DNA from: Anaerolineae bacterium
Lineage (GTDB): Bacteria; Chloroflexota; Anaerolineae; Anaerolineales; UBA4823
Direction of reading: 5' to 3'
Assembly: GCA_003327455.1 (NCBI GenBank)
Contig: QOQU01000008.1
Span: 889 to 64,888, forward strand
Length of the DNA: 64,000 nucleotides
Shown: one piece after another, positions 1-64,000 of the stretch
Layout of the letters: each line of letters begins with the position of its first letter
Numbering within the stretch: the first letter of the stretch is position 1
Translations under genes and position numbers: made by a program
Notes under the pieces: generated by a model
Database searches by the model: none
What the model was told of the DNA's origin: nothing
The model's input: only the letters and a program-made list of their open reading frames with translations

Positions 1-2
1 AG

Positions 3-581
3 ACAGCCTCTACCAGCACCGGGCAGGCAGGCGAAGAAGGGGAACAAACCGAATCGGATGGTCGCGCCTGGTATGTTGTCCATTGTTACTCGGGTTATGA
101 GAACAAAGTTCGCCATAATCTCGAGCAACGCATCGAAAGCATGGGCATGAAGGATAAGATTTTCGATGTGGTTGTGCCAACCGAAGAGGAAATCGAAGTG
201 CGCGAGGGAAAGCGCAAAACCATCGAACGGCGCGTCTTTCCTGGCTATATCCTGGTCAACATGATCCTGACCGAAGAATCATGGTATGTCGTTCGCAACA
301 CGCCCGGCGTCACTGGCTTTGTTGGTATGGGAAATCAACCCACCCCACTCCGCCCGGAAGAAGTTGCCCAGATCCTTAAGCGAATGGAAGCCGAAGCGCC
401 GCGTATCAAAGTAACTTTTCGCCCTGGCGAACGGGTGCGCATTATCGATGGGCCTTTCAACGACTTTCGGGGCACGGTGTCGGAAATCGATATGGAACGG
501 GCAAAAGTGCGTGTTTTGGTCAATTTCTTCGGCCGCGAAACACCGGTCGAACTAGATTTTTTACAAGTGGAGAAAGCATAA
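3..581 (+). CDS. nusG: Transcription termination/antitermination factor NusG (5' end lies outside the window)
   Basis: The frame is open from base 3 and reads ...DGRAWYVVHCYSGYENKV... (NGN motif) upstream of the ORF-track Met at 141. The C-terminal KOW is GERVRIIDGPF...GRETPVEL. It sits before rplK. Confidence 0.97.
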   Translation, partial: TASTSTGQAGEEGEQTESDGRAWYVVHCYSGYENKVRHNLEQRIESMGMKDKIFDVVVPTEEEIEVREGKRKTIERRVFPGYILVNMILTEESWYVVRNTPGVTGFVGMGNQPTPLRPEEVAQILKRMEAEAPRIKVTFRPGERVRIIDGPFNDFRGTVSEIDMERAKVRVLVNFFGRETPVELDFLQVEKA

Positions 582-609
582 GGTAAAAGCGAGTCTTAGA
601 ACTCGATTG

Positions 610-644
610 GTGGGAGGGTGTTCCCCTTCACCCGCTAATACCAC
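610..644 (+). promoter_or_regulatory. Putative ribosomal protein L1-binding mRNA site upstream of rplK
   Basis: GTGGGAGGG...CCCG....TACCAC immediately before the rplK RBS. A near-identical element precedes rplA. It resembles the L1 target that mimics 23S rRNA. Confidence 0.6.
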
Positions 645-660
645 ATAGGAGAAAGGAACT

Positions 661-1086
661 GTGGCTAAGAAACTTAAAACTATCGTCAGATTACAAATCG
701 TGGCTGGCAAAGCCAACCCAGCCCCTCCCATTGGTCCTGCGCTAGCCGGACATGGGATCAACCTGATGGCATTCTGTAAGGAATATAATGCTCGCACCGC
801 CAACCGGGCTGGCGAGATTATTCCTGCCGAGATCAGCATCTACACGGATGGCTCATTTACCTTTGTTCTCAAGACCCCGCCGGCCTCGGTCCTGCTCAAG
901 AAGGCAGCCGGGATTGAGAAAGGTTCCAAAAATGCCCCTCGCGAAAAAGTGGGCAAAGTCACCCGGGCTCAGATTCGCGAAATCGCTGAGCTTAAGATGC
1001 CCGATCTGAATTCGCTGGATATTGAAGGAGCGATGAAACAAATCGAAGGAACTGCCCGCAATATGGGCATCCAGATCGTAGATTAA
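661..1086 (+). CDS. rplK: 50S ribosomal protein L11
   Basis: [28 protein letters not shown] and KTPPAS motifs; GTG start; canonical gene order. Confidence 0.99.
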
Positions 1087-1092
1087 GAGAGC

Positions 1093-1123
1093 GTGGGAGG
1101 GTTTTCCTGCCCGTTTGTACCAC
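1093..1123 (+). promoter_or_regulatory. Putative L1-binding mRNA site upstream of rplA
   Basis: GTGGGAGGGTTTTCCTGCCCGTTTGTACCAC, a second copy of the element at 610-644. Confidence 0.6.
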
Positions 1124-1136
1124 AAAGGAGAAAAGA

Positions 1137-1856
1137 ATGGCAAAACATGGAAAAAAATATCGCGCTGCAGCGGAAAAAATCAACCGACAGCAAGCCTATT
1201 CTCCTCAAGAAGCGTTAGAGCTTGTCAAGGAGACCTCATACACAAATTTTGACGCAACCGTTGAAGTACACATGCGTCTCGGCGTTGATCCCCGTCACGC
1301 AGATCAACAAGTCCGGGATGTGGTGGTCTTGCCTCACGGTCTTGGAAAGACCGTCCGGGTATTGGTGTTTGCCCAAGGCGAGGGAGCCGCGCTTGCTCGT
1401 GAAGCAGGAGCAGATTACGTGGTTGACGATGATGAGACCATCGCCAAAATCCAGGCTGGCTGGACAGATTTTGACATCGCTATTGCCACGCAAGAAATGA
1501 TGGGTAAAGTCGGTCGTCTGGGCAAGGTGTTAGGCCCACGGGGTCTGATGCCCAGTCCCAAAACGGGCACGGTGGTTATGCCGGCAGACATCCCGCGTGT
1601 GGTAAAGGAAGCGAAAGCAGGTCGGGTAGAATTCCGGGTTGATAAAACCGCCAACCTGCACGTCCCGATTGGAAAAGTGTCCTTTGAAAGCGGCAAACTC
1701 TATGATAACATGGCAGCCTTAATGGAAGCCGTTCGGAAAGCAAAACCGGCAGCTACGAAAGGCACATATATCAAGCGCGTGACCCTATCCTCGACCATGG
1801 GGCCTGGGATCAAAGTCGATCCCATTCAGGCTCAAGCGATGGTCGTGCGCGAGTAA
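1137..1856 (+). CDS. rplA: 50S ribosomal protein L1
   Basis: [41 protein letters not shown] and STMGPG motifs. Confidence 0.99.
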
Positions 1857-1887
1857 ACGGTAATTTCAGCGTAAAGCTGATTGTTCT

Positions 1888-2018
1888 TCGCCAAAGACAG
1901 CAGGTGCCCTCGGTGGCTTAATTTCCTGCCCAGGTGAAGATGCTTCTCTTTCGAAGGTCAACCCTATTTGGGGAGAAGAATCTTTGCCTGTCCATTGGCG
2001 AGGCAAAGATTTTTATTT
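1888..2018 (+). ncRNA. Ribosomal protein L10 leader with attenuator hairpin
   Basis: CCAAAGACAGCAGG...GGCTTAA..TTCCTGCCCAGG fits the L10-leader pattern. It is followed by the hairpin AATCTTTGCCT/AGGCAAAGATT (1979-2011) and a U-rich tail before the rplJ RBS. Confidence 0.75.
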
Positions 2019-2038
2019 AGAAAGGAGGTAAACATCCT

Positions 2039-2581
2039 TTGGCAATTTCAAAAGAACGTAAAAATGAGGTGGTAGCGTTGCTCAAGGAATGGGCTGCGCG
2101 CAGCGAGGCGATGTACGTTGCCCAATTCACCGGCTTAAACATGAAACAAATCGATGACTTACGACATCGGGTGCGCCAGTGTGGCGGTGAATTTCATGTC
2201 GTGAAAAACACCCTCGCCCGCATCGCCTTCAAAGAAGCCGGCTTTCCAATGGAAGAAAGCCTTTTCAGTGGCTCGACAGCCATCGCCTTTGCCTTTCAAG
2301 ATCCACCTGCTCTGGCGAAAGCCCTCTTTGAGTTCAATCGCACCAACCAGGCTCTGGTAGTCAAAGGCGGTTATTTAAAACAAGAGCTACTTTCGGCAGA
2401 AAATGTCCAGGCCCTATCTGAGCTACCGCCTTTGCCAATCATGCGGGCCCAACTACTGGGAACTATCATGGCTCCCGCCAGTCAGCTAGCCCGCATCCTT
2501 GCCGAACCTGGGCGACAGATTGCAGCCGTTCTCAAGGCCTATTCCGAAAAGGATAGTCAAGCAGCGCCAACTCCCGCATGA
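2039..2581 (+). CDS. rplJ: 50S ribosomal protein L10
   Basis: FHVVKNTLARIA and LFSGSTAIAF motifs; TTG start with AAGGAGGT SD. Confidence 0.98.
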   Translation: MAISKERKNEVVALLKEWAARSEAMYVAQFTGLNMKQIDDLRHRVRQCGGEFHVVKNTLARIAFKEAGFPMEESLFSGSTAIAFAFQDPPALAKALFEFNRTNQALVVKGGYLKQELLSAENVQALSELPPLPIMRAQLLGTIMAPASQLARILAEPGRQIAAVLKAYSEKDSQAAPTPA

Positions 2582-2675
2582 GCAATACTGTTCCTATGCC
2601 GCCCAAAAGGAGTCAGGAGTCATCCGATATTAATAACCAGAAATTATAAATAAACAAGAAAGAAGGAGTATAAAA

Positions 2676-3062
2676 ATGGCAGATTTAGAAAAGTTAGTCG
2701 AAGAACTCAGCAGCTTGAGCGTTTTAGAAGCCGCAGAGTTGGTAAAGAAACTGGAAGAGAAATGGGGCGTTTCAGCAGCAGCTCCCGTTGCAGTGGCAGC
2801 CGTCGGTCCCGCTACCACTGCCGCAGCGCCTGCGCCTGAGGAAGAGGAAAAAACCGAATTTGATGTGATCATCAAAGACGCAGGCCCGAAGAAGATCGAG
2901 GTGATCAAGACCATCCGCCAGCTTACGAACCTCGGCTTGAAAGAAGCGAAAGATGTAGCCGAAACGCCAGGATCAAAAGTGCTTGAAGCTGTCAGCAAGG
3001 AAGCGGCAAACGACGCCAAAGCCAAACTGGAAGCAGCTGGCGCTGTGGTCGAAGTCAAGTAA
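2676..3062 (+). CDS. rplL: 50S ribosomal protein L7/L12
   Basis: [31 protein letters not shown] and LGLKEAKD motifs. Confidence 0.99.
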
Positions 3063-3089
3063 AATCTCTTCCCTACAAATCCAGGTAGT

Positions 3090-3127
3090 AGAAGTAGGTC
3101 GAAACTGGTTTCGACCTACTTCTTTTC
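3090..3127 (+). terminator. Intrinsic terminator after rplL
   Basis: Perfect inverted repeat AGAAGTAGGTCGAAAC/GTTTCGACCTACTTCT followed by TTTC. Confidence 0.8.
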
Positions 3128-3210
3128 TGCCCAGGCGCTTGCCGACAAACTTCAGGGCTGGATTATAATAATCCTGGAAATCGTCGAAAAATCAACCATT
3201 TGAGGCAAAA

Positions 3211-3618
3211 ATGAAACTTCGCTTACTCCCTTTCCTTATTTCTTTTACGATCGGATTGATGGGCTGTTCTTCAACAGAACTCAATCAACCTCAAACCAGC
3301 CTTGATCCCGTTCAACGAGGTAAAGCCCTGTTTGAAATGAATATGATTGGCGAGAACAAAGCTCCAGGTTGCATCGTATGCCATTCCCTGGAACCTGGCA
3401 AAAACCTGGTTGGACCCAGCCTGGCTGGTATAGCTACCTATGCGCAATCCGCAGGTACAGGGATGGAAGCAGCCGACTTTTTGCGTCAAGCCATTGTCGA
3501 ACCTGATAAACACGTCATGGAAGGGTATCCGACTGGCGTTATGTATCAAAACTATGGAAAAGACCTGCCTCAAGAGGATATTGAAGCGTTGGTAGCCTTT
3601 TTACTTACCCTAAAATAA
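3211..3618 (+). CDS. Monoheme c-type cytochrome, probable lipoprotein
   Basis: Lipobox-like LMGC, CIVCH heme motif, GPSL, and a distal Met in GVMY. Confidence 0.85.
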   Translation: MKLRLLPFLISFTIGLMGCSSTELNQPQTSLDPVQRGKALFEMNMIGENKAPGCIVCHSLEPGKNLVGPSLAGIATYAQSAGTGMEAADFLRQAIVEPDKHVMEGYPTGVMYQNYGKDLPQEDIEALVAFLLTLK

Positions 3619-3637
3619 TCCCTCACCAAAGGAGACC

Positions 3638-4324
3638 ATGATGGATTTGAAAGCTCAAGCTGCTGCGGCTGCTCTGGAATACGTACACAATGGTATGACC
3701 ATTGGATTGGGCACCGGCTCAACGACCAGTTATTTTGTTGACCTGCTGGGTGAAAAACTCAAACAGGGCGAATTGAAAGATATTCGCGGTGTACCGACTT
3801 CCGAAAAAACGGCTTCTCGCGCCAGGGCTTTAAAAATACCGCTGGTTAGTTTAGACGATATCACTGAATTAGACCTGGTTGTGGATGGCGCGGATGAAGT
3901 TGATCCTCAGCTAAACTTAATCAAGGGTTTAGGCAGGGCTTTGTTGCGGGAAAAAATTGTCGAAAGCCATACCAGGCGTTTTATCGTCGTCGTTGATGAG
4001 TCAAAATTAGTGCCACAACTTGGCAAAAAAGGCCCCCTGCCGGTGGAGATTACCCCCTATGCAGCAAAAGCTCATATCCGCTGGCTAAACACCCTCGGCT
4101 GCCGCGCAGAATTATGGCTTGAAACAGATGGCACGCCAGCTACCACCGATAATGGCAACTACCTGGCGAAATGTTGGTTCGAGGATGGCATCCCGGACGC
4201 TTACGAACTGGCAGAAAAACTTGCCTGGCGAGCTGGTATCGTCGAACACGGCTTATTTCTTGGCATGGCAAGCCTGGTCATCGTTGCCGGTCACGAGGGC
4301 ATCCGTAAACTCGAGGCACAATAA
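3638..4324 (+). CDS. rpiA: Ribose-5-phosphate isomerase A
   Basis: GLGTGST, DGADEVD and KGLGRALLREKI motifs. Confidence 0.96.
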   Translation: MMDLKAQAAAAALEYVHNGMTIGLGTGSTTSYFVDLLGEKLKQGELKDIRGVPTSEKTASRARALKIPLVSLDDITELDLVVDGADEVDPQLNLIKGLGRALLREKIVESHTRRFIVVVDESKLVPQLGKKGPLPVEITPYAAKAHIRWLNTLGCRAELWLETDGTPATTDNGNYLAKCWFEDGIPDAYELAEKLAWRAGIVEHGLFLGMASLVIVAGHEGIRKLEAQ

Positions 4325-5031
4325 TGAAAGTTCGCATTGCGCCTTCCATCCTTTCCGCTAATTTTGCCCGCCTGGGCGATGAAGTTCGTCAGGCAGTTGA
4401 GGCAGGGATTGAGATCATCCACGTTGACGTTATGGATGGACACTTTGTCCCCAATATCACCGTCGGGCCCCTGGTCGTAAAGGCGCTCAAACCCCTTGCT
4501 CAAGAGCTTGGCTTTCTCCTCGACGTCCACTTGATGATCGAACATCCAGAGCTCTACATCGATGATTTCATCCACGCGGGTGCTGACTTGCTCACTGTAC
4601 ATGTCGAAGCCTGTCCTCATTTGCATCGCGTGATCCAACAAATCCATGCCGGTGGAATCAAAGCCGGGGTGACACTCAACCCGGCTACCCCGCTGATCTC
4701 TCTTGAAGAAATCCTGTCCGAAGTCGATCTGGTGTTGATCATGTCGGTTAATCCGGGTTTCGGCGGTCAATCCTACATTCCCAGCAGCACGATCAAAATT
4801 GCACGGCTCAAACAAATGCTGGCCAAGCGCGATTTATCCCATATTGAGCTACAAGTGGACGGAGGCATTGCTCCAGACACTGTGGAGGAAGTCGTCAAAG
4901 CCGGAGCTACCATCCTGGTAGCCGGTTCGGCGGTGTTTAACTCTAAAGCGTCAATCTCTGATAATATTAAGGCATTGGAGAGAGCCATTGCTCGAGCGAT
5001 GGCATCGGATGATCAGGGAGCGGTAGCATAG
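4324..5031 (+). CDS. rpe: Ribulose-phosphate 3-epimerase
   Basis: [37 protein letters not shown] and VDGGI motifs. Confidence 0.98.
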
Positions 5032-5045
5032 AAAGGTTAATCAAG

Positions 5046-5723
5046 ATGAGCGCTAGGGTCTTAGTGATTGAAGATGATGAACAAATCTTGAAGTTCTTGA
5101 AGCGAGGACTGGCTTACGAAGGTTATGAAGTCGATACGGCTATGGACGGTCCAAGTGGCTTAGCCATTGCCCGGGATAACCCACCCGACCTGGTTGTCTT
5201 AGACCTGATGCTACCCGGTATGGACGGCTTAGAAGTCTGTCGCCGCCTGAGAGCTGGCGGGCCTGTGCCAATTCTCATCTTGACGGCAAAGGATACCGTA
5301 ACCGACCGCATTCAAGGTTTAGATATGGGCGCCGATGACTATATGGTCAAGCCATTTGAGCTGGATGAGTTGCTTGCCCGCATCCGCGCCTTACTCAGGC
5401 GAGCTCAGCCAGCCCAACCGCAAATCCTGCGTTTTGCCGATCTCACCCTGGACACGGGTGCCCGTCAAGCCAGGCGGGGAGAGCGGGTCATCTCTCTTAC
5501 GGCAAAAGAGTATGAACTCTTAGAACTCTTTATGCGTAATCCCCGTCAAGTCCTGGATCGGGACACAATCTTTGACCGCGTCTGGGGATATGACTTCGGG
5601 GGAGCCAGTAACATCATCGAAGTTTACGTCCGTTACCTTCGACAAAAACTCGAGGAAGGCGGTGAATCACGCTTAATCCACACTGTGCGCGGGATGGGAT
5701 ACGTCTTACGCGAATCAAATTAG
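5046..5723 (+). CDS. OmpR/PhoB-family response regulator (MprA-like)
   Basis: Receiver domain ([18 protein letters not shown]) plus winged helix ([28 protein letters not shown]). Confidence 0.95.
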
Positions 5724-5765
5724 CGGTATTGAGCTTCACTTTTCCATAAAAGATAATTTCATGGA

Positions 5766-7190
5766 TTGGCAATGACTTTACGCGCCCGTCTGGCACTTTT
5801 ATATACCGCCATTGTGGTCGGAATCCTCCTGCTCTTTGGGGTAGCGGTTTATCTCTCGGTCAGCATCAGCCTCACCAACGAAATCGAGCAAAGCTTGCGC
5901 AATTCGGCCAGTCGAGTGCTTCCGCTCGTTTATGTAAGTGATCAAGGCGAGCTCTCTGTCAATGTCACTCCGGATATCGAATTTGCCGCGGATACATTTA
6001 TCCAGGTTTGGGATCGTGAGAATGAATTACGGGCCAATTCTGCCAATGTCCGCAATCTAACTCAACCTCTCGATCCTGCTTCCCTGAATGCCAGCAAACC
6101 CATCTCCAACGATGTCCTTCTTAGAACGGAGACGGACGAAATTTATCTGCGCGTCCTGACGGTGCCTCTGGTTTTAGGTGACCGTCCCATCGGAGCGATT
6201 CAAGTTGGTGCCAGCCTCGCTATCGTTGATGCAACGCAGAAGTCTCTGGTGATCGTCCTGATTATCGGCACTCTTTTATCCATCCTGATCGCCGGTTTGG
6301 CAAGCTGGATCAGCACCCGACAGGCACTTGCCCCCCTTGAAGATGTCACCGAGACCGCACTGCAAATCACCCGTGCCGACGATCTCTCCCGGCGCATTCC
6401 TTACACAGGTCCACCCAACGACGAAATCGGACAACTGATCCACGCCTTCAACCAGACCCTTGGGCGACTGGAAAATCTTTTTAACACCCAAAGGCGTTTT
6501 CTGGCTGATGTAGGTCATGAATTGCGCACCCCACTGACCGTTATCAAAGGCAATATTGACCTGATGAGAATGATGAAAGAGTTGGACGAAGAGTCCATGG
6601 AGAGCATCGAGAGCGAGGTCGAGCGCATGACCCGTCTGGTGGGTGACTTATTGCTGCTTTCCCAGGCTGAATCGGGAAAGTTACCCTTGCATCTCCAAAT
6701 CATCGAGCTGGACACCCTCTTGATCGAAGTGTTGGGGCAGATGCGCGTCATCGCCAAAGATAAAGTAACCCTGGAATTGGGCGAAATGGATCAGGTACAG
6801 GTATGCGCCGACAAAGATAAACTCAAACAAGTTTTTGTGAACCTGGTTCAAAACGCCATCCATTACACTCCCAAAGGGGGAAAGGTTGTCGTCTCCCTGC
6901 GGAAAAGCGATCATCTCGCCCTGGTCAGTGTCTCAGATAACGGGCCAGGAATTTCTCCCCAGGATTTACCCTATATCTTCGAACGCTTCTACCGCGGAGA
7001 AAAATCACGCACGCGCTCGAAAGATGGTAAAGGCTTTGGTTTAGGACTATCTATTGCCTACTGGATCGTCAAAAATCACGAGGGTTCGATCGAAGTAGAT
7101 TCGAAGCTAGGAGAAGGCACAACTTTCCGGGTTTATCTACCGATGTCAATCTCTCGCTGTAGCGAAGAACCTTCCAACACGACTGGATAA
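5766..7190 (+). CDS. HAMP-domain sensor histidine kinase
   Basis: Two TM segments, HAMP (DEIGQL), H-box HELRTPLT, N-box NLVQNA, DNGPGI and GFGLGLSI. Confidence 0.95.
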   Translation: MAMTLRARLALLYTAIVVGILLLFGVAVYLSVSISLTNEIEQSLRNSASRVLPLVYVSDQGELSVNVTPDIEFAADTFIQVWDRENELRANSANVRNLTQPLDPASLNASKPISNDVLLRTETDEIYLRVLTVPLVLGDRPIGAIQVGASLAIVDATQKSLVIVLIIGTLLSILIAGLASWISTRQALAPLEDVTETALQITRADDLSRRIPYTGPPNDEIGQLIHAFNQTLGRLENLFNTQRRFLADVGHELRTPLTVIKGNIDLMRMMKELDEESMESIESEVERMTRLVGDLLLLSQAESGKLPLHLQIIELDTLLIEVLGQMRVIAKDKVTLELGEMDQVQVCADKDKLKQVFVNLVQNAIHYTPKGGKVVVSLRKSDHLALVSVSDNGPGISPQDLPYIFERFYRGEKSRTRSKDGKGFGLGLSIAYWIVKNHEGSIEVDSKLGEGTTFRVYLPMSISRCSEEPSNTTG

Positions 7191-7272
7191 GTTGCGGGTT
7201 TGCTGCCATCGTTGCGCAATATAAAACCTCGGGTAGTTTCCAGAGTCTGTTCCAAATCCGATAAAAAAAAGA

Positions 7273-7301
7273 TTGACAATCGAGCAAAAGATGCATATAA
7301 T
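7273..7301 (+). promoter_or_regulatory. Sigma70-type promoter of the hut locus
   Basis: Exact TTGACA (7273-7278), 17-bp spacer, TATAAT (7296-7301). Confidence 0.85.
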
Positions 7302-7312
7302 TCGCTCGTAAA

Positions 7313-7333
7313 CTTGTATATACATCTGTACAG
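7313..7333. promoter_or_regulatory. Putative HutC operator
   Basis: CTTGTATATACAT with palindromic core TGTATATACA, resembling the known HutC box CTTGTATGTACAAG. It is followed by CTGTACAG and lies just downstream of the -10. Confidence 0.7.
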
Positions 7334-7339
7334 GATGAC

Positions 7340-8143
7340 ATGATGCTTCGTCCTGGGCCTCTACCGAAACATTATCAACTTAGCCAAATCCTGCGCCAAC
7401 GCATTCTGAAAGGAGAATTCCCAGCCGGCACCAAAATTCCTGGCGAGTGGCAACTCTCTCAGGAGTTCAATGTTAGCCGCGGCACGGTCAGGAAAGCCAT
7501 TGATACACTCCTTCATGAAGGGCTATTACGTACTGAACAAGGACAAGGCACATACGTTGTAGAAGACCCCTGGAGAAGCCGTCCTTTTCTTTTACTAAGC
7601 AATTTTAATGACCACATAAACCGCCAAAATCAAACTCCCAGAACGACTGTTTTGGAAAAAGTCATTCTTCCCGCATCCACGCAGGTGGCTCACCGCCTAT
7701 TGCTTGTCAAAGGTGAGGAAGTTATCTTGATTTCCCGTCTGCGTTGGGCAAACGGACAACCAGTCGTCTACGAACAACGTTATCTTGCCAAACGTATCTG
7801 CCCTCAACTCGTTCAGGAAGACCTTGAGAATCAGTCTTTTCACGAGCTTCTTGTCAAAAAATACCGCTTACCCCTCGTCAGAGTGCTTCATTCTATTGAA
7901 GCGCATGTGCTGACCGAGGAAGAAGCCAACCTCCTTCAAACCCAGGCTGGTAGAGCTGCTTTTTACATCGAACGACTGACGTACACCATCCTGGAAGGTA
8001 AAGAACATCCCGCAGTCTGGTATCTGGCTATCCATCTGGGTAACGAATATGCCTTTCATATCCAACAGATCTTTGGCAAAGGAGAAAGTGAGCCTGTGCT
8101 CACAGCAATTCCCTATAATGGAGGTGAGCTATCGACAAACTAG
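7340..8143 (+). CDS. hutC: GntR-family HutC-type transcriptional regulator (HTH + UTRA)
   Basis: LPKHYQLSQILRQRI...FNVSRGTVRKAI...QGQGTYV HTH, C-terminal UTRA-like domain, and linkage to hutU. Confidence 0.75.
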   Translation: MMLRPGPLPKHYQLSQILRQRILKGEFPAGTKIPGEWQLSQEFNVSRGTVRKAIDTLLHEGLLRTEQGQGTYVVEDPWRSRPFLLLSNFNDHINRQNQTPRTTVLEKVILPASTQVAHRLLLVKGEEVILISRLRWANGQPVVYEQRYLAKRICPQLVQEDLENQSFHELLVKKYRLPLVRVLHSIEAHVLTEEEANLLQTQAGRAAFYIERLTYTILEGKEHPAVWYLAIHLGNEYAFHIQQIFGKGESEPVLTAIPYNGGELSTN

Positions 8144-8214
8144 CTTTCGATACAACGACTAATCCATCCCATTGCGATCCTGATCTAAACTATATTCATT
8201 GAAGGAGGTAGACC

Positions 8215-9513
8215 ATGAAAAGCAAACTCTCATTCCTCTTGATCGCCCTCGTGATCCTCAGCCTTGTCCTGGCAGGGTGCGCTCCCCAAGCCACTCCCAC
8301 GGCCCCTGCTGAGCAACCTGCTCAGACCGAAGCCCCGCAAGTCACAGAAGCAGCGGCTGAGACCGAAGCGCCGCAGCCTACAGAAGCACCAATGGAAACC
8401 GAAGCGCCCGCCGAAGAACCTGCTGCCCCATCCGGTGAGCCCATCAAGATTGGGTTCTTCTCACCAACGACGGGTTTCGCGGCGGCGGACGGCACCAGTG
8501 CCCTGCAGTCAGCTCAGCTTGCCGTTAAGATCATTAACGAACGCGGTGGTGTGTTGGGGCGCCCGTTGGAGTTAGTCTATTATGACGACGCTGCCAAACC
8601 TGATCAGGCTTCAGCAATTGCCCGGAAACTGATCGAGCAAGATAAGGTTGTGGCGGCAATTTCCGGCTCCTATTCCGGCGCTACCCGGGCAGCAGCTCCG
8701 ATCTTTCAGGAAGCAGGTATTCCAATGCTCTCCGCCTACGCCATTCACCCGGAAATCACCAAAACCGGTAACATGATTTTCCGCATCGGTACACTGGCAA
8801 CCACCCAGGGTCGGGTTGGTGCTGAACTGGTCGGAAAAGTGATGAATCTCAAGAAGGTCGCTATCCTGACCATCGATAACGATTTCGGCATTTCTCTTAC
8901 GGATGGCTTCAAACAACATGCAGCCGAGATCGGTTTGGAGATTGTGTTGGAAGAAAAATACCCTCTTGGAGAAACCGAATTCCGCCCCATTATCGGTAAA
9001 ATCAAAGCCTCGGGTGCCGAAGTCGTGTATGCCACCGGTTACTACAACGAAGCAGCGAATCTGGTCAGCCAGGCACGGGATGAAGGGCTGGAAATTCCCA
9101 TCATCGGTCAGGAAGGGTATGACTCACCGAAATTCATCGAACTGGCTGGCCCAGCCGCTGAGGGTGTCATTATCACCACTGACCTCAATCGCGATTCAGA
9201 ACGCCCCATGACCCGCCTGTTCCTCGAACAATATGAAGCTACTTACGGAGAAAAAGCGGATATGGTTGGGGCTTCTGCCTTTGATGCTGTCATGGTACTT
9301 GCGTACGCCATCAATACCGCCGGTTCCACCGATCCTCAGGCAATTGTAAAAGCCATCTCTGAGTTAAAGAACTTTGAAGATGTCGCCAGCGGTCCTTTCT
9401 GGTATTACACACCAGAACGAGAAGTGGTGCGTCCGATTAGCTCGCAAATTGTGCGTGACGGAGCTTTCCATCTGTACCACGAATTCACCGATGAGGCCCT
9501 TGTTAAACCATAA
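8215..9513 (+). CDS. HAAT (LivK-like) ABC transporter substrate-binding lipoprotein
   Basis: Lipobox LAGC, a Pro/Ala/Thr/Glu linker, then IKIGFFSPTTG and GGVLGRPLELVYYDD. Confidence 0.93.
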   Translation: MKSKLSFLLIALVILSLVLAGCAPQATPTAPAEQPAQTEAPQVTEAAAETEAPQPTEAPMETEAPAEEPAAPSGEPIKIGFFSPTTGFAAADGTSALQSAQLAVKIINERGGVLGRPLELVYYDDAAKPDQASAIARKLIEQDKVVAAISGSYSGATRAAAPIFQEAGIPMLSAYAIHPEITKTGNMIFRIGTLATTQGRVGAELVGKVMNLKKVAILTIDNDFGISLTDGFKQHAAEIGLEIVLEEKYPLGETEFRPIIGKIKASGAEVVYATGYYNEAANLVSQARDEGLEIPIIGQEGYDSPKFIELAGPAAEGVIITTDLNRDSERPMTRLFLEQYEATYGEKADMVGASAFDAVMVLAYAINTAGSTDPQAIVKAISELKNFEDVASGPFWYYTPEREVVRPISSQIVRDGAFHLYHEFTDEALVKP

Positions 9514-9520
9514 AACGCCA

Positions 9521-9552
9521 CAGGGGGCAGTCACTTGACTGCCCCCTGTTTT
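9521..9552 (+). terminator. Intercistronic hairpin (partial terminator or mRNA stabiliser) after the binding-protein gene
   Basis: CAGGGGGCAGTCA/TGACTGCCCCCTG followed by TTTT. Confidence 0.7.
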
Positions 9553-9565
9553 TATCGGAGGAAAT

Positions 9566-10435
9566 ATGCTGGTTCTGCAAAATTTGTCGAATGCCCTGAT
9601 TTTAGCGTGCACCTATATCTTGATGGCGGCCGGGCTGACAATGGTCTACGGTGTCCTCAAGGTCTTGCATATCGCTCATGCGAGTGTTTATACGGTTGGG
9701 GCATTTGTAGGTGTCTTAACGTTTTCCTGGGTGGGGAATTTTTGGATTGCTCTGACAGTTGCCATGCTGGTCAGCGGAGTTTTTGGGGTTTTGATTTATC
9801 GCTCAACCTATTTCTATTTGTTGAATTCACCGCGCACCGTTCCCCTGATTGCCAGTGTCGGGATGTTTGTCATGTTTACCGATCTCTTGCAAAAACCCTT
9901 CTTGATGGGTGCCTACCAACGCGCTTTTCCAGCCGGCGGCGCCGGATTACCGGCAATCAAAACCGCCCTCTTCTCTTTTACGGCTAAGCAGGTCTTAATT
10001 TTAATCGTTACGGTTATCCTGCTGGCTATCGTTTATCTGATCCTCACCCGAACAAAACTTGGTTTATCCTGGCAAGCTGCCTCCATGGATCGCGAGATGG
10101 CTTCAGCCGTTGGAATAAACCTGAATCAGTCCATTGCGGCAAACTTCTTTCTCGGTTCCGCGTTAGCTGGAGCAGCCGGCGTGCTGGTTGGCGTTTACAA
10201 CAACAGCGTTTTTGCAACCATGGGGGATTTACCTTCTTATAAAGCATTTATCATTATCGTTTTGGGTGGTATGGGAAGCTTACCTGGCGCTATTTTAGCC
10301 AGCCTGATCCTGGCAATTGTCGAAAACTTCCTGGTAGCCTCTATTGGCTATGTGTTACCTCGCGATTCAATCGCCTTTCTGGTTCTTATCCTGATGTTGA
10401 TGTTCCGACCAAACGGTTTGCTCGGACGGGAGTAA
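9566..10435 (+). CDS. HAAT ABC permease (LivH-like)
   Basis: GLTMVYGVLKVLHIAH, MASAVGIN and FRPNGLLG motifs. Confidence 0.93.
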   Translation: MLVLQNLSNALILACTYILMAAGLTMVYGVLKVLHIAHASVYTVGAFVGVLTFSWVGNFWIALTVAMLVSGVFGVLIYRSTYFYLLNSPRTVPLIASVGMFVMFTDLLQKPFLMGAYQRAFPAGGAGLPAIKTALFSFTAKQVLILIVTVILLAIVYLILTRTKLGLSWQAASMDREMASAVGINLNQSIAANFFLGSALAGAAGVLVGVYNNSVFATMGDLPSYKAFIIIVLGGMGSLPGAILASLILAIVENFLVASIGYVLPRDSIAFLVLILMLMFRPNGLLGRE

Positions 10436-10438
10436 AAA

Positions 10439-11350
10439 ATGGCTGGCGGATATTTCTTAACGATCCTCATCTTCACGGCAATGTATATTTCTCTCGCCCT
10501 GAGCCTGAATATTTTGACCGGATACGCTGGTCAAGTATCCTTGGGGCATGCAGCCTTTCTGGGTATCGGTGCATATACTTCCGCTGTGCTTACTGTGCGT
10601 TATGAGACACCTTTCTGGGTAGCCTTTTTAGCTGCCATACTTCTTACCGGGCTAATCGGTACATTTCTTGGCTTACCCAGCCTGCGTGTGCGACACGATT
10701 TTCTGGTCCTGGCAACCATGGGAATTAATTTTGTGGTTGTTTCAGTCTTTAAGTACGTCGATTTCTTTGGCGGTGCAATGGGACTGGTGAATATCCCGGC
10801 ACCGACATTGTTTGGAATAACCTTCCGGGGTGGAATTCCCTATTTTCTGTTGACCGTCGCTTATGCCTTGTTCACCCTCTTGATCTGCTGGTATCTGTCC
10901 AAAACCTGGAGCGGGCTTGCGTTCCAGACGATCCGCAATGATGAGGATGCCGCAGCTTCACTAGGAGTAAACCCAGCTCGCTATAAAATATATGCCTTTG
11001 GGATCAGTGCAGCCCTGGCTGGTGGTGTCGGCTCATTATATGCCCACTTTCTGGGCAGCGTGTTCCCGGACAATTTTGTCTTTGTAGAATCAATTGGAAT
11101 GTTGTCCATGGTTATTTTTGGGGGTATTGGTACCCTGCGTGGCCCAATCGTCGGAGCGATTCTCTTACGCTTGATTCCGGAATTGCTGCGCTTCATTCAG
11201 GATTATCGCTTTACCTTTTATGGAGCTTTGCTGGTCTTGATGATGCTCTTCCAACCGATGGGACTGCTTGGAAATGAGAGCTGGCTATGGCGGCAGATCA
11301 CCCGCTGGTTCCGAGCTTCTTCTCATGGCGGAAAGGAGACCACCCAATGA
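10439..11350 (+). CDS. HAAT ABC permease (LivM-like)
   Basis: SLNILTGYAGQVSLGHAAF, IRNDEDAAASLG and FGGIGTLRGP motifs. Confidence 0.93.
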   Translation: MAGGYFLTILIFTAMYISLALSLNILTGYAGQVSLGHAAFLGIGAYTSAVLTVRYETPFWVAFLAAILLTGLIGTFLGLPSLRVRHDFLVLATMGINFVVVSVFKYVDFFGGAMGLVNIPAPTLFGITFRGGIPYFLLTVAYALFTLLICWYLSKTWSGLAFQTIRNDEDAAASLGVNPARYKIYAFGISAALAGGVGSLYAHFLGSVFPDNFVFVESIGMLSMVIFGGIGTLRGPIVGAILLRLIPELLRFIQDYRFTFYGALLVLMMLFQPMGLLGNESWLWRQITRWFRASSHGGKETTQ

Positions 11351-12087
11351 CCCAACTCGAAATTCGCTCGGTATCCCATTGGTTTGGTGGCCTGCAAGCT
11401 CTTAAGGATGTAACCTTTGAAACCAGCGATGAAATCCTTGGGCTGATCGGACCGAATGGGGCTGGAAAAACGACTCTGTTCAATGTGATATCAGGCTTTA
11501 TTGTCCCAACCAGAGGTGAGGTGCGTTTTAACGGGAAAGCCATCCATCATCTGCGCGCCGACCAAACCGTTCGTCTCGGGTTAGCCCGCACGTTTCAAAT
11601 CGTTAAGCCCTTTGCGACCCTGACGGTGGAGGAAAACGTGCTGGTTGGGCTGGGAATGCCCTACTACCCAAAGGCGGCTGCGCTGGTACAAATTTACCGT
11701 ACACCGGTCAATTTAGAAAAAGTCGAGCAGATTTTAGACAAAGTTCACCTGACAGACTATCGCTTTGCCCAGGCTGCCAGGCTGCCAATTGGTTTGCAAC
11801 GCCGTTTGGAAATCGCCCGCGCTCTGGCGACCCAGCCCAAAGTTTTACTCCTGGATGAACCAGCCGCCGGCCTGGTTGCCCAGGAAACGGAAGAATTAGC
11901 TGCATTGATTCGGAGTCTTTATACTGAAGGAATGCACATCATATTGATCGAGCACAATATGCGCTTTGCTATGAATTTATGTCAGCGCATTGTTGTCCTT
12001 TCCCAAGGCGAGATCATCGCTCAGGGTAGCCCGGCTGACATTCAAAACAACGAAAAAGTGATTAATGCCTACCTTGGACAGGAGTGA
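11347..12087 (+). CDS. HAAT ABC ATPase (LivG-like)
   Basis: GPNGAGKTT Walker A and LLLDEPAAG. The start is placed at the ATG overlapping the upstream TGA, not at the ORF-track 11287. Confidence 0.93.
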   Translation: MTQLEIRSVSHWFGGLQALKDVTFETSDEILGLIGPNGAGKTTLFNVISGFIVPTRGEVRFNGKAIHHLRADQTVRLGLARTFQIVKPFATLTVEENVLVGLGMPYYPKAAALVQIYRTPVNLEKVEQILDKVHLTDYRFAQAARLPIGLQRRLEIARALATQPKVLLLDEPAAGLVAQETEELAALIRSLYTEGMHIILIEHNMRFAMNLCQRIVVLSQGEIIAQGSPADIQNNEKVINAYLGQE

Positions 12088-12090
12088 AGA

Positions 12091-12792
12091 ATGCTCACCG
12101 TAGAGAATCTGCATGTGCGATATGGTCAAATTGAAGTCCTGCACGGTGTCTCATTGCAGGTAGGCGAAAGGGAGGTCGTTGCAGTCTTAGGCGCCAACGG
12201 GGCAGGGAAAAGTACGCTCATTAAAACCATTATTGGATGGCTCAAACCTGCCCAGGGTGGCTGCAAGCTCAACAATGAGACCATTGATTCTTTACCGACC
12301 TGGGAAAGGGTTAAACGAGGCATCGCCATTGTGCCAGAAAGCGGAAGACTATTCCGCGAGCTTAGTGTGGAGGATAATTTACGCTTAGGCGCGTACCTGT
12401 CTCAGGAACAAGATACCAGAAAGCAAATAGAAGTTGTCTTTAATCTGTTCCCCATCTTAGCCGAGCGACGAAAGCAAATCGCCAAAACCCTGAGTGGCGG
12501 CGAACAACAAATGTTAGCGATAGGTAGGGCAATGATGTCCAATCCACGTCTATTGTTGATCGATGAGGTCTCAATGGGACTGATGCCCATTTTAGTTAAA
12601 CGCGTCTTCCAGGTGATAAAGGAGTTACCGCAACATAATGTCAGCGTCTTACTGGTTGAACAAAATGCTTTTGAAGCACTAAAAATCGTTCATCGCGCCT
12701 ATGTGTTGGAAAACGGACACCTTGTCCTGGAAGGAAAAGCACAGGAATTAGCCGATAATCCCTTAGTAAAAGCTGCCTACTTGGGCGGATAA
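12091..12792 (+). CDS. HAAT ABC ATPase (LivF-like)
   Basis: GANGAGKST, LSGGEQQMLAIGRA and LLVEQN motifs. Confidence 0.94.
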   Translation: MLTVENLHVRYGQIEVLHGVSLQVGEREVVAVLGANGAGKSTLIKTIIGWLKPAQGGCKLNNETIDSLPTWERVKRGIAIVPESGRLFRELSVEDNLRLGAYLSQEQDTRKQIEVVFNLFPILAERRKQIAKTLSGGEQQMLAIGRAMMSNPRLLLIDEVSMGLMPILVKRVFQVIKELPQHNVSVLLVEQNAFEALKIVHRAYVLENGHLVLEGKAQELADNPLVKAAYLGG

Positions 12793-12816
12793 AAATTGTT
12801 CTTGAAAGGAGGCTGG

Positions 12817-14463
12817 ATGAAAAGAGTAGTTCGTGCGCCGCGAGGCACGCAATTAACCTGTAAGTCATGGCTTACTGAAGCTGCCTACCGGATGATCCAA
12901 AACAACCTTGATCCGGAAGTGGCAGAGCGCCCAGAAGATTTGGTGGTCTATGGCGGACGAGGTCAGGCTGCCCGCAACTGGGAGTGCCTTGACGCTATCC
13001 TGGAATCCTTGAAGAATCTTGAGAACGACGAAACCCTGCTGGTCCAATCGGGCAAGCCGGTGGTGATTTTCAAAACTCACCCCGATGCACCGCGCGTACT
13101 GATCGCCAATTCCAATCTGGTACCTCATTGGGCAACTCAAGAACACTTCGACCATCTGGTCGCACAGGGGTTGATGATGTTCGGTCAAATGACAGCCGGA
13201 TCTTGGATTTACATCGGCACGCAAGGCATTCTACAAGGAACCTATGAGACCCTGGCAGCTCTTGCCAATCAACGTGGCTGGCGTTCACTCAAGGGGAAAT
13301 TCGTCTTGACGGCTGGATTGGGCGGTATGGGTGGTGCTCAGCCCTTAGCCATTACCATGAACGAGGGGGTGGGATTAATTGTCGAAGTCGACCCGCAACG
13401 CGCCAGGCGCCGCCTTGAAATCGGCTACGTGGACACGGTAGTCGATACCCTCGAAGAAGCAATGACCATCGTGGAAGAATGTGTTGAAAAGCAAATTCCG
13501 AAATCGGTGGGGTTGATCGGCAATGCTTCCGACATCTATAATGAACTGGTCATCCGCGGCGTCACACCGGATGTTGTCACCGATCAGACACCTGCCCATG
13601 ATGTCTTAATGTATGTGCCCAGCGGTTTGAGTGTCACAGCCGCCGAAGAATTACGGCGGAATGACCCGAAGGAATATGAAAAGCGGTCCATGGAATCCAT
13701 GGCGCGCCACGTCCAGGCAATGCTGGAATTCAAACGCAAGGGCGCCGAGGTTTTTGACTACGGTAATAATCTTCGACAGCGAGCTTACGATTGGGGCGTG
13801 AGCGATGCTTTCGAATTTCCAGGGTTTGTGCCGGCCTACATCCGCCCGCTTTTCTGCCAGGGTAAGGGTCCATTCCGATGGGTCGCCCTGTCTGGGGATC
13901 CCGAAGACATCTATCGCACCGATGAAGCCGTGATGGAACTCTTCCCCGAAGAAGAGCATCTGCACCGTTGGCTAAAAATGGCGCGCGAAAAGGTTCCCTT
14001 CCAGGGTTTGCCAGCACGAATTTGTTGGCTGGGGTACGGGGAGCGCGCCAAAGCCGGCTTGAAATTCAATGAAATGGTCGCGAAAGGGGAGTTGAAGGCT
14101 CCAATCGTGATTGGGCGGGATCACCTGGATGCCGGTTCAGTTGCCTCACCCAACCGCGAGACTGAAGGCATGAAAGACGGCAGCGATGCCATTTCCGATT
14201 GGCCAATCCTGAATGCCCTGATCAACGCCGTTGGCGGAGCAACCTGGGTATCCTTCCACCATGGCGGCGGCGTGGGTATTGGCTTCAGTCAGCACGCCGG
14301 ACAGGTCATCGTGGCAGACGGCACACCTGAAGCAGCCAGGCGTCTCGAGCGCGTGCTGACCACCGATCCAGGAATGGGGGTTGTGCGTCATGCGGATGCC
14401 GGCTATGAACTTGCCATCGAATTTGCTAAAAAGCACGGCATCAAAATGCCGATGTTAAAGTAG
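12817..14463 (+). CDS. hutU: Urocanate hydratase
   Basis: [50 protein letters not shown] and HHGGGVGIG motifs. ATG at 12817 follows AAGGAGG. Confidence 0.98.
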
Positions 14464-14498
14464 CTCAACTCCACTTCAATATTTATTCTCGGACTTAA

Positions 14499-14524
14499 GG
14501 AGGGCAGACGAAACACTGCCCTCC
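14499..14524. terminator. Hairpin after hutU, between convergent genes
   Basis: GGAGGGCAG/CTGCCCTCC stem. Confidence 0.55.
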
Positions 14525-14608
14525 GTTGTTAATCTCATACCCCGCTAAGTTTTCCAATTGTTTGTTTTCATTATATGCAGGATGAAAATTGATGAAAAGT
14601 CCGCCTGT

Positions 14609-15526
14609 TTAACCCCTGCGCCCAACGAAGTCAAGCTGGTGGACAATCAAGCTCAATTGCCTCTGGTCAATTTGATGGAAGCGTTGTTCCAACCAATCAT
14701 GCAATCGAGCAGGGTCGATTTCACTACGCTCCCTTAAGGATTCCTCCATCATCTGGAGCAGAAAGCGCAAAAAAAGGTCTTCTCCGCTCAGATAGTTCCC
14801 TTCAACTGGATGGATGACCCAATCCGAGGCGCCAGCGCGCAGCAATCGTCCGCCAGCTTTACGAAGGGCGCCCAACAGACGCCGCCCACTATACGCACCC
14901 GCCGAAGGTTTGTCCCCTGCCAAACGCTCTTCCATAGTGCGGTGATAGAGTGAGAGAATCTGCTCATCGAAATGGCCTTCCAACGGTGGATCCATCACCG
15001 TAAGCCCATCGAAGTTAATGGTGAAATAGAAGAGACCGCCCTTCTTCAGGCAGCCCAACAGCAGAGGGAGGGTGGTTTCTAAGTTAACTAAATCCAGGAA
15101 AGCGTGGGCAATGACAAGATCAAACTCCGCTGAAGGATTAACTGTAGCCAGCCAGAGATCGACCTCCCGGGCAATAAATTGAATTTGTAGGTCATGAAAG
15201 GCAGCGCGAATCGCTAAACTGCTCTCTTCGTTTTGAACATCGAATCCCGTACGAATTGCCCAATTTCCCAGATAAGAACGCGCTTCAGCCAGAAAAACAG
15301 AAGAGGCATCCAAAGCAAGATAAGAGGCAAAATGAAGAAAATCCCACTCAATCAGGCGTTGAATCATCGTGCCGATACCGGCCCCGATCTCCAAAACCTT
15401 CCACGGTTGTTCACGCACAGCCCGGGGCATAGCAGCAACCAGAGTTTCCCATACGCTGCGATTGAGTGAACGGTCATCAAGCGCCTTTTTTACTCTTAGA
15501 TATTCGATGAATGTCGCATCATCCAA
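14609..15526 (-). CDS. Class I SAM-dependent methyltransferase
   Basis: VLEIGAGIGT motif I and DLVIAHAFLDL. The start is placed at the TTG (15526) overlapping the GT stop, after a GGAGG SD. Confidence 0.8.
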   Translation of the reverse strand: MDDATFIEYLRVKKALDDRSLNRSVWETLVAAMPRAVREQPWKVLEIGAGIGTMIQRLIEWDFLHFASYLALDASSVFLAEARSYLGNWAIRTGFDVQNEESSLAIRAAFHDLQIQFIAREVDLWLATVNPSAEFDLVIAHAFLDLVNLETTLPLLLGCLKKGGLFYFTINFDGLTVMDPPLEGHFDEQILSLYHRTMEERLAGDKPSAGAYSGRRLLGALRKAGGRLLRAGASDWVIHPVEGNYLSGEDLFLRFLLQMMEESLRERSEIDPARLHDWLEQRFHQIDQRQLSLIVHQLDFVGRRG

Positions 15527-16619
15527 GGTCTCGACCCTCCTGCACAAGTCTAACCAAAAAGTTCCGGATTTTCGCTGCGCTTTCAGCCCAGGTAGGATGT
15601 TCGTCAAAACGTTTTCGCGCCGCCATGCCCATCTGTGCCAGGCGCGCTCGATCCTTATGCAGCGCCAATAGATGATTCCGGAGAACAGATACATCGCCAG
15701 GCTCGATGAGAAAGCCTTCCACCCCCTCGGAGATCAACTCGCTCGCCCCACCCTGGCTTGAGCCAATGACGACCAGTCCGTAGCGCATCCCGTCCAGGTA
15801 GGCAATCCCAAACCCTTCATAAGATGAAGTTAAAACAAGGATGTGGGCGCGTCTCAAAAGCTGTTGAAGCGTGTTTTCATCCACTGCGCCCCAAAACTGC
15901 ACTCGCTCAGTCAGCGCGTTTTGGGTTACCCACCGGCGCAATCGCTGCCCATAAGCTGGCTGACGGCTCTCATCCCCAACAATGTCAAGCCGCAAAGGCA
16001 CATCCCGCAATTGACTTAAGGCAGCCAGCAACCAGTGTAGGCCCTTGCGGGGGATGAGATTGCCAAGAAAGAGCAAGTGTAAATCAGCATTTTGCCTTGC
16101 CCGTCTTTCAATTTCGATCTCATTTATATCGCCGGCGAGATGATCTTTGCCAGGGTAGGCAATAACCGCGGGGAGTTTCTCCTTCATAGTAAGAGCCTGC
16201 ACAGAACGCAGGGTAGCCTGACTGTTGCAAATCAATCCGGCAAGGGTGCTCAAGAAAATGCGCTCAATGATCTGATAGAACCACTTGATCAAACTGCCAT
16301 TGGCTTCGTTACAACGCAGGTGATGCACAATGCTGATGATCGGGAAGCTTGTGCGTCGAGACAAGATATGATTCACAATCGCCAAAGACGGATGATTCAA
16401 TTCGTCTTCGATCAGGATATCTAACTTTTGCCTGCCTAGCGTGCGATATACATCGGGAGAAAGATTATCGGTTAAGTGACGGATATAATTCCGCCAGGGA
16501 AGAGAGAGGATCTCTACCTGATCGCCCTGAGCCTGGAGGTACTCCACCACCTTTCGGTCATAGAGATACCCACCGGTTTGCTGGTAGAGATCACCATAGA
16601 TAACCAGACCGATGCGCAT
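15519..16619 (-). CDS. Glycosyltransferase family 4 (GT-B)
   Basis: TGGYLYDR N-terminus, FLGNLIPRKG and SSYEGFGIAYLDGM (ExFG motif). Confidence 0.9.
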   Translation of the reverse strand: MRIGLVIYGDLYQQTGGYLYDRKVVEYLQAQGDQVEILSLPWRNYIRHLTDNLSPDVYRTLGRQKLDILIEDELNHPSLAIVNHILSRRTSFPIISIVHHLRCNEANGSLIKWFYQIIERIFLSTLAGLICNSQATLRSVQALTMKEKLPAVIAYPGKDHLAGDINEIEIERRARQNADLHLLFLGNLIPRKGLHWLLAALSQLRDVPLRLDIVGDESRQPAYGQRLRRWVTQNALTERVQFWGAVDENTLQQLLRRAHILVLTSSYEGFGIAYLDGMRYGLVVIGSSQGGASELISEGVEGFLIEPGDVSVLRNHLLALHKDRARLAQMGMAARKRFDEHPTWAESAAKIRNFLVRLVQEGRDLG

Positions 16620-16627
16620 GAAGGGTA

Positions 16628-17005
16628 TTAAACCTCAAGGGTATAAGAAGCCCAGGCAATCTGGTTTTCCCAGAGTTTGACGGTAATCTGTTTCAAATTC
16701 GGGGTTTGCAGGCGGACACACAGGGCTTCACACAGCAGACGGCAAAAACGTTCTAAGCTGGGGTTTAGTCCTCGAAAGGGAGTTAAATCATTCAGCGTGC
16801 GATCTCGATATTGCGCCACCTGTTCGTTCAGGGCTTGTTCGACGGCAACGATATCTACCAGATAACCGTGTTCATCAAGTTGATCTCCTTGTAAGATTAC
16901 TTCGAGACGATAATGATGGGAGTGCAGTTGATTCTCTGCACCCCAATCGCCACCAATCAAATAATGCTGGGCAATGAAATCCCGTTCGACACCGAGTTGA
17001 AACAT
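16628..17005 (-). CDS. 6-pyruvoyl/6-carboxy-tetrahydropterin synthase-like (QueD/PTPS fold) protein
   Basis: FIAQH, LHSHHY zinc-ligand motif, NPSLE and VKLWE. The usual catalytic Cys is absent. Confidence 0.8.
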   Translation of the reverse strand: MFQLGVERDFIAQHYLIGGDWGAENQLHSHHYRLEVILQGDQLDEHGYLVDIVAVEQALNEQVAQYRDRTLNDLTPFRGLNPSLERFCRLLCEALCVRLQTPNLKQITVKLWENQIAWASYTLEV

Positions 17006-17189
17006 AAAGGTCCTCCGTTTAATCGTGTCAGGATATTTTTCTACAAAGTCAAGCCTATGAGAGCACTCGATAACAAAGCAAATGATAACACAACCTGAAT
17101 TGCAGATAGACTGTCGAACCTTCGCCAGGGTTCTCCAAAACGTATTGCCGAGGAGGAAACCAAACCTGCTCTCCTCCCTGATGAGAAAA

Positions 17190-18050
17190 TCATTTTAGGT
17201 GCTCTTGCGAACGCCAGATGCGAACTGCAGAAATCAACAGGATGACCCCTAAGAAGACCTGTAACAAGGCGCCCGGCGCATAAGGTAACAGCCGACTGCC
17301 CAGATAGGCGCCGAGGATTGAGCCCAGCGCCATCCAAATCACAAAACCGAGTTGTGGTTTTACCTGTGCGAAAACAGCCTGTCGTGAGTAACGCCATAAC
17401 CCCATCAGAATGGTCGGCAGGCTAATCAATAAGCTCAGGCTCCCAGCTAATTTGATTTCGAGACCATAGAAAAGCGCCAGGGTCGGAATCAGCAACTCCC
17501 CGCCAGCAACACCCAATAAGCTGCTGACCAAGCCAATTCCAAACCCGGCGATCAAACCGACAAGAAGACGAGGTACAGGAGTCAAGGCAAGCGGCTGTTG
17601 AGCAAAAAGCCATTCGTGACCGATGAGCAAGACGCCCAGCAATGCCAGTAGTGCCGCAATCACCCCTTTCAAACAGTATGCCGTTGCCTTTCTGGCAATG
17701 TGCGTCCCCGAAAGCGAACCCAACAAAGAACCTGCCAGGAGATTCAACACCACCGCCCAATGAGCCATCCAGAGCGTCACACCCTGGACAGGAAGACGAA
17801 AGAAGATCGAGAAGGTCACGGTTACCAGACTGATCAACAGGTTGACGACCACACTGAGCAGAAGCGAAAGGCGGAACCACCCAACCAGTAAAGGTAAGCG
17901 AAATTCTGCGCCGCCCAAACCGATCAAGCCTCCGAGAATGCCTATCACTGCCCCTGATCCAAAGGCAAACAGAGAGCGGTTGCGCTGACGGGAAATTGCC
18001 TGGCTGCGGATTTTGCCTCCCTGGTTGGGAGAAAAAGCATCGGGTGGCAT
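17190..18050 (-). CDS. Sulfite exporter TauE/SafE-family membrane protein
   Basis: Two repeats, GLIGLGGAEFRLP and SLLGVAGGELLIP; very hydrophobic. The start could be 18068 or 18050. Confidence 0.85.
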   Translation of the reverse strand: MPPDAFSPNQGGKIRSQAISRQRNRSLFAFGSGAVIGILGGLIGLGGAEFRLPLLVGWFRLSLLLSVVVNLLISLVTVTFSIFFRLPVQGVTLWMAHWAVVLNLLAGSLLGSLSGTHIARKATAYCLKGVIAALLALLGVLLIGHEWLFAQQPLALTPVPRLLVGLIAGFGIGLVSSLLGVAGGELLIPTLALFYGLEIKLAGSLSLLISLPTILMGLWRYSRQAVFAQVKPQLGFVIWMALGSILGAYLGSRLLPYAPGALLQVFLGVILLISAVRIWRSQEHLK

Positions 18051-18189
18051 GATCTCGCAGTATAGCACAATTCAGTTTCGATACGCATTTCGATTGGAGA
18101 ATCTTCGAAAGTTAATTGCCCACAAAGGAAGGGTATAATCGCTCCAACGAGTCGTTGATGATCTGGCAAAGCTCCTCAGAGCGAGCAAG

Positions 18190-19773
18190 ATGAACCCACC
18201 AAAGCTGGAAAAGCACAGAATTCACCTCTCCAAAAGTTGGCTGTCGCTGAGCTTCCTCTTTACAATGGCTTTTCTTTATTGTTTTCCGGCGCTGCAGGCG
18301 CCATTTTGGGGCAGCGGCGATGCCTGGTCGAACCTGCTTCCTGTTGTTCACTACCGCCATTCCATTCTTGAGGAACATACTTTACCGGTATATACCGATT
18401 TATGGTATGGCGGGCGATACCAATGGCAAAATCCTTTGTGGAATTTTCTGTACCTGCCGGCTACCCTGCTCTGGCTGGCGTTTCCTCTCGATCTTGGCAC
18501 GCGTTTGGTTTATATCGGGCATTTAGGGTTCACGCTTTGGGCAGCCTATCTGCTAGCCAGTCTGTTTGTCCATTCCGAGATCGGAAGGGTAGCAGTGGCA
18601 ATCCTGTTAACTGCCCCGCTTCTCTCAGCCTTTTTGCCTGCCCATACGGAGAAGATCTTGTCGTGGGGCTGGGTTTTACTGGCGCTCTACTTTTTCTTTC
18701 AACCCAATCGGTCTGCGCTGAGCCGTGGTCTTTTAAGCGGGTTGTGCGTGGGCATTATCCCTCTCACTGGCTCAAACTACTACGCTTTCTATATGCTCAT
18801 GCTCATGGGTAGCCTGTTACTCGCTTATGGAGAGCGGAAAACATGGTTCGGCTTCCTGCTTACCGCTTCGATTGGTTTATTGCACCTGCCCAGTGTCTGG
18901 CATCTGATCGGGCAACCGCGCGGAAACCCCGCTGAACCAATCTCCAGCCTGGGAATCTCCATTGGAGGTATACTCCTCTCTCTGGCTGTTGGAGTGTCTA
19001 TCCCCTTAACATGGGAAAGCTGGGCGCCGATTGGATTGACCAGCATTTATCTTTTTTTCAGGTTCATTGTAAAGAACTTTCGTAGTCAGCAAAGACCGAC
19101 CAGGATTGAGCTGGCTCTCTCGGGCAGTTTGCTAATCTTCGTTCTGTTAGCAACGGCGGTCATCTATCGCGGTCACACGCTGTTGGATACCTTTCGCGTT
19201 CCAATGCGAGCCCTGCCCTTTATAGCTCTCACCATCCTTCTGATTCTACTCATCCAAATCGCCAGGAGCGATCAACATGGCGCTACTTTCTTTTTACTCG
19301 TCGCTGCGCTCCAGGTCAGCCTGACCAGCCTGCTCATCCGTCCAACTGGCAGCCCTTACAGCCCCTACGATCCTCAAGCACAAGCCTTTGCCGACCTTAT
19401 AAAGCAGCACGGGGCTCACCAGGTCTGGTTGCCCTCCGATAACGCGCAGGAAATGTTTTTACATGTCACGCTAAACCGCAATGGAATTGGGCTACCCAAT
19501 GTGTATTACGGGGATATGGGTCAGGAGCCGGCAATTTACGGCGCTCATTGTGGCTATGGTTTTGACCATCTGATAACCAGAATCCCCATTCGCACTCAAA
19601 CCTATCTCCTGAAACCCGACCTGTGGTGGACAACCTCCACGGGAACAATTGCGCGGCAGAATCTGCGCTTTATCAAAAAAACTTCCTTGTATGGACAGTC
19701 ACTCTATATTTATCGGGTGATTTGTGAGCATGGAACAGCTCCCGGGGGCGCGCAAACTTCTTCAGTGAAATAA
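18190..19773 (+). CDS. Polytopic membrane protein, possibly GT-C/YfhO-like
   Basis: About 12 hydrophobic segments and an N-terminal loop LPVYTDLWYGGRYQWQNP reminiscent of GT-C/YfhO loops. The family call is tentative. Confidence 0.5.
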   Translation: MNPPKLEKHRIHLSKSWLSLSFLFTMAFLYCFPALQAPFWGSGDAWSNLLPVVHYRHSILEEHTLPVYTDLWYGGRYQWQNPLWNFLYLPATLLWLAFPLDLGTRLVYIGHLGFTLWAAYLLASLFVHSEIGRVAVAILLTAPLLSAFLPAHTEKILSWGWVLLALYFFFQPNRSALSRGLLSGLCVGIIPLTGSNYYAFYMLMLMGSLLLAYGERKTWFGFLLTASIGLLHLPSVWHLIGQPRGNPAEPISSLGISIGGILLSLAVGVSIPLTWESWAPIGLTSIYLFFRFIVKNFRSQQRPTRIELALSGSLLIFVLLATAVIYRGHTLLDTFRVPMRALPFIALTILLILLIQIARSDQHGATFFLLVAALQVSLTSLLIRPTGSPYSPYDPQAQAFADLIKQHGAHQVWLPSDNAQEMFLHVTLNRNGIGLPNVYYGDMGQEPAIYGAHCGYGFDHLITRIPIRTQTYLLKPDLWWTTSTGTIARQNLRFIKKTSLYGQSLYIYRVICEHGTAPGGAQTSSVK

Positions 19774-19804
19774 ATTTGCGCCGTCCATACCAAAGAAGTG
19801 CCTT

Positions 19805-19851
19805 TGTGATAAGAATAACAAAGATTAATATTGTTTGTGATTAATATCACA
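19805..19851. promoter_or_regulatory. Two tandem TGTGA-N6-T(C/A)ACA operator-like sites (Rex- or CRP/FNR-type)
   Basis: TGTGA-TAAGAA-TAACA (19805-19820) and a perfect TGTGA-TTAATA-TCACA (19836-19851), 31 bp apart. Confidence 0.6.
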
Positions 19852-19942
19852 GGTTTTTGATGACAGAAGTCTATCGTCAAAATTGGTAAAGCGTTGTATC
19901 CTTATACAGGATATGGGATTCAGGAAACTCTCCTGATGCTCA

Positions 19943-20047
19943 TCGCTGTTTCCTCCTTTGGCGAACGCCTCCGCCGGGTCTCCTCCTCACCGCCCCGGCG
20001 GAGGCCGATTTTAAGCGGTACATCCTCCCCACCAGCAGCCTGTACCG
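19943..20047 (+). ncRNA. Candidate small RNA with three UCCUCC-loop hairpins (strand uncertain)
   Basis: Stems at 19943-47/19960-64, 19967-78/19994-20005 and 20016-22/20041-47. Each loop contains TCCTCC. It lies between convergent genes. Confidence 0.4.
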
Positions 20048-20109
20048 GATGGTTGTATAACTCGTCTGACCATGACAACTTAATAGATCAATCTGACCTA
20101 CTGTACACA

Positions 20110-20145
20110 AAAGAAAAGGGGATGTCTGTTGTCCAGACATCCCCT
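20110..20145 (-). terminator. Intrinsic terminator of the hdr/fumarate-reductase-like operon
   Basis: AGGGGATGTCTG/CAGACATCCCCT 12-bp stem followed on the minus strand by TTTCTTTT. Confidence 0.85.
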
Positions 20146-20170
20146 GCGCATCGTCGCAATAGAATGAACT

Positions 20171-21772
20171 CTAGTCTCGGCGGGCGTAATTGGGAATCAA
20201 GATCGGCGAGCGAACGGCGCCATTGACGCCAATCTCATCCAAAGCCCGATTCCAGCTTTCCAGGTGCGCCAGGGTCGGTTTTCCTGGCTGGCGTTCTTTT
20301 GCCAGTTGGGCAGCCGTCATGCCGGCGCGGCGACCAAACACACAGACATCCAGTAAACTGTTACCCATCAGACGATTCCGGCCGTGCACGCCGCCGCTGG
20401 TTTCCCCGGCGACCAGTAAGCCGGGTACAGTCGTCTGGCAATTGGCATCAATCTTAACACCGCCGTTCTGATAGTGCAAGGTGGGGTAAACCAGGATTGG
20501 CTGGTTCACCATATCAATGTTAAAACGCTTGAATTGACGCACCATGGCCGGCAGAGCTTTTTCGATTGTACCCGCACCGTGGATCAGATCAATCATCGGC
20601 GTATCCAGCCAGACTGCCGGTTGTCCACTTGGTGTGACCACACCCAGATTCCGTTCTTTGCACTCGCGAATGAAGGCAGCCGCCTCGACGTCGCGTGGTT
20701 CCAGGGGATAGACAAACTGTTCGCCTTTGACATTAACTGGTTGGGCGCCCAGACCGCGCACCTTTTCGGTGACCAATTGACCTAAAATCTGCTCAGGAAA
20801 GGCTGCCCCGGTCGGATGGTATTGCATGGTATCCAGAAAGGCCAGTTCGGCACCAACCCGGTAAGCTAAGACCAGCCCATCACCGGTGGCGCCATAATGG
20901 TTCGTAGTCGGAAAGCCCTGATAATGCAAGCGACCACTACCACCGGTTGCCAGGACAACCACTTTAGCCCTGGCATAGAAATAGCGCTCGGTCTCAAAAT
21001 TCATCAAAATCGCCCCACAAACCGCTCCGCGATCATCCAGCACCAGTTCCACCGCCGGGCAAAATTCAATTACATCTATATTGGGACGGTTGCGCACTTC
21101 ATCGCGCAAAACACGCATGATCTCTGCTCCGGTATAGTCCCTTGCTGAGTGCATGCGTTTGATGCTGGTGCCTCCACCGTGTTCTTCCATCATCATCCCG
21201 TCCGGGGTTTTATCGAACATGACACCCAGGCTTTCCAGCCAGGCAATCACAATTGGGGCATCTTTTACCAGTGCTTCCACCAGATCGGGGAAGTTGGTGA
21301 AGTGCCCTCCACCAATCACATCAAGGTAGTGCGTAGCCGGTGAGTCTTCCGGTCGATCGGCAGCCTGAATGCCACCCTGTGCCATCATGGTATTTGCGTC
21401 CCCAAAGCGCAACTTGGTAACCAGGGTAACCTTTGCACCATTCTCTTGCGCCATGAGGGCTGCGCTCGCTCCAGCCCCGCCGCCGCCGACGATTAACACA
21501 TCCGTCTCAAAATCAGGATCGCTTAAGTCGAAATGAGCATCAATGTGCGGCCGCCCTTCAATGACATCCGCCAGTTCAATTGGCATGCGATTGCCTTTAT
21601 AACTACCGATGCGAACCTCGCGCATGCCTGACTCAATGTAATCCGGATGAAATTTCCGGAGCAATTCCTGGCGCTCTTCAAGAGGCATTGCCGGAAAGGT
21701 TTGTCCCAGGCGTTGAGGGCGCGTGGCTTCGACAACCTTAATTTGTTCGAGTAGTTCCGCTGTATAGGTCAT
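20171..21772 (-). CDS. Soluble fumarate reductase/succinate dehydrogenase-family flavoprotein (TfrA/SdhA-like)
   Basis: DVLIVGGGGAG FAD motif, AQGG, QYHPT, TEKVRG, EPRD, LHYQNGG and HGRNRLMGNSL. Confidence 0.9.
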   Translation of the reverse strand: MTYTAELLEQIKVVEATRPQRLGQTFPAMPLEERQELLRKFHPDYIESGMREVRIGSYKGNRMPIELADVIEGRPHIDAHFDLSDPDFETDVLIVGGGGAGASAALMAQENGAKVTLVTKLRFGDANTMMAQGGIQAADRPEDSPATHYLDVIGGGHFTNFPDLVEALVKDAPIVIAWLESLGVMFDKTPDGMMMEEHGGGTSIKRMHSARDYTGAEIMRVLRDEVRNRPNIDVIEFCPAVELVLDDRGAVCGAILMNFETERYFYARAKVVVLATGGSGRLHYQGFPTTNHYGATGDGLVLAYRVGAELAFLDTMQYHPTGAAFPEQILGQLVTEKVRGLGAQPVNVKGEQFVYPLEPRDVEAAAFIRECKERNLGVVTPSGQPAVWLDTPMIDLIHGAGTIEKALPAMVRQFKRFNIDMVNQPILVYPTLHYQNGGVKIDANCQTTVPGLLVAGETSGGVHGRNRLMGNSLLDVCVFGRRAGMTAAQLAKERQPGKPTLAHLESWNRALDEIGVNGAVRSPILIPNYARRD

Positions 21773-21781
21773 GCCAACCTC

Positions 21782-22471
21782 CTAGGCCTCGATCGGGCGA
21801 GCTTTGTAGCGTTCTTTGAGAGCGTTCACATCCATGGATTTCAATTCAGCCAGAGTCTGGTCAAACGCTCCTTGTTGAATCTCCTGAACGCGCTGGTGGA
21901 GATGTTCCGAGCGCGGTGAGAGATAGCGACCATAGAGACGCCGCGCTAAGATGGCAATGTTGTATTGGGGTTCTTCTGCCGGACAGCGAGCCGCGCACAG
22001 GCCACACATAATGCAATCAAACGACATATTGGCAACCGCAGCAATATCGCCGCGCATCGCTGCTGCCATGTATCCTTTTACATTCAATTCTTGCGGACAG
22101 GCTTTGGTGCAGGTACCGCACCCCAGGCAGCGTAAAATCTCCGGATAGATCTGGAAAAGCGTGGAAGCTTGCGCCTGTAGCTGGGCAATGTCGTAAGTGG
22201 CTCGCTTTGCCGGAAAGAAGGGGATTTGCCCCAAATACATCTCTGGCTTGACGACCGTCTGGCAAGCCAATCCAAAGTATAGTTTTGGATCGTCCTTGAT
22301 GCGATAAACGGTCGAGCATGCCCCACAAAAACCGCCGCGACAACCTACGCCGCGGATCAGGGTGTAGCCGGCATATTCCATTGCCTTCATAATCGTCAAA
22401 CTGGAGGGCACATCGTAGCGTTTACCCATGATATAAATCGGGATCAAATCATTTCGTTCAGCCATACGCAC
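21782..22471 (-). CDS. Fe-S subunit (SdhB/TfrB-like; 2Fe-2S plus 4Fe-4S clusters)
   Basis: GCRGGFCGAC...C (2Fe-2S), CLGCGTCTKACP and CIMCGLCAARCP. Confidence 0.88.
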   Translation of the reverse strand: MRMAERNDLIPIYIMGKRYDVPSSLTIMKAMEYAGYTLIRGVGCRGGFCGACSTVYRIKDDPKLYFGLACQTVVKPEMYLGQIPFFPAKRATYDIAQLQAQASTLFQIYPEILRCLGCGTCTKACPQELNVKGYMAAAMRGDIAAVANMSFDCIMCGLCAARCPAEEPQYNIAILARRLYGRYLSPRSEHLHQRVQEIQQGAFDQTLAELKSMDVNALKERYKARPIEA

Positions 22472-22505
22472 TCCTTGAGTATCGATTTACAGATCAAAGA
22501 TCAAG

Positions 22506-23612
22506 TTACTCTCCAACTTCCGTCCATTCATCCGCTTTGAAGGTAACAAGTGGTAAAGGTTCTTCTACATTGCGTCCGGGTAGATATTCGAAGGTCTGCT
22601 GCAAACGTTCGGCAACTGCGCGGAAGACTAACCCAACCGGCAATTCAGACGGACAGGCGTCGGTACACATTCCACAGCCAACACACGAAAGCGCCATGTG
22701 GTTTTGTCGGGTGAGGTGGAACAGCATTGTATCGGGAGGCATGCGTTGAGCGCCTTTCTGACGCGCCCATTCCAGGTATTTCATTGGATCGTGGTCGAAA
22801 ACATGGCTCTTAAAGACACATGTCTTACAATAACAAATCGGACAGACGGTCATACAGTTATGACAGCGGATGCAGGCTGCAAACACGCCGGTAATTCCCT
22901 CGTCTCCCTCTAACCTCGCCCGGATCTCGGTAAAGGCTTGATCGCGAGCCTGTTTTCGAGACGCAATGTACGCTTCGATCGCTGGTGAATGCCCATTTGC
23001 CGCCGAGCCTTGCCAGCCCAGCCTTTCTCCGAGTTCGTCTTGAATTTCGATCCAGATAGCTTGTTCTAAATCGCTCTCCAACAGGAGAATGCGAATGGGT
23101 GCGTTTTCGTAAACAGGTTGTTCGCAAATTTGACATGCCGGACGCAGGTCTGCGTTGGTAAATTCAGATTGCTGGCGGATTGAAGCATAGAGGTCAACCC
23201 ACAGAGGCGCATTGCTGTTGGCTTGCTTGTTTAAATAGGTGGCAGGGGTGTAGGTTCCGGCGCAATCTATTGCCACAACCAACAGGTCTTCCAGGCTGGC
23301 TTGTGCCATTTTGGTCAACTCAACCAGCGCCCGCGCTTCACAGGAACGCAAGACAGCCGCCAGGCGTGGGTGCGGCTTCCGTAAACTGACTTTGCCTGCC
23401 CAGGTAGCCGCATTGACCGGAAGTACTGGCGCAAGGGGATCTGCGTGCTCGAGCAGGGCAGGATCGCTGACCAATGCGGGAGTTACCGCCCCGCCTGGGG
23501 TGCGCATGGGGGTCAGGATAACATCCACAATTTGGTTGTCCAGAAGGCTCTTCAAAAAGCCCTGCAACGCTACCAGGGGCTGATGATTTTCAACGGGTAA
23601 AGAGATCTTCAT
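22506..23612 (-). CDS. FdhB/FrhB-like 4Fe-4S protein (Flx-type partner of Hdr)
   Basis: LRSCEARAL, DCAGT, CQIC, CIRCHNCMTVCPICYCKTC and FHLTRQNHMALSCVGCGMCTDACP. Confidence 0.75.
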   Translation of the reverse strand: MKISLPVENHQPLVALQGFLKSLLDNQIVDVILTPMRTPGGAVTPALVSDPALLEHADPLAPVLPVNAATWAGKVSLRKPHPRLAAVLRSCEARALVELTKMAQASLEDLLVVAIDCAGTYTPATYLNKQANSNAPLWVDLYASIRQQSEFTNADLRPACQICEQPVYENAPIRILLLESDLEQAIWIEIQDELGERLGWQGSAANGHSPAIEAYIASRKQARDQAFTEIRARLEGDEGITGVFAACIRCHNCMTVCPICYCKTCVFKSHVFDHDPMKYLEWARQKGAQRMPPDTMLFHLTRQNHMALSCVGCGMCTDACPSELPVGLVFRAVAERLQQTFEYLPGRNVEEPLPLVTFKADEWTEVGE

Positions 23613-23660
23613 AGTTTCTGCTCTATCTCCATTCGTCTAGATGACCAACCAGCTTGGGTA

Positions 23661-24092
23661 TTAAACAGCCCACATCGCTTTCATTGGGTTTGGACCTTTT
23701 GCGCGCATGGCTTCGGTCATCTCGCGCACCGTTTCAGCAAAACGAGCTCCCTCGCTGGCGCTGATCCAACGCAACCAGACCCGATCTTCATCAAAGCCAG
23801 CACTCTTCAAGATTTCTTTGAGCGCAATCACCCTCCGTCGGGCTTTGTAGTTGCCTTCCTGATAATGGCAATCACCGGGGTGACAACCACCAATCAGGAT
23901 GCCATCTGCGCCAGCTAAATCGGCTTTCAATACATACATGGGATCTACGGCGCCGCTGCACATCAGGCGAATAATGCGCACATTGGGCGGATACTGCAAG
24001 CGACTGGTGCCGGCTAAATCGGCGCCGGTGTAGGTACACCAGTTGCACAGGAATGCAATGATTTTGGGTTCGAATTCGGTCGTTTCTGTCAT
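23661..24092 (-). CDS. mvhD: MvhD/FlxD-type 2Fe-2S protein (hydrogenase delta subunit family)
   Basis: IIAFLCNWCTYTGADLAG, RLMCSG, GGCHPGDCHY and WISASEG motifs. Confidence 0.93.
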   Translation of the reverse strand: MTETTEFEPKIIAFLCNWCTYTGADLAGTSRLQYPPNVRIIRLMCSGAVDPMYVLKADLAGADGILIGGCHPGDCHYQEGNYKARRRVIALKEILKSAGFDEDRVWLRWISASEGARFAETVREMTEAMRAKGPNPMKAMWAV

Positions 24093-24131
24093 CCCTTAAC
24101 TCCTTGCCTTCACGTTAACTTGCGCGCAAAA

Positions 24132-27100
24132 TCAACTTAAAGCTGCATCAATCATCTCAGCAATTTGCAAGTACTCAAAGCCCAACTGCTGGCTGGCTTT
24201 ATTGGGGCAGGCAGCCACACAAGCGCCGCAGCCCTGACACAACACGGCAACCACCTCAGCATACGCTGCACCTGGTTCAAGACGGCGGGCACCATACGGA
24301 CAAACCTCAACACACAATCCACAAGCCGAGCACAGGCGAGGGTTGACCGAAGCAATGATTGGCGTTGCCGTCAGTTGCTTCTTCGCCAGCAGAGAAACCG
24401 CCCGCACTGCTGCGGCTTGCGCTTGAGCAATAGTCTCTTCCATGGCACGGGGCGAATGAGCCAAGCCAGCCAGATAGACTCCATCGGCAGCGAAATCCAC
24501 CGGGCGCAGTTTGACGTGTGCTTCAAGGAAAAATCCTTCAGCCGTCAGAGGCAGTTTCAGTAAGCGGCTCAAGGCTTCATTGCCAGGCTCCGCTTCGATG
24601 CCCACACTCAAAACAACCTGCTCGACACATAGATGGATTTCCTCACCATCTGGTTGGGAAAGCACATGCACCCAGACCCTGCCATCTGAGCTTTCTTCAA
24701 CCTGCGGTGGTTGCTCCGCATCGTACTGCAAGAAAACCACCCCTTGTCGCCGTGCTTCGGTGTAATAGGCCTCGCGGAAACCATAACTGCGCAGGTCACG
24801 GTAGAGGATATAAACTCTGCTGTGCGGCGAGCGGCGCTTGATCTCCAGGGCATTCTTGATTGCTTGTGTGCAACAGATGCGGGAACAATATGGATGATTC
24901 TCATCCCGCGAATCGACACACTGGATCATCACCACCGATTCGGGAGTCGATTGCGCTTCTTTCAAGCGGCTTTCGAGTTCACGCTGCGTAATCACAGCGC
25001 CAATTTCTCCGTAACCATACAGGCGAGTGGGAATTTCGCGCCCACCCGTGGCAACGACAATAACGCCGTGCAATAGTTCTTCGCAAGATCCGTCGGCATG
25101 ACGAATAAGCGACGCGTATTGACCAACGTAGCCGCGTGTTTCGACGACTTCACACTCGGTAAACACCGTAATGCGCGGCTCGTCTCGTATGGCTGCGATC
25201 AGGTTACCCAGCAGTTGCTGAGGATCTGTGCCATCTAAACCGACATAGATATGGCGCAAATTACCACCCAATTCGGCCTGCCGTTCAACCAGATAAACCG
25301 GGAAGCCCTGGCGAGCGATGGATAGAGCTGCAGTCATGCCTGCCAGACCGCCGCCGATAACCATTGCCTGATGCGCCACCTCAAAGCTACCGCGTTGGAT
25401 GGGACGCAGGCGCCGCGCCTTGGCGACTGCCATGGCGACCAACTCCTTGGCTTTCTCGGTAGCAATATCTGGCGTAGCCCGATGCACCCAGGCATCTTGC
25501 TCACGAATGTTGGCAAGCTCAAACAGGTGGGGATTCAAACCTGCTTGCCGGATGGTGTCCTGGAAGAGAGGTTCGTGGGTGCGAGGTGTACAACTGGCAA
25601 CCACCACGCGGTTCAGACCGTGTTCTTGAATTTTAGAAACGATCTTATGTTGGGTATCCTGGGAACAGGTGTAGAGGTTGCGCTCGGCATAGACTACACC
25701 CGGTAAGTTGCGGGCATATTCAACCACCTCAGGAACGTTGACTACTCCCCCGATATTAATCCCGCAGTGGCAGACAAACACGCCGACCCGCGGCTCTTCA
25801 CCACTGATATCGCGTTCTGGTGGGTAGACAGCCTGTCGGGTAAGCGTTCCGCGTCCGCCGGCTAATAACGCCGAAGCCTGGGCAGCAGCACAACTGGCTT
25901 CAATGACCGTTTCGGGAATGTCTTTGGGTTCGCCAAACGCGCCAGCAACAAAAATGCCCTCCCGATTGGTCTGGGTAGGGAGATAATGAGGCGATTCGGC
26001 AAATCCAAACTCATTTAAGTCAATCCCCAAGCGTCGCGCTGTTTCAATCGCTTCCGGTGTAGGTTTCAGTCCTACCGAAAGGACAACCAGATCGAATTCT
26101 TCTTCATGCGGGATAGGTTTTCCTTCGGCGTTGAAGGTCACATAGCTAACGCGCAGGTTGCGGCTACCGGGCACTTCACGCACGCTGGCAACCATACTGC
26201 GAACATAACGCACACCCTGTTCTCTTTCGGCGCGGGCAATATAGGCGTCAAATCCTTTACCAAAGGCGCGGATATCCATATAAAAGATGGTCGGTTGAAT
26301 GCGGCTATCGTGCTCGCGAGCGATAACCGCCTCTTTCGTTGCATACATACAGCAAACCGAGGAGCAATACCCTTGCCCGCAGGCGTTATCGCGCGAGCCA
26401 ACGCATTGAATCCAGGCGATCTTTTCGGGATGGCGCCCATCCGAAGGACGTTGCACCACACCAGCAAAGGGACCAGAGGCGCTTAACATACGTTCAAACT
26501 CAATGCTGGTAACCACATTGGGATAGCGCCCATAACCATATTCAGGCCGAATCTGATCGCTCAAAGGTTGAACGCCGGGCGCCAATAACACTGCCCCAAC
26601 TTCGATTTCCTCAATCCTTTCGACCTGGTTATGATCGATGGCTTTGGCACGACAGGTGTACACACATTGCAGGCACTCCGAGCATATACCACAACTCAAA
26701 CACCGGGCAGCTTCCTCACGAGCTTCTTCTTCGGTCAAGCCGGCATAAACCTCATGAAAGTCCAGCTTGCGCTCGGCGGCTGGACGGGCCTTCATTTCTA
26801 CTCTCGCCCGGCGAGCTGCCTGGGATTCCAATAAACGGGCAGCCACTTCGGTCGGCGTCAATTCCACTTTTGGCGGGCGGACCTTTGGAACAACCAGTGA
26901 CTCACCACGCAGGTAACGGTCGATGGACTGGGCAGCGCGGTGTCCAGCGGCAATGGCATTGACGATAAAGGAAGTTCCAGTCACCACATCACCACCGCCA
27001 AAGATGCCAGGCACATTGGTTGCCAATGTTTCCTCATCTACTTTCAGGAAGCGCCCGCGCACAGTTTCAACTTCACCATTTAAGCAGTCTAATTCCGGAC

Positions 27101-28634
27101 GTTGACCGATGGCAAAGATAACAATGTCGGCCGGGATGACTTCCTCAGTATTCGGGATTTCATCAAAATCCGGTCGACCGTCAATAAAGCCCCTGAAATT
27201 TACCTGCACGCAGCGCACACCGGTGACTTTTCCATCTTCCTGGGTAATTTCCTTGAAAGTGCGAGAGGGGTAAACCGCAATCCCTTCGTCTTCTGCATCG
27301 CGCACTTCCCAATCATGGGCAGGCATGGTCGCGCGGCTTTCCAGACAAGACATTCCAACCCAGCCTGCTCCCAAACGGACTGCACTCATTGCTGCATCAA
27401 TGGCAACATTGCCACCCCCCAACACCAAAACGCGTTTCCCTCTGAGGTCTTGAGCGAGTTTAACTTTGTCCTCCAGGCTGACCTGGCGCAAAAAGTCGGT
27501 TGCGACGGTTACCTGGGGTAAATCAGCGCCTGGAATCGGCAATTTGATGCCGCCATGGGCACCAACGGCAACAAACACAGCATCATAGCCCTGTTTCAAC
27601 AGGGCTGGAATATTTTCAACCCGGCTGTTCAGACGCAGTTCAACCCCTTCAGCAAGAATTTGCTCGATTTCGCGTTGAACCAGTTGGTAAGGCAGACGAT
27701 ATTCCGGTACACCAACTCGCATCATGCCCCCTGCAACGGGCAGGGCTTCAAAGACCGTTACACCATAACCCATTCGCACCAGGTCGAGCGCAGCCGTTAA
27801 CCCTGCCGGTCCGGAACCGACCACGGCAACTTTCTTGTCCTTTGGCTCGACTTCGTTCGTCCACCGAACTTGCTCCTGGCTCAGTTCGCCGCTATCCATT
27901 TTTGACCACACCCAGTCGGCTACAAAGCGTTTCAGCGCCATAATGTTGACCGGCTGGTCGCTTTGATTACGCGAGCAGGCTTCCTCGCAGCGGTGGTTAC
28001 ATACTCGACCACACACGGATGGGAAGGGATTTTCTTCCTTGATCGTTCGGTAGGCATCCAGGTAGCGACCTTCGCGCACCAACGCCACATACCCCTGGGC
28101 GCGTTGATTGATCGGACAGGCATCCCGACAGGGCGCCATACCAGCTTTCTCAATTGCATAGGCGTTGGGAATGGCTTGCGGATAAGGTTTATAGATCGCC
28201 TTGCGTTGAGAAAGACCGCCGTTGAACTCGTCTGAGCGAGGCACCGGGCATGCCGTAGCACAATCTCCGCAACCGGTGCAGGCATCCAGCTTAACATAGC
28301 GCGGCCGACGGCGCACCTTAACCCGAAAGTTACCCGGCTCACCCTCGATACTCTCGACTTCCGAGGTGGTTAAGATGTCAATGTTCAGATGGCGACCGAC
28401 TTCCACCAGCTTTGGCGACATAATGCACATGGCACAGTCATTGGTTGGAAAGGTTTTATCCAGTTGCGCCATAATGCCACCAATGGCTGGCGACTTCTCT
28501 ACCAGATATACTTTAAAGCCGGCTTCCGCCAGATCAAGCGATGCCTGCATTCCGCCAATGCCGGCGCCGACAACCAGAACAGCACCTACCGGTTGTTTCG
28601 TGGTGTTAGGATTCATCGATTCTTCGCCACTCAT
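24132..28634 (-). CDS. hdrA: Large HdrA-type fusion (HdrL-like): HdrA with inserted GltD/NfnB-like NAD(P)H module, fused to a second HdrA
   Basis: N-terminal VLVVGAG...LDKTFPTNDC; inserted CRDACP..CGRVCNHRCEEAC, GSGPAG and GGGNVA; then CSSVCCMY; second HdrA VFVCHCG..SCTPRTHE..GGGLAG..CSRICC; C-terminal 2x4Fe-4S. The start is uncertain (28655, 28634 or 28616). Confidence 0.88.
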   Translation of the reverse strand: MSGEESMNPNTTKQPVGAVLVVGAGIGGMQASLDLAEAGFKVYLVEKSPAIGGIMAQLDKTFPTNDCAMCIMSPKLVEVGRHLNIDILTTSEVESIEGEPGNFRVKVRRRPRYVKLDACTGCGDCATACPVPRSDEFNGGLSQRKAIYKPYPQAIPNAYAIEKAGMAPCRDACPINQRAQGYVALVREGRYLDAYRTIKEENPFPSVCGRVCNHRCEEACSRNQSDQPVNIMALKRFVADWVWSKMDSGELSQEQVRWTNEVEPKDKKVAVVGSGPAGLTAALDLVRMGYGVTVFEALPVAGGMMRVGVPEYRLPYQLVQREIEQILAEGVELRLNSRVENIPALLKQGYDAVFVAVGAHGGIKLPIPGADLPQVTVATDFLRQVSLEDKVKLAQDLRGKRVLVLGGGNVAIDAAMSAVRLGAGWVGMSCLESRATMPAHDWEVRDAEDEGIAVYPSRTFKEITQEDGKVTGVRCVQVNFRGFIDGRPDFDEIPNTEEVIPADIVIFAIGQRPELDCLNGEVETVRGRFLKVDEETLATNVPGIFGGGDVVTGTSFIVNAIAAGHRAAQSIDRYLRGESLVVPKVRPPKVELTPTEVAARLLESQAARRARVEMKARPAAERKLDFHEVYAGLTEEEAREEAARCLSCGICSECLQCVYTCRAKAIDHNQVERIEEIEVGAVLLAPGVQPLSDQIRPEYGYGRYPNVVTSIEFERMLSASGPFAGVVQRPSDGRHPEKIAWIQCVGSRDNACGQGYCSSVCCMYATKEAVIAREHDSRIQPTIFYMDIRAFGKGFDAYIARAEREQGVRYVRSMVASVREVPGSRNLRVSYVTFNAEGKPIPHEEEFDLVVLSVGLKPTPEAIETARRLGIDLNEFGFAESPHYLPTQTNREGIFVAGAFGEPKDIPETVIEASCAAAQASALLAGGRGTLTRQAVYPPERDISGEEPRVGVFVCHCGINIGGVVNVPEVVEYARNLPGVVYAERNLYTCSQDTQHKIVSKIQEHGLNRVVVASCTPRTHEPLFQDTIRQAGLNPHLFELANIREQDAWVHRATPDIATEKAKELVAMAVAKARRLRPIQRGSFEVAHQAMVIGGGLAGMTAALSIARQGFPVYLVERQAELGGNLRHIYVGLDGTDPQQLLGNLIAAIRDEPRITVFTECEVVETRGYVGQYASLIRHADGSCEELLHGVIVVATGGREIPTRLYGYGEIGAVITQRELESRLKEAQSTPESVVMIQCVDSRDENHPYCSRICCTQAIKNALEIKRRSPHSRVYILYRDLRSYGFREAYYTEARRQGVVFLQYDAEQPPQVEESSDGRVWVHVLSQPDGEEIHLCVEQVVLSVGIEAEPGNEALSRLLKLPLTAEGFFLEAHVKLRPVDFAADGVYLAGLAHSPRAMEETIAQAQAAAVRAVSLLAKKQLTATPIIASVNPRLCSACGLCVEVCPYGARRLEPGAAYAEVVAVLCQGCGACVAACPNKASQQLGFEYLQIAEMIDAALS

Positions 28635-28656
28635 GCTCACTTCCCACTCACCCATC

Positions 28657-29526
28657 TCATAGGGCAGCTACTTGCTGCAAGGGTTTAAGCCCGGCAAGCA
28701 GCGGCCGCGGATCGATCAAATGTTTGCTCCACCAATTTTCTGCTTCGGTTAATCCAAAAGCCAGTCCCATCAATTCTGTAAAGTAGAATACCGGAAGCTT
28801 CTGCATTCCACTCTGACGCATCTCGAGGTTGATCTGACATAGGGGACAACTGGTAACAATCGCTGCTGCACCAGCTTCGCAGGCCCGTTCTACTAGACGG
28901 TTTACTAATCGGGCAGCTACGCTGGATTTGGTGAGAGAGAGACCACCTCCGCAACATTCAGTAGCATACGACCATTCAACGGCTTCAGCTCCCAGGGTCT
29001 CCAGCAATTGATTCATCAAGCGCGGATTCTCGGGATTCTCGAATTGGGTTACCTCCGGTGGACGAACCAATAAACAACCGTAATATCCAACCGCTTTTAG
29101 ACCCACTAATGGCCGTTTCACCCGTTTGTGAATGGTATCCAGCCCTACGCCGATTGTAAGTACCTCGAGCAAGGGACGGACGGCGATATTGCCCTGATAT
29201 TGAAAGCCGACAACTTCCTCCAATTCTTTGCGCCGCTCGGGGTCATGGCGCAATTCATAATCGGCGCTCTTATGCCGGTTGAAGCAGGCTGCACACGGCA
29301 TGACAAGGTCGTGCCCTAGCGCTTGGGCTAATGCCAGATTGCGTGCAGGTAATGCCAGGGCAAGCACAGGATTAACGCTGTGGGCAGAAGAGGCGCCGCA
29401 ACAATTCCACTCCTCAAGTTCGTGTAATTCCACCTCCAGGGCTTTGAAGACGGCTCGCACCGAGGCGTCATATTCACAGGCGGTGGATTCGAGACTGCAG
29501 CCTGGATAGTACGTATAGACGCTCAT
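28657..29526 (-). CDS. hdrB: Heterodisulfide reductase subunit B (copy 2)
   Basis: YYPGC, NCCG, CAAC, YYGCLLVRP, ECCGGG and SCPLC (two CCG domains). The start at ATG 29526 overlaps the hdrC stop. Confidence 0.93.
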   Translation of the reverse strand: MSVYTYYPGCSLESTACEYDASVRAVFKALEVELHELEEWNCCGASSAHSVNPVLALALPARNLALAQALGHDLVMPCAACFNRHKSADYELRHDPERRKELEEVVGFQYQGNIAVRPLLEVLTIGVGLDTIHKRVKRPLVGLKAVGYYGCLLVRPPEVTQFENPENPRLMNQLLETLGAEAVEWSYATECCGGGLSLTKSSVAARLVNRLVERACEAGAAAIVTSCPLCQINLEMRQSGMQKLPVFYFTELMGLAFGLTEAENWWSKHLIDPRPLLAGLKPLQQVAAL

Positions 29527-30104
29527 TTTGCCTCCTGTTGGGGAGCGGACTTTACGGAAGCAATCTCTTCTCTGGCAACTGCTTCGGCAGACTTGACAAA
29601 AATACACCTGATCTGATCGCGTCCCTTTATTGTTTTGGGTATGACCGGTACTTTCCCTTTGAGGAATAATTGCAAGCCGCTATCCATATCCGCCAAGAGA
29701 TTCAATGTCCATAACTTGTAGGCAATCAGCAAACTGGCTTCATGGCTGCGGCCCAGGGTCTGCACCACAAATAAGAACAACCTATGGAATTTAGCCGCAT
29801 CGGGTTCAGCCGGCGTTACCCCGCTCCGCAGGGCTTCCATCCGCAACGCATCCATCACCTTGGCGATGTCAATGCCATTAGGACAACGCGTCCCGCAGGT
29901 TTCGCAAGCTGCGCACAGCCAGATATCGTGGCTTCTCAACAATCTTTCCTTCTCCCCCAACTGCACCATGCGCAAGATGCGATCCGGTCCATACTCCATC
30001 TCCTTCACCACCGGGCATCCCGCAGTGCACTTATGGCAGTGGTAGCAGAGGAGAATGGGTTCTCCAGAAAGAGCCTCGACTGTTTGAAGAAAATCCTGGT
30101 TCAT
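29523..30104 (-). CDS. hdrC: Heterodisulfide reductase subunit C (copy 2)
   Basis: CYHCHKCTAGCP and WLCAACETCGTRCP. Confidence 0.92.
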   Translation of the reverse strand: MNQDFLQTVEALSGEPILLCYHCHKCTAGCPVVKEMEYGPDRILRMVQLGEKERLLRSHDIWLCAACETCGTRCPNGIDIAKVMDALRMEALRSGVTPAEPDAAKFHRLFLFVVQTLGRSHEASLLIAYKLWTLNLLADMDSGLQLFLKGKVPVIPKTIKGRDQIRCIFVKSAEAVAREEIASVKSAPQQEAK

Positions 30105-30127
30105 CGTTACCTTCTGATCTTCCCAAC

Positions 30128-31867
30128 TTATACCAACGCGTCCACCATCTCCATCATCTGCTCAACTCGCCAGTTGCGTACCTGACTGGCTTTGTTAGGA
30201 CAGGCGACCACGCAGGCGCCGCAACCCTGACACAGCGCAGCGTTGACGGTGGCATAGTTCCAAATCGGATGAATCTCGCGCGCCCCATACGGACACACTT
30301 TGACGCAGGCACCGCAGGCTGCGCACAATTCTTCGATTACACTGGCAACCAACGGGGAGGCTGTCATCTCATTTTTAGAAAAGAGTTGAAGCACTTTCGC
30401 TGCTGCACCAGAAGCTTGTGAGACCGTCTCGGGAATATCTTTAGGACCCTGTGCTACCCCGGCGAGGTAAATACCTGCGGTCAGGGTTTCCACCGGACGC
30501 AATTTAGGATGCGCTTCGTTGAAAAAGCCGTAGCCATCGGTGCTGATATGCAGCAGTTGCCCAAGTTCAACTGAGCCGTCTGACGGAAGCATAGGGGTCG
30601 CCAGGACTACCAGGTCGGCGGCAATTTCCACTGCTCGTCCCGTCAAGGTATCACTGCCCCATACAATGGTCTGATCGCCTTCGCGGAAAACGCGACTGAC
30701 CTTACCGCGCAAATACAACACGCCATAATCGGTCATGGCACGCTGAACATATTCATCGTAATTTTTGCCTGCCGAACGAATATCAATATAGAAAACATAA
30801 GCCTGCCCCTGCGGAACACGTTCTTTGTAAAGCATGGCTTGTTTTGCCACATACATACAACAGACTTTCGAACAATATGAGACACCATGTTCCGGATCAC
30901 GTGAGCCGGCGCACTGCACAAAAACCACCTCGCGAGCGATCTTGCCATCCGATGGACGACGGATGACATCCCCGGAGCGTAACATTCTCTCAAAGGTTAG
31001 ACCATCCACCACATCGGGGATATCCGCGCCTCCATATTCGGGCAGACGGGCACGGTCATAGGGTTGCCAGCCGCTGGCAACCACAATCGCCCCAACGTCA
31101 AAAGTGTAGGTCAAGGGTTGAAGGTCGTCTAAGGGTACAAGTGGCGCCTGTGCATCAGATGGTTTTTGCCTCACCCTGACGCGGAAGTTGCCCACATAAC
31201 CGGATAAACCTTCCACTTCAGCATTTAGAAGGGTTTGAATACCAGGATGGGAAAGCACCTGCTGGACTTTCTTCTCTAACAAGTCAGGAGCAGCTTGAAA
31301 GTTCAGATAGCTACCGCTAAGTTCAGCCATGCGCCCGCCGAGATGGTCTTGTCGCTCTACCAGGATCACCGGGTAACCGGCTTCGGCAACATCCAGGGCA
31401 GCCTGCATCCCGGCAATCCCACCACCGATTACCAGCGTGCGATGGGTAAGAGGTAAAATCAGCGGCTCGAGCGCCTCGTTGCGCTTAACTTTTTCGACAA
31501 TCGATTCGGTGATCTCAATAGCTTTCTGCGTGGCGGCTTCTTTATCCTGTTGATGCACCCAGGAAACCTGCTCACGTATATTTGCCGATTCGCAGCGGAA
31601 ACCGTTCAAACCAGCCGCTGAGACCGTACGGCGGAATGTCGATTCGTGCATGGCTGGAGAACACGCTGCTACCACAACTCCATCGAGCTGGTATTTCTCA
31701 ATACTTTCGCGAATTAGCTGTTGGCCCGGGTCGGAACACATGTATTTATAGTCGATGGCAAAGACCACATCCCCATTGCGTTGCAACTGCTCCACCACGG
31801 TTTTGACATCCACCGTACCAGCGATATTATGCCCACAGTGACAGACGAAGACTCCAATCCGACTCAT
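30128..31867 (-). CDS. hdrA: HdrA-type flavoprotein (N-terminal CxCG domain, no inserted ferredoxin, C-terminal ferredoxin)
   Basis: RIGVFVCHCG, AACSPAMHE, GGGIAG, QCAGSRD, CSKVCCMY, GPKDIP and two CxxCxxCxxxCP motifs. ATG at 31867 follows GAGGAG. Confidence 0.9.
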   Translation of the reverse strand: MSRIGVFVCHCGHNIAGTVDVKTVVEQLQRNGDVVFAIDYKYMCSDPGQQLIRESIEKYQLDGVVVAACSPAMHESTFRRTVSAAGLNGFRCESANIREQVSWVHQQDKEAATQKAIEITESIVEKVKRNEALEPLILPLTHRTLVIGGGIAGMQAALDVAEAGYPVILVERQDHLGGRMAELSGSYLNFQAAPDLLEKKVQQVLSHPGIQTLLNAEVEGLSGYVGNFRVRVRQKPSDAQAPLVPLDDLQPLTYTFDVGAIVVASGWQPYDRARLPEYGGADIPDVVDGLTFERMLRSGDVIRRPSDGKIAREVVFVQCAGSRDPEHGVSYCSKVCCMYVAKQAMLYKERVPQGQAYVFYIDIRSAGKNYDEYVQRAMTDYGVLYLRGKVSRVFREGDQTIVWGSDTLTGRAVEIAADLVVLATPMLPSDGSVELGQLLHISTDGYGFFNEAHPKLRPVETLTAGIYLAGVAQGPKDIPETVSQASGAAAKVLQLFSKNEMTASPLVASVIEELCAACGACVKVCPYGAREIHPIWNYATVNAALCQGCGACVVACPNKASQVRNWRVEQMMEMVDALV

Positions 31868-31878
31868 CCGTTTTCTCC

Positions 31879-33282
31879 TCAATCACCCACAACTTCTAAA
31901 ACACCTTGTGCCTGGCTTTGGGCATGACGATTTTTTTGGAAGAGCGAAAGCACTTTTGCCGCCGCGCCACTTGCCTGGGCTACAGTTTCGGGGATGTCTT
32001 TCGGTCCTAAAGCGGTGCCAGCCATAAAAACACGTGGCGCGATGCTTAAAACAGGATCCAGCTCCTCGTTGGCGGCGATATAGAAGCCGTTTTCATCGCA
32101 GGGTACACCAAACAAGGCAGCCACCTGGGGATTGGTGGGGCGGGGAATCACCGCGGTGGCTAAAACCACCAGATCCGCAGCAATTTCTACGGTGCGGTTG
32201 CTAAGCGTATCCACCCCTTTCACGATGACCTTATCGCCTTCGCGGAAGAGCTTGCTCACCTTACCGCGCAAATAAATTACGCCATCTTCCTCCATGGCGC
32301 GGTTGACAAATTCTTCATATCCTTTGCCACCGGCGCGCACATCAATATAGAAGACATAAGCCTGCCCCTGCGGTAGACGATGTTTATACAGGATGGCTTG
32401 TTTTGCAGTGTACATGCAACAGATCTTTGAGCAATAAGGGACACCGTGTTCAGGATCGCGCGAGCCACTGCATTGAACAAAAACCACTTCTAATGGCGGT
32501 TTCCCGTCTGAGGGGCGTAAAACTTTGCCTGCTGTCGGTCCACTGGCAGCCAATAATCGCTCAAAAGCCAGGCCGTCGATCACATCCTCGATCTTCCCGC
32601 CCCCATATTCGGTTAATCGGGATTGAGGAAAAAGATCGTAACCGGTGGCGAGGATCACGACACCAACCTTTTCTTCGTAAAAGGTATCTGTTTGGTCCCA
32701 TTGAATGGCGCCGGTCGGACAGAATTTCTCACAAGCCCCACATTTCGGTTTAGCCGGGTTACCTTTGGCATCCACCGCTGGGACACGTCCTGCCTCGATG
32801 TCCCATTTGGATTGCAGGTAACGGCAGTTTGCGGCGTCAATGACGGGCTTGTTGGGAACGGCCTGCGGTGAAAGGGTATAGATGACCTTGCGCGTTCCGA
32901 CTCCCCGCTCAAAGATGGATTCGACCTTGAACGGGCATTTTTCCTGGCATACGCCACAACCTGTACAAAGATCCCAATCAACATAGGCAGCTTTGCGGCG
33001 GATGCGGACGTTAAAGTCACCATTTTCGTCTCGCTCAATGGCGTCAATCTCGCTATAGGTGTAAAGGCGGATATTCTCGTGCTTGCCGGTTTCCACCGTT
33101 CGGGGGGTAAGTATACATTGGGAGCAGTCCAGCGTCGGGAAGGTCTCCGAAAGTTGTGCCATGTGACCTCCAATGGAAGGCTCCCGTTCCACCATAACGA
33201 CTTCATAACCGCTGTTGGCAATATCCAAAGCCGCCTGAATGCCGGCAATCCCTGCGCCAACCACCAAAGCTCGTTCAATCAT
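31879..33282 (-). CDS. hdrA: HdrA-type flavoprotein (begins at the FAD domain, has the inserted ferredoxin)
   Basis: ALVVGAGIAG, LSETFPTLDCSQC, CTGCGVCQEKCP, CGACEKFCP, QCSGSRD, CSKICCMY and GPKDIP. ATG at 33282 follows GGGAGG. Confidence 0.9.
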   Translation of the reverse strand: MIERALVVGAGIAGIQAALDIANSGYEVVMVEREPSIGGHMAQLSETFPTLDCSQCILTPRTVETGKHENIRLYTYSEIDAIERDENGDFNVRIRRKAAYVDWDLCTGCGVCQEKCPFKVESIFERGVGTRKVIYTLSPQAVPNKPVIDAANCRYLQSKWDIEAGRVPAVDAKGNPAKPKCGACEKFCPTGAIQWDQTDTFYEEKVGVVILATGYDLFPQSRLTEYGGGKIEDVIDGLAFERLLAASGPTAGKVLRPSDGKPPLEVVFVQCSGSRDPEHGVPYCSKICCMYTAKQAILYKHRLPQGQAYVFYIDVRAGGKGYEEFVNRAMEEDGVIYLRGKVSKLFREGDKVIVKGVDTLSNRTVEIAADLVVLATAVIPRPTNPQVAALFGVPCDENGFYIAANEELDPVLSIAPRVFMAGTALGPKDIPETVAQASGAAAKVLSLFQKNRHAQSQAQGVLEVVGD

Positions 33283-33302
33283 TGCCGATGCCTCCCATCC
33301 TT

Positions 33303-34172
33303 CTAGGCAACCGTTGCGAGATACGATTCGAATAGGGGACGCGGATCTACACTGTGGTTCTCCATGCCCCAAACCTCGCCGGGCAGGCCGAGCGCTACAG
33401 CCATTAATTGGGTAAAGTACAGCACTGGCAAAGGCTTAACCGCCCACCCACTCACAGCTTGCTGAGGGTAATCAAGGTTGTATTGACACAATGGACAGGC
33501 AGTGACCAGCGCTTGCGCGCCGTGGCGCCGGGCAGAGGCGAGGATATCTTGCGCCAATTGCTGCGGCACATCAGGTTTACTTACTGCCAGATATGAGCCG
33601 CAACACTCGGATTGATAAGGGAAAGTGATCACTTCACAACCTAACGCTTCCAGGCATTCGTGCAAGATATGTGGGTCATCGGGATCATCCAGCTGAATCT
33701 CGCCAGGTGGACGCAATAATAAACAACCGTAGTAAGGGGCGACTTTCAGACCTTTGAGCGGCCGACTCACTTTGCTCTTCAGGGTTTCCCAGCTCAATTG
33801 ATCGCGTAAAAGCTCCAAAAAGTGCGTCACGCGCACCTGGCCAAGATAAGGCTCCTCGGTAAACCAGTTAATCCGTTCGAGGACATCCGGATGCCCCTGG
33901 AGGAAGTTTTGGGTGCGGCGCAAGACGTGGAAGCAAATGGCGCACAAGGTGGTTACCTGTCCGCCTGCGTCTTGTGCCTGGCGGAGCAGGCGGGTGGGAG
34001 CAATTAATGCCATGGCATTGTCGGTAGAGAGAGGAAAAGTTGCTCCACAGCATTGCCATTCTGGTAACTCCTGGAATTCAAGACCCAAAGCTTGGGCAAC
34101 TGCGCGTCCCGAGCGATCATAACCACTGGCTTTGGTTGATAAGGTACAACCGGGGAAATAGGGAATTGCCAT
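33303..34172 (-). CDS. hdrB: Heterodisulfide reductase subunit B (copy 1)
   Basis: YFPGC, QCCG, CAIC, YYGCLLLRP, ECCG and ACPLC motifs. Confidence 0.93.
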   Translation of the reverse strand: MAIPYFPGCTLSTKASGYDRSGRAVAQALGLEFQELPEWQCCGATFPLSTDNAMALIAPTRLLRQAQDAGGQVTTLCAICFHVLRRTQNFLQGHPDVLERINWFTEEPYLGQVRVTHFLELLRDQLSWETLKSKVSRPLKGLKVAPYYGCLLLRPPGEIQLDDPDDPHILHECLEALGCEVITFPYQSECCGSYLAVSKPDVPQQLAQDILASARRHGAQALVTACPLCQYNLDYPQQAVSGWAVKPLPVLYFTQLMAVALGLPGEVWGMENHSVDPRPLFESYLATVA

Positions 34173-34183
34173 GTTCACCTCTC

Positions 34184-34588
34184 TCAGACAGAATACTTGC
34201 GAAAGCCACCGATGATGGCAAGCTGGGGCATTTCAGCTGCCTGTTCAGGAGCAATCTGGTCAGGATTTAACACATTCCCATACTTCTCCATATAGAGTTG
34301 ACGCAGCGCTTCCATCACGCGCGGCAAATCAATTCCTTTAGGACAGCGCGAGACACAGGTGAGACAAGCCGCACAGGTCCAGATGGTCTGAGCCTGCAAG
34401 ACATCTTCCATACCCAATTGCGCCATGCGAATGACTTGATTGGGTAAAACATCCATGCTAAAAGCCACCGGGCATCCTGCGCTGCATTTGCCGCACTGGT
34501 TACAAGCCAACAGGCTCTGACCGCTGATGGTTTCAATGCGACTGACAAACTCGCCACGAACCGTTTGGAGAGAGATTTTTGTACGCAT
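34184..34588 (-). CDS. hdrC: Heterodisulfide reductase subunit C (copy 1, short)
   Basis: CNQCGKCSAGCP and WTCAACLTCVSRCP. Confidence 0.92.
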   Translation of the reverse strand: MRTKISLQTVRGEFVSRIETISGQSLLACNQCGKCSAGCPVAFSMDVLPNQVIRMAQLGMEDVLQAQTIWTCAACLTCVSRCPKGIDLPRVMEALRQLYMEKYGNVLNPDQIAPEQAAEMPQLAIIGGFRKYSV

Positions 34589-35059
34589 CGCACCGCCTTT
34601 ATGAAAACGATGATAACCTGCTAAAGAGGATTCGGAATTGCTCTTCAGGCAGAAGAGATTGCCTGATGAAAAGCTAAGATCAGATCATGGGAATTCGTTA
34701 ATAACATCAACCACCTCTAAAAGAACACCGCTTTGGATTGCTTTGATTATCGTCTAAATTCAGAGTAAAGTAATCTGCAATAGATAATCAAGTGTAAAGA
34801 CGAAAATCACCCCGCATAGAGGAAGAAAATCAGAACGCGTGACGAAACATTTCCCAACCTTTCACGCCATCTTTTACCCCCAAGGGCAGCCAGGGGGTAT
34901 TTTCGAAGCTTCAGAGGAGAACAATTGAACCTTCGTTTTGGTTGGATTCGTCAGGGGATCACGCGTGCCTATTCTATTCAGTGAGGAAAGAATTCCTTCG
35001 CCCAACAATCTTGTAAATTCATTTAACTTCCAACCTAACAGTTCTGCGAGGTTATTTCG

Positions 35060-35088
35060 TTGACAGGGACTCCGTTTTCTGCTAGGAT
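35060..35088 (+). promoter_or_regulatory. Sigma70-type promoter upstream of the tandem riboswitches
   Basis: TTGACA (35060-65), 17-bp spacer, TAGGAT (35083-88). Confidence 0.7.
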
Positions 35089-35100
35089 AAGCTCAAGCAC

Positions 35101-35186
35101 GAAAAGGCAAACCCGACGAAAGTCGGTGACGCAAAGCCATGGGTCTACCGTCATCGTTTGATGACCAGGACTGCCAGGTTACCGAA
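35101..35186 (+). ncRNA. c-di-GMP-I (GEMM) riboswitch 1
   Basis: GGCAAACCC-GACGAAAGTC-GGTGACGCAAAGCC...GGTCTA...GCCAGGTTACCGAA matches the GEMM consensus, with a GAAA tetraloop and G at the position equivalent to G20. Confidence 0.92.
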
Positions 35187-35221
35187 TGTGACCAAGAATC
35201 GATATTGTGTCTTCATTCGAA

Positions 35222-35249
35222 GAGCCTGGCTACGCCCAGGCTCATTTGC
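35222..35249 (+). terminator. Expression-platform terminator-like hairpin of riboswitch 1
   Basis: GAGCCTGG/CCAGGCTC stem followed by ATTTGC, a weak U-tract. Confidence 0.55.
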
Positions 35250-35277
35250 TTGAGTGCACTTTACCAATCTGATCCCG

Positions 35278-35367
35278 ACCGATAAAGGCAAACCCGGTGA
35301 AAGCCGGGGACGCAAAGCCATGGATCTACAGCCAGCCATGCTGGCCAGGATAGCCAGGTTACCGAAG
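35278..35367 (+). ncRNA. c-di-GMP-I (GEMM) riboswitch 2 (tandem)
   Basis: GGCAAACCCGGTGAAAGCCGGGGACGCAAAGCC...GATCTA...AGCCAGGTTACCGAA. Confidence 0.92.
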
Positions 35368-35384
35368 CAGTGGAGATTCTTGCC

Positions 35385-35416
35385 AACGGGCTTGGTTATC
35401 CAAGCCCGTTTTATTT
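35385..35416 (+). terminator. Expression-platform terminator of riboswitch 2
   Basis: AACGGGCTTGG-TTAT-CCAAGCCCGTT followed by TTATTT. Confidence 0.8.
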
Positions 35417-35430
35417 GGAGAGTAAATCGA

Positions 35431-37107
35431 ATGAAGACGAACCAACCTCGAACCAGATCAAGCGCCTTTCTCAGCCTATCAAGTCGAAAGGCGCTGAGCG
35501 GGTTTGGCATTTTGGGTGTCCTTCTCCTGATTCTCTCCATCTTACCCATTCGAACCGCCCAGGCTGCATCCTCCTCCAGCTTACCTGCCTGTCAGCCATT
35601 TGTGCAAGTCAATGACAATGCCTTCGGTCTCGGCGGTGGAGCAGATGGTACCTTCAGCTCCGAAGAGGGTTTTGAAGTGCTGGTCTTCAATGGGCAACTG
35701 TACCTTGGCATGGAAGCCGATAACTCCATGGGAGCGCGAATCTGGCGCACAAAAGCTGGCGTGACTGTTCCCTCTTCCCAAGCAGATTGGGAGGAAGTGG
35801 CAGCGAATCCCCAAGGATACCCCTTCGGGGTAAGCAATATCACCCAAAACGACCATATTGACAGCCTGGCTGAATTCAATGGCTATATCTATGCCAGCAC
35901 CGCCAATGGCGGCAGCAGTACATATGGAACACGGGTGTTTCGCAGCCTCACCGGTAATCCAAATAGCTGGGAAGATGCCTTAATCAACATCGGCGCCGGC
36001 TTTGGCAGCACACAGAACACAAATTTCAAAGATATGCAGGTGTTCAATGGCTGGTTGTGCGGCGGCACTCAGAACTGGCTTTACGGGGCTCAGGTCTGGT
36101 GCACCCAGGATGGCCTAAACTGGACGCAAAAAAATATCAGTGGGTTCGGCACTACCGAATACAACAACAAAACTGTCGAGGTCTGGTCGGGATACGTTTT
36201 TCAAGGAGCCCTGTATTTTGGCGTGCAAAATCTCGGCGCAACCCGCTCCAGTAACTATGATGATCTGGGAAAGCTGTATCGAACCCGCAACCTGAACGGC
36301 ACTCCGCAGTGGGAAGAGGTCTTTGTTAGCCTGCCCGGTTACCTGAATCGGGTCGATATCCTTGGGGAATTAAACGGTTATCTCTATGTTGCCAGTCGGG
36401 GTTCCAATGGCGGGACCATCATTTACCGCAGTCCAAACGGCGATCCTGGCACCTGGCAACCTGTCAGCCTTGAAGGGGTCAATGGTAACACCGCCAACAA
36501 CGGTGTGATTGTTGACAGCGCTGTGACTTATGAAGGTGGTTTATATGTGGCAGTTGGCAACAACAGCGGCTTTCAACTGTGGCGTACCTCAGGAGCTGAC
36601 CAGGGCACTGGATTGGTAGATTGGGAACAAGTGGGTGGAAGTGGTTTGAGTGATGCAAAGAATGTCCTCTCAGAGCTTGTGACCTTTAATGGTTATCTTT
36701 ATGCCTGGACAACCAATTACAGCCGCGGTCAACAGGTGTTACGTTCTAACTGCGCTGCTGGGGCGGTGCCGCTATCCCCAACCGCAACGAATACCTCCCA
36801 ACCAAGCCCTACCCCAACGGCAACTCAAACAACTCAACCCAGCCCTACCTCTACAGCTACCGTACCTCCCACAGCTAGCCCTACCCCCACGGTAACTCAA
36901 ACATCTCCAGTTAGCCCAACTGAAACGACTATCCCCACCCAAACTCCGGTTGCTTCTACCACACCCGCTCCCAGCCTGACACCAACCGCTACGCCCACTT
37001 CAGAGACACCACCGTCAGTCTGTCCGCAAGGTGATCAAAGCTGTCAAAGCTCCAATCCAAATAGTTCTCCATATAGCGTATTTATCCCCATTTTGATCAA
37101 ACCGTAA
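35431..37107 (+). CDS. Secreted beta-propeller-like protein with Thr/Pro-rich stalk and C-terminal VFIPILIK tail
   Basis: Signal peptide ending RTAQA, about 6 repeats of the type (L/F)xxFNGxLY...G..(I/V)WR, PT-rich linker. The start is moved to 35431 because 35254 lies within the riboswitch leader. Confidence 0.75.
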   Translation: MKTNQPRTRSSAFLSLSSRKALSGFGILGVLLLILSILPIRTAQAASSSSLPACQPFVQVNDNAFGLGGGADGTFSSEEGFEVLVFNGQLYLGMEADNSMGARIWRTKAGVTVPSSQADWEEVAANPQGYPFGVSNITQNDHIDSLAEFNGYIYASTANGGSSTYGTRVFRSLTGNPNSWEDALINIGAGFGSTQNTNFKDMQVFNGWLCGGTQNWLYGAQVWCTQDGLNWTQKNISGFGTTEYNNKTVEVWSGYVFQGALYFGVQNLGATRSSNYDDLGKLYRTRNLNGTPQWEEVFVSLPGYLNRVDILGELNGYLYVASRGSNGGTIIYRSPNGDPGTWQPVSLEGVNGNTANNGVIVDSAVTYEGGLYVAVGNNSGFQLWRTSGADQGTGLVDWEQVGGSGLSDAKNVLSELVTFNGYLYAWTTNYSRGQQVLRSNCAAGAVPLSPTATNTSQPSPTPTATQTTQPSPTSTATVPPTASPTPTVTQTSPVSPTETTIPTQTPVASTTPAPSLTPTATPTSETPPSVCPQGDQSCQSSNPNSSPYSVFIPILIKP

Positions 37108-37288
37108 GCCTGATTCCTCTCGTCCGATTCGCCAGGTCTTTAACCAACTCCTTACCCTGTCCATAACACTTGGTGATGATGCCTTATGGGATTCGCCAAA
37201 AAAAGATGTAAGCAAAGGACAGCGAGATAAGTCAAACAATCAGCCAGAAGGTTCAGTTCTGAGGCAAAAATTCATTCACGCTGGATAA

Positions 37289-37317
37289 TCCTAAGGCTGT
37301 TTTAAAACTCCTTAGGA
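37289..37317. promoter_or_regulatory. Palindromic operator-like site
   Basis: TCCTAAGG-CT-GTTTTAAAAC-T-CCTTAGGA, about 10 bp upstream of a -35. Confidence 0.4.
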
Positions 37318-37327
37318 CTTAAGGGGA

Positions 37328-37356
37328 TTGCATTTAACCAGGATTTATGTTATAAG
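37328..37356 (+). promoter_or_regulatory. Sigma70-type promoter (extended -10) upstream of riboswitch 3
   Basis: TTGCAT, 17-bp spacer ending in TGT, then TATAAG. Confidence 0.65.
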
Positions 37357-37389
37357 TAAATTAAATCGTCCTATCATTGTGCGGAGCAC

Positions 37390-37468
37390 ATCGAAAGGGC
37401 AAACCCGCCGTAAGACGGGGACGCAAAGCTGAGGGTCTATTTATCAGAAATAGATAGTCTAGCTGCCG
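37390..37468 (+). ncRNA. c-di-GMP-I (GEMM) riboswitch 3
   Basis: GGGCAAACCCGCCGTAAGACGGGGACGCAAAGCTGAGGGTCTA...ATAGTCTAGCTGCCG. Confidence 0.88.
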
Positions 37469-37500
37469 TGGGTGTTTCTACTAGCGGCAGTTTTTATTTT
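37463..37500 (+). terminator. Terminator overlapping the 3' end of riboswitch 3
   Basis: CTGCCG...CGGCAG stem followed by TTTTTATTTT. The 5' arm is part of the aptamer. Confidence 0.75.
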
Positions 37501-37552
37501 GTCAAGACTGCCATCCGATCTGATACGTTCAATTGAATAGAAGGAGGTCTAA

Positions 37553-39016
37553 ATGAAAGAAAGGGTGGGATATCTATTATTGGCGGTGATCATCGCCCTG
37601 AGCGGAGTGATGATCCTTGGCGGAGTCGCTCTAGCGGCCTCGAATTATGAACCCGCAAGCCCAGAATGTTATAACAAAATCGTCATTAAGAAAGTCACGG
37701 AACCGGCTGGAGGGTCAGCTTTTCCTTTCACCCTCCAATGGGGCACAACAATAAAAAATTTTTCCTTGAACGATGGCGGTGAGACGACCTATTTTCCGAA
37801 TAGTTACAGCGTCTTTACCCTGACCGAGGCGGTTAAAGCAGATTATTACTTGAAGTCGATCTCTTGTAGCGGTCCACCAAATGCCATTTTTAACTACGAT
37901 TTGCCAAACCGACGGGTGATTATTGACCTAAAGACAAACAGAGTTGACGGAACGGTTACCTGTACGTTTACCAACACCCATTACGGCAAAATCACGGTCT
38001 ATAAATTTGAAGACCTGAACGATAATGGACAGTGGGATAATGAGGAACCACCCTTACAAGACTGGCAATTTGATTTATCTGGAGCTAAAACAGCAAGTGG
38101 AAAGACAGATAACAACGGAAAACTTGTCTTCGAAAACCTGATCGCAGGAACATATACCGTCACAGAAAACCTTGAAGACGAATATATTCCTACTACAGGG
38201 TACTTCCAAAAGGTCACATTGAATCCCAATGGAGATGAAACCCGTTATTTTGGCAATCGACGCCTGCAAATGGACTATGGTGATTTACCCTCTGCTTATG
38301 GTCTGACTTTGTTTTCTGAAGGCGGTGCCCGTCATCTACCCCTCGAACAAGGCGATGTCTGGCTTGGTACAAACCGGGATGAAGAGTACGATGGTAATCC
38401 ACACAACGACGCCATGGGGGATGATAACGATGCAACCAACGATGAAGACGGCGTGGTGCGCGGCGCAACCTGGGGTGGCGGCAGCGGGCAAATCTTCGTA
38501 ACCGTCAATGGTCCTTCCTGTCTGATGGGTTGGGTAGACTATGCAACTGTAACCGAAACAGTCCCTACAAACTTGTTCAAAGAGTTTGGGTTCGATCATA
38601 AATTCACTGAGAGTTTTGATAAAGGTGGAAGCATATTCTCCGAGAAAGTGATTGACAATATTCTGTTTACTTCTGCTGGTGTTCATGAGATTACATTTTC
38701 ACTACCGGTGGACTTTGGTAGCGCCAGCGTCTTTGCCCGTTTCCGACTTTCACCCGCCATCCCGGTCAATGGTGACGAGGGTTCAAGCCCTACCGCTGAA
38801 GGCAATGAAACATACCGCTGTCCATCTGTCGACCTTACCGGGCCCGTCCAGGGGGGCGAAGTCGAAGATTATGTGTGGACATTCGGACCCACCGCAATTG
38901 AGCTCAAGCAGATTAACGCTTCACAGCAACGTTCTACTGTTAGCATTGGCTGGATTTCAATTGGCGTGTTGATTGGCACTTCTGCTTTGTGGGTCATCAA
39001 ACGCCGCCGGAAATAA
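37553..39016 (+). CDS. Cell-surface protein with SpaA/SdrD-B-like Ig domains, a GEVED domain and a C-terminal membrane anchor
   Basis: Signal peptide; KITVYKFEDLNDNGQWD...TDNNGKLVFENLIAGTYTVTE; DYGDLP...GGEVEDY; PTAIEL; TM segment plus KRRRK tail. Confidence 0.8.
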   Translation: MKERVGYLLLAVIIALSGVMILGGVALAASNYEPASPECYNKIVIKKVTEPAGGSAFPFTLQWGTTIKNFSLNDGGETTYFPNSYSVFTLTEAVKADYYLKSISCSGPPNAIFNYDLPNRRVIIDLKTNRVDGTVTCTFTNTHYGKITVYKFEDLNDNGQWDNEEPPLQDWQFDLSGAKTASGKTDNNGKLVFENLIAGTYTVTENLEDEYIPTTGYFQKVTLNPNGDETRYFGNRRLQMDYGDLPSAYGLTLFSEGGARHLPLEQGDVWLGTNRDEEYDGNPHNDAMGDDNDATNDEDGVVRGATWGGGSGQIFVTVNGPSCLMGWVDYATVTETVPTNLFKEFGFDHKFTESFDKGGSIFSEKVIDNILFTSAGVHEITFSLPVDFGSASVFARFRLSPAIPVNGDEGSSPTAEGNETYRCPSVDLTGPVQGGEVEDYVWTFGPTAIELKQINASQQRSTVSIGWISIGVLIGTSALWVIKRRRK

Positions 39017-39041
39017 GATCCGTACGAAAGGAGAAAACTAA

Positions 39042-39161
39042 ATGAACAAAGCTGAACAAAAAGTGTATACTGCTCCAGCGATTGTTTTGGAGATGGAATT
39101 AGAAACCCAGGCCGGATCATCCCTGGTACCCAATCTGGATGAATTCTTCGAAGAAGATTAG
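39042..39161 (+). CDS. Small 39-aa ORF resembling a RiPP (lasso-type leader) precursor
   Basis: Strong SD AAAGGAG, then MNKAEQKVYTAPAIVLEMELETQAGSSLVPNLDEFFEED*, then a terminator. It is below the ORF-track length cutoff. Confidence 0.65.
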   Translation: MNKAEQKVYTAPAIVLEMELETQAGSSLVPNLDEFFEED

Positions 39162-39183
39162 AGCCTAGCAATCCGGTAAATCT

Positions 39184-39224
39184 ACCTCCTGCAAGAAACG
39201 AATTTTGCAGGAGGTTTTTTTTTT
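39184..39224 (+). terminator. Intrinsic terminator after the small ORF
   Basis: ACCTCCTGCAA/TTGCAGGAGGT followed by a long T run. Confidence 0.9.
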
Positions 39225-39400
39225 GCAAATCATCAGGTATGATCGACAAAAGGACAATACACCCTACCGATTGTGGAAGGTAACGAAAAACGCGCCGAAA
39301 GACCATCGGGCGAAACGCATCCATCATATTGTGGAGAAAGTTTATTCTCTTAGAGAAGTTTAATCCCCTTGAATTGCCTTCCATCTGCTATAATCAACAC

Positions 39401-40210
39401 ATGGAGAATCCACAGGTAGCCACGAGCATCACTTGCTCTCAGTGCGGCGGCGAACTTCACCCAGAAGTTGGGCAAGTCTTTCTCACCTGTCCATACTGCT
39501 CCTCTACGGTTTACCTCGATAAAAGCCAGGTCGTCTTCCACTGGTATGTCGCCCCCACTCTCGATGAAAAGCAAGCCCGCTCAGCTCTGGCACGCTGGAT
39601 GGCGGGCAACCAGACCGTCAAAGATCTGGATCGCAAAGCCCAAATTAACACTGTATCGTTTGCTTACTTCCCAATGTGGTTGTTCAAACATCAGAAGCCC
39701 AACGGCGAAGATGAACGCCTGCTACTGCCCGCAGCCGCAACTTCGATCAGCGAGTTAAAACACCTGGTATTACCTCCTGGCGACCTGCGTAAACCTACTG
39801 CCGAGATCGACCAGACTGCTCAACCCCCCTCCGTACCACTCGACACAGCACTGGATTGGTTGAAGCAACGCCAGATCGCCACAGAGCGGATCGTCGAGAA
39901 AGCCCTCGTTCATATTCCGATCTATACCTTCAAATATATCTTCAACAATCGCACCTATACAGCCGTTGTAGAGGCTGCCAGCGGTGGCGTCTTTGCCAAT
40001 CTTTACCCTGCAAAAGCCGAAGCGCCATTTCTGCTGATCGGTGGTGTAACCGCTCTAATCTACCTTTGCCTGGCAACTTTCCCCGCCATGGGCGCGCTGC
40101 AAAACGGCGCCAGTGGTTTGGGAGTCGGTCTACTCATTTGCAGTACAGCAGGGCTGGTTATCGCCCCAATCCTTTTTGCGATTGCCGCCTGGATAGCAGC
40201 GAAAATATGA
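39401..40210 (+). CDS. Zinc-ribbon protein with C-terminal TM helices
   Basis: CSQCGG...CPYCSS and two C-terminal hydrophobic segments. The ATG lies 6 nt after a TGnTATAAT element. Confidence 0.75.
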   Translation: MENPQVATSITCSQCGGELHPEVGQVFLTCPYCSSTVYLDKSQVVFHWYVAPTLDEKQARSALARWMAGNQTVKDLDRKAQINTVSFAYFPMWLFKHQKPNGEDERLLLPAAATSISELKHLVLPPGDLRKPTAEIDQTAQPPSVPLDTALDWLKQRQIATERIVEKALVHIPIYTFKYIFNNRTYTAVVEAASGGVFANLYPAKAEAPFLLIGGVTALIYLCLATFPAMGALQNGASGLGVGLLICSTAGLVIAPILFAIAAWIAAKI

Positions 40211-41235
40211 GCGAAAAAGACTCTACTCATGGCCTCAATTGTCCAAAATGCGGTGGGATGATTCGCATCCCCGAAGGGCAGCAACTGGTCATCTGCCCGT
40301 ATTGCCAGCAACGCTCCATTGTGCGCGGCGAGCGGGGAGTTTACCGGTATCAGGTGCCCGTCCAAATCGATCGACCTCAGGCTGAGAAGTTGCTGGAACG
40401 GTTTTTTAACAGCAGTTTTGCCATAGCGCGCAACACCCGCCAGCAGGCTAAACTTGAAGAAAGTTTCCTGGTTTTTCTGCCTTACTACACCAGTTGGGGA
40501 CGGGTACTCGGCTGGGTATTCGGGGAGAAGCGGGTCGGTAGCGGTGACAATAAACGTTATGAACCGCGTGAAGTGCAGTTTGTCCAGGATACCACCTGGA
40601 ACACGGCGGCTTGCGATGTTGGTGAATTTGGGGTCGAGAGCGTCCCTCTGGAAGATAAACCCTTCAACCCTTACAACGATGATGAAATTCATCGCGCCGG
40701 GATGGTCTTTGAACCGGTTGGTTCCCTGAGCGAAGCCCTGCAACGCGCCGAAGATGAGTTTCAAGCTCAGGTGCGCAAAGATGCGCGTCTTGATCGCATC
40801 TCTCAGGTGTTTGTCCGTATTGTGCGCCGGAGGTTCGGGATCGTCTATTACCCTTTGTGGATCTTACGCTATCTCTATCGTGGGCGGGCTTATCAGGTAG
40901 CTATCGATGGTCACAGCGGCCTGATTTTGTATGGAAAAGCGCCCGGGAATACTCTTTACCGGGCTGCTATCCTGGTAGGCGGGATGGCATTGGGAGCCTT
41001 GATCGCTTTTGACATTCCCACTCTTCTGCTTTACTTCGGTCGCAACAGCGATGAGATAGACGGCTTGCTGGTTTTAAGTGGGATTGCCCTGCTAGGCGGT
41101 TTATCCGTCATGTACGCAGCTTATCGCGCCTTCCGTTACGGTGAGGAATACGAATTCCGTTGGAAGAAAAGTCTCTCCAGTGTAGAATGGATTCCTCAAC
41201 AGCTCCTGAAACCGCTTTCGGAGGCGGAGGAATGA
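40207..41235 (+). CDS. Zinc-ribbon protein with C-terminal TM helices (paralogous layout)
   Basis: CPKCGG...CPYCQQ, YYPLWILRY...AIDGHSG. The start overlaps the upstream TGA (ATGA). Confidence 0.75.
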   Translation: MSEKDSTHGLNCPKCGGMIRIPEGQQLVICPYCQQRSIVRGERGVYRYQVPVQIDRPQAEKLLERFFNSSFAIARNTRQQAKLEESFLVFLPYYTSWGRVLGWVFGEKRVGSGDNKRYEPREVQFVQDTTWNTAACDVGEFGVESVPLEDKPFNPYNDDEIHRAGMVFEPVGSLSEALQRAEDEFQAQVRKDARLDRISQVFVRIVRRRFGIVYYPLWILRYLYRGRAYQVAIDGHSGLILYGKAPGNTLYRAAILVGGMALGALIAFDIPTLLLYFGRNSDEIDGLLVLSGIALLGGLSVMYAAYRAFRYGEEYEFRWKKSLSSVEWIPQQLLKPLSEAEE

Positions 41236-41774
41236 GCAGGCTGATTGAACTAGTCCCATTGAATTGTATCCATTGTTCAATGCCAATTGCGGCCGCAGTG
41301 AATGAAGTTGCCTGGGTCTGCCCCACCTGCGGGACAGGCATGGCACTAAACGACGAGGGCGAATTAATACCCTGTGAATTTCATTTTTCGGCAAACCTGC
41401 CTCCTACCGGCAAAGGTAAACCCTTCTGGGTAGCAGAGGGCAGGGTCAGGATCAGCCGCCAATCTTATAACTTGATTGGTAAAAGCGACCAGGAAGCAAT
41501 AAGTTTCTGGAATCAACCGCGTTGGTTCTTTATCCCCGCCTATGAGTGCGGATTAGATGATATGCTTACGATAGGCACCCGCTGGCTAACCACCCCACCA
41601 CCCCTGGTTGAAGGCTCAAAAACCGACTTTGTACCGATCACCCAATCGGCATCGGATGTGCGCGCCTTCGCTGAATTTCTGATCGTTGCTGTCGAAGCCG
41701 CTCGTAAAGATAAAGTCAAAGGTATCCAGTTCGTACTTGAATTGCAACCACCGCTGCTATGGATTCTCCCTTGA
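41232..41774 (+). CDS. Zinc-ribbon protein (soluble)
   Basis: CIHC...CPTCG, GKPFWV and FFIPAY. ATGA coupling after GGAGG. Confidence 0.7.
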   Translation: MSRLIELVPLNCIHCSMPIAAAVNEVAWVCPTCGTGMALNDEGELIPCEFHFSANLPPTGKGKPFWVAEGRVRISRQSYNLIGKSDQEAISFWNQPRWFFIPAYECGLDDMLTIGTRWLTTPPPLVEGSKTDFVPITQSASDVRAFAEFLIVAVEAARKDKVKGIQFVLELQPPLLWILP

Positions 41775-42002
41775 GGCGTTGGTCTCTAGTTAACTTCAGA
41801 ACGGGGAAGCAAGCCATCTGCGTCTGCCCGATTTCAAGCATAGACGCCAGGGTACCAAAGGCAGATGAAAGAGTGCCGACTTTCTTCAAAGGCAACCATT
41901 GCAACTGCCAGACGGCCTCCAGCGATCACCCACGCGCAGGTAAGACTCTTTATAAAACAAGCCAGTCCTGAACGCAAGGATATCTGATAGGGAGTGTGAG
42001 TC

Positions 42003-44495
42003 ATGAAAACCAACGGAAAATTTTATCTGGGGCGTTTGATTGATCCTCAAACCAACAAAACTACCGATCAACCCCTGCTCTATAAATCCGAAGATCTGAC
42101 CACCCATGCTTTTGTGGTCGGGATGACCGGTTCGGGAAAAACAGGATTGTGTATCTGTTTGCTGGAGGAAGCAGCCTTACAAGGCATACCGGCGTTGATT
42201 ATCGATCCCAAAGGAGATATGACCAACATCTTGTTGCACTTTCCCGATTTCGAGCCGCGTGACTTTGAACCATGGATCGACGCCGACCTGGCTCGCCGAG
42301 AAGGAAAGACAGTACAACAAGTCGCTCAAGAGACCGCCATGACCTGGAAACAGGGTTTGGCTGATTGGGGAGTTGAGCCACAGCGGGTAAAAGCCCTTGC
42401 AGAGGCAGCCCATTTTGCCATCTACACTCCCGGCTCGGATAGTGGTATCCCGGTCAATATTCTCACATCCTTTGAAGCTCCTCAGATCGATTGGGATGAA
42501 AACCGCGAAGTGCTGCGCGAAAAGATTTCCGCCACCATAACCGCTCTCCTGGGCTTGGTCGGCTTATCCGACGTTGACCCCTTGCGTTCACGCGAACATA
42601 TTTTACTTTCCAATATCCTCGAACATGCCTGGGTAGCAGGCAAAAACCTGGAGTTAAGTGAACTCATTTTGCAAACCCAATCGCCTCCTTTTACCAAATT
42701 AGGCGTTTTCGATGTAGATACCTTCTTCCCCCAAAAAGACCGTTTCACCCTGGCCATGCTGCTCAATAATATCCTTGCTGCGCCCAGTTTTCAACCCTGG
42801 ATTGAAGGGCAACCACTGGATATCCAGGAACTTCTCTATGCTGCGGATGGACGACCACGCCACAGCATTTTTTACCTGGCTCACCTGAGTGAAACCGAGC
42901 GCATGTTTTTTGTGACCCTGCTTTACACCGCTGTCGAAAGCTGGATGCGCGCTCAACCAGGCAGTGGTTCCTTGCGAGCAATCGTTTATTTCGACGAAAT
43001 CTTCGGTTATTTACCGCCAGTCAGCAACCCACCCTCAAAAACTGTGCTGTTGCGCATGCTCAAGCAAGCCCGTGCTTTTGGCGTTGCCCAGGTCCTGGTT
43101 ACCCAGAATCCGGTGGATATCGATTACAAGGCTCTATCCAACGCCGGCACCTGGTGTATTGGTAAATTACAGACCGATCAGGACAAACAACGTCTGTTAG
43201 ACGGACTGGAAAGCGCGGTGCCTGGAGAGATGAACCGCAAAGACTACGATAAACTCATCTCCAGTTTGGGAAAACGGGTTTTCCTGATGCATAATGTCCA
43301 TGCGAAAGGGCCTCTGCTCTTCCAGACTCGCTGGGCAATGAATTATTTAGCCGGTCCGATCACCCGGGCTCAAATCCCAACTTTAAATCGCCTGGTAAAG
43401 GCTTCCGAAGTTATTGCACCCGAAACCGCCCAACCAGATTCGTCATCCACCCAGGCGACCCTCACTCCTCCCGGCAAAAAAGTTACGAAAACGGATATTT
43501 ATCTTAACACCAAACCACCAGCTCCGAATGCAGTGGCGGAAACCTTCCTACCTGTGCGCGAGAGCCTTACAGAAGCGCTGCAAAAAGCCGGGCTTAACCG
43601 CTCGGCAAGCCAAAATGCCGTCCTGCTTTACCGTCCCCGCCTGTTAGGGCAAGCTCAAATTCGCTATGTAAACCGAAAGATTGGCCTGGATAGCGAAAGC
43701 GCCAAAGCCATCCTGGTGCAAAACCCAGAACGGCGTGGCTTTGTCCGTTGGGAAGAGAACCTTGCTCAACCACTGGACCTGAATCAATTGGAGACGTCTC
43801 CTCTCCCCGATTCGCGCTTTGCGCCTTTAGAAACGCCGCTTTCCGATGCCAGGTTAATGGTTGTAATGCAAAAAGACTTCCTTGATTGGGTATTCCGGAA
43901 CGCCGCTTTAACCATCAAAATCAATGAGAACCTTCAAATAGCCTGTGTGCCGCCGATGAGCGAAGGCGAATTTCGGACACGCTGCGCAGAACTCGCCCGT
44001 CAAAAGCGGGATGAAGAAATAAAAAAAGTTGCCCAAACCTTCGACAAAAAAATTGAAGCCATCAGACTCAAGCTAATCCGCGAAGAACAAGAACTCGAAG
44101 CGGATAAGGACAAGCTCAACCTGCGACGCATGGAAGAAGTCGGCACTCACGCGGAGAATATCTTAGGCCTCTTGGGAGGACGGCGCAGTTCACGACGGGT
44201 TTCGTCCTCACTCACAAAACGCCGCCTGACCAGTCAAGCCAAAGCGGAGGTCGAAGAATCGGAAAAAACCATTGCGCTCTTGAAAGAACAAATTGCCGAA
44301 GCCGAAAAAGCCAAAGCAGCCGCACTTGAAGAGGTCAATCAGCGCTGGGCAGAGATCGCCATGCAGGTTCGAGAGGAAAACATCTTCCCCCAGAAAAAAG
44401 ATGTGTATTTAGCGTTTTTTGGCATCGTCTGGCAACCTTACTATCTTGTTCAAGAGGGCGAAAAGGTAACTGAGGTGCCGGCGTATTCGTTCTAA
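42003..44495 (+). CDS. HerA/FtsK/VirB4-superfamily P-loop ATPase with C-terminal coiled coil
   Basis: GMTGSGKT Walker A, IIDPKGD, YFDEIFG Walker B, ARAFGV and TQNPVDIDYK. The C-terminus is a charged helical region. Confidence 0.85.
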   Translation: MKTNGKFYLGRLIDPQTNKTTDQPLLYKSEDLTTHAFVVGMTGSGKTGLCICLLEEAALQGIPALIIDPKGDMTNILLHFPDFEPRDFEPWIDADLARREGKTVQQVAQETAMTWKQGLADWGVEPQRVKALAEAAHFAIYTPGSDSGIPVNILTSFEAPQIDWDENREVLREKISATITALLGLVGLSDVDPLRSREHILLSNILEHAWVAGKNLELSELILQTQSPPFTKLGVFDVDTFFPQKDRFTLAMLLNNILAAPSFQPWIEGQPLDIQELLYAADGRPRHSIFYLAHLSETERMFFVTLLYTAVESWMRAQPGSGSLRAIVYFDEIFGYLPPVSNPPSKTVLLRMLKQARAFGVAQVLVTQNPVDIDYKALSNAGTWCIGKLQTDQDKQRLLDGLESAVPGEMNRKDYDKLISSLGKRVFLMHNVHAKGPLLFQTRWAMNYLAGPITRAQIPTLNRLVKASEVIAPETAQPDSSSTQATLTPPGKKVTKTDIYLNTKPPAPNAVAETFLPVRESLTEALQKAGLNRSASQNAVLLYRPRLLGQAQIRYVNRKIGLDSESAKAILVQNPERRGFVRWEENLAQPLDLNQLETSPLPDSRFAPLETPLSDARLMVVMQKDFLDWVFRNAALTIKINENLQIACVPPMSEGEFRTRCAELARQKRDEEIKKVAQTFDKKIEAIRLKLIREEQELEADKDKLNLRRMEEVGTHAENILGLLGGRRSSRRVSSSLTKRRLTSQAKAEVEESEKTIALLKEQIAEAEKAKAAALEEVNQRWAEIAMQVREENIFPQKKDVYLAFFGIVWQPYYLVQEGEKVTEVPAYSF

Positions 44496-44523
44496 TAGAG
44501 CTTTTGGACCGCGAGGTGTTGGA

Positions 44524-44730
44524 ATGCATTCTATCCACGAAACCCTTTGTTTGTTGGTAGCAATTGGCTATCTCAACGAACACATGGAGGAATACGAAGC
44601 GATGATTTCTCATCCAAAATATCTCTGTACTTCCTGTGGTCGTTTAGCTCGCGAAGCAGAACTTGTATGCCTGCCGCGCCCGGTAAATATCTGTATAGAA
44701 GATTCATCCAAAAGGCAAGCACAGCAATGA
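44524..44730 (+). CDS. Small Cys-containing hypothetical protein
   Basis: [14 protein letters not shown]...VCLP. Its stop overlaps the next start (ATGA). Confidence 0.5.
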
Positions 44731-45212
44731 GCCAGTTACCTCCAGATACCCTCAACTCGATTGGCGTGCTAAAACGGCGCGAGATAGAAGCCCGCATTCT
44801 CAAGCCCGTGTTAGAAGCTTTTGCACAAGAACTTGGTTGGGAGCGCACGGTCGAGATTTTGCGAGGCGTGATCATCGAAATCGCCCGGGAGCAAGGTAAA
44901 GCTCTTGCGCAGTCTATGGGCGGGTGCAGTCTGGCGCATTTTGCTGCCTCGCTGGAAAACTGGCAGAAAGACGATGCCATGCAAATTGAAATTCTCACCC
45001 AAAATGAAAGGGAATTTTCGTTCAACGTGCAACGTTGTCGTTATGCTGAGTTGTATCGGGCTTTGGGGATGGAGCAGGTGGGACAGGTGCTCTCCTGCAG
45101 TCGCGACCAGGCATTAATGGCGGGCTTCAATCCCGAAATTGAACTCACGCGTACCCAGACGATTATAGAAGGGGCGCCGTTTTGTGACTTTCGCTATCGA
45201 ATCAAGCGCTAA
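44727..45212 (+). CDS. L-2-amino-thiazoline-4-carboxylic acid hydrolase-like (V4R-like) protein
   Basis: [40 protein letters not shown]. Confidence 0.75.
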
Positions 45213-45214
45213 AT

Positions 45215-45832
45215 TTACACTGCCAGGTTGACTCTGGTACCCACCTCTTCTTTTTGTGCGCTGGTCTGGCGGGCTAATTCAAGGCGGGCGCGCATCGCCA
45301 TCACATCGGCTTCGGCGGCTACGGCGCGGTCTTGCGGTGAAGGGTCCGCAGGAGCAAGAGCTGCTGCTTTGATCCGCGCCGCCTTCCGAATGGTGGCTTC
45401 AGGATCACCTTCCACCGGGCTGGTGTCAATAGACACCTCGCCGGAAACGGCGTAGAGCTTCTTATCGGGACCCATCTCGTAAGAATATTGCGCCCGACTG
45501 CGAATCAGGTTTCCCCCGGCGCGGATATGGGCTTCTTCATGAGCACGTACTTTGCGGTCGTTCTCTTTGAGCCTGGCAATTGCCCGCTTGTCCTGCTCGC
45601 TGAGTTCTTTCTGACCGAACGGGTTTTGATCAGCGGAGGTTTCCTTTTCTCTGCCTTGTGTCGAGCGAACGCGCATTGGCGCCTCGGCAGATAAGCCCAT
45701 AGAGGTCAGATAGTTCCCCTGAGCATTGTCCTGCGCACCCTGCAGCCATTTCTGCCACTCGGCGCGCGCTTCCTGCAACCCGGTCAGGTTAAACGCAGAT
45801 GAACTTAAACCCATTGACCCAAAATCGCTCAT
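45215..45832 (-). CDS. SprA-related family protein
   Basis: RLKENDRKVRAHEEAH, YEMGPDKKLYAVSGEVSID and AALAPADPSPQDRAVAA. Confidence 0.8.
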   Translation of the reverse strand: MSDFGSMGLSSSAFNLTGLQEARAEWQKWLQGAQDNAQGNYLTSMGLSAEAPMRVRSTQGREKETSADQNPFGQKELSEQDKRAIARLKENDRKVRAHEEAHIRAGGNLIRSRAQYSYEMGPDKKLYAVSGEVSIDTSPVEGDPEATIRKAARIKAAALAPADPSPQDRAVAAEADVMAMRARLELARQTSAQKEEVGTRVNLAV

Positions 45833-45978
45833 GACTTACACGACCTCTAATTCGTTATCGGCAGATTCTGATAAAACTTTAGCAATTTTCTAGCATGAAT
45901 TCGATTGATTTCGACTATACTAAGAAAATTAGATAATATAGGTCTAAATAAAACAAAATACGAGATACAGGAACAGCC

Positions 45979-46446
45979 ATGCATCTCTTTGTACACCGTT
46001 TTCTTGTGCGTGCACCTTTAGAAGAAGTGGCCAACTTTCATCGCGATACCCGCGCCCTTCGACGGCTAACTCCACCTCCTATTTGGGTGCAATTCCACCA
46101 TCTCGAACCCCTGGCCGAAAACTCTATTGCCGAGTTTAGCCTGTGGTTCGGTCCCTTCCCCGTGCGCTGGCGTGCATTGCACATCCACGTCCATCCTTTA
46201 CAGGGCTTTACGGATATCCAGGTGCAGGGACCTCTGCAATCCTGGCGTCATACGCATTCCTTTCAAGCGGTTGACGAGCATACAACCCAAATTACCGAAA
46301 TGATTGAATATGAGCATCCCGCCGGTTGGAACGGGCTCTTGACTCGTTTGCTCTATTCTTCCATTGCTCTACGCCTGTTATTTTTCTACCGCCAGTGGGT
46401 GACCCGCTTCTATTTGGAATGGAAGCGCTCAGTAGAGAGGCATTAA
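45979..46446 (+). CDS. SRPBCC-family (cyclase/dehydrase-like) protein
   Basis: LTPPP, FTDIQVQGPLQSWRHTHSF and LFFYRQ motifs. Confidence 0.8.
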   Translation: MHLFVHRFLVRAPLEEVANFHRDTRALRRLTPPPIWVQFHHLEPLAENSIAEFSLWFGPFPVRWRALHIHVHPLQGFTDIQVQGPLQSWRHTHSFQAVDEHTTQITEMIEYEHPAGWNGLLTRLLYSSIALRLLFFYRQWVTRFYLEWKRSVERH

Positions 46447-46449
46447 TCA

Positions 46450-47973
46450 ATGGCAACCAGACCTACACCCCACATTCTGATTATTGGCGCCGGCATTGGG
46501 GGCTTGACTACGGCCGTTTTGCTGCTCCAGGCTGGCTACAAAGTCACCGTTCTCGAAGCTCATGTTTACCCGGGCGGTTGCGCCGGCACATTCTACCATC
46601 AAAAATTTCGCTTCGATGTGGGCGCCACCCTGGCGGGCGGTTTTTCACCTGGCGGACCGCATGCCCGTTTAGCCGAGCTGCTTGGTATTGAATGGCCGGT
46701 CAAGCCGGTCAACCCGGCCTGGATTACATATTTAGACGGGAGGGAAATCTACCAATGGGCAGAGCGGGAACGCTGGTGGGACGAGATACACCGTCATTTT
46801 CCTGAAAGCGCTGCTTTCTGGAAAAAACAAGAGTGGCTGGCAAAACAATCCTGGGACATCTCTGGCAAAGATTTTCCCTGGCCGCCGCGCTCAATGAGAG
46901 ATACCCTCACGATTTTGAGCGCTCTCCAACCTACAACACTGGCCGCCGCACCGTATGCCCTGCGAACCATGGCCTCCTTTTTACCTCCAAGCGCTTCAAC
47001 AACCTTACGCCTCTTTTTAGATGCGCAATTGTTGATCTCCGCCCAAAGCCTGGCGCAGTTCACCAATGCGCTCTACGGTAGCGCTGCCCTGGATTTGCCC
47101 CGTCGAGGAGTGAACCACGTCATCGGCGGCATGGGTAACCTGGCACAAACCCTGGTCAACTGGGGAAGCCAGAGAGGCTTAACGCTGCTCTATCGCCACA
47201 AAGTGGAGCGCCTGGAGATCAAAAACGGGCGTGGTATAAGAGTCTATACGAATAAAAAGCAAACCTTCGAAGCCGATGCCTTTGTCGCTAACCTGACACC
47301 ATGGGGATTGGCTGCTCTGCTCGGAGCAGATGCCCCGCGCCGCTTAAAACGCGAAACTCGAACGCGTCCTCCAACCTGGGGCGCTTTTACGCTTTATCTG
47401 GGTGTGGATGCCAACCGCCTGCCTCCCTTACCTGCTGACCATTTTCAAGTCATTGTCGATCCAACCCGTCCGCTTGGGGAGGGGAATTCTGTTTTCATCT
47501 CCCTCTCACCAATTGAAGATCCAAGTCGCGCACCGCAGGGGATGCGCACCCTGACCCTTTCTACCCACACGGCGATTGCCGCCTGGCAAATCGATGAGCA
47601 GGCGTCTGAAGAACAGAGCGCCGAATACACCGAGCGGATGATACGCGCTGCCGAAATAGCCATCCCCGGTATCCGCCAGGCAATTCGTTTAGCTTTGCCA
47701 GGCACACCGCACACCTTCGAGTTCTACACCCACCGCCCCTCAGGGATGGTTGGCGGTTTCCCCCAAACTTCGCTTCTTCATGCCCGCACTCCCTGGACCG
47801 GGCTGGAAAATGTCTGGCTGGTAGGGGATTCGATTTTTCCGGGACAATCGACAGCTGGCGTGACCATTGGCGCTATGCGGGTTGCCAGGGAGGTTATCTG
47901 CTGGTTGAACCAAACCGGTCAGAATCGTAGCTGGTCCTTTGCCAGAGCCATGAACGCCTGGAAAGCTACCTGA
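46450..47973 (+). CDS. Phytoene desaturase-family FAD oxidoreductase (CrtD-like)
   Basis: IIGAGIGGL, LEAHVYPGGCAGTF, FDVGAT and VGDSIFPGQSTAGV. Confidence 0.8.
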   Translation: MATRPTPHILIIGAGIGGLTTAVLLLQAGYKVTVLEAHVYPGGCAGTFYHQKFRFDVGATLAGGFSPGGPHARLAELLGIEWPVKPVNPAWITYLDGREIYQWAERERWWDEIHRHFPESAAFWKKQEWLAKQSWDISGKDFPWPPRSMRDTLTILSALQPTTLAAAPYALRTMASFLPPSASTTLRLFLDAQLLISAQSLAQFTNALYGSAALDLPRRGVNHVIGGMGNLAQTLVNWGSQRGLTLLYRHKVERLEIKNGRGIRVYTNKKQTFEADAFVANLTPWGLAALLGADAPRRLKRETRTRPPTWGAFTLYLGVDANRLPPLPADHFQVIVDPTRPLGEGNSVFISLSPIEDPSRAPQGMRTLTLSTHTAIAAWQIDEQASEEQSAEYTERMIRAAEIAIPGIRQAIRLALPGTPHTFEFYTHRPSGMVGGFPQTSLLHARTPWTGLENVWLVGDSIFPGQSTAGVTIGAMRVAREVICWLNQTGQNRSWSFARAMNAWKAT

Positions 47974-47984
47974 AGAAGGCGCTG

Positions 47985-48581
47985 ATGAACGCTTTTCTGC
48001 TGATCTTATTTGCCTGTGCGCTCTATGGTTTTCTGCATTCACTCCTCGCCGCACGCTGGCTGAAGGCTTGGGTGCGAAGACAATGGGGGGAAAGCTTATA
48101 TCGTTGCTATCGTCTGACCTATAACGTGATCGTCAGCCTTACCTTTCTCCCCATTCTCGCCCTGCTCGCCTGGCTACCCGATCGCACACTCTATGTGATT
48201 CCCATTCCATGGTCGCTGATCACAGGTTTTATCCAACTGCTGGCACTCGCCGTACTCTTTCTGGCATTGATACAAAGCGGTTTGATCTCCTTTTTAGGCA
48301 TCGATGCCTTTTTTAACAAACCTTCGTCCTCCAACGAGAAGCTGGTTGTGGGAGGGCTATACGCCTGGGTGCGCCACCCCATCTACACCGCCGGATTGAT
48401 CTTTCTCTGGCTTACACCGATCCTGACCAGCAACCTTTTGGCAATGAATATTGGCCTGACTCTGTATATCCTGATCGGCGCCTGGCTAGAGGAACGCAAA
48501 ATGGTTGCCGAATTTGGCGAGGCTTACCGTGAATATCAGCGACGCGTCCCGATGCTTATCCCCTATCGTATTCCAAAGTAA
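47985..48581 (+). CDS. Isoprenylcysteine carboxyl methyltransferase/NnrU-family membrane protein
   Basis: LHSLLA, GLYAWVRHPIY, EERKMVAEFGEAYREYQRRVPMLIP. Confidence 0.8.
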   Translation: MNAFLLILFACALYGFLHSLLAARWLKAWVRRQWGESLYRCYRLTYNVIVSLTFLPILALLAWLPDRTLYVIPIPWSLITGFIQLLALAVLFLALIQSGLISFLGIDAFFNKPSSSNEKLVVGGLYAWVRHPIYTAGLIFLWLTPILTSNLLAMNIGLTLYILIGAWLEERKMVAEFGEAYREYQRRVPMLIPYRIPK

Positions 48582-48679
48582 AGTCCTCGCCCAATCCCCT
48601 TGGTACCAATTGGAACGAGCAGGGCAGCCTTAGAGCAAAATGTCACCCGGTCTTTGCAGGTGAAGTGACAAATTTCACA

Positions 48680-48708
48680 TTGACTTCAACCCTCAGGCTG
48701 GTTATAAT
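48680..48708 (+). promoter_or_regulatory. Sigma70-type promoter upstream of the FMN riboswitch
   Basis: TTGACT, 17-bp spacer, TATAAT. Confidence 0.8.
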
Positions 48709-48727
48709 CAAAGCGACAATTCAAGAT

Positions 48728-48852
48728 ACCTTCGGGGCAGGGTGCGGTCGGAAACGACCTATTCCCGATCGGCGGTAAAGCCCGCGAGCGCAAGAAAGCG
48801 CACGATTCGGTGGAACTCCGAAGCCGACGGTATAGTCCGGATGGAAGAAGGT
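48728..48852 (+). ncRNA. FMN riboswitch (RFN element)
   Basis: CTTCGGGGCAGGGTG...ATTCCCGATCGGCGGTAAAGCCCGCGAG...GATTCGGTGGAACTCCGAAGCCGACGGTATAGTCCGGATGGAAGAAG, with P1 ACCTTC/GAAGGT. Confidence 0.96.
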
Positions 48853-48902
48853 CAAGCAGGATAAAGTTTGCGCGCGCCGTTTCTTGACGGTGTGTAGAAT
48901 GC

Positions 48903-48932
48903 CCCGAGAACCAACTGGTTTTCGGGTTTTTT
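48903..48932 (+). terminator. First terminator hairpin downstream of the FMN aptamer
   Basis: CCCGAGAACC/GGTTTTCGGG followed by TTTTTT. Confidence 0.7.
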
Positions 48933-48964
48933 GTCAGAGAAGACAGTTATCCAGCATTGCACTT

Positions 48965-48999
48965 GCCCCGAATCGCGCTGATTCGGGGCTTTGGTTTTG
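48965..48999 (+). terminator. Second terminator-like hairpin downstream of the FMN aptamer
   Basis: GCCCCGAATC/GATTCGGGGC followed by TTTGGTTTTG. Confidence 0.6.
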
Positions 49000-49008
49000 A
49001 TAGACAAA

Positions 49009-49833
49009 ATGAACTTAATTGAGATACCCAAACGCTTTCCTTTCCAACGCCGGATCAGCCGCACACAACACGCGCTGACTCTGGCAGCATCTCTGGCAAG
49101 TGCCCTGCTTCTCTGGCACTTCGCTACTCAACTCTGGGAATTACCCCCATTCATCCTACCCTCGCCGGGACTGGTGGGACACCGTTTTCTTCAGGTGTTA
49201 TTGGATGGTAGCTTGCTGCGCCATACCGCCTATACGCTCTTGGAAGTCCTCTGTGGGCTGACCCTCGGTGTGCTGACCGCGACCCTGCTGGGTTACCTGT
49301 TAGCCAAATCGCACTGGTTTGAGCGGGTTTTGTCTCCTTACATTGTCGCCAGTCAGTCGATCCCAATCGTAGCGATTGCCCCGCTTCTGGTGATCTGGTT
49401 TGGACCTGGACTCTTCTCGAAAATCTTAATCTGCGCTCTGATCGTCTTCTTTCCGGTGCTGGTCAATACCATTGTAGGTTTACGGTCGGTGCCCGAGGAA
49501 TTGAGCGATCTGATGCGGTCGCTCAGAGCCAATCGCTGGCAAACCATCCGTTATCTGGAAGCACCGGCTGCCCTACCGGTCTTTCTAGGTGGATTGCGCA
49601 TTGGAGCCACCCTGTCGGTTATCGGTGCTGTAGTCGGCGAGTTTGTCGGCGCAGACCGCGGGCTTGGCTTTCTGGTCAACGTAGCGCGCGGTAAATATGA
49701 TACCCCGCTGGTTTTTGTAGCTGTGTTTACATTAATTGTGATGGCTTTATTGCTCTATACCAGCGTCTTTCTGATTGAAAGGCAGTTGCTTAACTGGCAA
49801 CAACGCCAGGAAGATTCCCGTTCACTATCATAA
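49009..49833 (+). CDS. ribX: ABC transporter permease, riboflavin uptake (RibX-like)
   Basis: SsuC/TauC-type permease (SQSIPIVAIAPLL, EAA-like loop) directly under an FMN riboswitch, as in the RibXY system described in Chloroflexus. Confidence 0.75.
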   Translation: MNLIEIPKRFPFQRRISRTQHALTLAASLASALLLWHFATQLWELPPFILPSPGLVGHRFLQVLLDGSLLRHTAYTLLEVLCGLTLGVLTATLLGYLLAKSHWFERVLSPYIVASQSIPIVAIAPLLVIWFGPGLFSKILICALIVFFPVLVNTIVGLRSVPEELSDLMRSLRANRWQTIRYLEAPAALPVFLGGLRIGATLSVIGAVVGEFVGADRGLGFLVNVARGKYDTPLVFVAVFTLIVMALLLYTSVFLIERQLLNWQQRQEDSRSLS

Positions 49834-49845
49834 AGGAGCTTTTCG

Positions 49846-50850
49846 ATGCGTCGTTCAACTTTCATCATAACCTTTTTTCTCTTGAGCGCGTTAGCTTCCG
49901 CTTGCGCTCAAAGGACAAACGTTCCCCAATCCGATAATCCCTCCACACAATCCCAAATCGATGCCGTCCGCCTGCCCATGGGATATATTCCCAATGTCCA
50001 GTTTGCCCCCTTCTATGTAGCCCAGGACTACGGCTACTTTTCCGAAGAAAAGATAGCTGTTGAATTCGATTACAGCTTTGAAACCGATGGCATTGCCCTG
50101 GTTGGCGCCAACAATTTGCAGTTCACGATGGCTTCCGGAGAACAAATCCTGCTTGCCCGCGCCCAGGGACTACCGGTCGTCTACGTCATGGCGTACTACC
50201 ATGCTTACCCGGTTGGTGTGGTTGCCTTTCCCGATCAGAACCTCAAAACTCCGTCTGACCTGAAAGGGAAAAAGATTGGTTTGCCGGGTCTCTTTGGGGC
50301 GAACTACATCGGGCTGCGCGCCCTGCTGAAAGTGGGTGAGGTGAGTGAAGCGGATGTCATACTCGACTCCATCGGCTATAACCAGGTCGAAGCCTTGATC
50401 GCCGGACAAGATCAAGCGGTTGTAATCTACGCCAACAATGAACCGATCCAACTGGCTGCCCAGGGGTATACGGTTGATCTACTCAAGGTGGCCGATTACG
50501 TTCAACTGGCTTCCAATGGGCTGGTAACCAACGAGCGCACTCTGACTGAAAACCCCGATCTGGTGCGCAGAATGACGCGTGCCATCCTGCGCGGGATGAC
50601 CTATGTAATCCAAAACCGTGATAAAGCTTATGAAATCTGCACCAAATACATCCCCGGCTTGACCGAAAGCGACGAACGCGTCCAGCGTGAAATTCTACGG
50701 GCGACCGTCGAGTATTGGAAGGCTCAGCAAATGGGCTTTTCCGACCCACAGGCCTGGCAAAACATGCATGATCTGCTCTTGGAAATGGGTCTGCTTCAGT
50801 CCGCCTTACCGATCGAGCAAGCCTACACCAATCAGTTTGTCACGCCCTGA
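49846..50850 (+). CDS. ribY: ABC substrate-binding lipoprotein, NMT1/THI5-like, riboflavin (RibY-like)
   Basis: Lipobox LASAC, MGYIPNVQFAPFYVA and LKGKKIGLPG; FMN-riboswitch context. Confidence 0.75.
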   Translation: MRRSTFIITFFLLSALASACAQRTNVPQSDNPSTQSQIDAVRLPMGYIPNVQFAPFYVAQDYGYFSEEKIAVEFDYSFETDGIALVGANNLQFTMASGEQILLARAQGLPVVYVMAYYHAYPVGVVAFPDQNLKTPSDLKGKKIGLPGLFGANYIGLRALLKVGEVSEADVILDSIGYNQVEALIAGQDQAVVIYANNEPIQLAAQGYTVDLLKVADYVQLASNGLVTNERTLTENPDLVRRMTRAILRGMTYVIQNRDKAYEICTKYIPGLTESDERVQREILRATVEYWKAQQMGFSDPQAWQNMHDLLLEMGLLQSALPIEQAYTNQFVTP

Positions 50851-50866
50851 ATCAGAAGGAGACAAA

Positions 50867-51682
50867 ATGGTACGCTCCGAACCTGAACAAACGACAACCT
50901 CATCTGCTGCGGAACACAAAACAGAAATATCGCCTGTGGCAATCGAAGTGCGTAACCTGAGCGTCACTTACTCCAATGGCAACGGAGGCTTGCGCGCGAT
51001 TCAGGACATATCATTTCGGGTTCAAGAACAAGAATTTGTCTGCGTTCTGGGGCCTTCCGGGAGTGGTAAATCTACCCTCTTACGCGTCCTGGCAGGATTG
51101 CTGACTCCCACGCAGGGAGAAGTCTTTTTCTATGGTCAACCGCTCACAGAACCCCGCCGTGAAATCGGTTTTGTTTTTCAAAAAGCCAACCTGATGCCGT
51201 GGCGAACTGTCCTTCAGAACATTTTATTGCCTCTGGAGCTGCAAAATGTACCCACTGCCGAAGCCCGACAGCGGGCAATGGAATTAATCGACCTGGTCGG
51301 TTTGCGCGGCTTTGAAGATTCATTACCTCGCGATCTGTCCGGAGGAATGGCACAGCGGGTAGCCATTGCCCGTGCCCTGGTTCATGACCCTCAAGTCCTT
51401 TTACTGGATGAACCTTTTGGTGGACTGGACGCCCTGACTCGCGAACGCATGGGCGATGAGTTGTTGCGTATCTGGCAGGCTCGCCAAAAAACGGTGGTCA
51501 TGGTCACCCACTCGATCCCTGAAGCGATCTATCTGTCTGACCGCATTTTGGTCTTCACTCCCCGACCCGGCAAACTCAGGCTGGATTTACCGGTCTATCT
51601 GCCTCGACCGCGCACCGATGAGATCCGCTATTCGCCAGCTTTCGGTGAACTGTCAAAGTGTCTGCGGGCGGAAATCGGCTAG
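50867..51682 (+). CDS. ABC transporter ATP-binding protein (TauB/SsuB-like)
   Basis: GPSGSGKST, LSGGMAQRVAIARAL and LDEPF. ATG at 50867 follows AAGGAG. Confidence 0.92.
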   Translation: MVRSEPEQTTTSSAAEHKTEISPVAIEVRNLSVTYSNGNGGLRAIQDISFRVQEQEFVCVLGPSGSGKSTLLRVLAGLLTPTQGEVFFYGQPLTEPRREIGFVFQKANLMPWRTVLQNILLPLELQNVPTAEARQRAMELIDLVGLRGFEDSLPRDLSGGMAQRVAIARALVHDPQVLLLDEPFGGLDALTRERMGDELLRIWQARQKTVVMVTHSIPEAIYLSDRILVFTPRPGKLRLDLPVYLPRPRTDEIRYSPAFGELSKCLRAEIG

Positions 51683-51737
51683 AGATTAACAAGCTCTTTT
51701 CAGTGGAAAAAGCTCATGGTAAGATAGGGTGGTCATC

Positions 51738-52664
51738 ATGAAAAAGGCATTCTGGATTTTTCTCTGCCTGAGTTTCTTTCTGATTTTGCCACCTGGGTTG
51801 GCAGAAGCCCAAACCCCCGCTTCCTTGACTCTGCGTTCCCTGGAAGTAGACATCTGGCCGGAATATGATCGCCCTTCTGTCCTGGTGATCTATCACCTCA
51901 ACCTGCCTGCCGAGGTACCTCTCCCTGCCGAACTGCGCATCCGCATTCCTGCTGTGGCCGGTGAGCCCCATGCTTTAGCCGTGCGTGAAATAGATGGTTC
52001 ACTCACCACGATTTCCTACACCCGCAATGTACTTGGAGATTGGAGCGAGATTGTCTTTACAACTGCCCTACCTGAAATCCAATTGGAATATTACGATCCA
52101 TCCCTGACGAAAAACGGCTCGCAGCGCAGCTTTCTGTATCAATGGACAGGAGATTACGCAGTTGAATCTTTAACCATTCAGATACAACAGCCCATCGGCG
52201 CGGCGGAAATGAAGATTACGCCCAACACGACAAACATTGCGGTCGGAAAAGACGGGCTCACCTACTATGTTACCCAGGTTGATTCGCTGGCAGCTAACCA
52301 AACCTTTGAGGTCAGCCTTCAATATCGAAAACCCAACGACTCTTTGACCGCAGAGAGTTTAGAGGTACAACCCAGCGCACCCATGAGCAATGTCACTTCC
52401 ACCACCCCTGTGACAGGTAATTTTATTCCCTGGCTTTTAGGTGGCCTGGGCCTTTTTCTAATCGTTGGAGCGGTAGCCTGGTGGTATTGGCAGGCGCGAA
52501 TGGTCAAGCCAAGCCCCAAAACCCGCCGACCACGCCACCGGCGGCTGGTGATTGAACCTCAGGCAGTCATTCCCGAAGGGGCGGTCTATTGTCATCACTG
52601 TGGCAAACGAGCGATACCTGGCGATCGCTTCTGTCGGGCATGTGGAACAAGGCTTCGTCAATAG
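51738..52664 (+). CDS. Exported, membrane-anchored protein with a C-terminal zinc ribbon
   Basis: Signal peptide ending LAEA, VDIWPEYDRPSVLVI, a TM segment near residue 235, and C-terminal CHHCG...CRACG. Confidence 0.75.
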   Translation: MKKAFWIFLCLSFFLILPPGLAEAQTPASLTLRSLEVDIWPEYDRPSVLVIYHLNLPAEVPLPAELRIRIPAVAGEPHALAVREIDGSLTTISYTRNVLGDWSEIVFTTALPEIQLEYYDPSLTKNGSQRSFLYQWTGDYAVESLTIQIQQPIGAAEMKITPNTTNIAVGKDGLTYYVTQVDSLAANQTFEVSLQYRKPNDSLTAESLEVQPSAPMSNVTSTTPVTGNFIPWLLGGLGLFLIVGAVAWWYWQARMVKPSPKTRRPRHRRLVIEPQAVIPEGAVYCHHCGKRAIPGDRFCRACGTRLRQ

Positions 52665-54276
52665 CCTGGCAAACCTCCTCCACAGTTCGAAAACCCTGGT
52701 CGGGGAACAGTTGTAGAACTTGCGCCTGAGGAATATCCAACGTTTGCAAAACTTCTACGGGCATCCCATCCCCGACTAATCGCCCGTTTTCGAGGATACA
52801 CAACCGATCGGTAAGGGTCAACATAAACTCGACATCATGAGTCACAATCAGAATTGCCATTCCTTTATCACGAAAATCGCGGAGCAACTTGCTCAGTCCG
52901 GATTTTGCTCTCTCGTCCAAACCGCGCGTTGGCTCGTCGAGAAGCAAAACCAGTGGCTGCGGAACGAGAATCGCCCCTAAAGCCACCCGCTGCCGCTCGC
53001 CAACGCTCAGATCGCGCGGATAACGGTCAGCATAGGTTGCAAGCCCCAACCTTTCTAATAAACTGCGAGCTTTTTCAACATCTTCAGGTAATGCATGGTT
53101 CCGGCAGGTGAGCAATATCTCTTCCAGGACCGTTTCTGAAAACAAGAGGGCATTGGGGTCTTGGGGCAAATAACCAATCAGACGAGCACGTTTCCAGGTC
53201 GGTAAAGTGGATAGGTCCTCCCCCAGCAATCGAATGCTTCCCTCCCGCAGAGGTGCCAGACCGAGAATCGCCCGCAGGAGAGTCGTTTTGCCCGCCCCGT
53301 TGCTGCCCATCAGACACAAAATCTGTGAAGCGTAGAGTTGTAAACTTACCCCACATAAAGCCCGTGTTTTCCCAAAGACAACACTGACATTTTCGAGCGA
53401 TAGAATTGCCTGCGTAGCTTCTTCTCTGCTGTGGGTGCTTTGAGAGGTAGACGAGCGATGATTAAGTCTGGCCAAACCCAAATTCTGAAGCATCTGGCGC
53501 CCTTCGGCAACGCTGAGTGGCAAAGGCCGCACGCCTAACCATTTACCAAGCTGCACAACCGGCGGCGCGGTATCCATCTGAAGGAGAATGTAGCGAGGAT
53601 CGCCCGCCAGGGGAGGCTTCTCTTCGCCCGGCAGATAGACCAGATAATCGGTGAAGTGCAGGAGACGATCTAAGCGATGTTCAGCAACGACAATGGTCAG
53701 GTTGCGCTGGCGCGCCAGATTCTGGATCAGGGTCAAGATCTCTTCTGCGGATTGTCCATCCAACTGGGAGGTGGGCTCATCAAGGACTAAGATAGAAGGC
53801 GCCAAGGACAATACCGTAGCAATCGCCACCTTTTGTTTTTCTCCGCCCGATAAACTCTCCAGCCGACGCTGGCGTAAATGGAGAATTCCCAGCGCTTGCA
53901 AGGTATCTGTGATGCGCTGACCAACCTCCGGCACCGGAATCGCGGCGTTCTCTAAATTAAAGGCAATCTCGTCTTCGACGCAATCCAGAATAAATTGCGT
54001 TTCCGGGTCCTGGAAAACGAAACCCACCTGGCGGCTCATTTGCTCCGGCCCTGCCTTCACGGGATTTGCGCCATTGACATCGATTTCGCCCTGCAAAATT
54101 CCCCCACTAAAATGGGGCACCAGGCCATTGATTAACCTTAATAGGGTGGATTTTCCGCTACCCGATGCTCCACAGACCAGGCAAAAACTTCCTGACGGGA
54201 TCGTAAAATTTGCCCCCCGGATGATCCACCGCTGATGAAAGGAATAAGAGAAGGAAACATTCGAAAAGCGAATCAT
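52567..54276 (-). CDS. ECF transporter duplicated ATPase (A-A', CbrU-like)
   Basis: Two ABC cassettes: GASGSGKST/LSGGEKQK and GSNGAGKTT/LSVGERQR. The start is placed at ATG 54276. Confidence 0.9.
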   Translation of the reverse strand: MIRFSNVSFSYSFHQRWIIRGANFTIPSGSFCLVCGASGSGKSTLLRLINGLVPHFSGGILQGEIDVNGANPVKAGPEQMSRQVGFVFQDPETQFILDCVEDEIAFNLENAAIPVPEVGQRITDTLQALGILHLRQRRLESLSGGEKQKVAIATVLSLAPSILVLDEPTSQLDGQSAEEILTLIQNLARQRNLTIVVAEHRLDRLLHFTDYLVYLPGEEKPPLAGDPRYILLQMDTAPPVVQLGKWLGVRPLPLSVAEGRQMLQNLGLARLNHRSSTSQSTHSREEATQAILSLENVSVVFGKTRALCGVSLQLYASQILCLMGSNGAGKTTLLRAILGLAPLREGSIRLLGEDLSTLPTWKRARLIGYLPQDPNALLFSETVLEEILLTCRNHALPEDVEKARSLLERLGLATYADRYPRDLSVGERQRVALGAILVPQPLVLLLDEPTRGLDERAKSGLSKLLRDFRDKGMAILIVTHDVEFMLTLTDRLCILENGRLVGDGMPVEVLQTLDIPQAQVLQLFPDQGFRTVEEVCQAIDEALFHMPDRSDRQVSLVCHSDDNRPPLRE

Positions 54277-54277
54277 G

Positions 54278-55321
54278 TCATAAAAAAGCCGCCACCAGAA
54301 GTGGACTGAGCGTTCCCAAGAAGAGACAAGCGACTCTGGGATCAAAAGGTGGAAGCGTCAAAACAGGGTAGGGAGTATAAGCCAAAAACGGCGCTTCAAG
54401 GATTAAGCTCTGGAAAATAAGGAAGATTAATAAAAAGGCACAACCGCTCATCGCCAAAGCATCTCGAAGGCGAAACGCCGTTGAGCGATAAACAGTGGTT
54501 CGTACCTGTCGTGATGCGGTGTAAATCAACACTCCAAAGGTGGTCATAGCTCCCCCAAAGAGAAAATTGGTCGCCAAAACGGGCAACCCCCAGAAGCGCG
54601 ACAACCAGCCTCCCAACAAAAAACCAAATCCAACCAAAAAAGCACCCCGCCAGAGCATCTGATGCGATGACGCCGAAGATCGAAGAAAACCCCGCGCCGT
54701 CATCACCTCCGCCAATTGAAAAGCATGTTCCAGAGAACTGACCAGAAGGGGTAGCAGCAAAGCCAGCTTATTTCGCAACCCGGTGAGGTTGTTGCCACGG
54801 ATGATCTGCGCTTCCTGAATCTGGCGGACTTCGCGTTGCAACAAAGGGACAAAGGTGATTGCAATTGAGCCAACAATGGCAACCGAATGAAAGGCGCGTG
54901 GCAACATGCGGAGAAAAGACGGGATCGAGACGTTGTGGTTGAAAACCCAAAACGCCAAAAGGATCACACTCAAAGCCAGACCGTTGGTAGCTCCATATAC
55001 AACGGCCTCCCAGGTAATAATGCCACTCAAGAGGGGAATCTCACCCGGCAGAACAAATATCACCCGCTCACCCACATGCACTGTCAGGGCATTGAAAATT
55101 GCGCCTAACGGTACAACCATGAGGCTCAGCCAGAAAGGAAAGGGAGCGTTTCCCCCTGCTAACTCCCCCATGCCTGCAGCGGCATGCACAATCGCCACAC
55201 ACAACCAGACCACCACCAGATAGAGAGGATTGCGCGTCAACGAGACGCACAGGAGAATTGTTGTCATCCAAGTTAGCCATACCCATGCATGAAAGGGTGC
55301 GGGCGTGTGTCCTTCTGGCAT
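54278..55321 (-). CDS. ECF transporter T component (CbiQ/EcfT-like)
   Basis: AQIIRG and MTARGF X-R-X motifs; hydrophobic. The start is placed at ATG 55321. Confidence 0.88.
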   Translation of the reverse strand: MPEGHTPAPFHAWVWLTWMTTILLCVSLTRNPLYLVVVWLCVAIVHAAAGMGELAGGNAPFPFWLSLMVVPLGAIFNALTVHVGERVIFVLPGEIPLLSGIITWEAVVYGATNGLALSVILLAFWVFNHNVSIPSFLRMLPRAFHSVAIVGSIAITFVPLLQREVRQIQEAQIIRGNNLTGLRNKLALLLPLLVSSLEHAFQLAEVMTARGFLRSSASSHQMLWRGAFLVGFGFLLGGWLSRFWGLPVLATNFLFGGAMTTFGVLIYTASRQVRTTVYRSTAFRLRDALAMSGCAFLLIFLIFQSLILEAPFLAYTPYPVLTLPPFDPRVACLFLGTLSPLLVAAFL

Positions 55322-55325
55322 CGGC

Positions 55326-56153
55326 TCACACCTCCGCAGCCAGGTAAACGAAGGTGAACCGTTCACGAAAACGGCGCAGCACTCGTAATGTAACCGGAGC
55401 CAGGGTTGCAATCAGCAGGACATTTCCCAGCGATCGACCGAGATCCCAGGTTAAAGACGTCACCAGGTAAAAGACGCCGTAGCGGGCAAGGGTCTCAGCA
55501 AAGGAAATGCCGGGTTGCCAGTATTGATCGGACGGTCCAATAAGAAATGGCCACGACCACAGATTCATGATTGCACCGTACAACAACCCCCAAAAAGCGC
55601 CAAAGACCGCCAGGGCAACCGTCTCTCCAATTTTCCCCTGCCATCCCAAACGGGATATCAGGGGAGAGAGGGCCGCAGCACTCATCCCCACCCAACCGGC
55701 GGTAAACATTTGACTTGGCAGCCAGGGGCCAACTCCACCGGTCAAAATCGCCGATACAAACAGGGTCATCGCCCCCATGAGAAAACCAAATTTAGAACCG
55801 AACAAATACCCGGATAAGATGATCAGGAAAAAGATCGGACTAAAGCCCCCCGGTCCCGGGATCGCAACCTCGATATAGCGCAAGACCGAATTCAAGGCAA
55901 CCAAAACCCCCATCAAGGCCACAAAACGGGCGTTCGCGGCGCTCTGTTGAGACTCAAATAGCAAGGCTACCACACACAAGCCTAAGATGAGCGTCATGGT
56001 CAAGGGCATCTCGCTCACACGGATGCCGGCCGGGCTGGGAGTTTGCTCGAACTGAGGTGAGAAAAACGGGTAGAGAAAGGAAAAACACCCCAGAAGCGTG
56101 CTGCTCAGGATCACCAGGTTACTCATCAGCCGTTCCAGCATTCTCTGCCTCAT
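55326..56153 (-). CDS. ECF transporter S component (CbrT-like, cobalamin)
   Basis: PGPGGFSPIFFLIILSGYLFG, GVGPWLPSQMF and DLGRSLGN motifs; downstream of a cobalamin riboswitch. Confidence 0.85.
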   Translation of the reverse strand: MRQRMLERLMSNLVILSSTLLGCFSFLYPFFSPQFEQTPSPAGIRVSEMPLTMTLILGLCVVALLFESQQSAANARFVALMGVLVALNSVLRYIEVAIPGPGGFSPIFFLIILSGYLFGSKFGFLMGAMTLFVSAILTGGVGPWLPSQMFTAGWVGMSAAALSPLISRLGWQGKIGETVALAVFGAFWGLLYGAIMNLWSWPFLIGPSDQYWQPGISFAETLARYGVFYLVTSLTWDLGRSLGNVLLIATLAPVTLRVLRRFRERFTFVYLAAEV

Positions 56154-57511
56154 AAAGCCCTTCTGCGCCGGATCAGGATGACCAAAAGAATCAACAAGCC
56201 TCCTACCAGGATAAAGAAAAACCCATAGGCAAGATCGAGAGAAGCAAGCCCGAAGTTGCGCAGACCCGGAATCTCCTTTTGCCTGTCACTTTCTTCAACC
56301 CCCTCGGATTTTCGAGTGACTTCAACAGCTGTAGCGGTTAAGGAGATGGATTGTAAATCAAGCGCAACTTGTGCCGCGGGGCTCACCTGCAATTGGGGAA
56401 GAGTCTGGGCTGGAGCAACCGTTGTGGCTGCCACTGCCATCCCAAACGGTAAGGTAATGGTCGGCGAAGGGGTCAGGGTCGTCGTCCGCAAAGGCAATTG
56501 GGTAATGGATCGTACAGTCGGTGTAAATGGGATTGGTGAGGCGGTTGGAACCAGGTTGGATGTAGCCGTCGGCGGTCTGGCGGTATAGGTTGAAGTTGGC
56601 GGCCTGGCGGTATAGGTTGAAGTTGGCGGACCGGCGGTATAGGTCAAAGTTGGTGACGGGGTAGAAGTAGCCGTATAGGTAGCCGTTGGGGGTGGAGCAC
56701 AGATTTGTTCAAAGGTATAAACAGGTGGCGTTGCTCGGCCATCTCCCCAAACCCAACCTTCCACCGCACCATGCGTAACAGGATAATTGCTGGCTCCCAG
56801 GTTGGAATAGTTCCATTTTGACCCATCGAAGTGCCAGTACGACCAGTAAAGATTTTCACCACTATTGAATTTACACCAGCAATCGTCGGCGGGACATCCG
56901 ACATTCGCAATAGCACAGACCGCCATACCCATGCCACTGGGAGAGCCAACGACGCCAATGTTGGCTGCCACCAGCACATCCCAACCTGTAGGGTTCGATT
57001 GGTTCAACGTTACACACCTGGTCTCGACTGAACCGGCTGCCAGTTGCACCACCAACCCCACCTGGATCGGGGATTGGGCGTAGCTCGTTGTATTCGCAGA
57101 CAGGCTCAGGATGACGAGACAGAGGGTGAGGAACAGGAGAAACAAGCCTGATTTTCCCTCACCCCTTGCCGGTCTACCTCCCCTTGCCCTTAGGGCGTAG
57201 GGCAGGGGGCGAGGGATGTCCCCCCTCGCCCTTCGGGCGAAGGGGCGGGGGTGAGGGCTTTGTCCTTCGCTCTGTAGAAGAGGGATTGGGGGTGAGGGCA
57301 CTCTCCCCTCGTCGTATGGACCAGGATTCGGGGTTGAGGGCAATTCTAATCCCTCATCCCCTACCCTTCTCCCTAAGGGAGAAGGGCGTCCAACTCTCCT
57401 CGCCCTTCGGGAGAGGGGGCGGGGGTGAGGGCATCCCCCCGCCATCCTTAACAATTTGACCCAGAACAATCTCCAAGATTCGCCTGAAATGTTCACAAGG
57501 ATTAACCCCAA
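56150..57511 (-). CDS. Surface protein with a transcobalamin-beta/DUF4430-like domain, Thr/Pro stalk and C-terminal TM anchor; N-terminus contains an in-frame repeat array
   Basis: VCAIANVGCPADDCWC...YWSYWH...GAS..V.HGAVEGWVWG; TM segment plus RRRR tail. The true start is uncertain. Confidence 0.7.
   Translation of the reverse strand: MGLILVNISGESWRLFWVKLLRMAGGCPHPRPLSRRARRVGRPSPLGRRVGDEGLELPSTPNPGPYDEGRVPSPPIPLLQSEGQSPHPRPFARRARGDIPRPLPYALRARGGRPARGEGKSGLFLLFLTLCLVILSLSANTTSYAQSPIQVGLVVQLAAGSVETRCVTLNQSNPTGWDVLVAANIGVVGSPSGMGMAVCAIANVGCPADDCWCKFNSGENLYWSYWHFDGSKWNYSNLGASNYPVTHGAVEGWVWGDGRATPPVYTFEQICAPPPTATYTATSTPSPTLTYTAGPPTSTYTARPPTSTYTARPPTATSNLVPTASPIPFTPTVRSITQLPLRTTTLTPSPTITLPFGMAVAATTVAPAQTLPQLQVSPAAQVALDLQSISLTATAVEVTRKSEGVEESDRQKEIPGLRNFGLASLDLAYGFFFILVGGLLILLVILIRRRRAL
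56571..56651. repeat. 3 x 27-bp coding tandem repeat
   Basis: GGCGG(T/C/A)C(T/C)GGCGGTATAGGT(TG/CA)AAGTT in three copies. On the minus strand it encodes the (PTSTYTARP)n stalk. Confidence 0.9.
57156..57432. repeat. Cluster of about 7 GC-rich REP-like palindromic units (CCCTCACCCC...CCCnnnnGGG.GAGGGG type)
   Basis: Units occur in both orientations, e.g. CTCTCCTCGCCCTTCGGGAGAGGGGGCGGGGGTGAGGGC, CCCTCATCCCCTACCCTTCTCCCTAAGGGAGAAGGGC and CCCCCTCGCCCTTCGGGCGAAGGGGCGGGGGTGAGGGC. Confidence 0.8.
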
Positions 57512-57561
57512 TTTCTCCAGATAATCAAGAACCTCAACTGCTCAACCATTAACCTAACCAA

Positions 57562-58929
57562 TTAACGGCTGATTGTTGGCAAAAAGCTAACCTTACATGC
57601 TTCAACCGCACGAATCGCAAACGGCGCAGGTCTTCCTAGCAAAGCCGGGATTGCCTGTTGAGTGGCCAATAAGTTAGAGCCCAGCGATGGTTGCCATTCC
57701 AGACTCCCATCGGCAAGCTGAACCGTAGCCAGAAAGTCAATGGCTGTCTTACCGCCTTCCTGCCAGGCAGCAGAAGTAGGGTCTTGCCCAACGGCGTAAA
57801 TCGCCTGCAAGACATAGGCGGTTGAGTTCGCATCTGAGGCCGTACCCCAGGTTGAGTCGGGGTCATAAGTAAAACCGCCATCGTTATTTTGAGCTGACTT
57901 GATGAAATTCAAGCCGCTTACAATGACCGGGTCACCCGGGTCAACCCCCGCCCCAACCAAAGCCTGAATCGCCAATGCGGTCGTATTGGTGTCTGCTGTC
58001 CATCCATCTGACCATTCCCAGCCACCGGTTGGTAAGGACAGATTTTTTAGATAAGTCACCGCATCAGCCGGAACAGTCTGACTCAGCGCCAGTGTTCCCA
58101 AAATCGCCCATGCCTGTGGGCCTGCGTCCGGATGATATTTTCCTGTTGCCGGGTCATAATAATCAGCGGGACTCCTTGCCTGAAATGGGAAGCATAATTG
58201 AGTAGAACTTGCTCCAACAGCAAACTTACCTGCTCCACTGGCTGAGTTTTTCGTAAAATTTGATCCATTTGCCATCATGTAACCAAGTATTGAAGCAGTA
58301 GAGATATTCTGCCTCCACTCACTTGCCTTATGATGATTTGCGCCAATGGCAAGCAAACTCTCGACTGAACTTGATGCGGCGCTACTCGGTGAGCCATAGC
58401 CGCCATCGCTGTTCTGCTGGTTTTTCAGCCATTGCAACGCCTTCCAGGCGCGCTCCAGTTGGGGGTAAGGCAGAATCGACTGCCCGCCCCATTCTCCCCA
58501 GCGCCAGCCGTCTACAGCTCCATCAGTTAGCGTTGTCGAAGACGCCCCTGAACTGTGACCCTGCCAGGCAGTTCCATCCCAGAATTCGTAATTCCAAAAC
58601 GTACTTCCCCCACAGAAACAGTCATCCGCCGGACAACCAACCCCCTCGATGGAACAAACAGCTTTTCCCCATGGAGTATCTGCGGTCACCACCTCCAGCC
58701 CGCTATTTAACAGAGCGTCTAACCCTGTAATGGTGGAGGAAGAAAAACTCACCTTGCGAATCAAACGATCGGTGGTCGAGAACTGAACGACAACACTGAC
58801 GCTGTTGTCGGCGGCAGGAGCGTTATCCATCGCTGCCCGTACAACCTGAAAAAGCGGCGCAGGGATAATCATCCCGCCCAGAAGAACAAAGATCAGAATG
58901 GTGAAAAGGAAATTTTTGCGTGAGTACAT
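57562..58929 (-). CDS. Secreted protein: transcobalamin-beta/DUF4430-like domain plus prenyltransferase/squalene-oxidase-repeat alpha-barrel; probable corrinoid-binding protein
   Basis: VCSIEGVGCPADDCFC..FWNY; repeats WLKNQQNSDGGY, FIKSAQNNDGGF and DANSTA; tail SFLPTISR. It is the first gene after the cobalamin riboswitch. Confidence 0.75.
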   Translation of the reverse strand: MYSRKNFLFTILIFVLLGGMIIPAPLFQVVRAAMDNAPAADNSVSVVVQFSTTDRLIRKVSFSSSTITGLDALLNSGLEVVTADTPWGKAVCSIEGVGCPADDCFCGGSTFWNYEFWDGTAWQGHSSGASSTTLTDGAVDGWRWGEWGGQSILPYPQLERAWKALQWLKNQQNSDGGYGSPSSAASSSVESLLAIGANHHKASEWRQNISTASILGYMMANGSNFTKNSASGAGKFAVGASSTQLCFPFQARSPADYYDPATGKYHPDAGPQAWAILGTLALSQTVPADAVTYLKNLSLPTGGWEWSDGWTADTNTTALAIQALVGAGVDPGDPVIVSGLNFIKSAQNNDGGFTYDPDSTWGTASDANSTAYVLQAIYAVGQDPTSAAWQEGGKTAIDFLATVQLADGSLEWQPSLGSNLLATQQAIPALLGRPAPFAIRAVEACKVSFLPTISR

Positions 58930-58989
58930 GTTTTACCTCCGTCAGGTATCAGATATAGAACCAGAATTGCCTGCGGAGGAGGCCTGTTT

Positions 58990-59020
58990 CCAAAACGAAA
59001 CCCGCCCTGATTCGGGCGGG
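58990..59020 (-). terminator. Expression-platform terminator of the cobalamin riboswitch
   Basis: Minus strand CCCGCCC-GAATCA-GGGCGGG followed by TTTCGTTTTGG. Confidence 0.65.
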
Positions 59021-59098
59021 AGGCTTTGGTTCTTTCTTCGCGTGGGGAAATACGCTCAGAATGCCCGGCCTCCCTTGCCGCGAGGGAGATGACGAGCA

Positions 59099-59227
59099 AG
59101 ATACAGGCGGGTACTCGGGCTTCGCACTTTGTGCGCTACCGTTGCGGGACAGCGCCGGACTTCCCCTTCGGGTCACCGGCTTCCCCCATTCTGCGCCATG
59201 CATCCGGGCATTGGCGCACCTGTATCT
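59099..59227 (-). ncRNA. Cobalamin (AdoCbl) riboswitch
   Basis: Minus strand AGATACAGGTGC...GGGGGAAGCCGGTG...GAAGTCCGGCGCTGTCCCGCAACGGTAG...AAGCCCGAGTACCCGCCTGTATCT, with a 9-bp P1 and a downstream CTCCCTCGCGGCAAGGGAG hairpin. Confidence 0.93.
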
Positions 59228-59247
59228 GGCTATCAGAATTTGGGATA

Positions 59248-59276
59248 ACTTTATCAAACCATAAACCCAAAATCAA
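59248..59276 (-). promoter_or_regulatory. Putative promoter of the cobalamin operon
   Basis: Minus strand TTGATT, 17-bp spacer ending in TGA, then TAAAGT. Confidence 0.55.
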
Positions 59277-59376
59277 GTGACATATGTCATCTTTTCAAGC
59301 TTGGGATATTGCGCTATATTATATATAACGATAATTTTTATCCAAATTATCGATTTACTACAGAAAGGAACATAAG

Positions 59377-59967
59377 ATGAACAATCGAATCCTTGAAATC
59401 ACCGATCCTCCCTTCGTCCAACAAATTTTTGGAAATCCACGTTGGGCGTGGTTGTGGTTGGTCATGCGACTCTACGTTGGTTATACCTGGTTGACCTCAG
59501 GTTGGGGAAAATTGAACAACCCCGCCTGGATGGCTGGCGGTGAAGCCCTGAAAGGCTTTTGGGAAAGAGCCATACAGATTCCTGAGCCTCCAGCCAGACC
59601 CCTGATTGCCTTCGACTGGTATCGAACCTTCATCCAAACGCTTCTGGAAGGTGGACACTATGTCTGGTTTTCTAAACTAATCGTCTTTGGGGAGATACTG
59701 GTTGGCTTAGGGTTACTCTTCGGAGCTTTTGTCGGGATCACCGCCTTTTTCGGAGCTTTCATGAACTGGAATTTCATGATGGCAGGCACGGCAAGCATCA
59801 ATCCGGTGCTATTTACCTTTTCGATCTTTCTGATCTTAGCCTGGAAGACGGCTGGCTGGTGGGGACTCGATCGCTGGCTGTTACCTCTGTTGGGTACGCC
59901 ATGGAGACCGGGCAGAATCTTCGAAAAGGAGAGTATGAAAACTGTTGAGAGCGTAGCCCAGGATTAG
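59377..59967 (+). CDS. DoxX/DoxD-family membrane protein (TQO small-subunit-like)
   Basis: WLVMRLYVGYTWLTSGWGK, GEILVGLGLLFG and AGWWGLDRWL. Confidence 0.85.
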   Translation: MNNRILEITDPPFVQQIFGNPRWAWLWLVMRLYVGYTWLTSGWGKLNNPAWMAGGEALKGFWERAIQIPEPPARPLIAFDWYRTFIQTLLEGGHYVWFSKLIVFGEILVGLGLLFGAFVGITAFFGAFMNWNFMMAGTASINPVLFTFSIFLILAWKTAGWWGLDRWLLPLLGTPWRPGRIFEKESMKTVESVAQD

Positions 59968-60307
59968 CAACGATTGATGACCGATCATTCAAATCTACTC
60001 TAGATGCGAAGGCTCGTAGAGAATATACCTTGCTCTGCGAGCCTTTGAAATTGATTGAGCAAAATTTCTCCCTGTGTCTACGGCGCTTGTGTCTCTCGCC
60101 GCGAAGTACTGGCTTATATCAGATAAGCTCCCTGGTTGAACTCACATTGCATTCGCAAGTCCTATCCTTTTTACATATCTGGTAAAATGGTATCTGCCTG
60201 CAGTCAATCTTAGATAATGTTAATCTTATTTGGCGAATTGTGAGTTAAACTTGTGATGTTTGGAACAGAAAGCTTTTTCAATGAAGATGTCTTTTGGAGG
60301 TAATGCC

Positions 60308-60820
60308 ATGGAACAAACGATTTCAACCTCAACCCTTCCAGCCAATCGGCTGAAATTTTTGATCGGTGGACTGTTAATCGTTGCGGCAGTGATCTATCTG
60401 ATCATCACTTCCACCCAAGCCAGCGCGCAGTATTTTATGACGGTTGCCGAATTAGAAGAAAAGGGCAGTCAAGTCGTCGGGCGCGATCTGCGCGTCTCCG
60501 GAGCTGTGATTGGTGACTCAATCCAATACGACCCACAAACGCTGACCCTGCGCTTTACGGTTGCCCACGTGCCGGGTGACAACAAAGAGATCGAAGCCCA
60601 GGGCGGCTTGGCAGCGGTTCTCCATGCGGCAGTCAGCGACCCTTCGCGGCCTCGTTTGCAAGTCGTCTATCAGGGCGTGAAACCGGACTTGCTGCGTGAT
60701 GAAGCGCAAGCCATTATGACCGGCAAACTCGGCGAAGATGGCGTATTCTATGCCGAAGAGTTGCTGCTCAAGTGCCCCACCAAATATGAAGAAGCCTTAC
60801 CCGAGCAAAGTCAGGGATAA
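60308..60820 (+). CDS. ccmE: Cytochrome c maturation heme chaperone CcmE (CxxxY variant)
   Basis: N-terminal TM segment, YFMTVAEL, LRVSGAV and VVYQGVKPDL. C-terminal LLKCPTKY replaces the canonical HxxxY. Confidence 0.88.
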   Translation: MEQTISTSTLPANRLKFLIGGLLIVAAVIYLIITSTQASAQYFMTVAELEEKGSQVVGRDLRVSGAVIGDSIQYDPQTLTLRFTVAHVPGDNKEIEAQGGLAAVLHAAVSDPSRPRLQVVYQGVKPDLLRDEAQAIMTGKLGEDGVFYAEELLLKCPTKYEEALPEQSQG

Positions 60821-60853
60821 CCAGGCAACCATACCAGACAGAACGGAGCGAGC

Positions 60854-62914
60854 ATGATCACCGATCTAGGCTATGGGACTCTAGCCCTCACTTTTTTACT
60901 GGCACTCTACGGCATCCTGGCAGCCCTCTGGGGAATTCAAAAACGACGCCCGGATTGGATCGACAGCGCCCGGAATGCCATGTTATTGACTTTCCCCCTC
61001 CTGACCGTTGCCTGCCTGAGCCTGATCTATCTGCTGGTCAACGGACATTACGAAGTTGAATATGTTGCTTCGGTGACCAGCAACAGTATGCCCCTGTACT
61101 TACGCATAACCGCCCTCTGGGGAGGCCAGGCCGGTTCTCTGCTTTTCTGGAGCTGGTTAATGTCTGCTTTCGCCAGTGCCGTAACCTTACGCAATTGGGC
61201 ACGCGATCGCGAATTTTTACCCTGGGTCATTGTGGTTTCACTGGTCACGTTGGGGTTCTTTTTAGGCCTTACCCTATTCGTCGAAAATCCCTTCGACCGT
61301 CTCTGGCTGTTAGGAAGTGGGATTGCAGTCAAATCATTCTTTCCTCCCGCTGGTGCTATTCCCTATTACCAAAGCGATGGAAATGGTTTGAATCCATTGC
61401 TCCGCCATCCGGGGATGATCATCCATCCGCCCATGTTATATTTAGGGTTTGTCTCCTATGTCATCCCGTTTGCCTTTGCCATTGCCGCTCTGATTACGGG
61501 GCGCACGGATGATCGCTGGATTCGCATCACGCGGCGCTGGAGTCTGGTCGCCTGGCTATTTCTTTCGCTCGGTCTGATTCTGGGAGGACGATGGGCTTAT
61601 GATGTTCTAGGTTGGGGAGGATACTGGGGCTGGGACCCGGTCGAGATCGCTGCCTTTATGCCCTGGCTTACCGGCACAGCTTTCCTGCACTCGGTCATGA
61701 TCCAGGAAAAACGGGGCATGCTCAAACACTGGAATATGATCCTGATTATCCTGACCTACAATCTGGTCATCTTCGGCACCTTCCTAACCCGTTCAGGGGT
61801 TTTGTCCTCAGTACATGCCTTTGCCCAAAGCGCAATTGGGCCATTGTTCTTCGTTTACATTGGGGCTAGCTTCGTCATTTCCCTCAGCCTCCTGTTACGG
61901 CGCTGGCAGGAGTTGAAATCCGATCTGCACATGACCTCATTGCTCTCTCGTGAAGCGCTCTTCCTGCTGAACAATTTGCTTTTCGTAGGAATCCTGGTGG
62001 TCTGCTTTTGGGGAGTGATTTTTCCTTTGATTTCGGAAATCGTTACCGGTCAGAAGGTCACCGTTGGCCCACCCTTCTACGAACGCGCCACAGCGCCGCT
62101 CTTTGCCGGCTTGTTATTCTTGATGGGTATCGCTCCTCTGGCAGCCTGGCGGCATTCCACCGTCCAGACACTGGGGAAAGCGGTCTGGAAACCCACGGTA
62201 GTCTCCCTGTTAGCTCCGCTGGTTGCCTTTACAATGGATGTGCGCAATTGGGCAGCGCTGCTGGGATTCTGGCTGGCCGCTTTTGTTGCCTGTGTCACCC
62301 TTTATGAATACGGCAGGGCCGTGATCGCCCGTTCCCGCAGCCGCGGCGAATCGTTGCTGCGGGCCTTTTGGAATTTAGCCGGACGCAACCGGCGCCGCTA
62401 TGGCGGATATATCATTCACCTCGGCGTTGTCTTGATGGCTATCGGCATTATTGGCATTGAACTTTTCCAAAAGGAAACACAGGGCACTCTGGCACAAGGG
62501 GAAGAATTGAGCCTCGGCCCGTACACGATGCGCTTTGACTCGCTGGCTGTCTTCGATACTGCCGACGGGCGCAATGTCGCCCGCGCCGTGGTCAGCGTCT
62601 ATAAGAACGGCCGTTATGTTGGCGAACTTTATCCACGCCGTGACTATTATTATGAATCCCAGCAGCCAATGACCATCCCAGGGTTGCGCAGCACCATGGA
62701 GGATGACTTTTACGTTCTTCTGGTTGATTGGCAACCGATCTCATCAAGCGGAGCAACCTTCAAGGTGTATCATAACCCACTGGTCAACTGGCTCTGGCTG
62801 GGGGGTTTTGTCTTCATTATCGGGACGATGGTGGCCGCCTGGCCTGAAAGTGAAACGAATCCGGCAACGGTGCGGGCAAGAAGGCGAACACCGCTGGCTG
62901 CCAAAGCATCCTGA
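60854..62914 (+). CDS. ccmF: Cytochrome c heme lyase CcmF
   Basis: WGGQAGS, GLNPLL, IHPP, WGGYWGWDPVE (WWD motif) and SSVHAF. Confidence 0.96.
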   Translation: MITDLGYGTLALTFLLALYGILAALWGIQKRRPDWIDSARNAMLLTFPLLTVACLSLIYLLVNGHYEVEYVASVTSNSMPLYLRITALWGGQAGSLLFWSWLMSAFASAVTLRNWARDREFLPWVIVVSLVTLGFFLGLTLFVENPFDRLWLLGSGIAVKSFFPPAGAIPYYQSDGNGLNPLLRHPGMIIHPPMLYLGFVSYVIPFAFAIAALITGRTDDRWIRITRRWSLVAWLFLSLGLILGGRWAYDVLGWGGYWGWDPVEIAAFMPWLTGTAFLHSVMIQEKRGMLKHWNMILIILTYNLVIFGTFLTRSGVLSSVHAFAQSAIGPLFFVYIGASFVISLSLLLRRWQELKSDLHMTSLLSREALFLLNNLLFVGILVVCFWGVIFPLISEIVTGQKVTVGPPFYERATAPLFAGLLFLMGIAPLAAWRHSTVQTLGKAVWKPTVVSLLAPLVAFTMDVRNWAALLGFWLAAFVACVTLYEYGRAVIARSRSRGESLLRAFWNLAGRNRRRYGGYIIHLGVVLMAIGIIGIELFQKETQGTLAQGEELSLGPYTMRFDSLAVFDTADGRNVARAVVSVYKNGRYVGELYPRRDYYYESQQPMTIPGLRSTMEDDFYVLLVDWQPISSSGATFKVYHNPLVNWLWLGGFVFIIGTMVAAWPESETNPATVRARRRTPLAAKAS

Positions 62915-62933
62915 AAGGAGCAGATCAGGAAAG

Positions 62934-63434
62934 ATGAAAGCTTACCCTTCATTTCTTCTGGCGCTTTCTCTCGGACTGGCAGTCTCTCTGGTCATTTTGG
63001 CGAGGAGCGATTTAGCCTTTGCACAAACCCCTGATCCACGAACCATCAGCGACGATCAGGTCAACGCCATCGCCAAGCACCTCTATTGCCCGGTCTGTGA
63101 GAACGTACCGCTTGATGTTTGTGGCACACAAGCCTGCGAACAGTGGCGTCAGGTGATTCGTCAAAAACTTGCCGAAGGTTGGAACGAAGCGCAAATTCGC
63201 CAGTATTTTGTTGACCAATACGGTGACCGGGTTTTAGCAACGCCTCCACCGCGCGGGATCAACTGGCTGGCTTATCTCGTTCCTCCCATCGCCATCCTGG
63301 CAGGTGTGTGGATCTTGATCCAGGCTTTTCGCAGTTGGAAGCGTCCCCTTCCTGCTTCTTCTTCGCTTCCTCAACCCGAACAATTACCTTCAGAGGTACT
63401 TAAGCGCATCGAAGAAGAATTGAAAAAGCAATAG
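62934..63434 (+). CDS. ccmH: Cytochrome c biogenesis protein CcmH (N-terminal domain)
   Basis: LYCPVCEN and YFVDQYGDRVLATPP, followed by a TM helix. The start is placed at ATG 62934. Confidence 0.88.
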   Translation: MKAYPSFLLALSLGLAVSLVILARSDLAFAQTPDPRTISDDQVNAIAKHLYCPVCENVPLDVCGTQACEQWRQVIRQKLAEGWNEAQIRQYFVDQYGDRVLATPPPRGINWLAYLVPPIAILAGVWILIQAFRSWKRPLPASSSLPQPEQLPSEVLKRIEEELKKQ

Positions 63435-63475
63435 TCCATTTTCTTTTCATACTGATAAAACAAATGGATTATCCT

Positions 63476-64000
63476 ATGGAACAAACCGACCAAGAAAGTA
63501 CCCCAACAACCAGACAGACTGCCGGACTGCGTTGGGGGCGAATTTTTGCGTGGATAGCCGTCATTGGCATTTTGATTATCCTGGCGGTTGGTTTACTGCG
63601 TAGCCAACAGGGTTCGGTAAATGTTGGGCAAAAGATTCCAGACTTTGCTTTGACAACTTTTGACGGACAAAACATCCGCTCTGCCGACCTGCGCGGAAAA
63701 GTGCTGGTGATCAATTTTTGGGCATCGTGGTGTAAACCCTGCGAGCAAGAAGCAGCCGACCTGGAAGCTGCCTGGCGTTTCTATCAAGGGCGCGGCGATG
63801 TCGTATTTTTAGGGGTAAATTATGTCGATACGGAACCAGAAGCGCGCGCCTACCTGCAAAAATTTGAAATCACCTACCCCAACGGGCCCGATCTCGGCAC
63901 CCGCATCTCGCAAGCCTTTCGCATCCGGGGCGTGCCGGAAACCTATATTGTCGATCAACAGGGCATCCTGCAATTTGTGCAAATTGGCCCTTTCCGTTCT
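63476..64000 (+). CDS. TlpA/CcmG-like thiol-disulfide oxidoreductase (runs off the window end)
   Basis: My translation: TM anchor, then PDFALTTFDG...GKVLVINFWASWCKPC...GVPETY. There is no stop before 64000, so it is missing from the ORF track. Confidence 0.9.
   Translation, partial: MEQTDQESTPTTRQTAGLRWGRIFAWIAVIGILIILAVGLLRSQQGSVNVGQKIPDFALTTFDGQNIRSADLRGKVLVINFWASWCKPCEQEAADLEAAWRFYQGRGDVVFLGVNYVDTEPEARAYLQKFEITYPNGPDLGTRISQAFRIRGVPETYIVDQQGILQFVQIGPFRS

Follow-up and report, generated by a model that had tools for sequence, protein, structure and literature searches.

The DNA analysed here, referred to below as the window, is a stretch of 64,000 nucleotides (C3:889-64888) from a genome assembly of 3.9 Mb in 20 contigs that is 97.9% complete. 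On its forward strand, at 39042-39161, lies a short gene for a precursor peptide of 39 amino acids, MNKAEQKVYTAPAIVLEMELETQAGSSLVPNLDEFFEED, a member of a family of the form YxxPxI[IV]xE..LE.[RQ]AGS. Direct reading of the sequence places a Shine-Dalgarno element, AAAGGAG (39027-39033, forward strand), 8 nt before the ATG at 39042, and downstream of the gene stands an intrinsic terminator (39184-39225, forward strand) with a stem of 13 pairs, including 6 GC pairs, and a T9 run. Upstream, and on the same strand, are the gene for a secreted surface protein (adhesin) of 487 aa (37553-39016) and, in the leader of the unit, a c-di-GMP-I-GGC riboswitch aptamer (37389-37471) that matches Rfam RF03167 with 68.5 bits, above the gathering score of 59. 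No terminator was found between the adhesin stop at 39016 and the peptide reading frame. A preliminary description of this DNA had placed the peptide, with a strong ribosome-binding site and a strong terminator, at the end of a c-di-GMP-controlled adhesin unit, and these particulars are borne out.

Two motifs of the peptide bear on its likely fate. YTAPAI (39066-39083, forward strand) is a predicted leader motif for binding by an RRE domain, whilst ETQAGS (39102-39119, forward strand) is the predicted region of leader cleavage and phosphorylation, a role assigned from its conservation and, for function, by analogy with the peptide LppA discussed below. The peptide itself matches nothing in Pfam or NCBIfam, even at E<=10, and a search of PDB chains with its profile found nothing. 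The window had been described as holding no maturase for such a precursor, and among its ORFs scanned from 30 to 46 kb there is indeed no RRE, peptidase or cyclase gene.

The ORF at 39042-39161 is, as judged by sequence comparison, a real gene, far beyond chance, because the genome holds seven paralogues of the family, with dN/dS values of 0.1-0.2, and there are 423 clusters of homologues. The paralogues were found by tblastn against the whole 3.9-Mb genome (20 contigs); all seven, p1 of the window included, have a Shine-Dalgarno element of the AGGAG or GGAGG type at the same distance, and all have a hairpin downstream. Invariant among the seven are M1, Y9, P12, L16-E17, L20-E21, A-G-S-S-L, L32 and E34. 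Pairwise comparison of p1 to p4 gives a dN of 0.10-0.24 and a dS of 0.9-1.9 (dN/dS 0.1-0.2), substitution rates by which the paralogues are under purifying selection.

Beyond this genome, a profile search of 5.8 billion proteins defined a family of 54 clusters, all of them unnamed or 'hypothetical', with Anaerolineales or Chloroflexota MAGs as the named sources; one homologue has been deposited as 'hypothetical protein'. An exhaustive search of 1.84 billion representative proteins returned 423 representative clusters at E<=1e-3, with the consensus [KR][KP]-Y-x-x-P-x-I-[IV]-x-E-[LM]-[ED]-L-E-T-R-A-G-S-P. In a scan of GTDB species genomes we found 27 credible peptide loci, 26 of which are titled as Anaerolineae or Chloroflexota MAGs; the other lies on a 2.8-kb contig titled Parcubacteria, which is probably mis-binned since its locus is almost identical to locus L054. 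A Haloferax match in the same scan is spurious.

In alignments of 22 and of 34 sequences the Y and P of the leader are invariant, there are zero indels between the Y and the A-G, leader position 14 is I, V or F, E21 is at least 90% conserved, A24 and G25 are invariant and S26 is either invariant or at least 90% conserved, so that the family reads YxxPxI[IV]xE[LM][ED]LE[TAVC][RQH]AGS. The earlier view of the peptide as a leader-bearing precursor of the kind recognised by RRE domains is supported, the binding itself being predicted. Of the two motifs that it had expected homologues to conserve, Y-x-x-P is kept and so is the A-G-S of T-x-A-G-S; the Thr is variable, and A, C and V are also found in its place. 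The variable region that follows is short, acidic, rich in Pro and Gly and without Cys, and distant members of the family have neutral, Pro-rich tails. The first acidic residue is D10 in the peptide of the window when counted from A24; in the family as a whole it is found between core positions 7 and 12.

The 487-aa adhesin has an N-terminal signal-like segment, prealbumin-like domains of the SpaA/SdrD-B type (Pfam SpaA_4, SdrD_B and SpaA matches) and a GGEVED (GGEVEDY) motif, and over its C-terminal 260-360 residues it is 48-55% identical to the adhesins of p2-p4. Its last part, encoded at 38882-39013 on the forward strand, is a tripartite tail and a candidate sorting signal: FGPTAIELKQINASQQRSTV, a hydrophobic helix and KRRRK. 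The motif stretch of this tail may be written ...YVWTFGPTAIELKQINAS... and the pattern of the tails in general is [FV]-G-P-T-[AS]-[VI]-x-L-[KR]-x-[IVMF]-x-A, followed after about 10 further residues by a hydrophobic helix and then by a basic end such as RRRRK, or in short form GPTA[VI]xL, a transmembrane helix and RRRRK. A pattern scan found nine proteins with this tail in the genome; behind the genes for seven of them comes a peptide gene, and behind the other two there is none.

Seen from the side of the peptide the association is complete in this genome, where each of the 7 peptide genes follows, at a gap of 20-60 nt and in the same orientation, a gene for a large secreted protein (428 to 1615 aa). 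These client proteins are of at least three unrelated types, and the C-terminal tail is the only part that they have in common. The adhesin-peptide pairs are partly co-duplicated and the seven should therefore not be counted as seven independent events. In other MAGs, 17 of the 27 peptide genes stand directly behind a tail-bearing gene, at a gap of 18-70 nt, or of 217 nt in one locus, and in these GTDB loci the tail motif also occurs as G-S-T-S-A-I-Q-L, G-G-T-A-I-T-L and P-P-T-A-I-T-L. Aptamers of the c-di-GMP-I clan precede the surface-protein genes of p1, p2, p3 and p4 (four of the seven pairs here), and a riboswitch lies ahead of the adhesin-peptide unit in 9 of the 10 related loci tested in other MAGs. 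The proposed link between the peptide and surface-protein expression has thus been found to recur, usually behind c-di-GMP riboswitches, well outside the locus for which it was suggested. On one metagenome contig (L049) the tail (...LVWNREKK) runs on into the peptide (VAMKSES...YVAPAIIHEMDLETRAGSPL...) with no stop codon; this single ORF may be a natural fusion or may come from an error of sequencing.

The tail is only partly accounted for by existing models of sorting signals. NCBIfam matches to the tails, at 14-17 bits, are confined to the helix-plus-basic part of the LPXTG and MYXO-CTERM models, and the alignment to TIGR01167 takes in model positions 10-33 of 34 only, with the LPXTG positions excluded. 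Because these matches are limited to the generic helix and basic portion, the GPTA[VI]xL motif is covered by none of the current NCBIfam models. We also considered the peptide leader as a mimic of the adhesin tail (PAIVLE against PTAVEL) and rejected it, the profile-profile comparison giving this resemblance a probability of 0.08.

Candidate maturation enzymes are encoded elsewhere in the genome, as the preliminary description had supposed they would be. An operon on contig C4 (L011 2494-11021) comprises an HprK-like gene, a C25 peptidase gene, an S26 peptidase gene, a PqqD gene, a gene for an anchor protein and a second C25 gene; no peptide gene adjoins it. The PqqD protein (C4:432696-432896, 67.9 bits) is the only strong stand-alone PqqD of the genome, and its closest solved relatives are LppB (9x8z_B, E = 3e-4) and then, with almost equal score, the lasso chaperone PbaB1 (9x90_B). 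The S26 protein matches TIGR02228, the archaeal-type signal peptidase model, with 64.9 bits against a cut-off of 51.85, and its S36 (TSMYP), H74 (HRVIK) and D89 (KGDN) align with the SEC11 triad (SEC11A/C motifs), so that we predict a Ser-His-Asp leader peptidase of the archaeal/SipW type. As this protein is without an N-terminal helix, its catalytic domain is probably cytoplasmic.

The HprK-like protein, of 262 aa, carries a P-loop (GHSGAGKTT) and an HprK-type motif that are invariant in 6 orthologues. Its matches to the kinase models TIGR04352 and TIGR04249 are weak (24-33 bits against cut-offs of 125-200) and its sequence has no match in the PDB. Its AF2 model (pLDDT 90) has PEP carboxykinases (PEPCK) as the best fold matches, with no HprK structure among the 50 matches listed, and the modelled fold is consistent with a P-loop kinase. 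The two C25 proteins score 254 and 200 bits with Pfam Peptidase_C25 and 233 and 183 bits with the NCBIfam T9SS_sortase model, under its equivalog cut-off of 420; taken together, the PorU-type models (T9SS_sortase and PorU2) give 183-236 bits, below cut-offs of 420-450. Both types have signal sequences and a GH...C dyad that is invariant in 16 orthologues, from which the cassette C25 peptidases are predicted to be exported and catalytically intact. The anchor proteins of the cassettes are membrane-anchored and have a conserved extracytoplasmic domain in common.

A nucleotidyltransferase of the NTP_transf_5 type is also present, as a single copy (175.6 bits), and its gene lies in an exopolysaccharide (EPS) locus, where it converges on a tail-bearing gene, one of the two that have no peptide gene. 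Candidates for the core enzymes of the LPP pathway described below, namely a PqqD-type RRE, an S26 peptidase, a putative HprK-like kinase and NTP_transf_5, are in this way all encoded in trans with the exception of a dedicated exporter; beside the cassette of this genome no such exporter was found. The lasso B2 peptidase (PF13471) has 0 matches at E<=1 in the genome; the lasso cyclase (Asn_synthase, PF00733) has one unlinked match of 20.1 bits, below cut-off; neither gene occurs in the cassettes examined. Exosortase (PF09721) is absent from the genome. A radical SAM/SPASM pair with an RRE-like domain (C1:107.6-110.2 kb) was considered as a maturase and set aside, for the peptides are without Cys and this cluster never adjoins them. 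No riboswitch was found upstream of the maturation cassette in L011 or in nine other cassettes and, with aptamers before the adhesin units, this ties the supply of peptide to each adhesin's own switch.

A link between peptide and cassette is seen in distant Anaerolineae. There the gene order is peptide, C25 (~1000 aa), S26, PqqD, membrane-anchored protein and second C25 (~720 aa), with an HprK-like gene, two ABC exporters, NTP_transf_5 and tail-bearing proteins as optional members. In at least nine distant genomes the peptide gene has the cassette genes, all or most of them represented by orthologues, on its flanks, and PqqD adjoins it in at least eight other genomes. NTP_transf_5 lies inside the cassette of one genome (G004), and ABC exporters adjoin the cassette only in two (G047 and G090). 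On the contig L076 a tail protein, the peptide and a C25 are encoded consecutively, and L043 and L044 hold HprK, PqqD, tail protein, peptide and C25. Co-occurrence was assessed in 151 genomes of the class, of which 33 are peptide-positive with a broadened peptide profile: a C25 homologue is present in 31 of these 33 against 85/151 overall (Fisher p = 1.6e-7) and an S26 homologue in 29 of the 33 against 55/151 overall (p = 6e-12). Many weak peptide matches lie less than 10 kb from a C25 match on the same contig. In most peptide-positive genomes the peptide gene is a single copy, in the cassette and not beside clients. By these comparisons of gene order and gene content, the peptide belongs with the RRE/S26/HprK-like/C25 cassette.

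The closest known relatives of the peptide are very probably the precursors of the linear polyphosphorylated peptides (LPPs) of Bacillota, the products of the LppA/B/K/S/N/D pathway (Popov et al., Nat Commun 2026, PMC13381572), and we assign it by analogy, with good confidence, as an LPP-like precursor. The LPP precursors carry YxxPxVLxHQxIxFETxxS, with the Y at -16, the T at -1 and a phosphorylated Ser at +3; the discrete RRE protein LppB presents the leader to LppS, a homologue of archaeal-type signal peptidases (S29, H68, D93) that cuts after T-1, which in LppA falls between F-E-T and A-Q-S, and the HprK-like kinase LppK polyphosphorylates Ser3 (PMC13381572). LppB and the lasso B1 proteins alike bind motifs of the class [Y/W]xxPx[L/V/I], the LPP clusters lie in capsule loci, the final product and its function are not established and the family was reported as restricted to Bacillota (PMC13381572). 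The Anaerolineae peptide resembles these precursors in its N-terminal YxxPx[V/I] leader, its E-T..S region and its variable C-terminus, and the enzymes correspond in the discrete PqqD-type RRE and the predicted Ser-His-Asp leader peptidase and may do so in the putative HprK-like kinase and in NTP_transf_5; MsbA-like exporters in some Anaerolineae genomes and polysaccharide genes nearby are further points of likeness.

There are also differences. The distance from Y to T is 13 residues instead of 15 and that from T to S is 4 instead of 3, the Anaerolineae motif being A-G-S where the LPP precursors have x-x-S directly after the T, so that no single register satisfies both spacing rules of the LPP consensus YxxPxVLxHQxIxFETxxS. 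The cores are of ~13-25 aa instead of 45, and the phylum is Chloroflexota instead of Bacillota. Furthermore, the Anaerolineae cassette includes membrane anchor proteins and a pair of C25 peptidases that are PorU-like, and its precursor genes are dispersed, each placed after a surface-protein gene that has a sorting-type tail and a c-di-GMP riboswitch. The suggestion of a new RiPP class linked to surface proteins therefore stands in part: the link to surface proteins is there, but the class is not wholly new, its predicted enzyme set matching the LPP pathway (PMC13381572), to which PorU-like peptidases and sorting-tail proteins are the additions.

Several other systems invite comparison. The phosphorylated lasso peptides of the paeninodin type have a [Y/W]xxPxL leader, a B1 RRE, an HprK-like kinase and a nucleotidyltransferase, much as predicted here, but the present system has no lasso cyclase, no B2 peptidase and no acidic residue at a fixed ring position. 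The kinase is weakly similar to ScmC and HprK_rel_A and the PqqD protein to ScmD, which recalls the SynChlorMet (ScmC/ScmD, TIGR04248-04251) and HPr-rel-A systems; all of these scores are far under the cut-offs, however, and the cassette of the peptide family is without radical SAM enzymes.

A third comparison is with PorU, the C25-family sortase of the type IX secretion system (T9SS) of Bacteroidota, which removes a folded C-terminal domain (CTD) and joins the cargo to anionic lipopolysaccharide (A-LPS). The cassette enzymes share with it the C25 fold, the His/Cys dyad and, as predicted, the exported location, and we propose that here, too, a C-terminal signal would be removed and the cargo attached to an anionic component of the envelope. 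The candidate signal, however, is a short motif with a membrane helix instead of a folded CTD, and the candidate acceptor a ribosomal peptide instead of A-LPS. To our knowledge no T9SS has been described in Chloroflexota, and we found no literature linking PorU or C25 with PqqD, HprK or Chloroflexota in such a role.

The tail itself is of a familiar design, that of the tripartite signals known from LPXTG/sortase, PEP-CTERM/exosortase, IPTL-CTERM and MYXO-CTERM: several secreted surface proteins per genome end in a short motif with a hydrophobic helix behind it and Arg/Lys residues clustered at the very terminus. It departs from these in that a C25 peptidase is the candidate enzyme nearby, the client gene has its own peptide gene behind it and the genome has no exosortase.

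From this we propose a pathway in which each step is modelled on the systems above. The leader, from M1 to about T22-A24, would be bound through Y-x-x-P-x-I by the stand-alone PqqD-type RRE of contig C4, which would present the peptide to the HprK-like kinase, with the conserved Ser of A-G-S as the likely target, and to the archaeal/SipW-type S26 peptidase, which would remove the leader near E-T-[RQ]-A|G-S; the NTP_transf_5 enzyme and an ABC exporter would probably act next. The cut might fall after A24 (T-Q-A|G-S-S) if the Tyr stays 16 residues from it, after T22 if the E-T rule holds, or after Q23 if the Ser must be residue 3. The candidate new N-termini of the peptide include GSSLVPNLDEFFEED and AGSSL.... 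One matured acidic peptide would then be spent on each adhesin: on the outside of the membrane the PorU-like enzymes would cut off the C-terminal tail and link the adhesin to the N-terminal amine newly exposed on the peptide, whose phospho- or glycosyl-Ser would fasten the product to the envelope or exopolysaccharide. The idea of an acceptor or linker comes from the pairing with adhesins, the homology to PorU and the small residues that are invariant where the new N-terminus would lie.

Not all parts of this proposal deserve the same trust. Against it count the shifted spacing of the motif, the kinase scores far under their cut-offs, the lack of an exporter beside the cassette, the two tail-bearing proteins that have no peptide gene and the sortases of the genome, by which the tails could be processed instead. 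We think it rather likely, though by no means secure, that the peptide is an LPP-like precursor and is at the same time functionally coupled to the tail-bearing proteins, and the peptide probably helps to anchor or to process these surface proteins. That a Ser-phosphorylated, leader-processed peptide is the acceptor or linker of a C25 transpeptidase anchoring system, with the tails cut at the GPTAVxL-helix-basic signal, we put forward only tentatively, and the C25 enzymes could be simple proteases instead of transpeptidases.

If the peptide is never joined to a protein, it may be a free product of the LPP type, a secreted signal or a component of the biofilm matrix that is merely co-expressed with the adhesins at high c-di-GMP, the C25 enzymes trimming peptide and adhesins independently. 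The predicted enzyme set is the same, riboswitch co-regulation alone could explain the operon pairing, most genomes have the single cassette copy away from clients and the authors of the LPP study speculate on a biofilm role (PMC13381572). Against this, the repeated one-to-one pairing with unrelated tail proteins, 18-70 nt apart and across genera, exceeds what co-regulation needs, the in-frame fusion is hard to account for and the short, acidic, Pro- and Gly-rich, Cys-free variable region is more linker-like than signal-like, and we regard this reading as somewhat unlikely.

A sortase, for instance the DUF11-sortase protein close to the p4 pair, might process the GPTAVxL tails and leave the peptide and its C25 cassette to some other purpose, but in our estimation this is improbable. 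The genome does have three sortase-domain matches, one of them at C1:477011-480073, 1.5 kb from the p4 pair, the tail has the helix and basic end of LPXTG anchors and its F-G-P-T-A is loosely like LPxTA. However, an LPXTG motif normally stands 3-9 residues before the helix, as a pentapeptide just upstream of it, whereas GPTAVxL lies 13-18 residues upstream, and the TIGR01167 match leaves out the LPXTG positions. A canonical LPATG protein in the genome could be the sortases' own substrate, and no sortase occurs in any cassette, while several genomes have the genes for tail protein, peptide and C25 side by side.

Less probable still is a cytoplasmic escort, in which the acidic tail of the peptide (EFFEED) would bind the RRRRK tail of the adhesin to hold or deliver it with no covalent chemistry: the charges are complementary in p1-p4 and in the L049 fusion the peptide comes after the anchor helix, on its cytoplasmic side, but what is conserved is the RRE-type leader and A-G-S and not the tail, which is neutral and Pro-rich in distant members, and the peptide gene stands first in a maturation cassette that also encodes a leader peptidase and a putative kinase. 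The lasso reading that the preliminary description had tried on the peptide, with B and C enzymes encoded elsewhere, has next to nothing left to recommend it, for the YxxPxI leader, the Thr two residues before the Ala and the almost equal score of the RRE against PbaB1 (9x90) are outweighed by a 97.9%-complete genome and cassettes with no B2 gene and no over-cut-off cyclase, and by departure from the lasso rule, which asks for an Asp or Glu in one of core positions 7-9 and for a Thr at -2, the first acidic residue varying from 7 to 12 and the -2 residue being T, A, C or V.

For the LPP family, the peptide and its relatives extend to Chloroflexota a group previously thought to be confined to Bacillota. 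Its proposed connection to PorU-type sorting, the new candidate C-terminal signal and the control by c-di-GMP are unreported, and the tie of precursor genes to PorU-like peptidases and to c-di-GMP-controlled adhesins is the first concrete functional lead for LPP-like peptides. With candidate enzymes, clients, signal and co-substrate now defined, the role of LPP-like peptides and that of PorU-like enzymes outside the T9SS become testable. Were the tentative acceptor model true, LPP-type RiPPs would receive their first function and the cassettes of PorU-like, PqqD, HprK and S26 proteins would have their clients and sorting signal named; it would also mean a new route of surface-protein anchoring, a new use of RiPP chemistry and, possibly, a tool for peptide ligation.

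In a 1.26-kb contig (L049) of the JGI metagenome 3300045115, the tail of a GEVED-type adhesin and the peptide of the precursor family are encoded by one open reading frame (positions 25-420), with no stop codon between ...LVWNREKK, where the adhesin tail ends, and VAMKSES.... The fusion was seen on this single contig, so the read-through may be a sequencing error. Read as a genuine adhesin-peptide fusion, the sequence predicts that the anchor helix would have the peptide on its cytoplasmic side.

The large C25 peptidases of the cassette were compared at their C-terminal ends using the protein of the studied genome (L011, tail at 7030-7075) and its orthologues in the stretches L034-L045, nine proteins in total. 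Eight of the nine carry a short conserved tail, [FY]-[LAF]-P-[LMWR]-[LIV]-x-[KR]-[RNP], with examples reading IFLPLLKR, VYLPLLRR, MLPLILKN, YLPWLARR and YFPRLKRP; the exception is the large C25 protein of genome G146, which has a different C-terminal end. The small cassette C25 proteins lack the [FY]-[LAF]-P-type end of the large ones. The L011 cassette is flanked downstream by a bacterial alpha-2-macroglobulin gene (L011 11542-15999, >1486 aa) and upstream by a gene for a large M23-peptidase protein (L011 3-2528), in divergent orientation.

Within the window, two c-di-GMP-I aptamers lie in tandem on the forward strand, at 35096-35186 (75 bits) and 35277-35366 (85 bits), and the same pair is kept at the syntenic locus L054 of the MAG Nak19. 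The pair precedes an ORF listed as 35254-37107 (+), with a product of up to 617 aa and no match in Pfam or NCBIfam. Right behind the terminator that follows the peptide gene, at 39329-44495 (+), are overlapping ORFs without family matches and then a HerA/DUF87-type ATPase of 830 aa. The Rfam scan of the window also returned an L10 leader (1873-2024, +), an FMN riboswitch (48724-48856, +) and a cobalamin riboswitch (59089-59238, -).

Elsewhere in the genome, a 1020-aa protein in which four DUF11 repeats are combined with a sortase domain at the C-terminus (C1:477011-480073, L007 10015-13074, - strand) is encoded 1.5 kb away from the p4 adhesin-peptide pair, with an OmpR-type response regulator gene in between. 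The sole NTP_transf_5 gene of the genome is convergent with a gene for a tail-bearing protein that has no peptide gene beside it (C1:414066-416901); both lie within an exopolysaccharide locus, assigned by reading of the ORF sequences rather than by family scan, in which Wzz-like, UDP-GlcNAc 2-epimerase and GDP-mannose dehydratase genes were read. In the representative protein library, the peptide profile matched P0163 via its A-G-S-S-L region; this 208-aa protein contains seven tandem repeats of ETNAGSSLGDIV, then a membrane helix.

In L012 (7618-10983; C1:107.6-111 kb) a methyltransferase is clustered with two radical SAM enzymes, one with a SPASM domain and the other with a PqqD-like N-terminal domain, and this group may represent a separate RiPP cluster. 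In L045 (G067:C78, about 9.9-11.5 kb) a divergent member of the peptide family contains W-S-E-P-K-I-V-L-E-Q-D-L-E-A-R-A-Q-G-G, has a Cys close to its C-terminal end and is neighboured by a PqqD homologue, a C25 peptidase and, by sequence reading, a putative radical SAM/SPASM enzyme. This divergent member may form a link to versions of the cassette with radical SAM enzymes.

Follow-up and report, generated by a model that had tools for sequence, protein, structure and literature searches.

The locus analyzed here, from a hot-spring Chloroflexota bacterium, raises the question of what is captured and imported by an operon in which a cobalamin riboswitch and a candidate terminator precede the genes for two exported transcobalamin-like proteins (P1 and P2) and an ECF transporter. 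Riboswitch, terminator and all five genes (Table 1) lie on the minus strand of the window, the whole 64,000-nucleotide stretch of DNA that was analyzed. In our assessment the operon probably captures corrinoids and imports them, under repression by B12. The idea of B12 capture by such an arrangement is not new and has been in print since 2007, when systems of this kind were predicted to scavenge B12 or its precursors (Burroughs, Balaji, Iyer, Aravind 2007, Biol Direct 2:4, PMC1796856).

Table 1. Features of the riboswitch-led operon and its P1-P2 spacer; positions are those of the window.
Feature	Position	Strand	Remarks
Cobalamin riboswitch aptamer	59089-59238	-	Rfam RF00174
Candidate intrinsic terminator, riboswitch expression platform	58991-59020	-	Hairpin pattern match only
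P1	57562-58929	-	455 aa, ORF
Hairpin repeat array, P1-P2 spacer	57182-57432	.	Five copies of a 41-42 nt GC-rich unit, repeat family D1
P2	56150-57145	-	331 aa from TTG 57145; full ORF 56150-57511
ECF S component	55326-56153	-	275 aa, distantly CbrT-like
ECF T component (EcfT)	54278-55321	-	347 aa from ATG 55321; ORF to 55411
Fused double ECF ATPase (A-A')	52567-54276	-	569 aa from ATG 54276; ORF to 54345

The operon leader, one of two cobalamin riboswitches in the genome, reached 63.4 bits over the full RF00174 model (positions 1-189; gathering score 31.5, E 2.4e-13). Together with the profile matches of the ECF S and T components and the ATPase, this bore out an earlier note on this DNA, which had described a riboswitch-led ECF operon. 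The features within the span given there (52567..59227) are present, but 59227 stops 11 nt before the 5' end of the aptamer. About 70 nt past the aptamer and about 60 nt ahead of the P1 ATG lies a terminator-like hairpin (CCCGCCC-GAATCA-GGGCGGG) with seven G-C pairs followed by a T run (TTTCGTTTTG), which by pattern match is a putative OFF-switch expression platform. Terminator-like sites as such were not enriched in the region (13 versus 10.5 expected from shuffles).

B12 riboswitches also govern cobalt transporters and B12-independent enzymes, so the cargo is not fixed by regulation alone. Another tetrapyrrole or a metal (heme, cobalt or an incomplete corrin precursor) could be carried, with the riboswitch merely coupling expression to B12 status, a reading that we regard as unlikely. 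The nearly universal occurrence of the riboswitch before P1 argues against it: among 79 loci in Chloroflexota, 74 of which were evaluable in this respect, 65 carried a cobalamin riboswitch at most 900 nt upstream of P1, in six it lay further upstream, likewise on the same strand, and the three without any count against the corrinoid reading. It also counts against a different cargo that we know of no heme uptake genes under B12 riboswitches.

The importer itself bears on the same question. The S component matched the Pfam family ECF_trnsprt (PF12822, 51 bits, cut-off 30.7), and a profile of 19 orthologues searched against the PDB retrieved CbrT (6fnp_A, E 1.5e-5), with the next match at E 2.8. 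By this sequence comparison the S component appears to be a distant relative of CbrT, and the fact that its sole significant structural relative is CbrT and not CbiM/N speaks for a corrinoid rather than a different cargo. No Pfam match was obtained for the T component even at E<=10; its profile, also from 19 orthologues, matched the EcfT chains 4huq_T (4.7e-14) and 5d3m_D/6fnp (1.1e-12), thereby including the EcfT of the Lactobacillus delbrueckii ECF-CbrT importer (6FNP). EcfT bears two conserved Arg-containing coupling motifs, and the R-G motifs AQxxRG and ARG were invariant in the 19 sequences. The ATPase contains two ABC_tran domains (2e-59) and exceeded the cut-off of TIGR04520 ECF_ATPase_1 (324.9 versus 315 bits). 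With S, T and two ATPase domains encoded in a single operon, the module is of the dedicated (group I) type. The S-component ATG overlaps the P2 stop codon, ATG 55321, preceded by GGAGG, is most likely the start of the T component, and ATG 54276, which overlaps the T-component stop codon, most likely that of the ATPase.

CbrT is specific for cobalamin and cobinamide and was shown to carry both (Santos et al. 2018, PMC5997447), and the latter substrate lends some weight to a cargo other than B12. The L. delbrueckii protein has 182 aa and uses a module common to other S components, whereas the protein described here has 275 aa and a dedicated module within its operon. A riboswitch is unmentioned in the available parts of the CbrT paper (PMC5997447), whereas the present operon is riboswitch-led and begins with two exported transcobalamin-like proteins.

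That these two proteins have a domain in common, as proposed before, was evident from the alignment of P1 residues 44-146 with P2 ORF residues 151-257 (41% identity, 107 columns, E 5e-22), a sequence similarity far beyond chance. The motifs listed for this domain (VC.I..VGCPADDC.C, YW/FW, GAS and GW.WG) occur in both proteins, but family-wide only two of the four cysteines are invariant. The remaining pair is nearly so, both of its cysteines being absent from two P1 homologues; gain and loss of cysteines is pairwise, a behavior to be expected if they form disulfides in proteins that are exported. In the AF2 model of the P2 domain (pLDDT 93.6), a helix (37-44) is followed by two strands (49-53 and 56-62), and an extra beta-hairpin is thus modelled after the helix. 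Contact with B12 has been ascribed to a hairpin at this place, which is the insert that the transcobalamin clade carries (PMC1796856).

Foldseek searches of the PDB with the beta domain returned 19 entries at E<=1e-3, all of them beta domains of transcobalamin, haptocorrin or intrinsic factor or 3u7z, a DUF4430-type bacterial protein that shares the fold, while the first entry outside this set appeared at E 0.058. Similarly, 15 entries reached a VIA Z of at least 11.9 (11.9-13.0), the best being haptocorrin 4kki (Z 13.0, rmsd 1.7 A over 98 residues), and the next fold followed at 6.2. The confinement of the fold matches to B12 carriers and 3u7z is a further point against a different cargo. Among sequence models, neither DUF4430 (PF14478) nor Cobalamin_bind matched P1 or P2; DUF4430 gave no match on the beta domains at E<=10 and none genome-wide at E<=1, and a P2-family profile found no B12 carrier among the PDB sequences. 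When a 30-sequence beta-domain alignment was compared by hhalign with an alignment of five DUF4430 domains taken from other genomes of Chloroflexota, the probability was 81% (E 1.2e-5, 85 columns); given so small a target alignment, this is moderate support. Foldseek, VIA and hhalign therefore agree with the resemblance to the transcobalamin beta-domain/DUF4430 that had been suspected, the Pfam DUF4430 model itself remaining without a match, and the modelled structures support this fold for the P1/P2 domain.

P1, whose ATG has GGAGG 8 nt upstream, consists of a signal peptide (residues ~1-33), the transcobalamin-beta-like domain (~42-146), an (alpha/alpha)6 barrel (~155-433) and a C-terminal Cys with a short YLP-box-like tail (445-455). 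The order of the Pfam matches and the AF2 model (pLDDT 90.8, pTM 0.88; strands 42-145, helices 155-430) both confirmed an alpha-barrel with prenyltransferase-type repeats in beta-then-alpha order, as read earlier from the sequence. The barrel part matched SQHop_cyclase_C (38.7 bits, cut-off 26.1) as well as Prenyltrans; Cobalamin_bind was not among its Pfam matches at E<=10, and phmmer searches against the PDB listed no B12 carrier among the matches. VIA superposed it on squalene-hopene cyclase (2sqc_A) with Z 24.2 and an rmsd of 3.0 A over 263 residues, whereas intrinsic factor was found at rank 44 (Z 18.9). The likeness to animal B12 carriers anticipated by the earlier note holds for the beta domain and, as a shared fold, for the barrel, although the latter as modelled is nearer in structure to terpene cyclases than to B12 carriers.

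The P1 barrel is matched best, in sequence as in fold, by squalene-hopene cyclase and drimenyl diphosphate synthase. P1 might accordingly be an enzyme (a terpene cyclase/prenyltransferase or a corrinoid-modifying one) and not a passive binder, but we would give this hardly any credence. Class II terpene cyclase/prenyltransferase enzymes are marked by a catalytic DxDD motif; D.DD is absent from P1 of the window and is present in only one of 36 aligned P1 family members, at a non-conserved place. The signal peptide and paired conserved cysteines indicate an extracellular site of action for P1, where one would not expect isoprenoid diphosphates, and the barrel is fused to a B12-carrier-type beta domain behind a B12 riboswitch. 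The SQHop_cyclase_C and 2sqc_A matches show a fold in common with the P1 barrel and nothing beyond.

For the location of P1, described earlier as released or tail-sorted, the signal peptide and a conserved C-terminal tail were in agreement, but the sort_motif_YLP model (NF050076) did not match. The tail is conserved in 36 aligned homologues, most of which end in a canonical Y-L-P-L-I/V-x-R. No NCBIfam model matched it at E<=10, and the 11-position NF050076 model hit 33 places in the genome, the P1 tail not being one of them, while a looser pattern fits P1 and others (38 ORFs versus 3.3 expected). Tails of the P1 type occur on many unrelated exported proteins of the same genome.

The start of P2 is likely TTG 57145, which has an SD-like GAGGGA upstream and a signal peptide after it; the first ~120 residues of the longer ORF are the GC-rich intergenic repeat read in translation. 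The 12-mer core of this repeat has 72 occurrences in 42 clusters genome-wide, and the array in the spacer is spanned by a contig of an independent metagenome run. As far as can be seen, it plays no part in the function of the system. Hydrophobic segments of P2 span residues 1-19 and 307-325, the latter being a C-terminal transmembrane helix with RRRR after it, and residues 136-300 (165 residues) form a stalk with 55% Pro/Thr/Ser/Ala, in which three of four metagenome runs carry a 27-nt in-frame deletion at 56577. Signal peptide, Pro/Thr stretch and transmembrane helix with RRRR together uphold the description of P2 as stalked and membrane-anchored.

P1 and P2 could also be envelope proteins unrelated to the cargo (adhesion, cell-wall structure) and be co-transcribed with the importer by chance gene order. 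This would suit the distribution of the P1 tail type and the occurrence of P1-P2 without ECF genes downstream, but we consider it very unlikely, since the fold evidence favors B12 carriers and the gene order is conserved. Of the 52 loci whose downstream sequence extends for 5.5 kb or more, 51 have P2 after P1; the full P2-S-T-A order is found in 42 and P2 only in nine, and stand-alone P1-P2 pairs are still headed by the cobalamin riboswitch. One relative among the Chloroflexota loci found has a naturally split alpha/beta form.

Comparison with described systems revealed several parallels. In the systems of Burroughs et al. (PMC1796856), SLBB proteins resemble P1 in being secreted and combining a transcobalamin-type beta-grasp with an alpha/alpha toroid, both orders being found in bacteria; the operons, of CbiO/CbiQ type, likewise include a second paralogous extracellular beta-domain protein, an ABC ATPase and CbiQ-like genes, and the hosts, as the present one appears to be, are without B12 synthesis. 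That clade was termed a Gram-positive innovation, and 'Chloroflex' is absent from the main text; the word riboswitch occurs 0 times in the available text of the paper, whereas the present operon has this link (PMC1796856). Unlike the domains of the Burroughs clade, those of P1 and P2 escape Pfam DUF4430 and form a sequence family of their own with paired cysteines. The animal carriers transcobalamin, intrinsic factor and haptocorrin (2bb5, 2pmv, 4kki) combine the same two folds as P1, and the P1/P2 beta domain superposes on them with Z 11.9-13.0 (rmsd 1.7-2.7 A over 96-103 residues). In these carriers, however, an N-terminal alpha barrel precedes the beta domain, no sequence similarity to P1/P2 is detectable, and the second beta domain found here resides on a separate anchored protein.

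The Lactobacillus sakei operon lsa1836-1840 encodes an ECF S-T-A module and two exported proteins modelled on the alpha and beta domains of transcobalamin (bioRxiv 10.1101/864751). Its alpha-like and beta-like parts are separate proteins, heme is the claimed cargo, which favors a cargo other than corrinoids, and a riboswitch is unmentioned in the available parts of the report (10.1101/864751). P1 and P2 also matched, below the curated cut-offs, the NCBIfam models SCO2321_fam (E 1.2e-20, 73.8 versus 300) and SCO2322_fam (E 3.9e-5, 24.1 versus 85), respectively, which suggests a related gene pair in Actinobacteria (Streptomyces). In the literature we found no paper on SCO2322 and no published test of B12 binding by these systems.

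The genome offers a context for corrinoid import. MetH and NrdJ are present, while CbiF/CobM and CbiA/CobB for corrin-ring synthesis were not found in the 97.9%-complete genome, and a salvage operon (btuFCD-cobA-cobT-cobS-cbiZ-like-cbiB) begins with the second riboswitch. That a riboswitch-controlled set of BtuFCD, CbiZ-like and CbiB already exists is in line with a different cargo for the P1-led operon, which as a second system could be devoted to incomplete corrinoids such as cobinamide.

Under the preferred reading of B12-repressed corrinoid capture and import, the riboswitch would, at high intracellular cobalamin, permit formation of the terminator hairpin and transcription would end before P1, while at low cobalamin all five genes would be transcribed. 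P1 would be exported and resemble a transcobalamin whose domains have been circularly re-ordered, so that the beta-grasp domain precedes the (alpha/alpha)6 barrel; a corrinoid would most likely be clamped between the two, and the short C-terminal tail would probably hold P1 at the cell envelope. The paralogous beta domain of P2, the second in the operon, would sit on a flexible, membrane-anchored stalk of Pro and Thr. We infer that P1 and P2 bind corrinoids and that they are located at the surface; any order of hand-over, such as the two-stage relay (P1 to P2 to S) put forward in the earlier note, would be hypothetical. The corrinoid would then pass to the CbrT-like S component, and the dedicated module of EcfT and double ATPase would transport it into the cell. 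The host apparently depends on external corrinoids, and the riboswitch-controlled BtuFCD in the same genome implies that the P1-led system would be at least partly redundant or would have a different substrate range.

The five genes P1-P2-S-T-A on the minus strand of the window probably encode a B12-repressed system for corrinoid capture and import, in which P1 and P2 are exported proteins with paralogous transcobalamin-beta-like domains, while S, T and A are the S component, the EcfT-like T component and the fused double ATPase of an ECF transporter. Regulation, folds, transporter type and conservation rest on the results of the computational tools; corrinoid binding, surface location and hand-over we infer. 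The ATG of P1 lies about 60 nt beyond a hairpin with seven G-C pairs in the riboswitch leader and is preceded by GGAGG, and the five genes are separated by small gaps or overlap at their stop and start codons. For P2, the mechanical ORF (to 57511) was rejected as too long, its approximately 120 initial codons traversing a GC-rich repeat array. This repeat is scattered throughout the genome, where its 12-mer core occurs 72 times in 42 clusters, often in arrays with the same period. One contig of an independent metagenome run reads through the array between P1 and P2, and many other copies of the repeat are attracted to this spot among metagenome contigs. The operon does not extend into its neighbors, which are a transporter behind an FMN riboswitch together with a zinc-ribbon membrane protein on one side and cytochrome c maturation genes on the other. 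This FMN riboswitch scores 95.7 bits and is followed by genes for an NMT1/THI5-like binding protein and an ABC ATPase (48724-51682), which may represent a riboflavin-related ABC uptake system.

Coordinates of the features discussed, in window positions
Feature	Position	Strand	Details
Cobalamin riboswitch aptamer, complete	59089-59238	-	Rfam, 63.4 bits vs gathering score 31.5
Hairpin with seven G-C pairs, then TTTCGTTTTG	59020-58991	-	~70 nt past aptamer
P1	57562-58929	-	455 aa
GC-rich hairpin repeat, 41-42 nt, five copies	57182-57432		fills P1-P2 spacer
P2	56150-57145	-	331 aa
ECF S component	55326-56153	-	275 aa
ECF T component	54278-55321	-	347 aa
Fused double ATPase	52567-54276	-	
c-di-GMP-I riboswitches, tandem	35096-35186 and 35277-35366		

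A scan with one genome per species yielded 334 relatives of P1, and the best 79 loci, all of them from Chloroflexota, were examined. The tblastn map revealed the order P1-P2-S-T-A in most of these 79 loci. Where at least 5.5 kb of downstream sequence was present (52 loci), P2-S-T-A followed in 42, P2 only in nine and neither in one; the nine P2-only loci continued with unrelated genes, including a PduO-type adenosyltransferase in one of them. Rfam detected a cobalamin riboswitch in all 17 of the 79 loci that were submitted, and a covariance model made from these 17 riboswitches, which therefore match by construction, gave 76 matches when run on all 79 loci. The riboswitch was positioned within 900 nt upstream of P1 in 65 loci and farther upstream on the same strand in six, while three loci had none (two of them with less than 410 nt of upstream sequence) and five of the 79 were not evaluable. 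Several loci varied in their arrangement: the P1-P2 pair was tandemly duplicated in L031 and L032, and two tandem cobalamin riboswitches preceded P1 in L064 and L074. A split form was observed in locus L063 (6860-9754), consisting of a separate beta-domain gene (166 aa), a riboswitch (7430-7588), a gene for the alpha barrel alone, which has a signal peptide and a YLP tail of its own, and P2; the stand-alone beta gene lies upstream of this riboswitch, the sole one detected in the locus. Near-identical copies of window positions 56150-59240 (80-98% of sampled words) were present in 20 metagenome runs from at least 17 studies, mostly of hot springs, six of these runs being possible sources of the window DNA itself. 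Contigs from four metagenome DNA runs contained the locus in nearly identical form.

The S component matches Pfam ECF_trnsprt, and the profile of 19 orthologues produced a single significant PDB match, 6FNP chain A (E 1.5e-5; next match E 2.8), while phmmer with the single sequence against PDB gave nothing useful, so that the orthologue profile was needed. This chain is CbrT, which according to the available text of PMC5997447 is an S component demonstrated to carry cobalamin and cobinamide. No Pfam match was obtained for the T component; its orthologue profile matched EcfT chains at 4.7e-14, with two invariant Arg-Gly motifs. The double ATPase scored above the ECF_ATPase_1 cut-off.

The genome encodes MetH, several corrinoid-protein paralogues and NrdJ, and no match to CbiF/CobM or CbiA/CobB was found in the assembly, which is 97.9% complete. 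Its only other cobalamin riboswitch (G000:C8:124500-134400) heads btuF-btuC-btuD-cobA-cobT-cobS, a CbiZ-like gene and cbiB, a predicted complete operon for corrinoid uptake, salvage and remodelling. Without a match to these synthesis genes and equipped with MetH, NrdJ and the salvage operon, the organism therefore appears to live by corrinoid salvage and to depend on import for its corrin ring. The presence of BtuFCD also speaks for the main alternative, namely that P1-P2-S-T-A has a different cargo, as does the assignment of a comparable L. sakei operon to heme in the accessible part of bioRxiv 10.1101/864751. Set beside the cobalamin riboswitch and the match of the S component to CbrT, we regard a different cargo as quite improbable and retain corrinoid import as the preferred reading.

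P1 and P2 share a beta domain (P1 residues 44-146 and residues 151-257 of the P2 ORF; 41% identity, E 5e-22), and these are the sole two copies in the genome. Both contain the motifs named in the earlier note, a four-Cys motif and a YW/FW...GAS...GWxWG tail. Among 30 aligned beta domains from relatives two Cys were invariant and two more nearly so, the latter being jointly absent from two P1 homologues, while additional Cys of the P2 branch likewise occurred in pairs. A four-Cys metal or Fe-S site was considered and rejected, since these residues lie in exported proteins, no more than two of them are invariant and the rest are gained or lost pairwise; from the sequence they are read as probable disulfides of exported proteins. 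Pfam DUF4430 matched neither beta domain at E<=10 nor anything genome-wide at E<=1, and the P2-family profile retrieved no B12 carrier from the PDB sequences, only matches to the low-complexity linker. The structure prediction of the P2 beta domain (33 sequences, pLDDT 93.6) was more informative. Every one of the 19 Foldseek PDB matches at E<=1e-3 was either a B12-carrier beta domain (transcobalamin, haptocorrin or intrinsic factor) or 3u7z, a protein from bacteria with the same fold, and the best match outside this set was at E 0.058. VIA, a structure comparison giving Z scores, placed the same 15 entries at Z 11.9-13.0 versus 6.2 for the next fold, with haptocorrin 4kki at Z 13.0 (rmsd 1.7 A, 98 residues). 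Profile-profile alignment to five bona fide DUF4430 domains of other Chloroflexota genomes yielded 81% probability (E 1.2e-5, 85 columns). The three approaches thus agree with the resemblance to the transcobalamin beta domain and DUF4430 proposed in the earlier note, and the domain is therefore predicted to adopt the transcobalamin beta-domain fold as a remote relative of DUF4430.

By sequence it forms its own family, separate from DUF4430. The pre-computed PF28005.1 marks most P2 homologues as well as some long P1 homologues, and a curated family may thus already exist. The family is large: a search of 1.84 billion representatives with the beta-domain profile returned 4059 clusters (50% identity) at E<=1e-3. 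Among the Chloroflexota sampled it was detected in 42 of 201 genomes and 24 of 123 genera (unpublished genome G173 included), compared to five of the 201 genomes for Pfam DUF4430. P1 relatives of about 587 aa possess an extra copy of the beta domain, and three multi-beta-domain proteins (P0278, P0241 and P0243; 775-1021 aa) contain two to five copies.

In the P1 model (36 sequences, pLDDT 90.8, pTM 0.88) the N-terminal beta domain is followed by an (alpha/alpha)6 barrel at approximately residues 155-433. VIA identified squalene-hopene cyclase as the best match of the barrel (Z 24.2, rmsd 3.0 A, 263 residues) and intrinsic factor at rank 44 (Z 18.9), while Foldseek listed transcobalamin at rank 16. 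The barrel had been likened to the alpha domain of animal B12 carriers, and this holds for the fold class; given the higher score of the cyclase, however, it is not specifically carrier-like. An active cyclase is nevertheless unlikely, since the DxDD motif was present in only one of 36 P1 family members at a non-conserved position and P1 is exported.

The two proteins differ in their predicted envelope sorting. P1 carries a signal peptide; at its C-terminus stands an almost invariant Cys and, after it, a short tail that is Y-L-P-L-I/V-x-R in most homologues. Short [YF][LF]P[LI][ILV]x[RK] tails occurred in 38 genome ORFs of at least 150 aa versus 3.3 expected from the internal frequency, and 27 of these 38 had a signal-peptide-like start versus 71 of 400 random ORFs. 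NCBIfam NF050076 (sort_motif_YLP) matched 33 places in the genome; the P1 tail, a diverged form, was not among them. Another tail-bearing ORF in the window (~35254-37104, +) directly follows two tandem c-di-GMP-I riboswitches. P2 starts with a signal peptide, whose junction is A-Q, and ends in a transmembrane helix followed by RRRR, and Pro, Thr, Ser and Ala account for 55% of residues 136-300. The length of this Pro/Thr stalk varies within the population, with a 27-nt in-frame deletion at window position 56577 in contigs of three of four independent metagenome runs, as expected of a spacer.

The earlier note put forward the hypothesis of a two-stage relay through P1 and P2 into the S component. 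In a more detailed form of this scheme the two beta domains would be non-redundant: the YLP-box-like tail would retain P1 in the outer envelope, where free corrinoids would be trapped between its barrel and its beta domain. From there they would pass to the beta domain that P2 holds on its membrane-anchored stalk, and P2 would hand them on to the S component resembling CbrT, creating a vectorial route into an ECF transporter with the help of binding proteins. We consider such a division of labor rather unlikely. If true, the split, duplicated and multi-beta-domain relatives would be variations on a modular capture chain.

Parts of this system have been recognized before. The available text of Burroughs et al. 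2007 (PMC1796856) reports bacterial proteins in which a beta-grasp domain of the transcobalamin type is joined to an alpha/alpha toroid, with both domain orders occurring, as well as operons that encode another, paralogous extracellular protein, CbiO- and CbiQ-like neighbors, and hosts without B12 synthesis, and describes a scavenging role; its additional files may include Chloroflexota members. The present analysis adds support from predicted folds and profiles for a Chloroflexota branch invisible to DUF4430, the riboswitch and operon counts, the remote relationship between the S component and CbrT, and the P1 tail, the P2 stalk and the salvager context. The accessible portion of PMC2667541 makes no mention of a system of the P1-P2-S-T-A kind. 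Searchable literature, which excludes subscription journals and supplements, yielded no experimental B12-binding test of such bacterial proteins, and searches found nothing linking DUF4430 with cobalamin in bacterial uptake, nothing on SCO2322 and nothing joining ECF transporter, cobalamin riboswitch and prenyltransferase. In the literature searched, as far as its text was available, the function predicted in 2007 thus had no experimental follow-up of the B12 role.

Since the Pfam DUF4430 model misses the P1 and P2 domains, surveys of B12 uptake based on DUF4430 could overlook them. ECF vitamin transporters are generally portrayed as working without extracellular binding proteins, and the accessible part of bioRxiv 10.1101/864751 describes the class as lacking soluble ones. 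Should P1 and P2 prove to bind corrinoids, they would represent a bacterial equivalent of transcobalamin that feeds an ECF importer, and would bear on how B12-dependent non-producers compete for a scarce cofactor.
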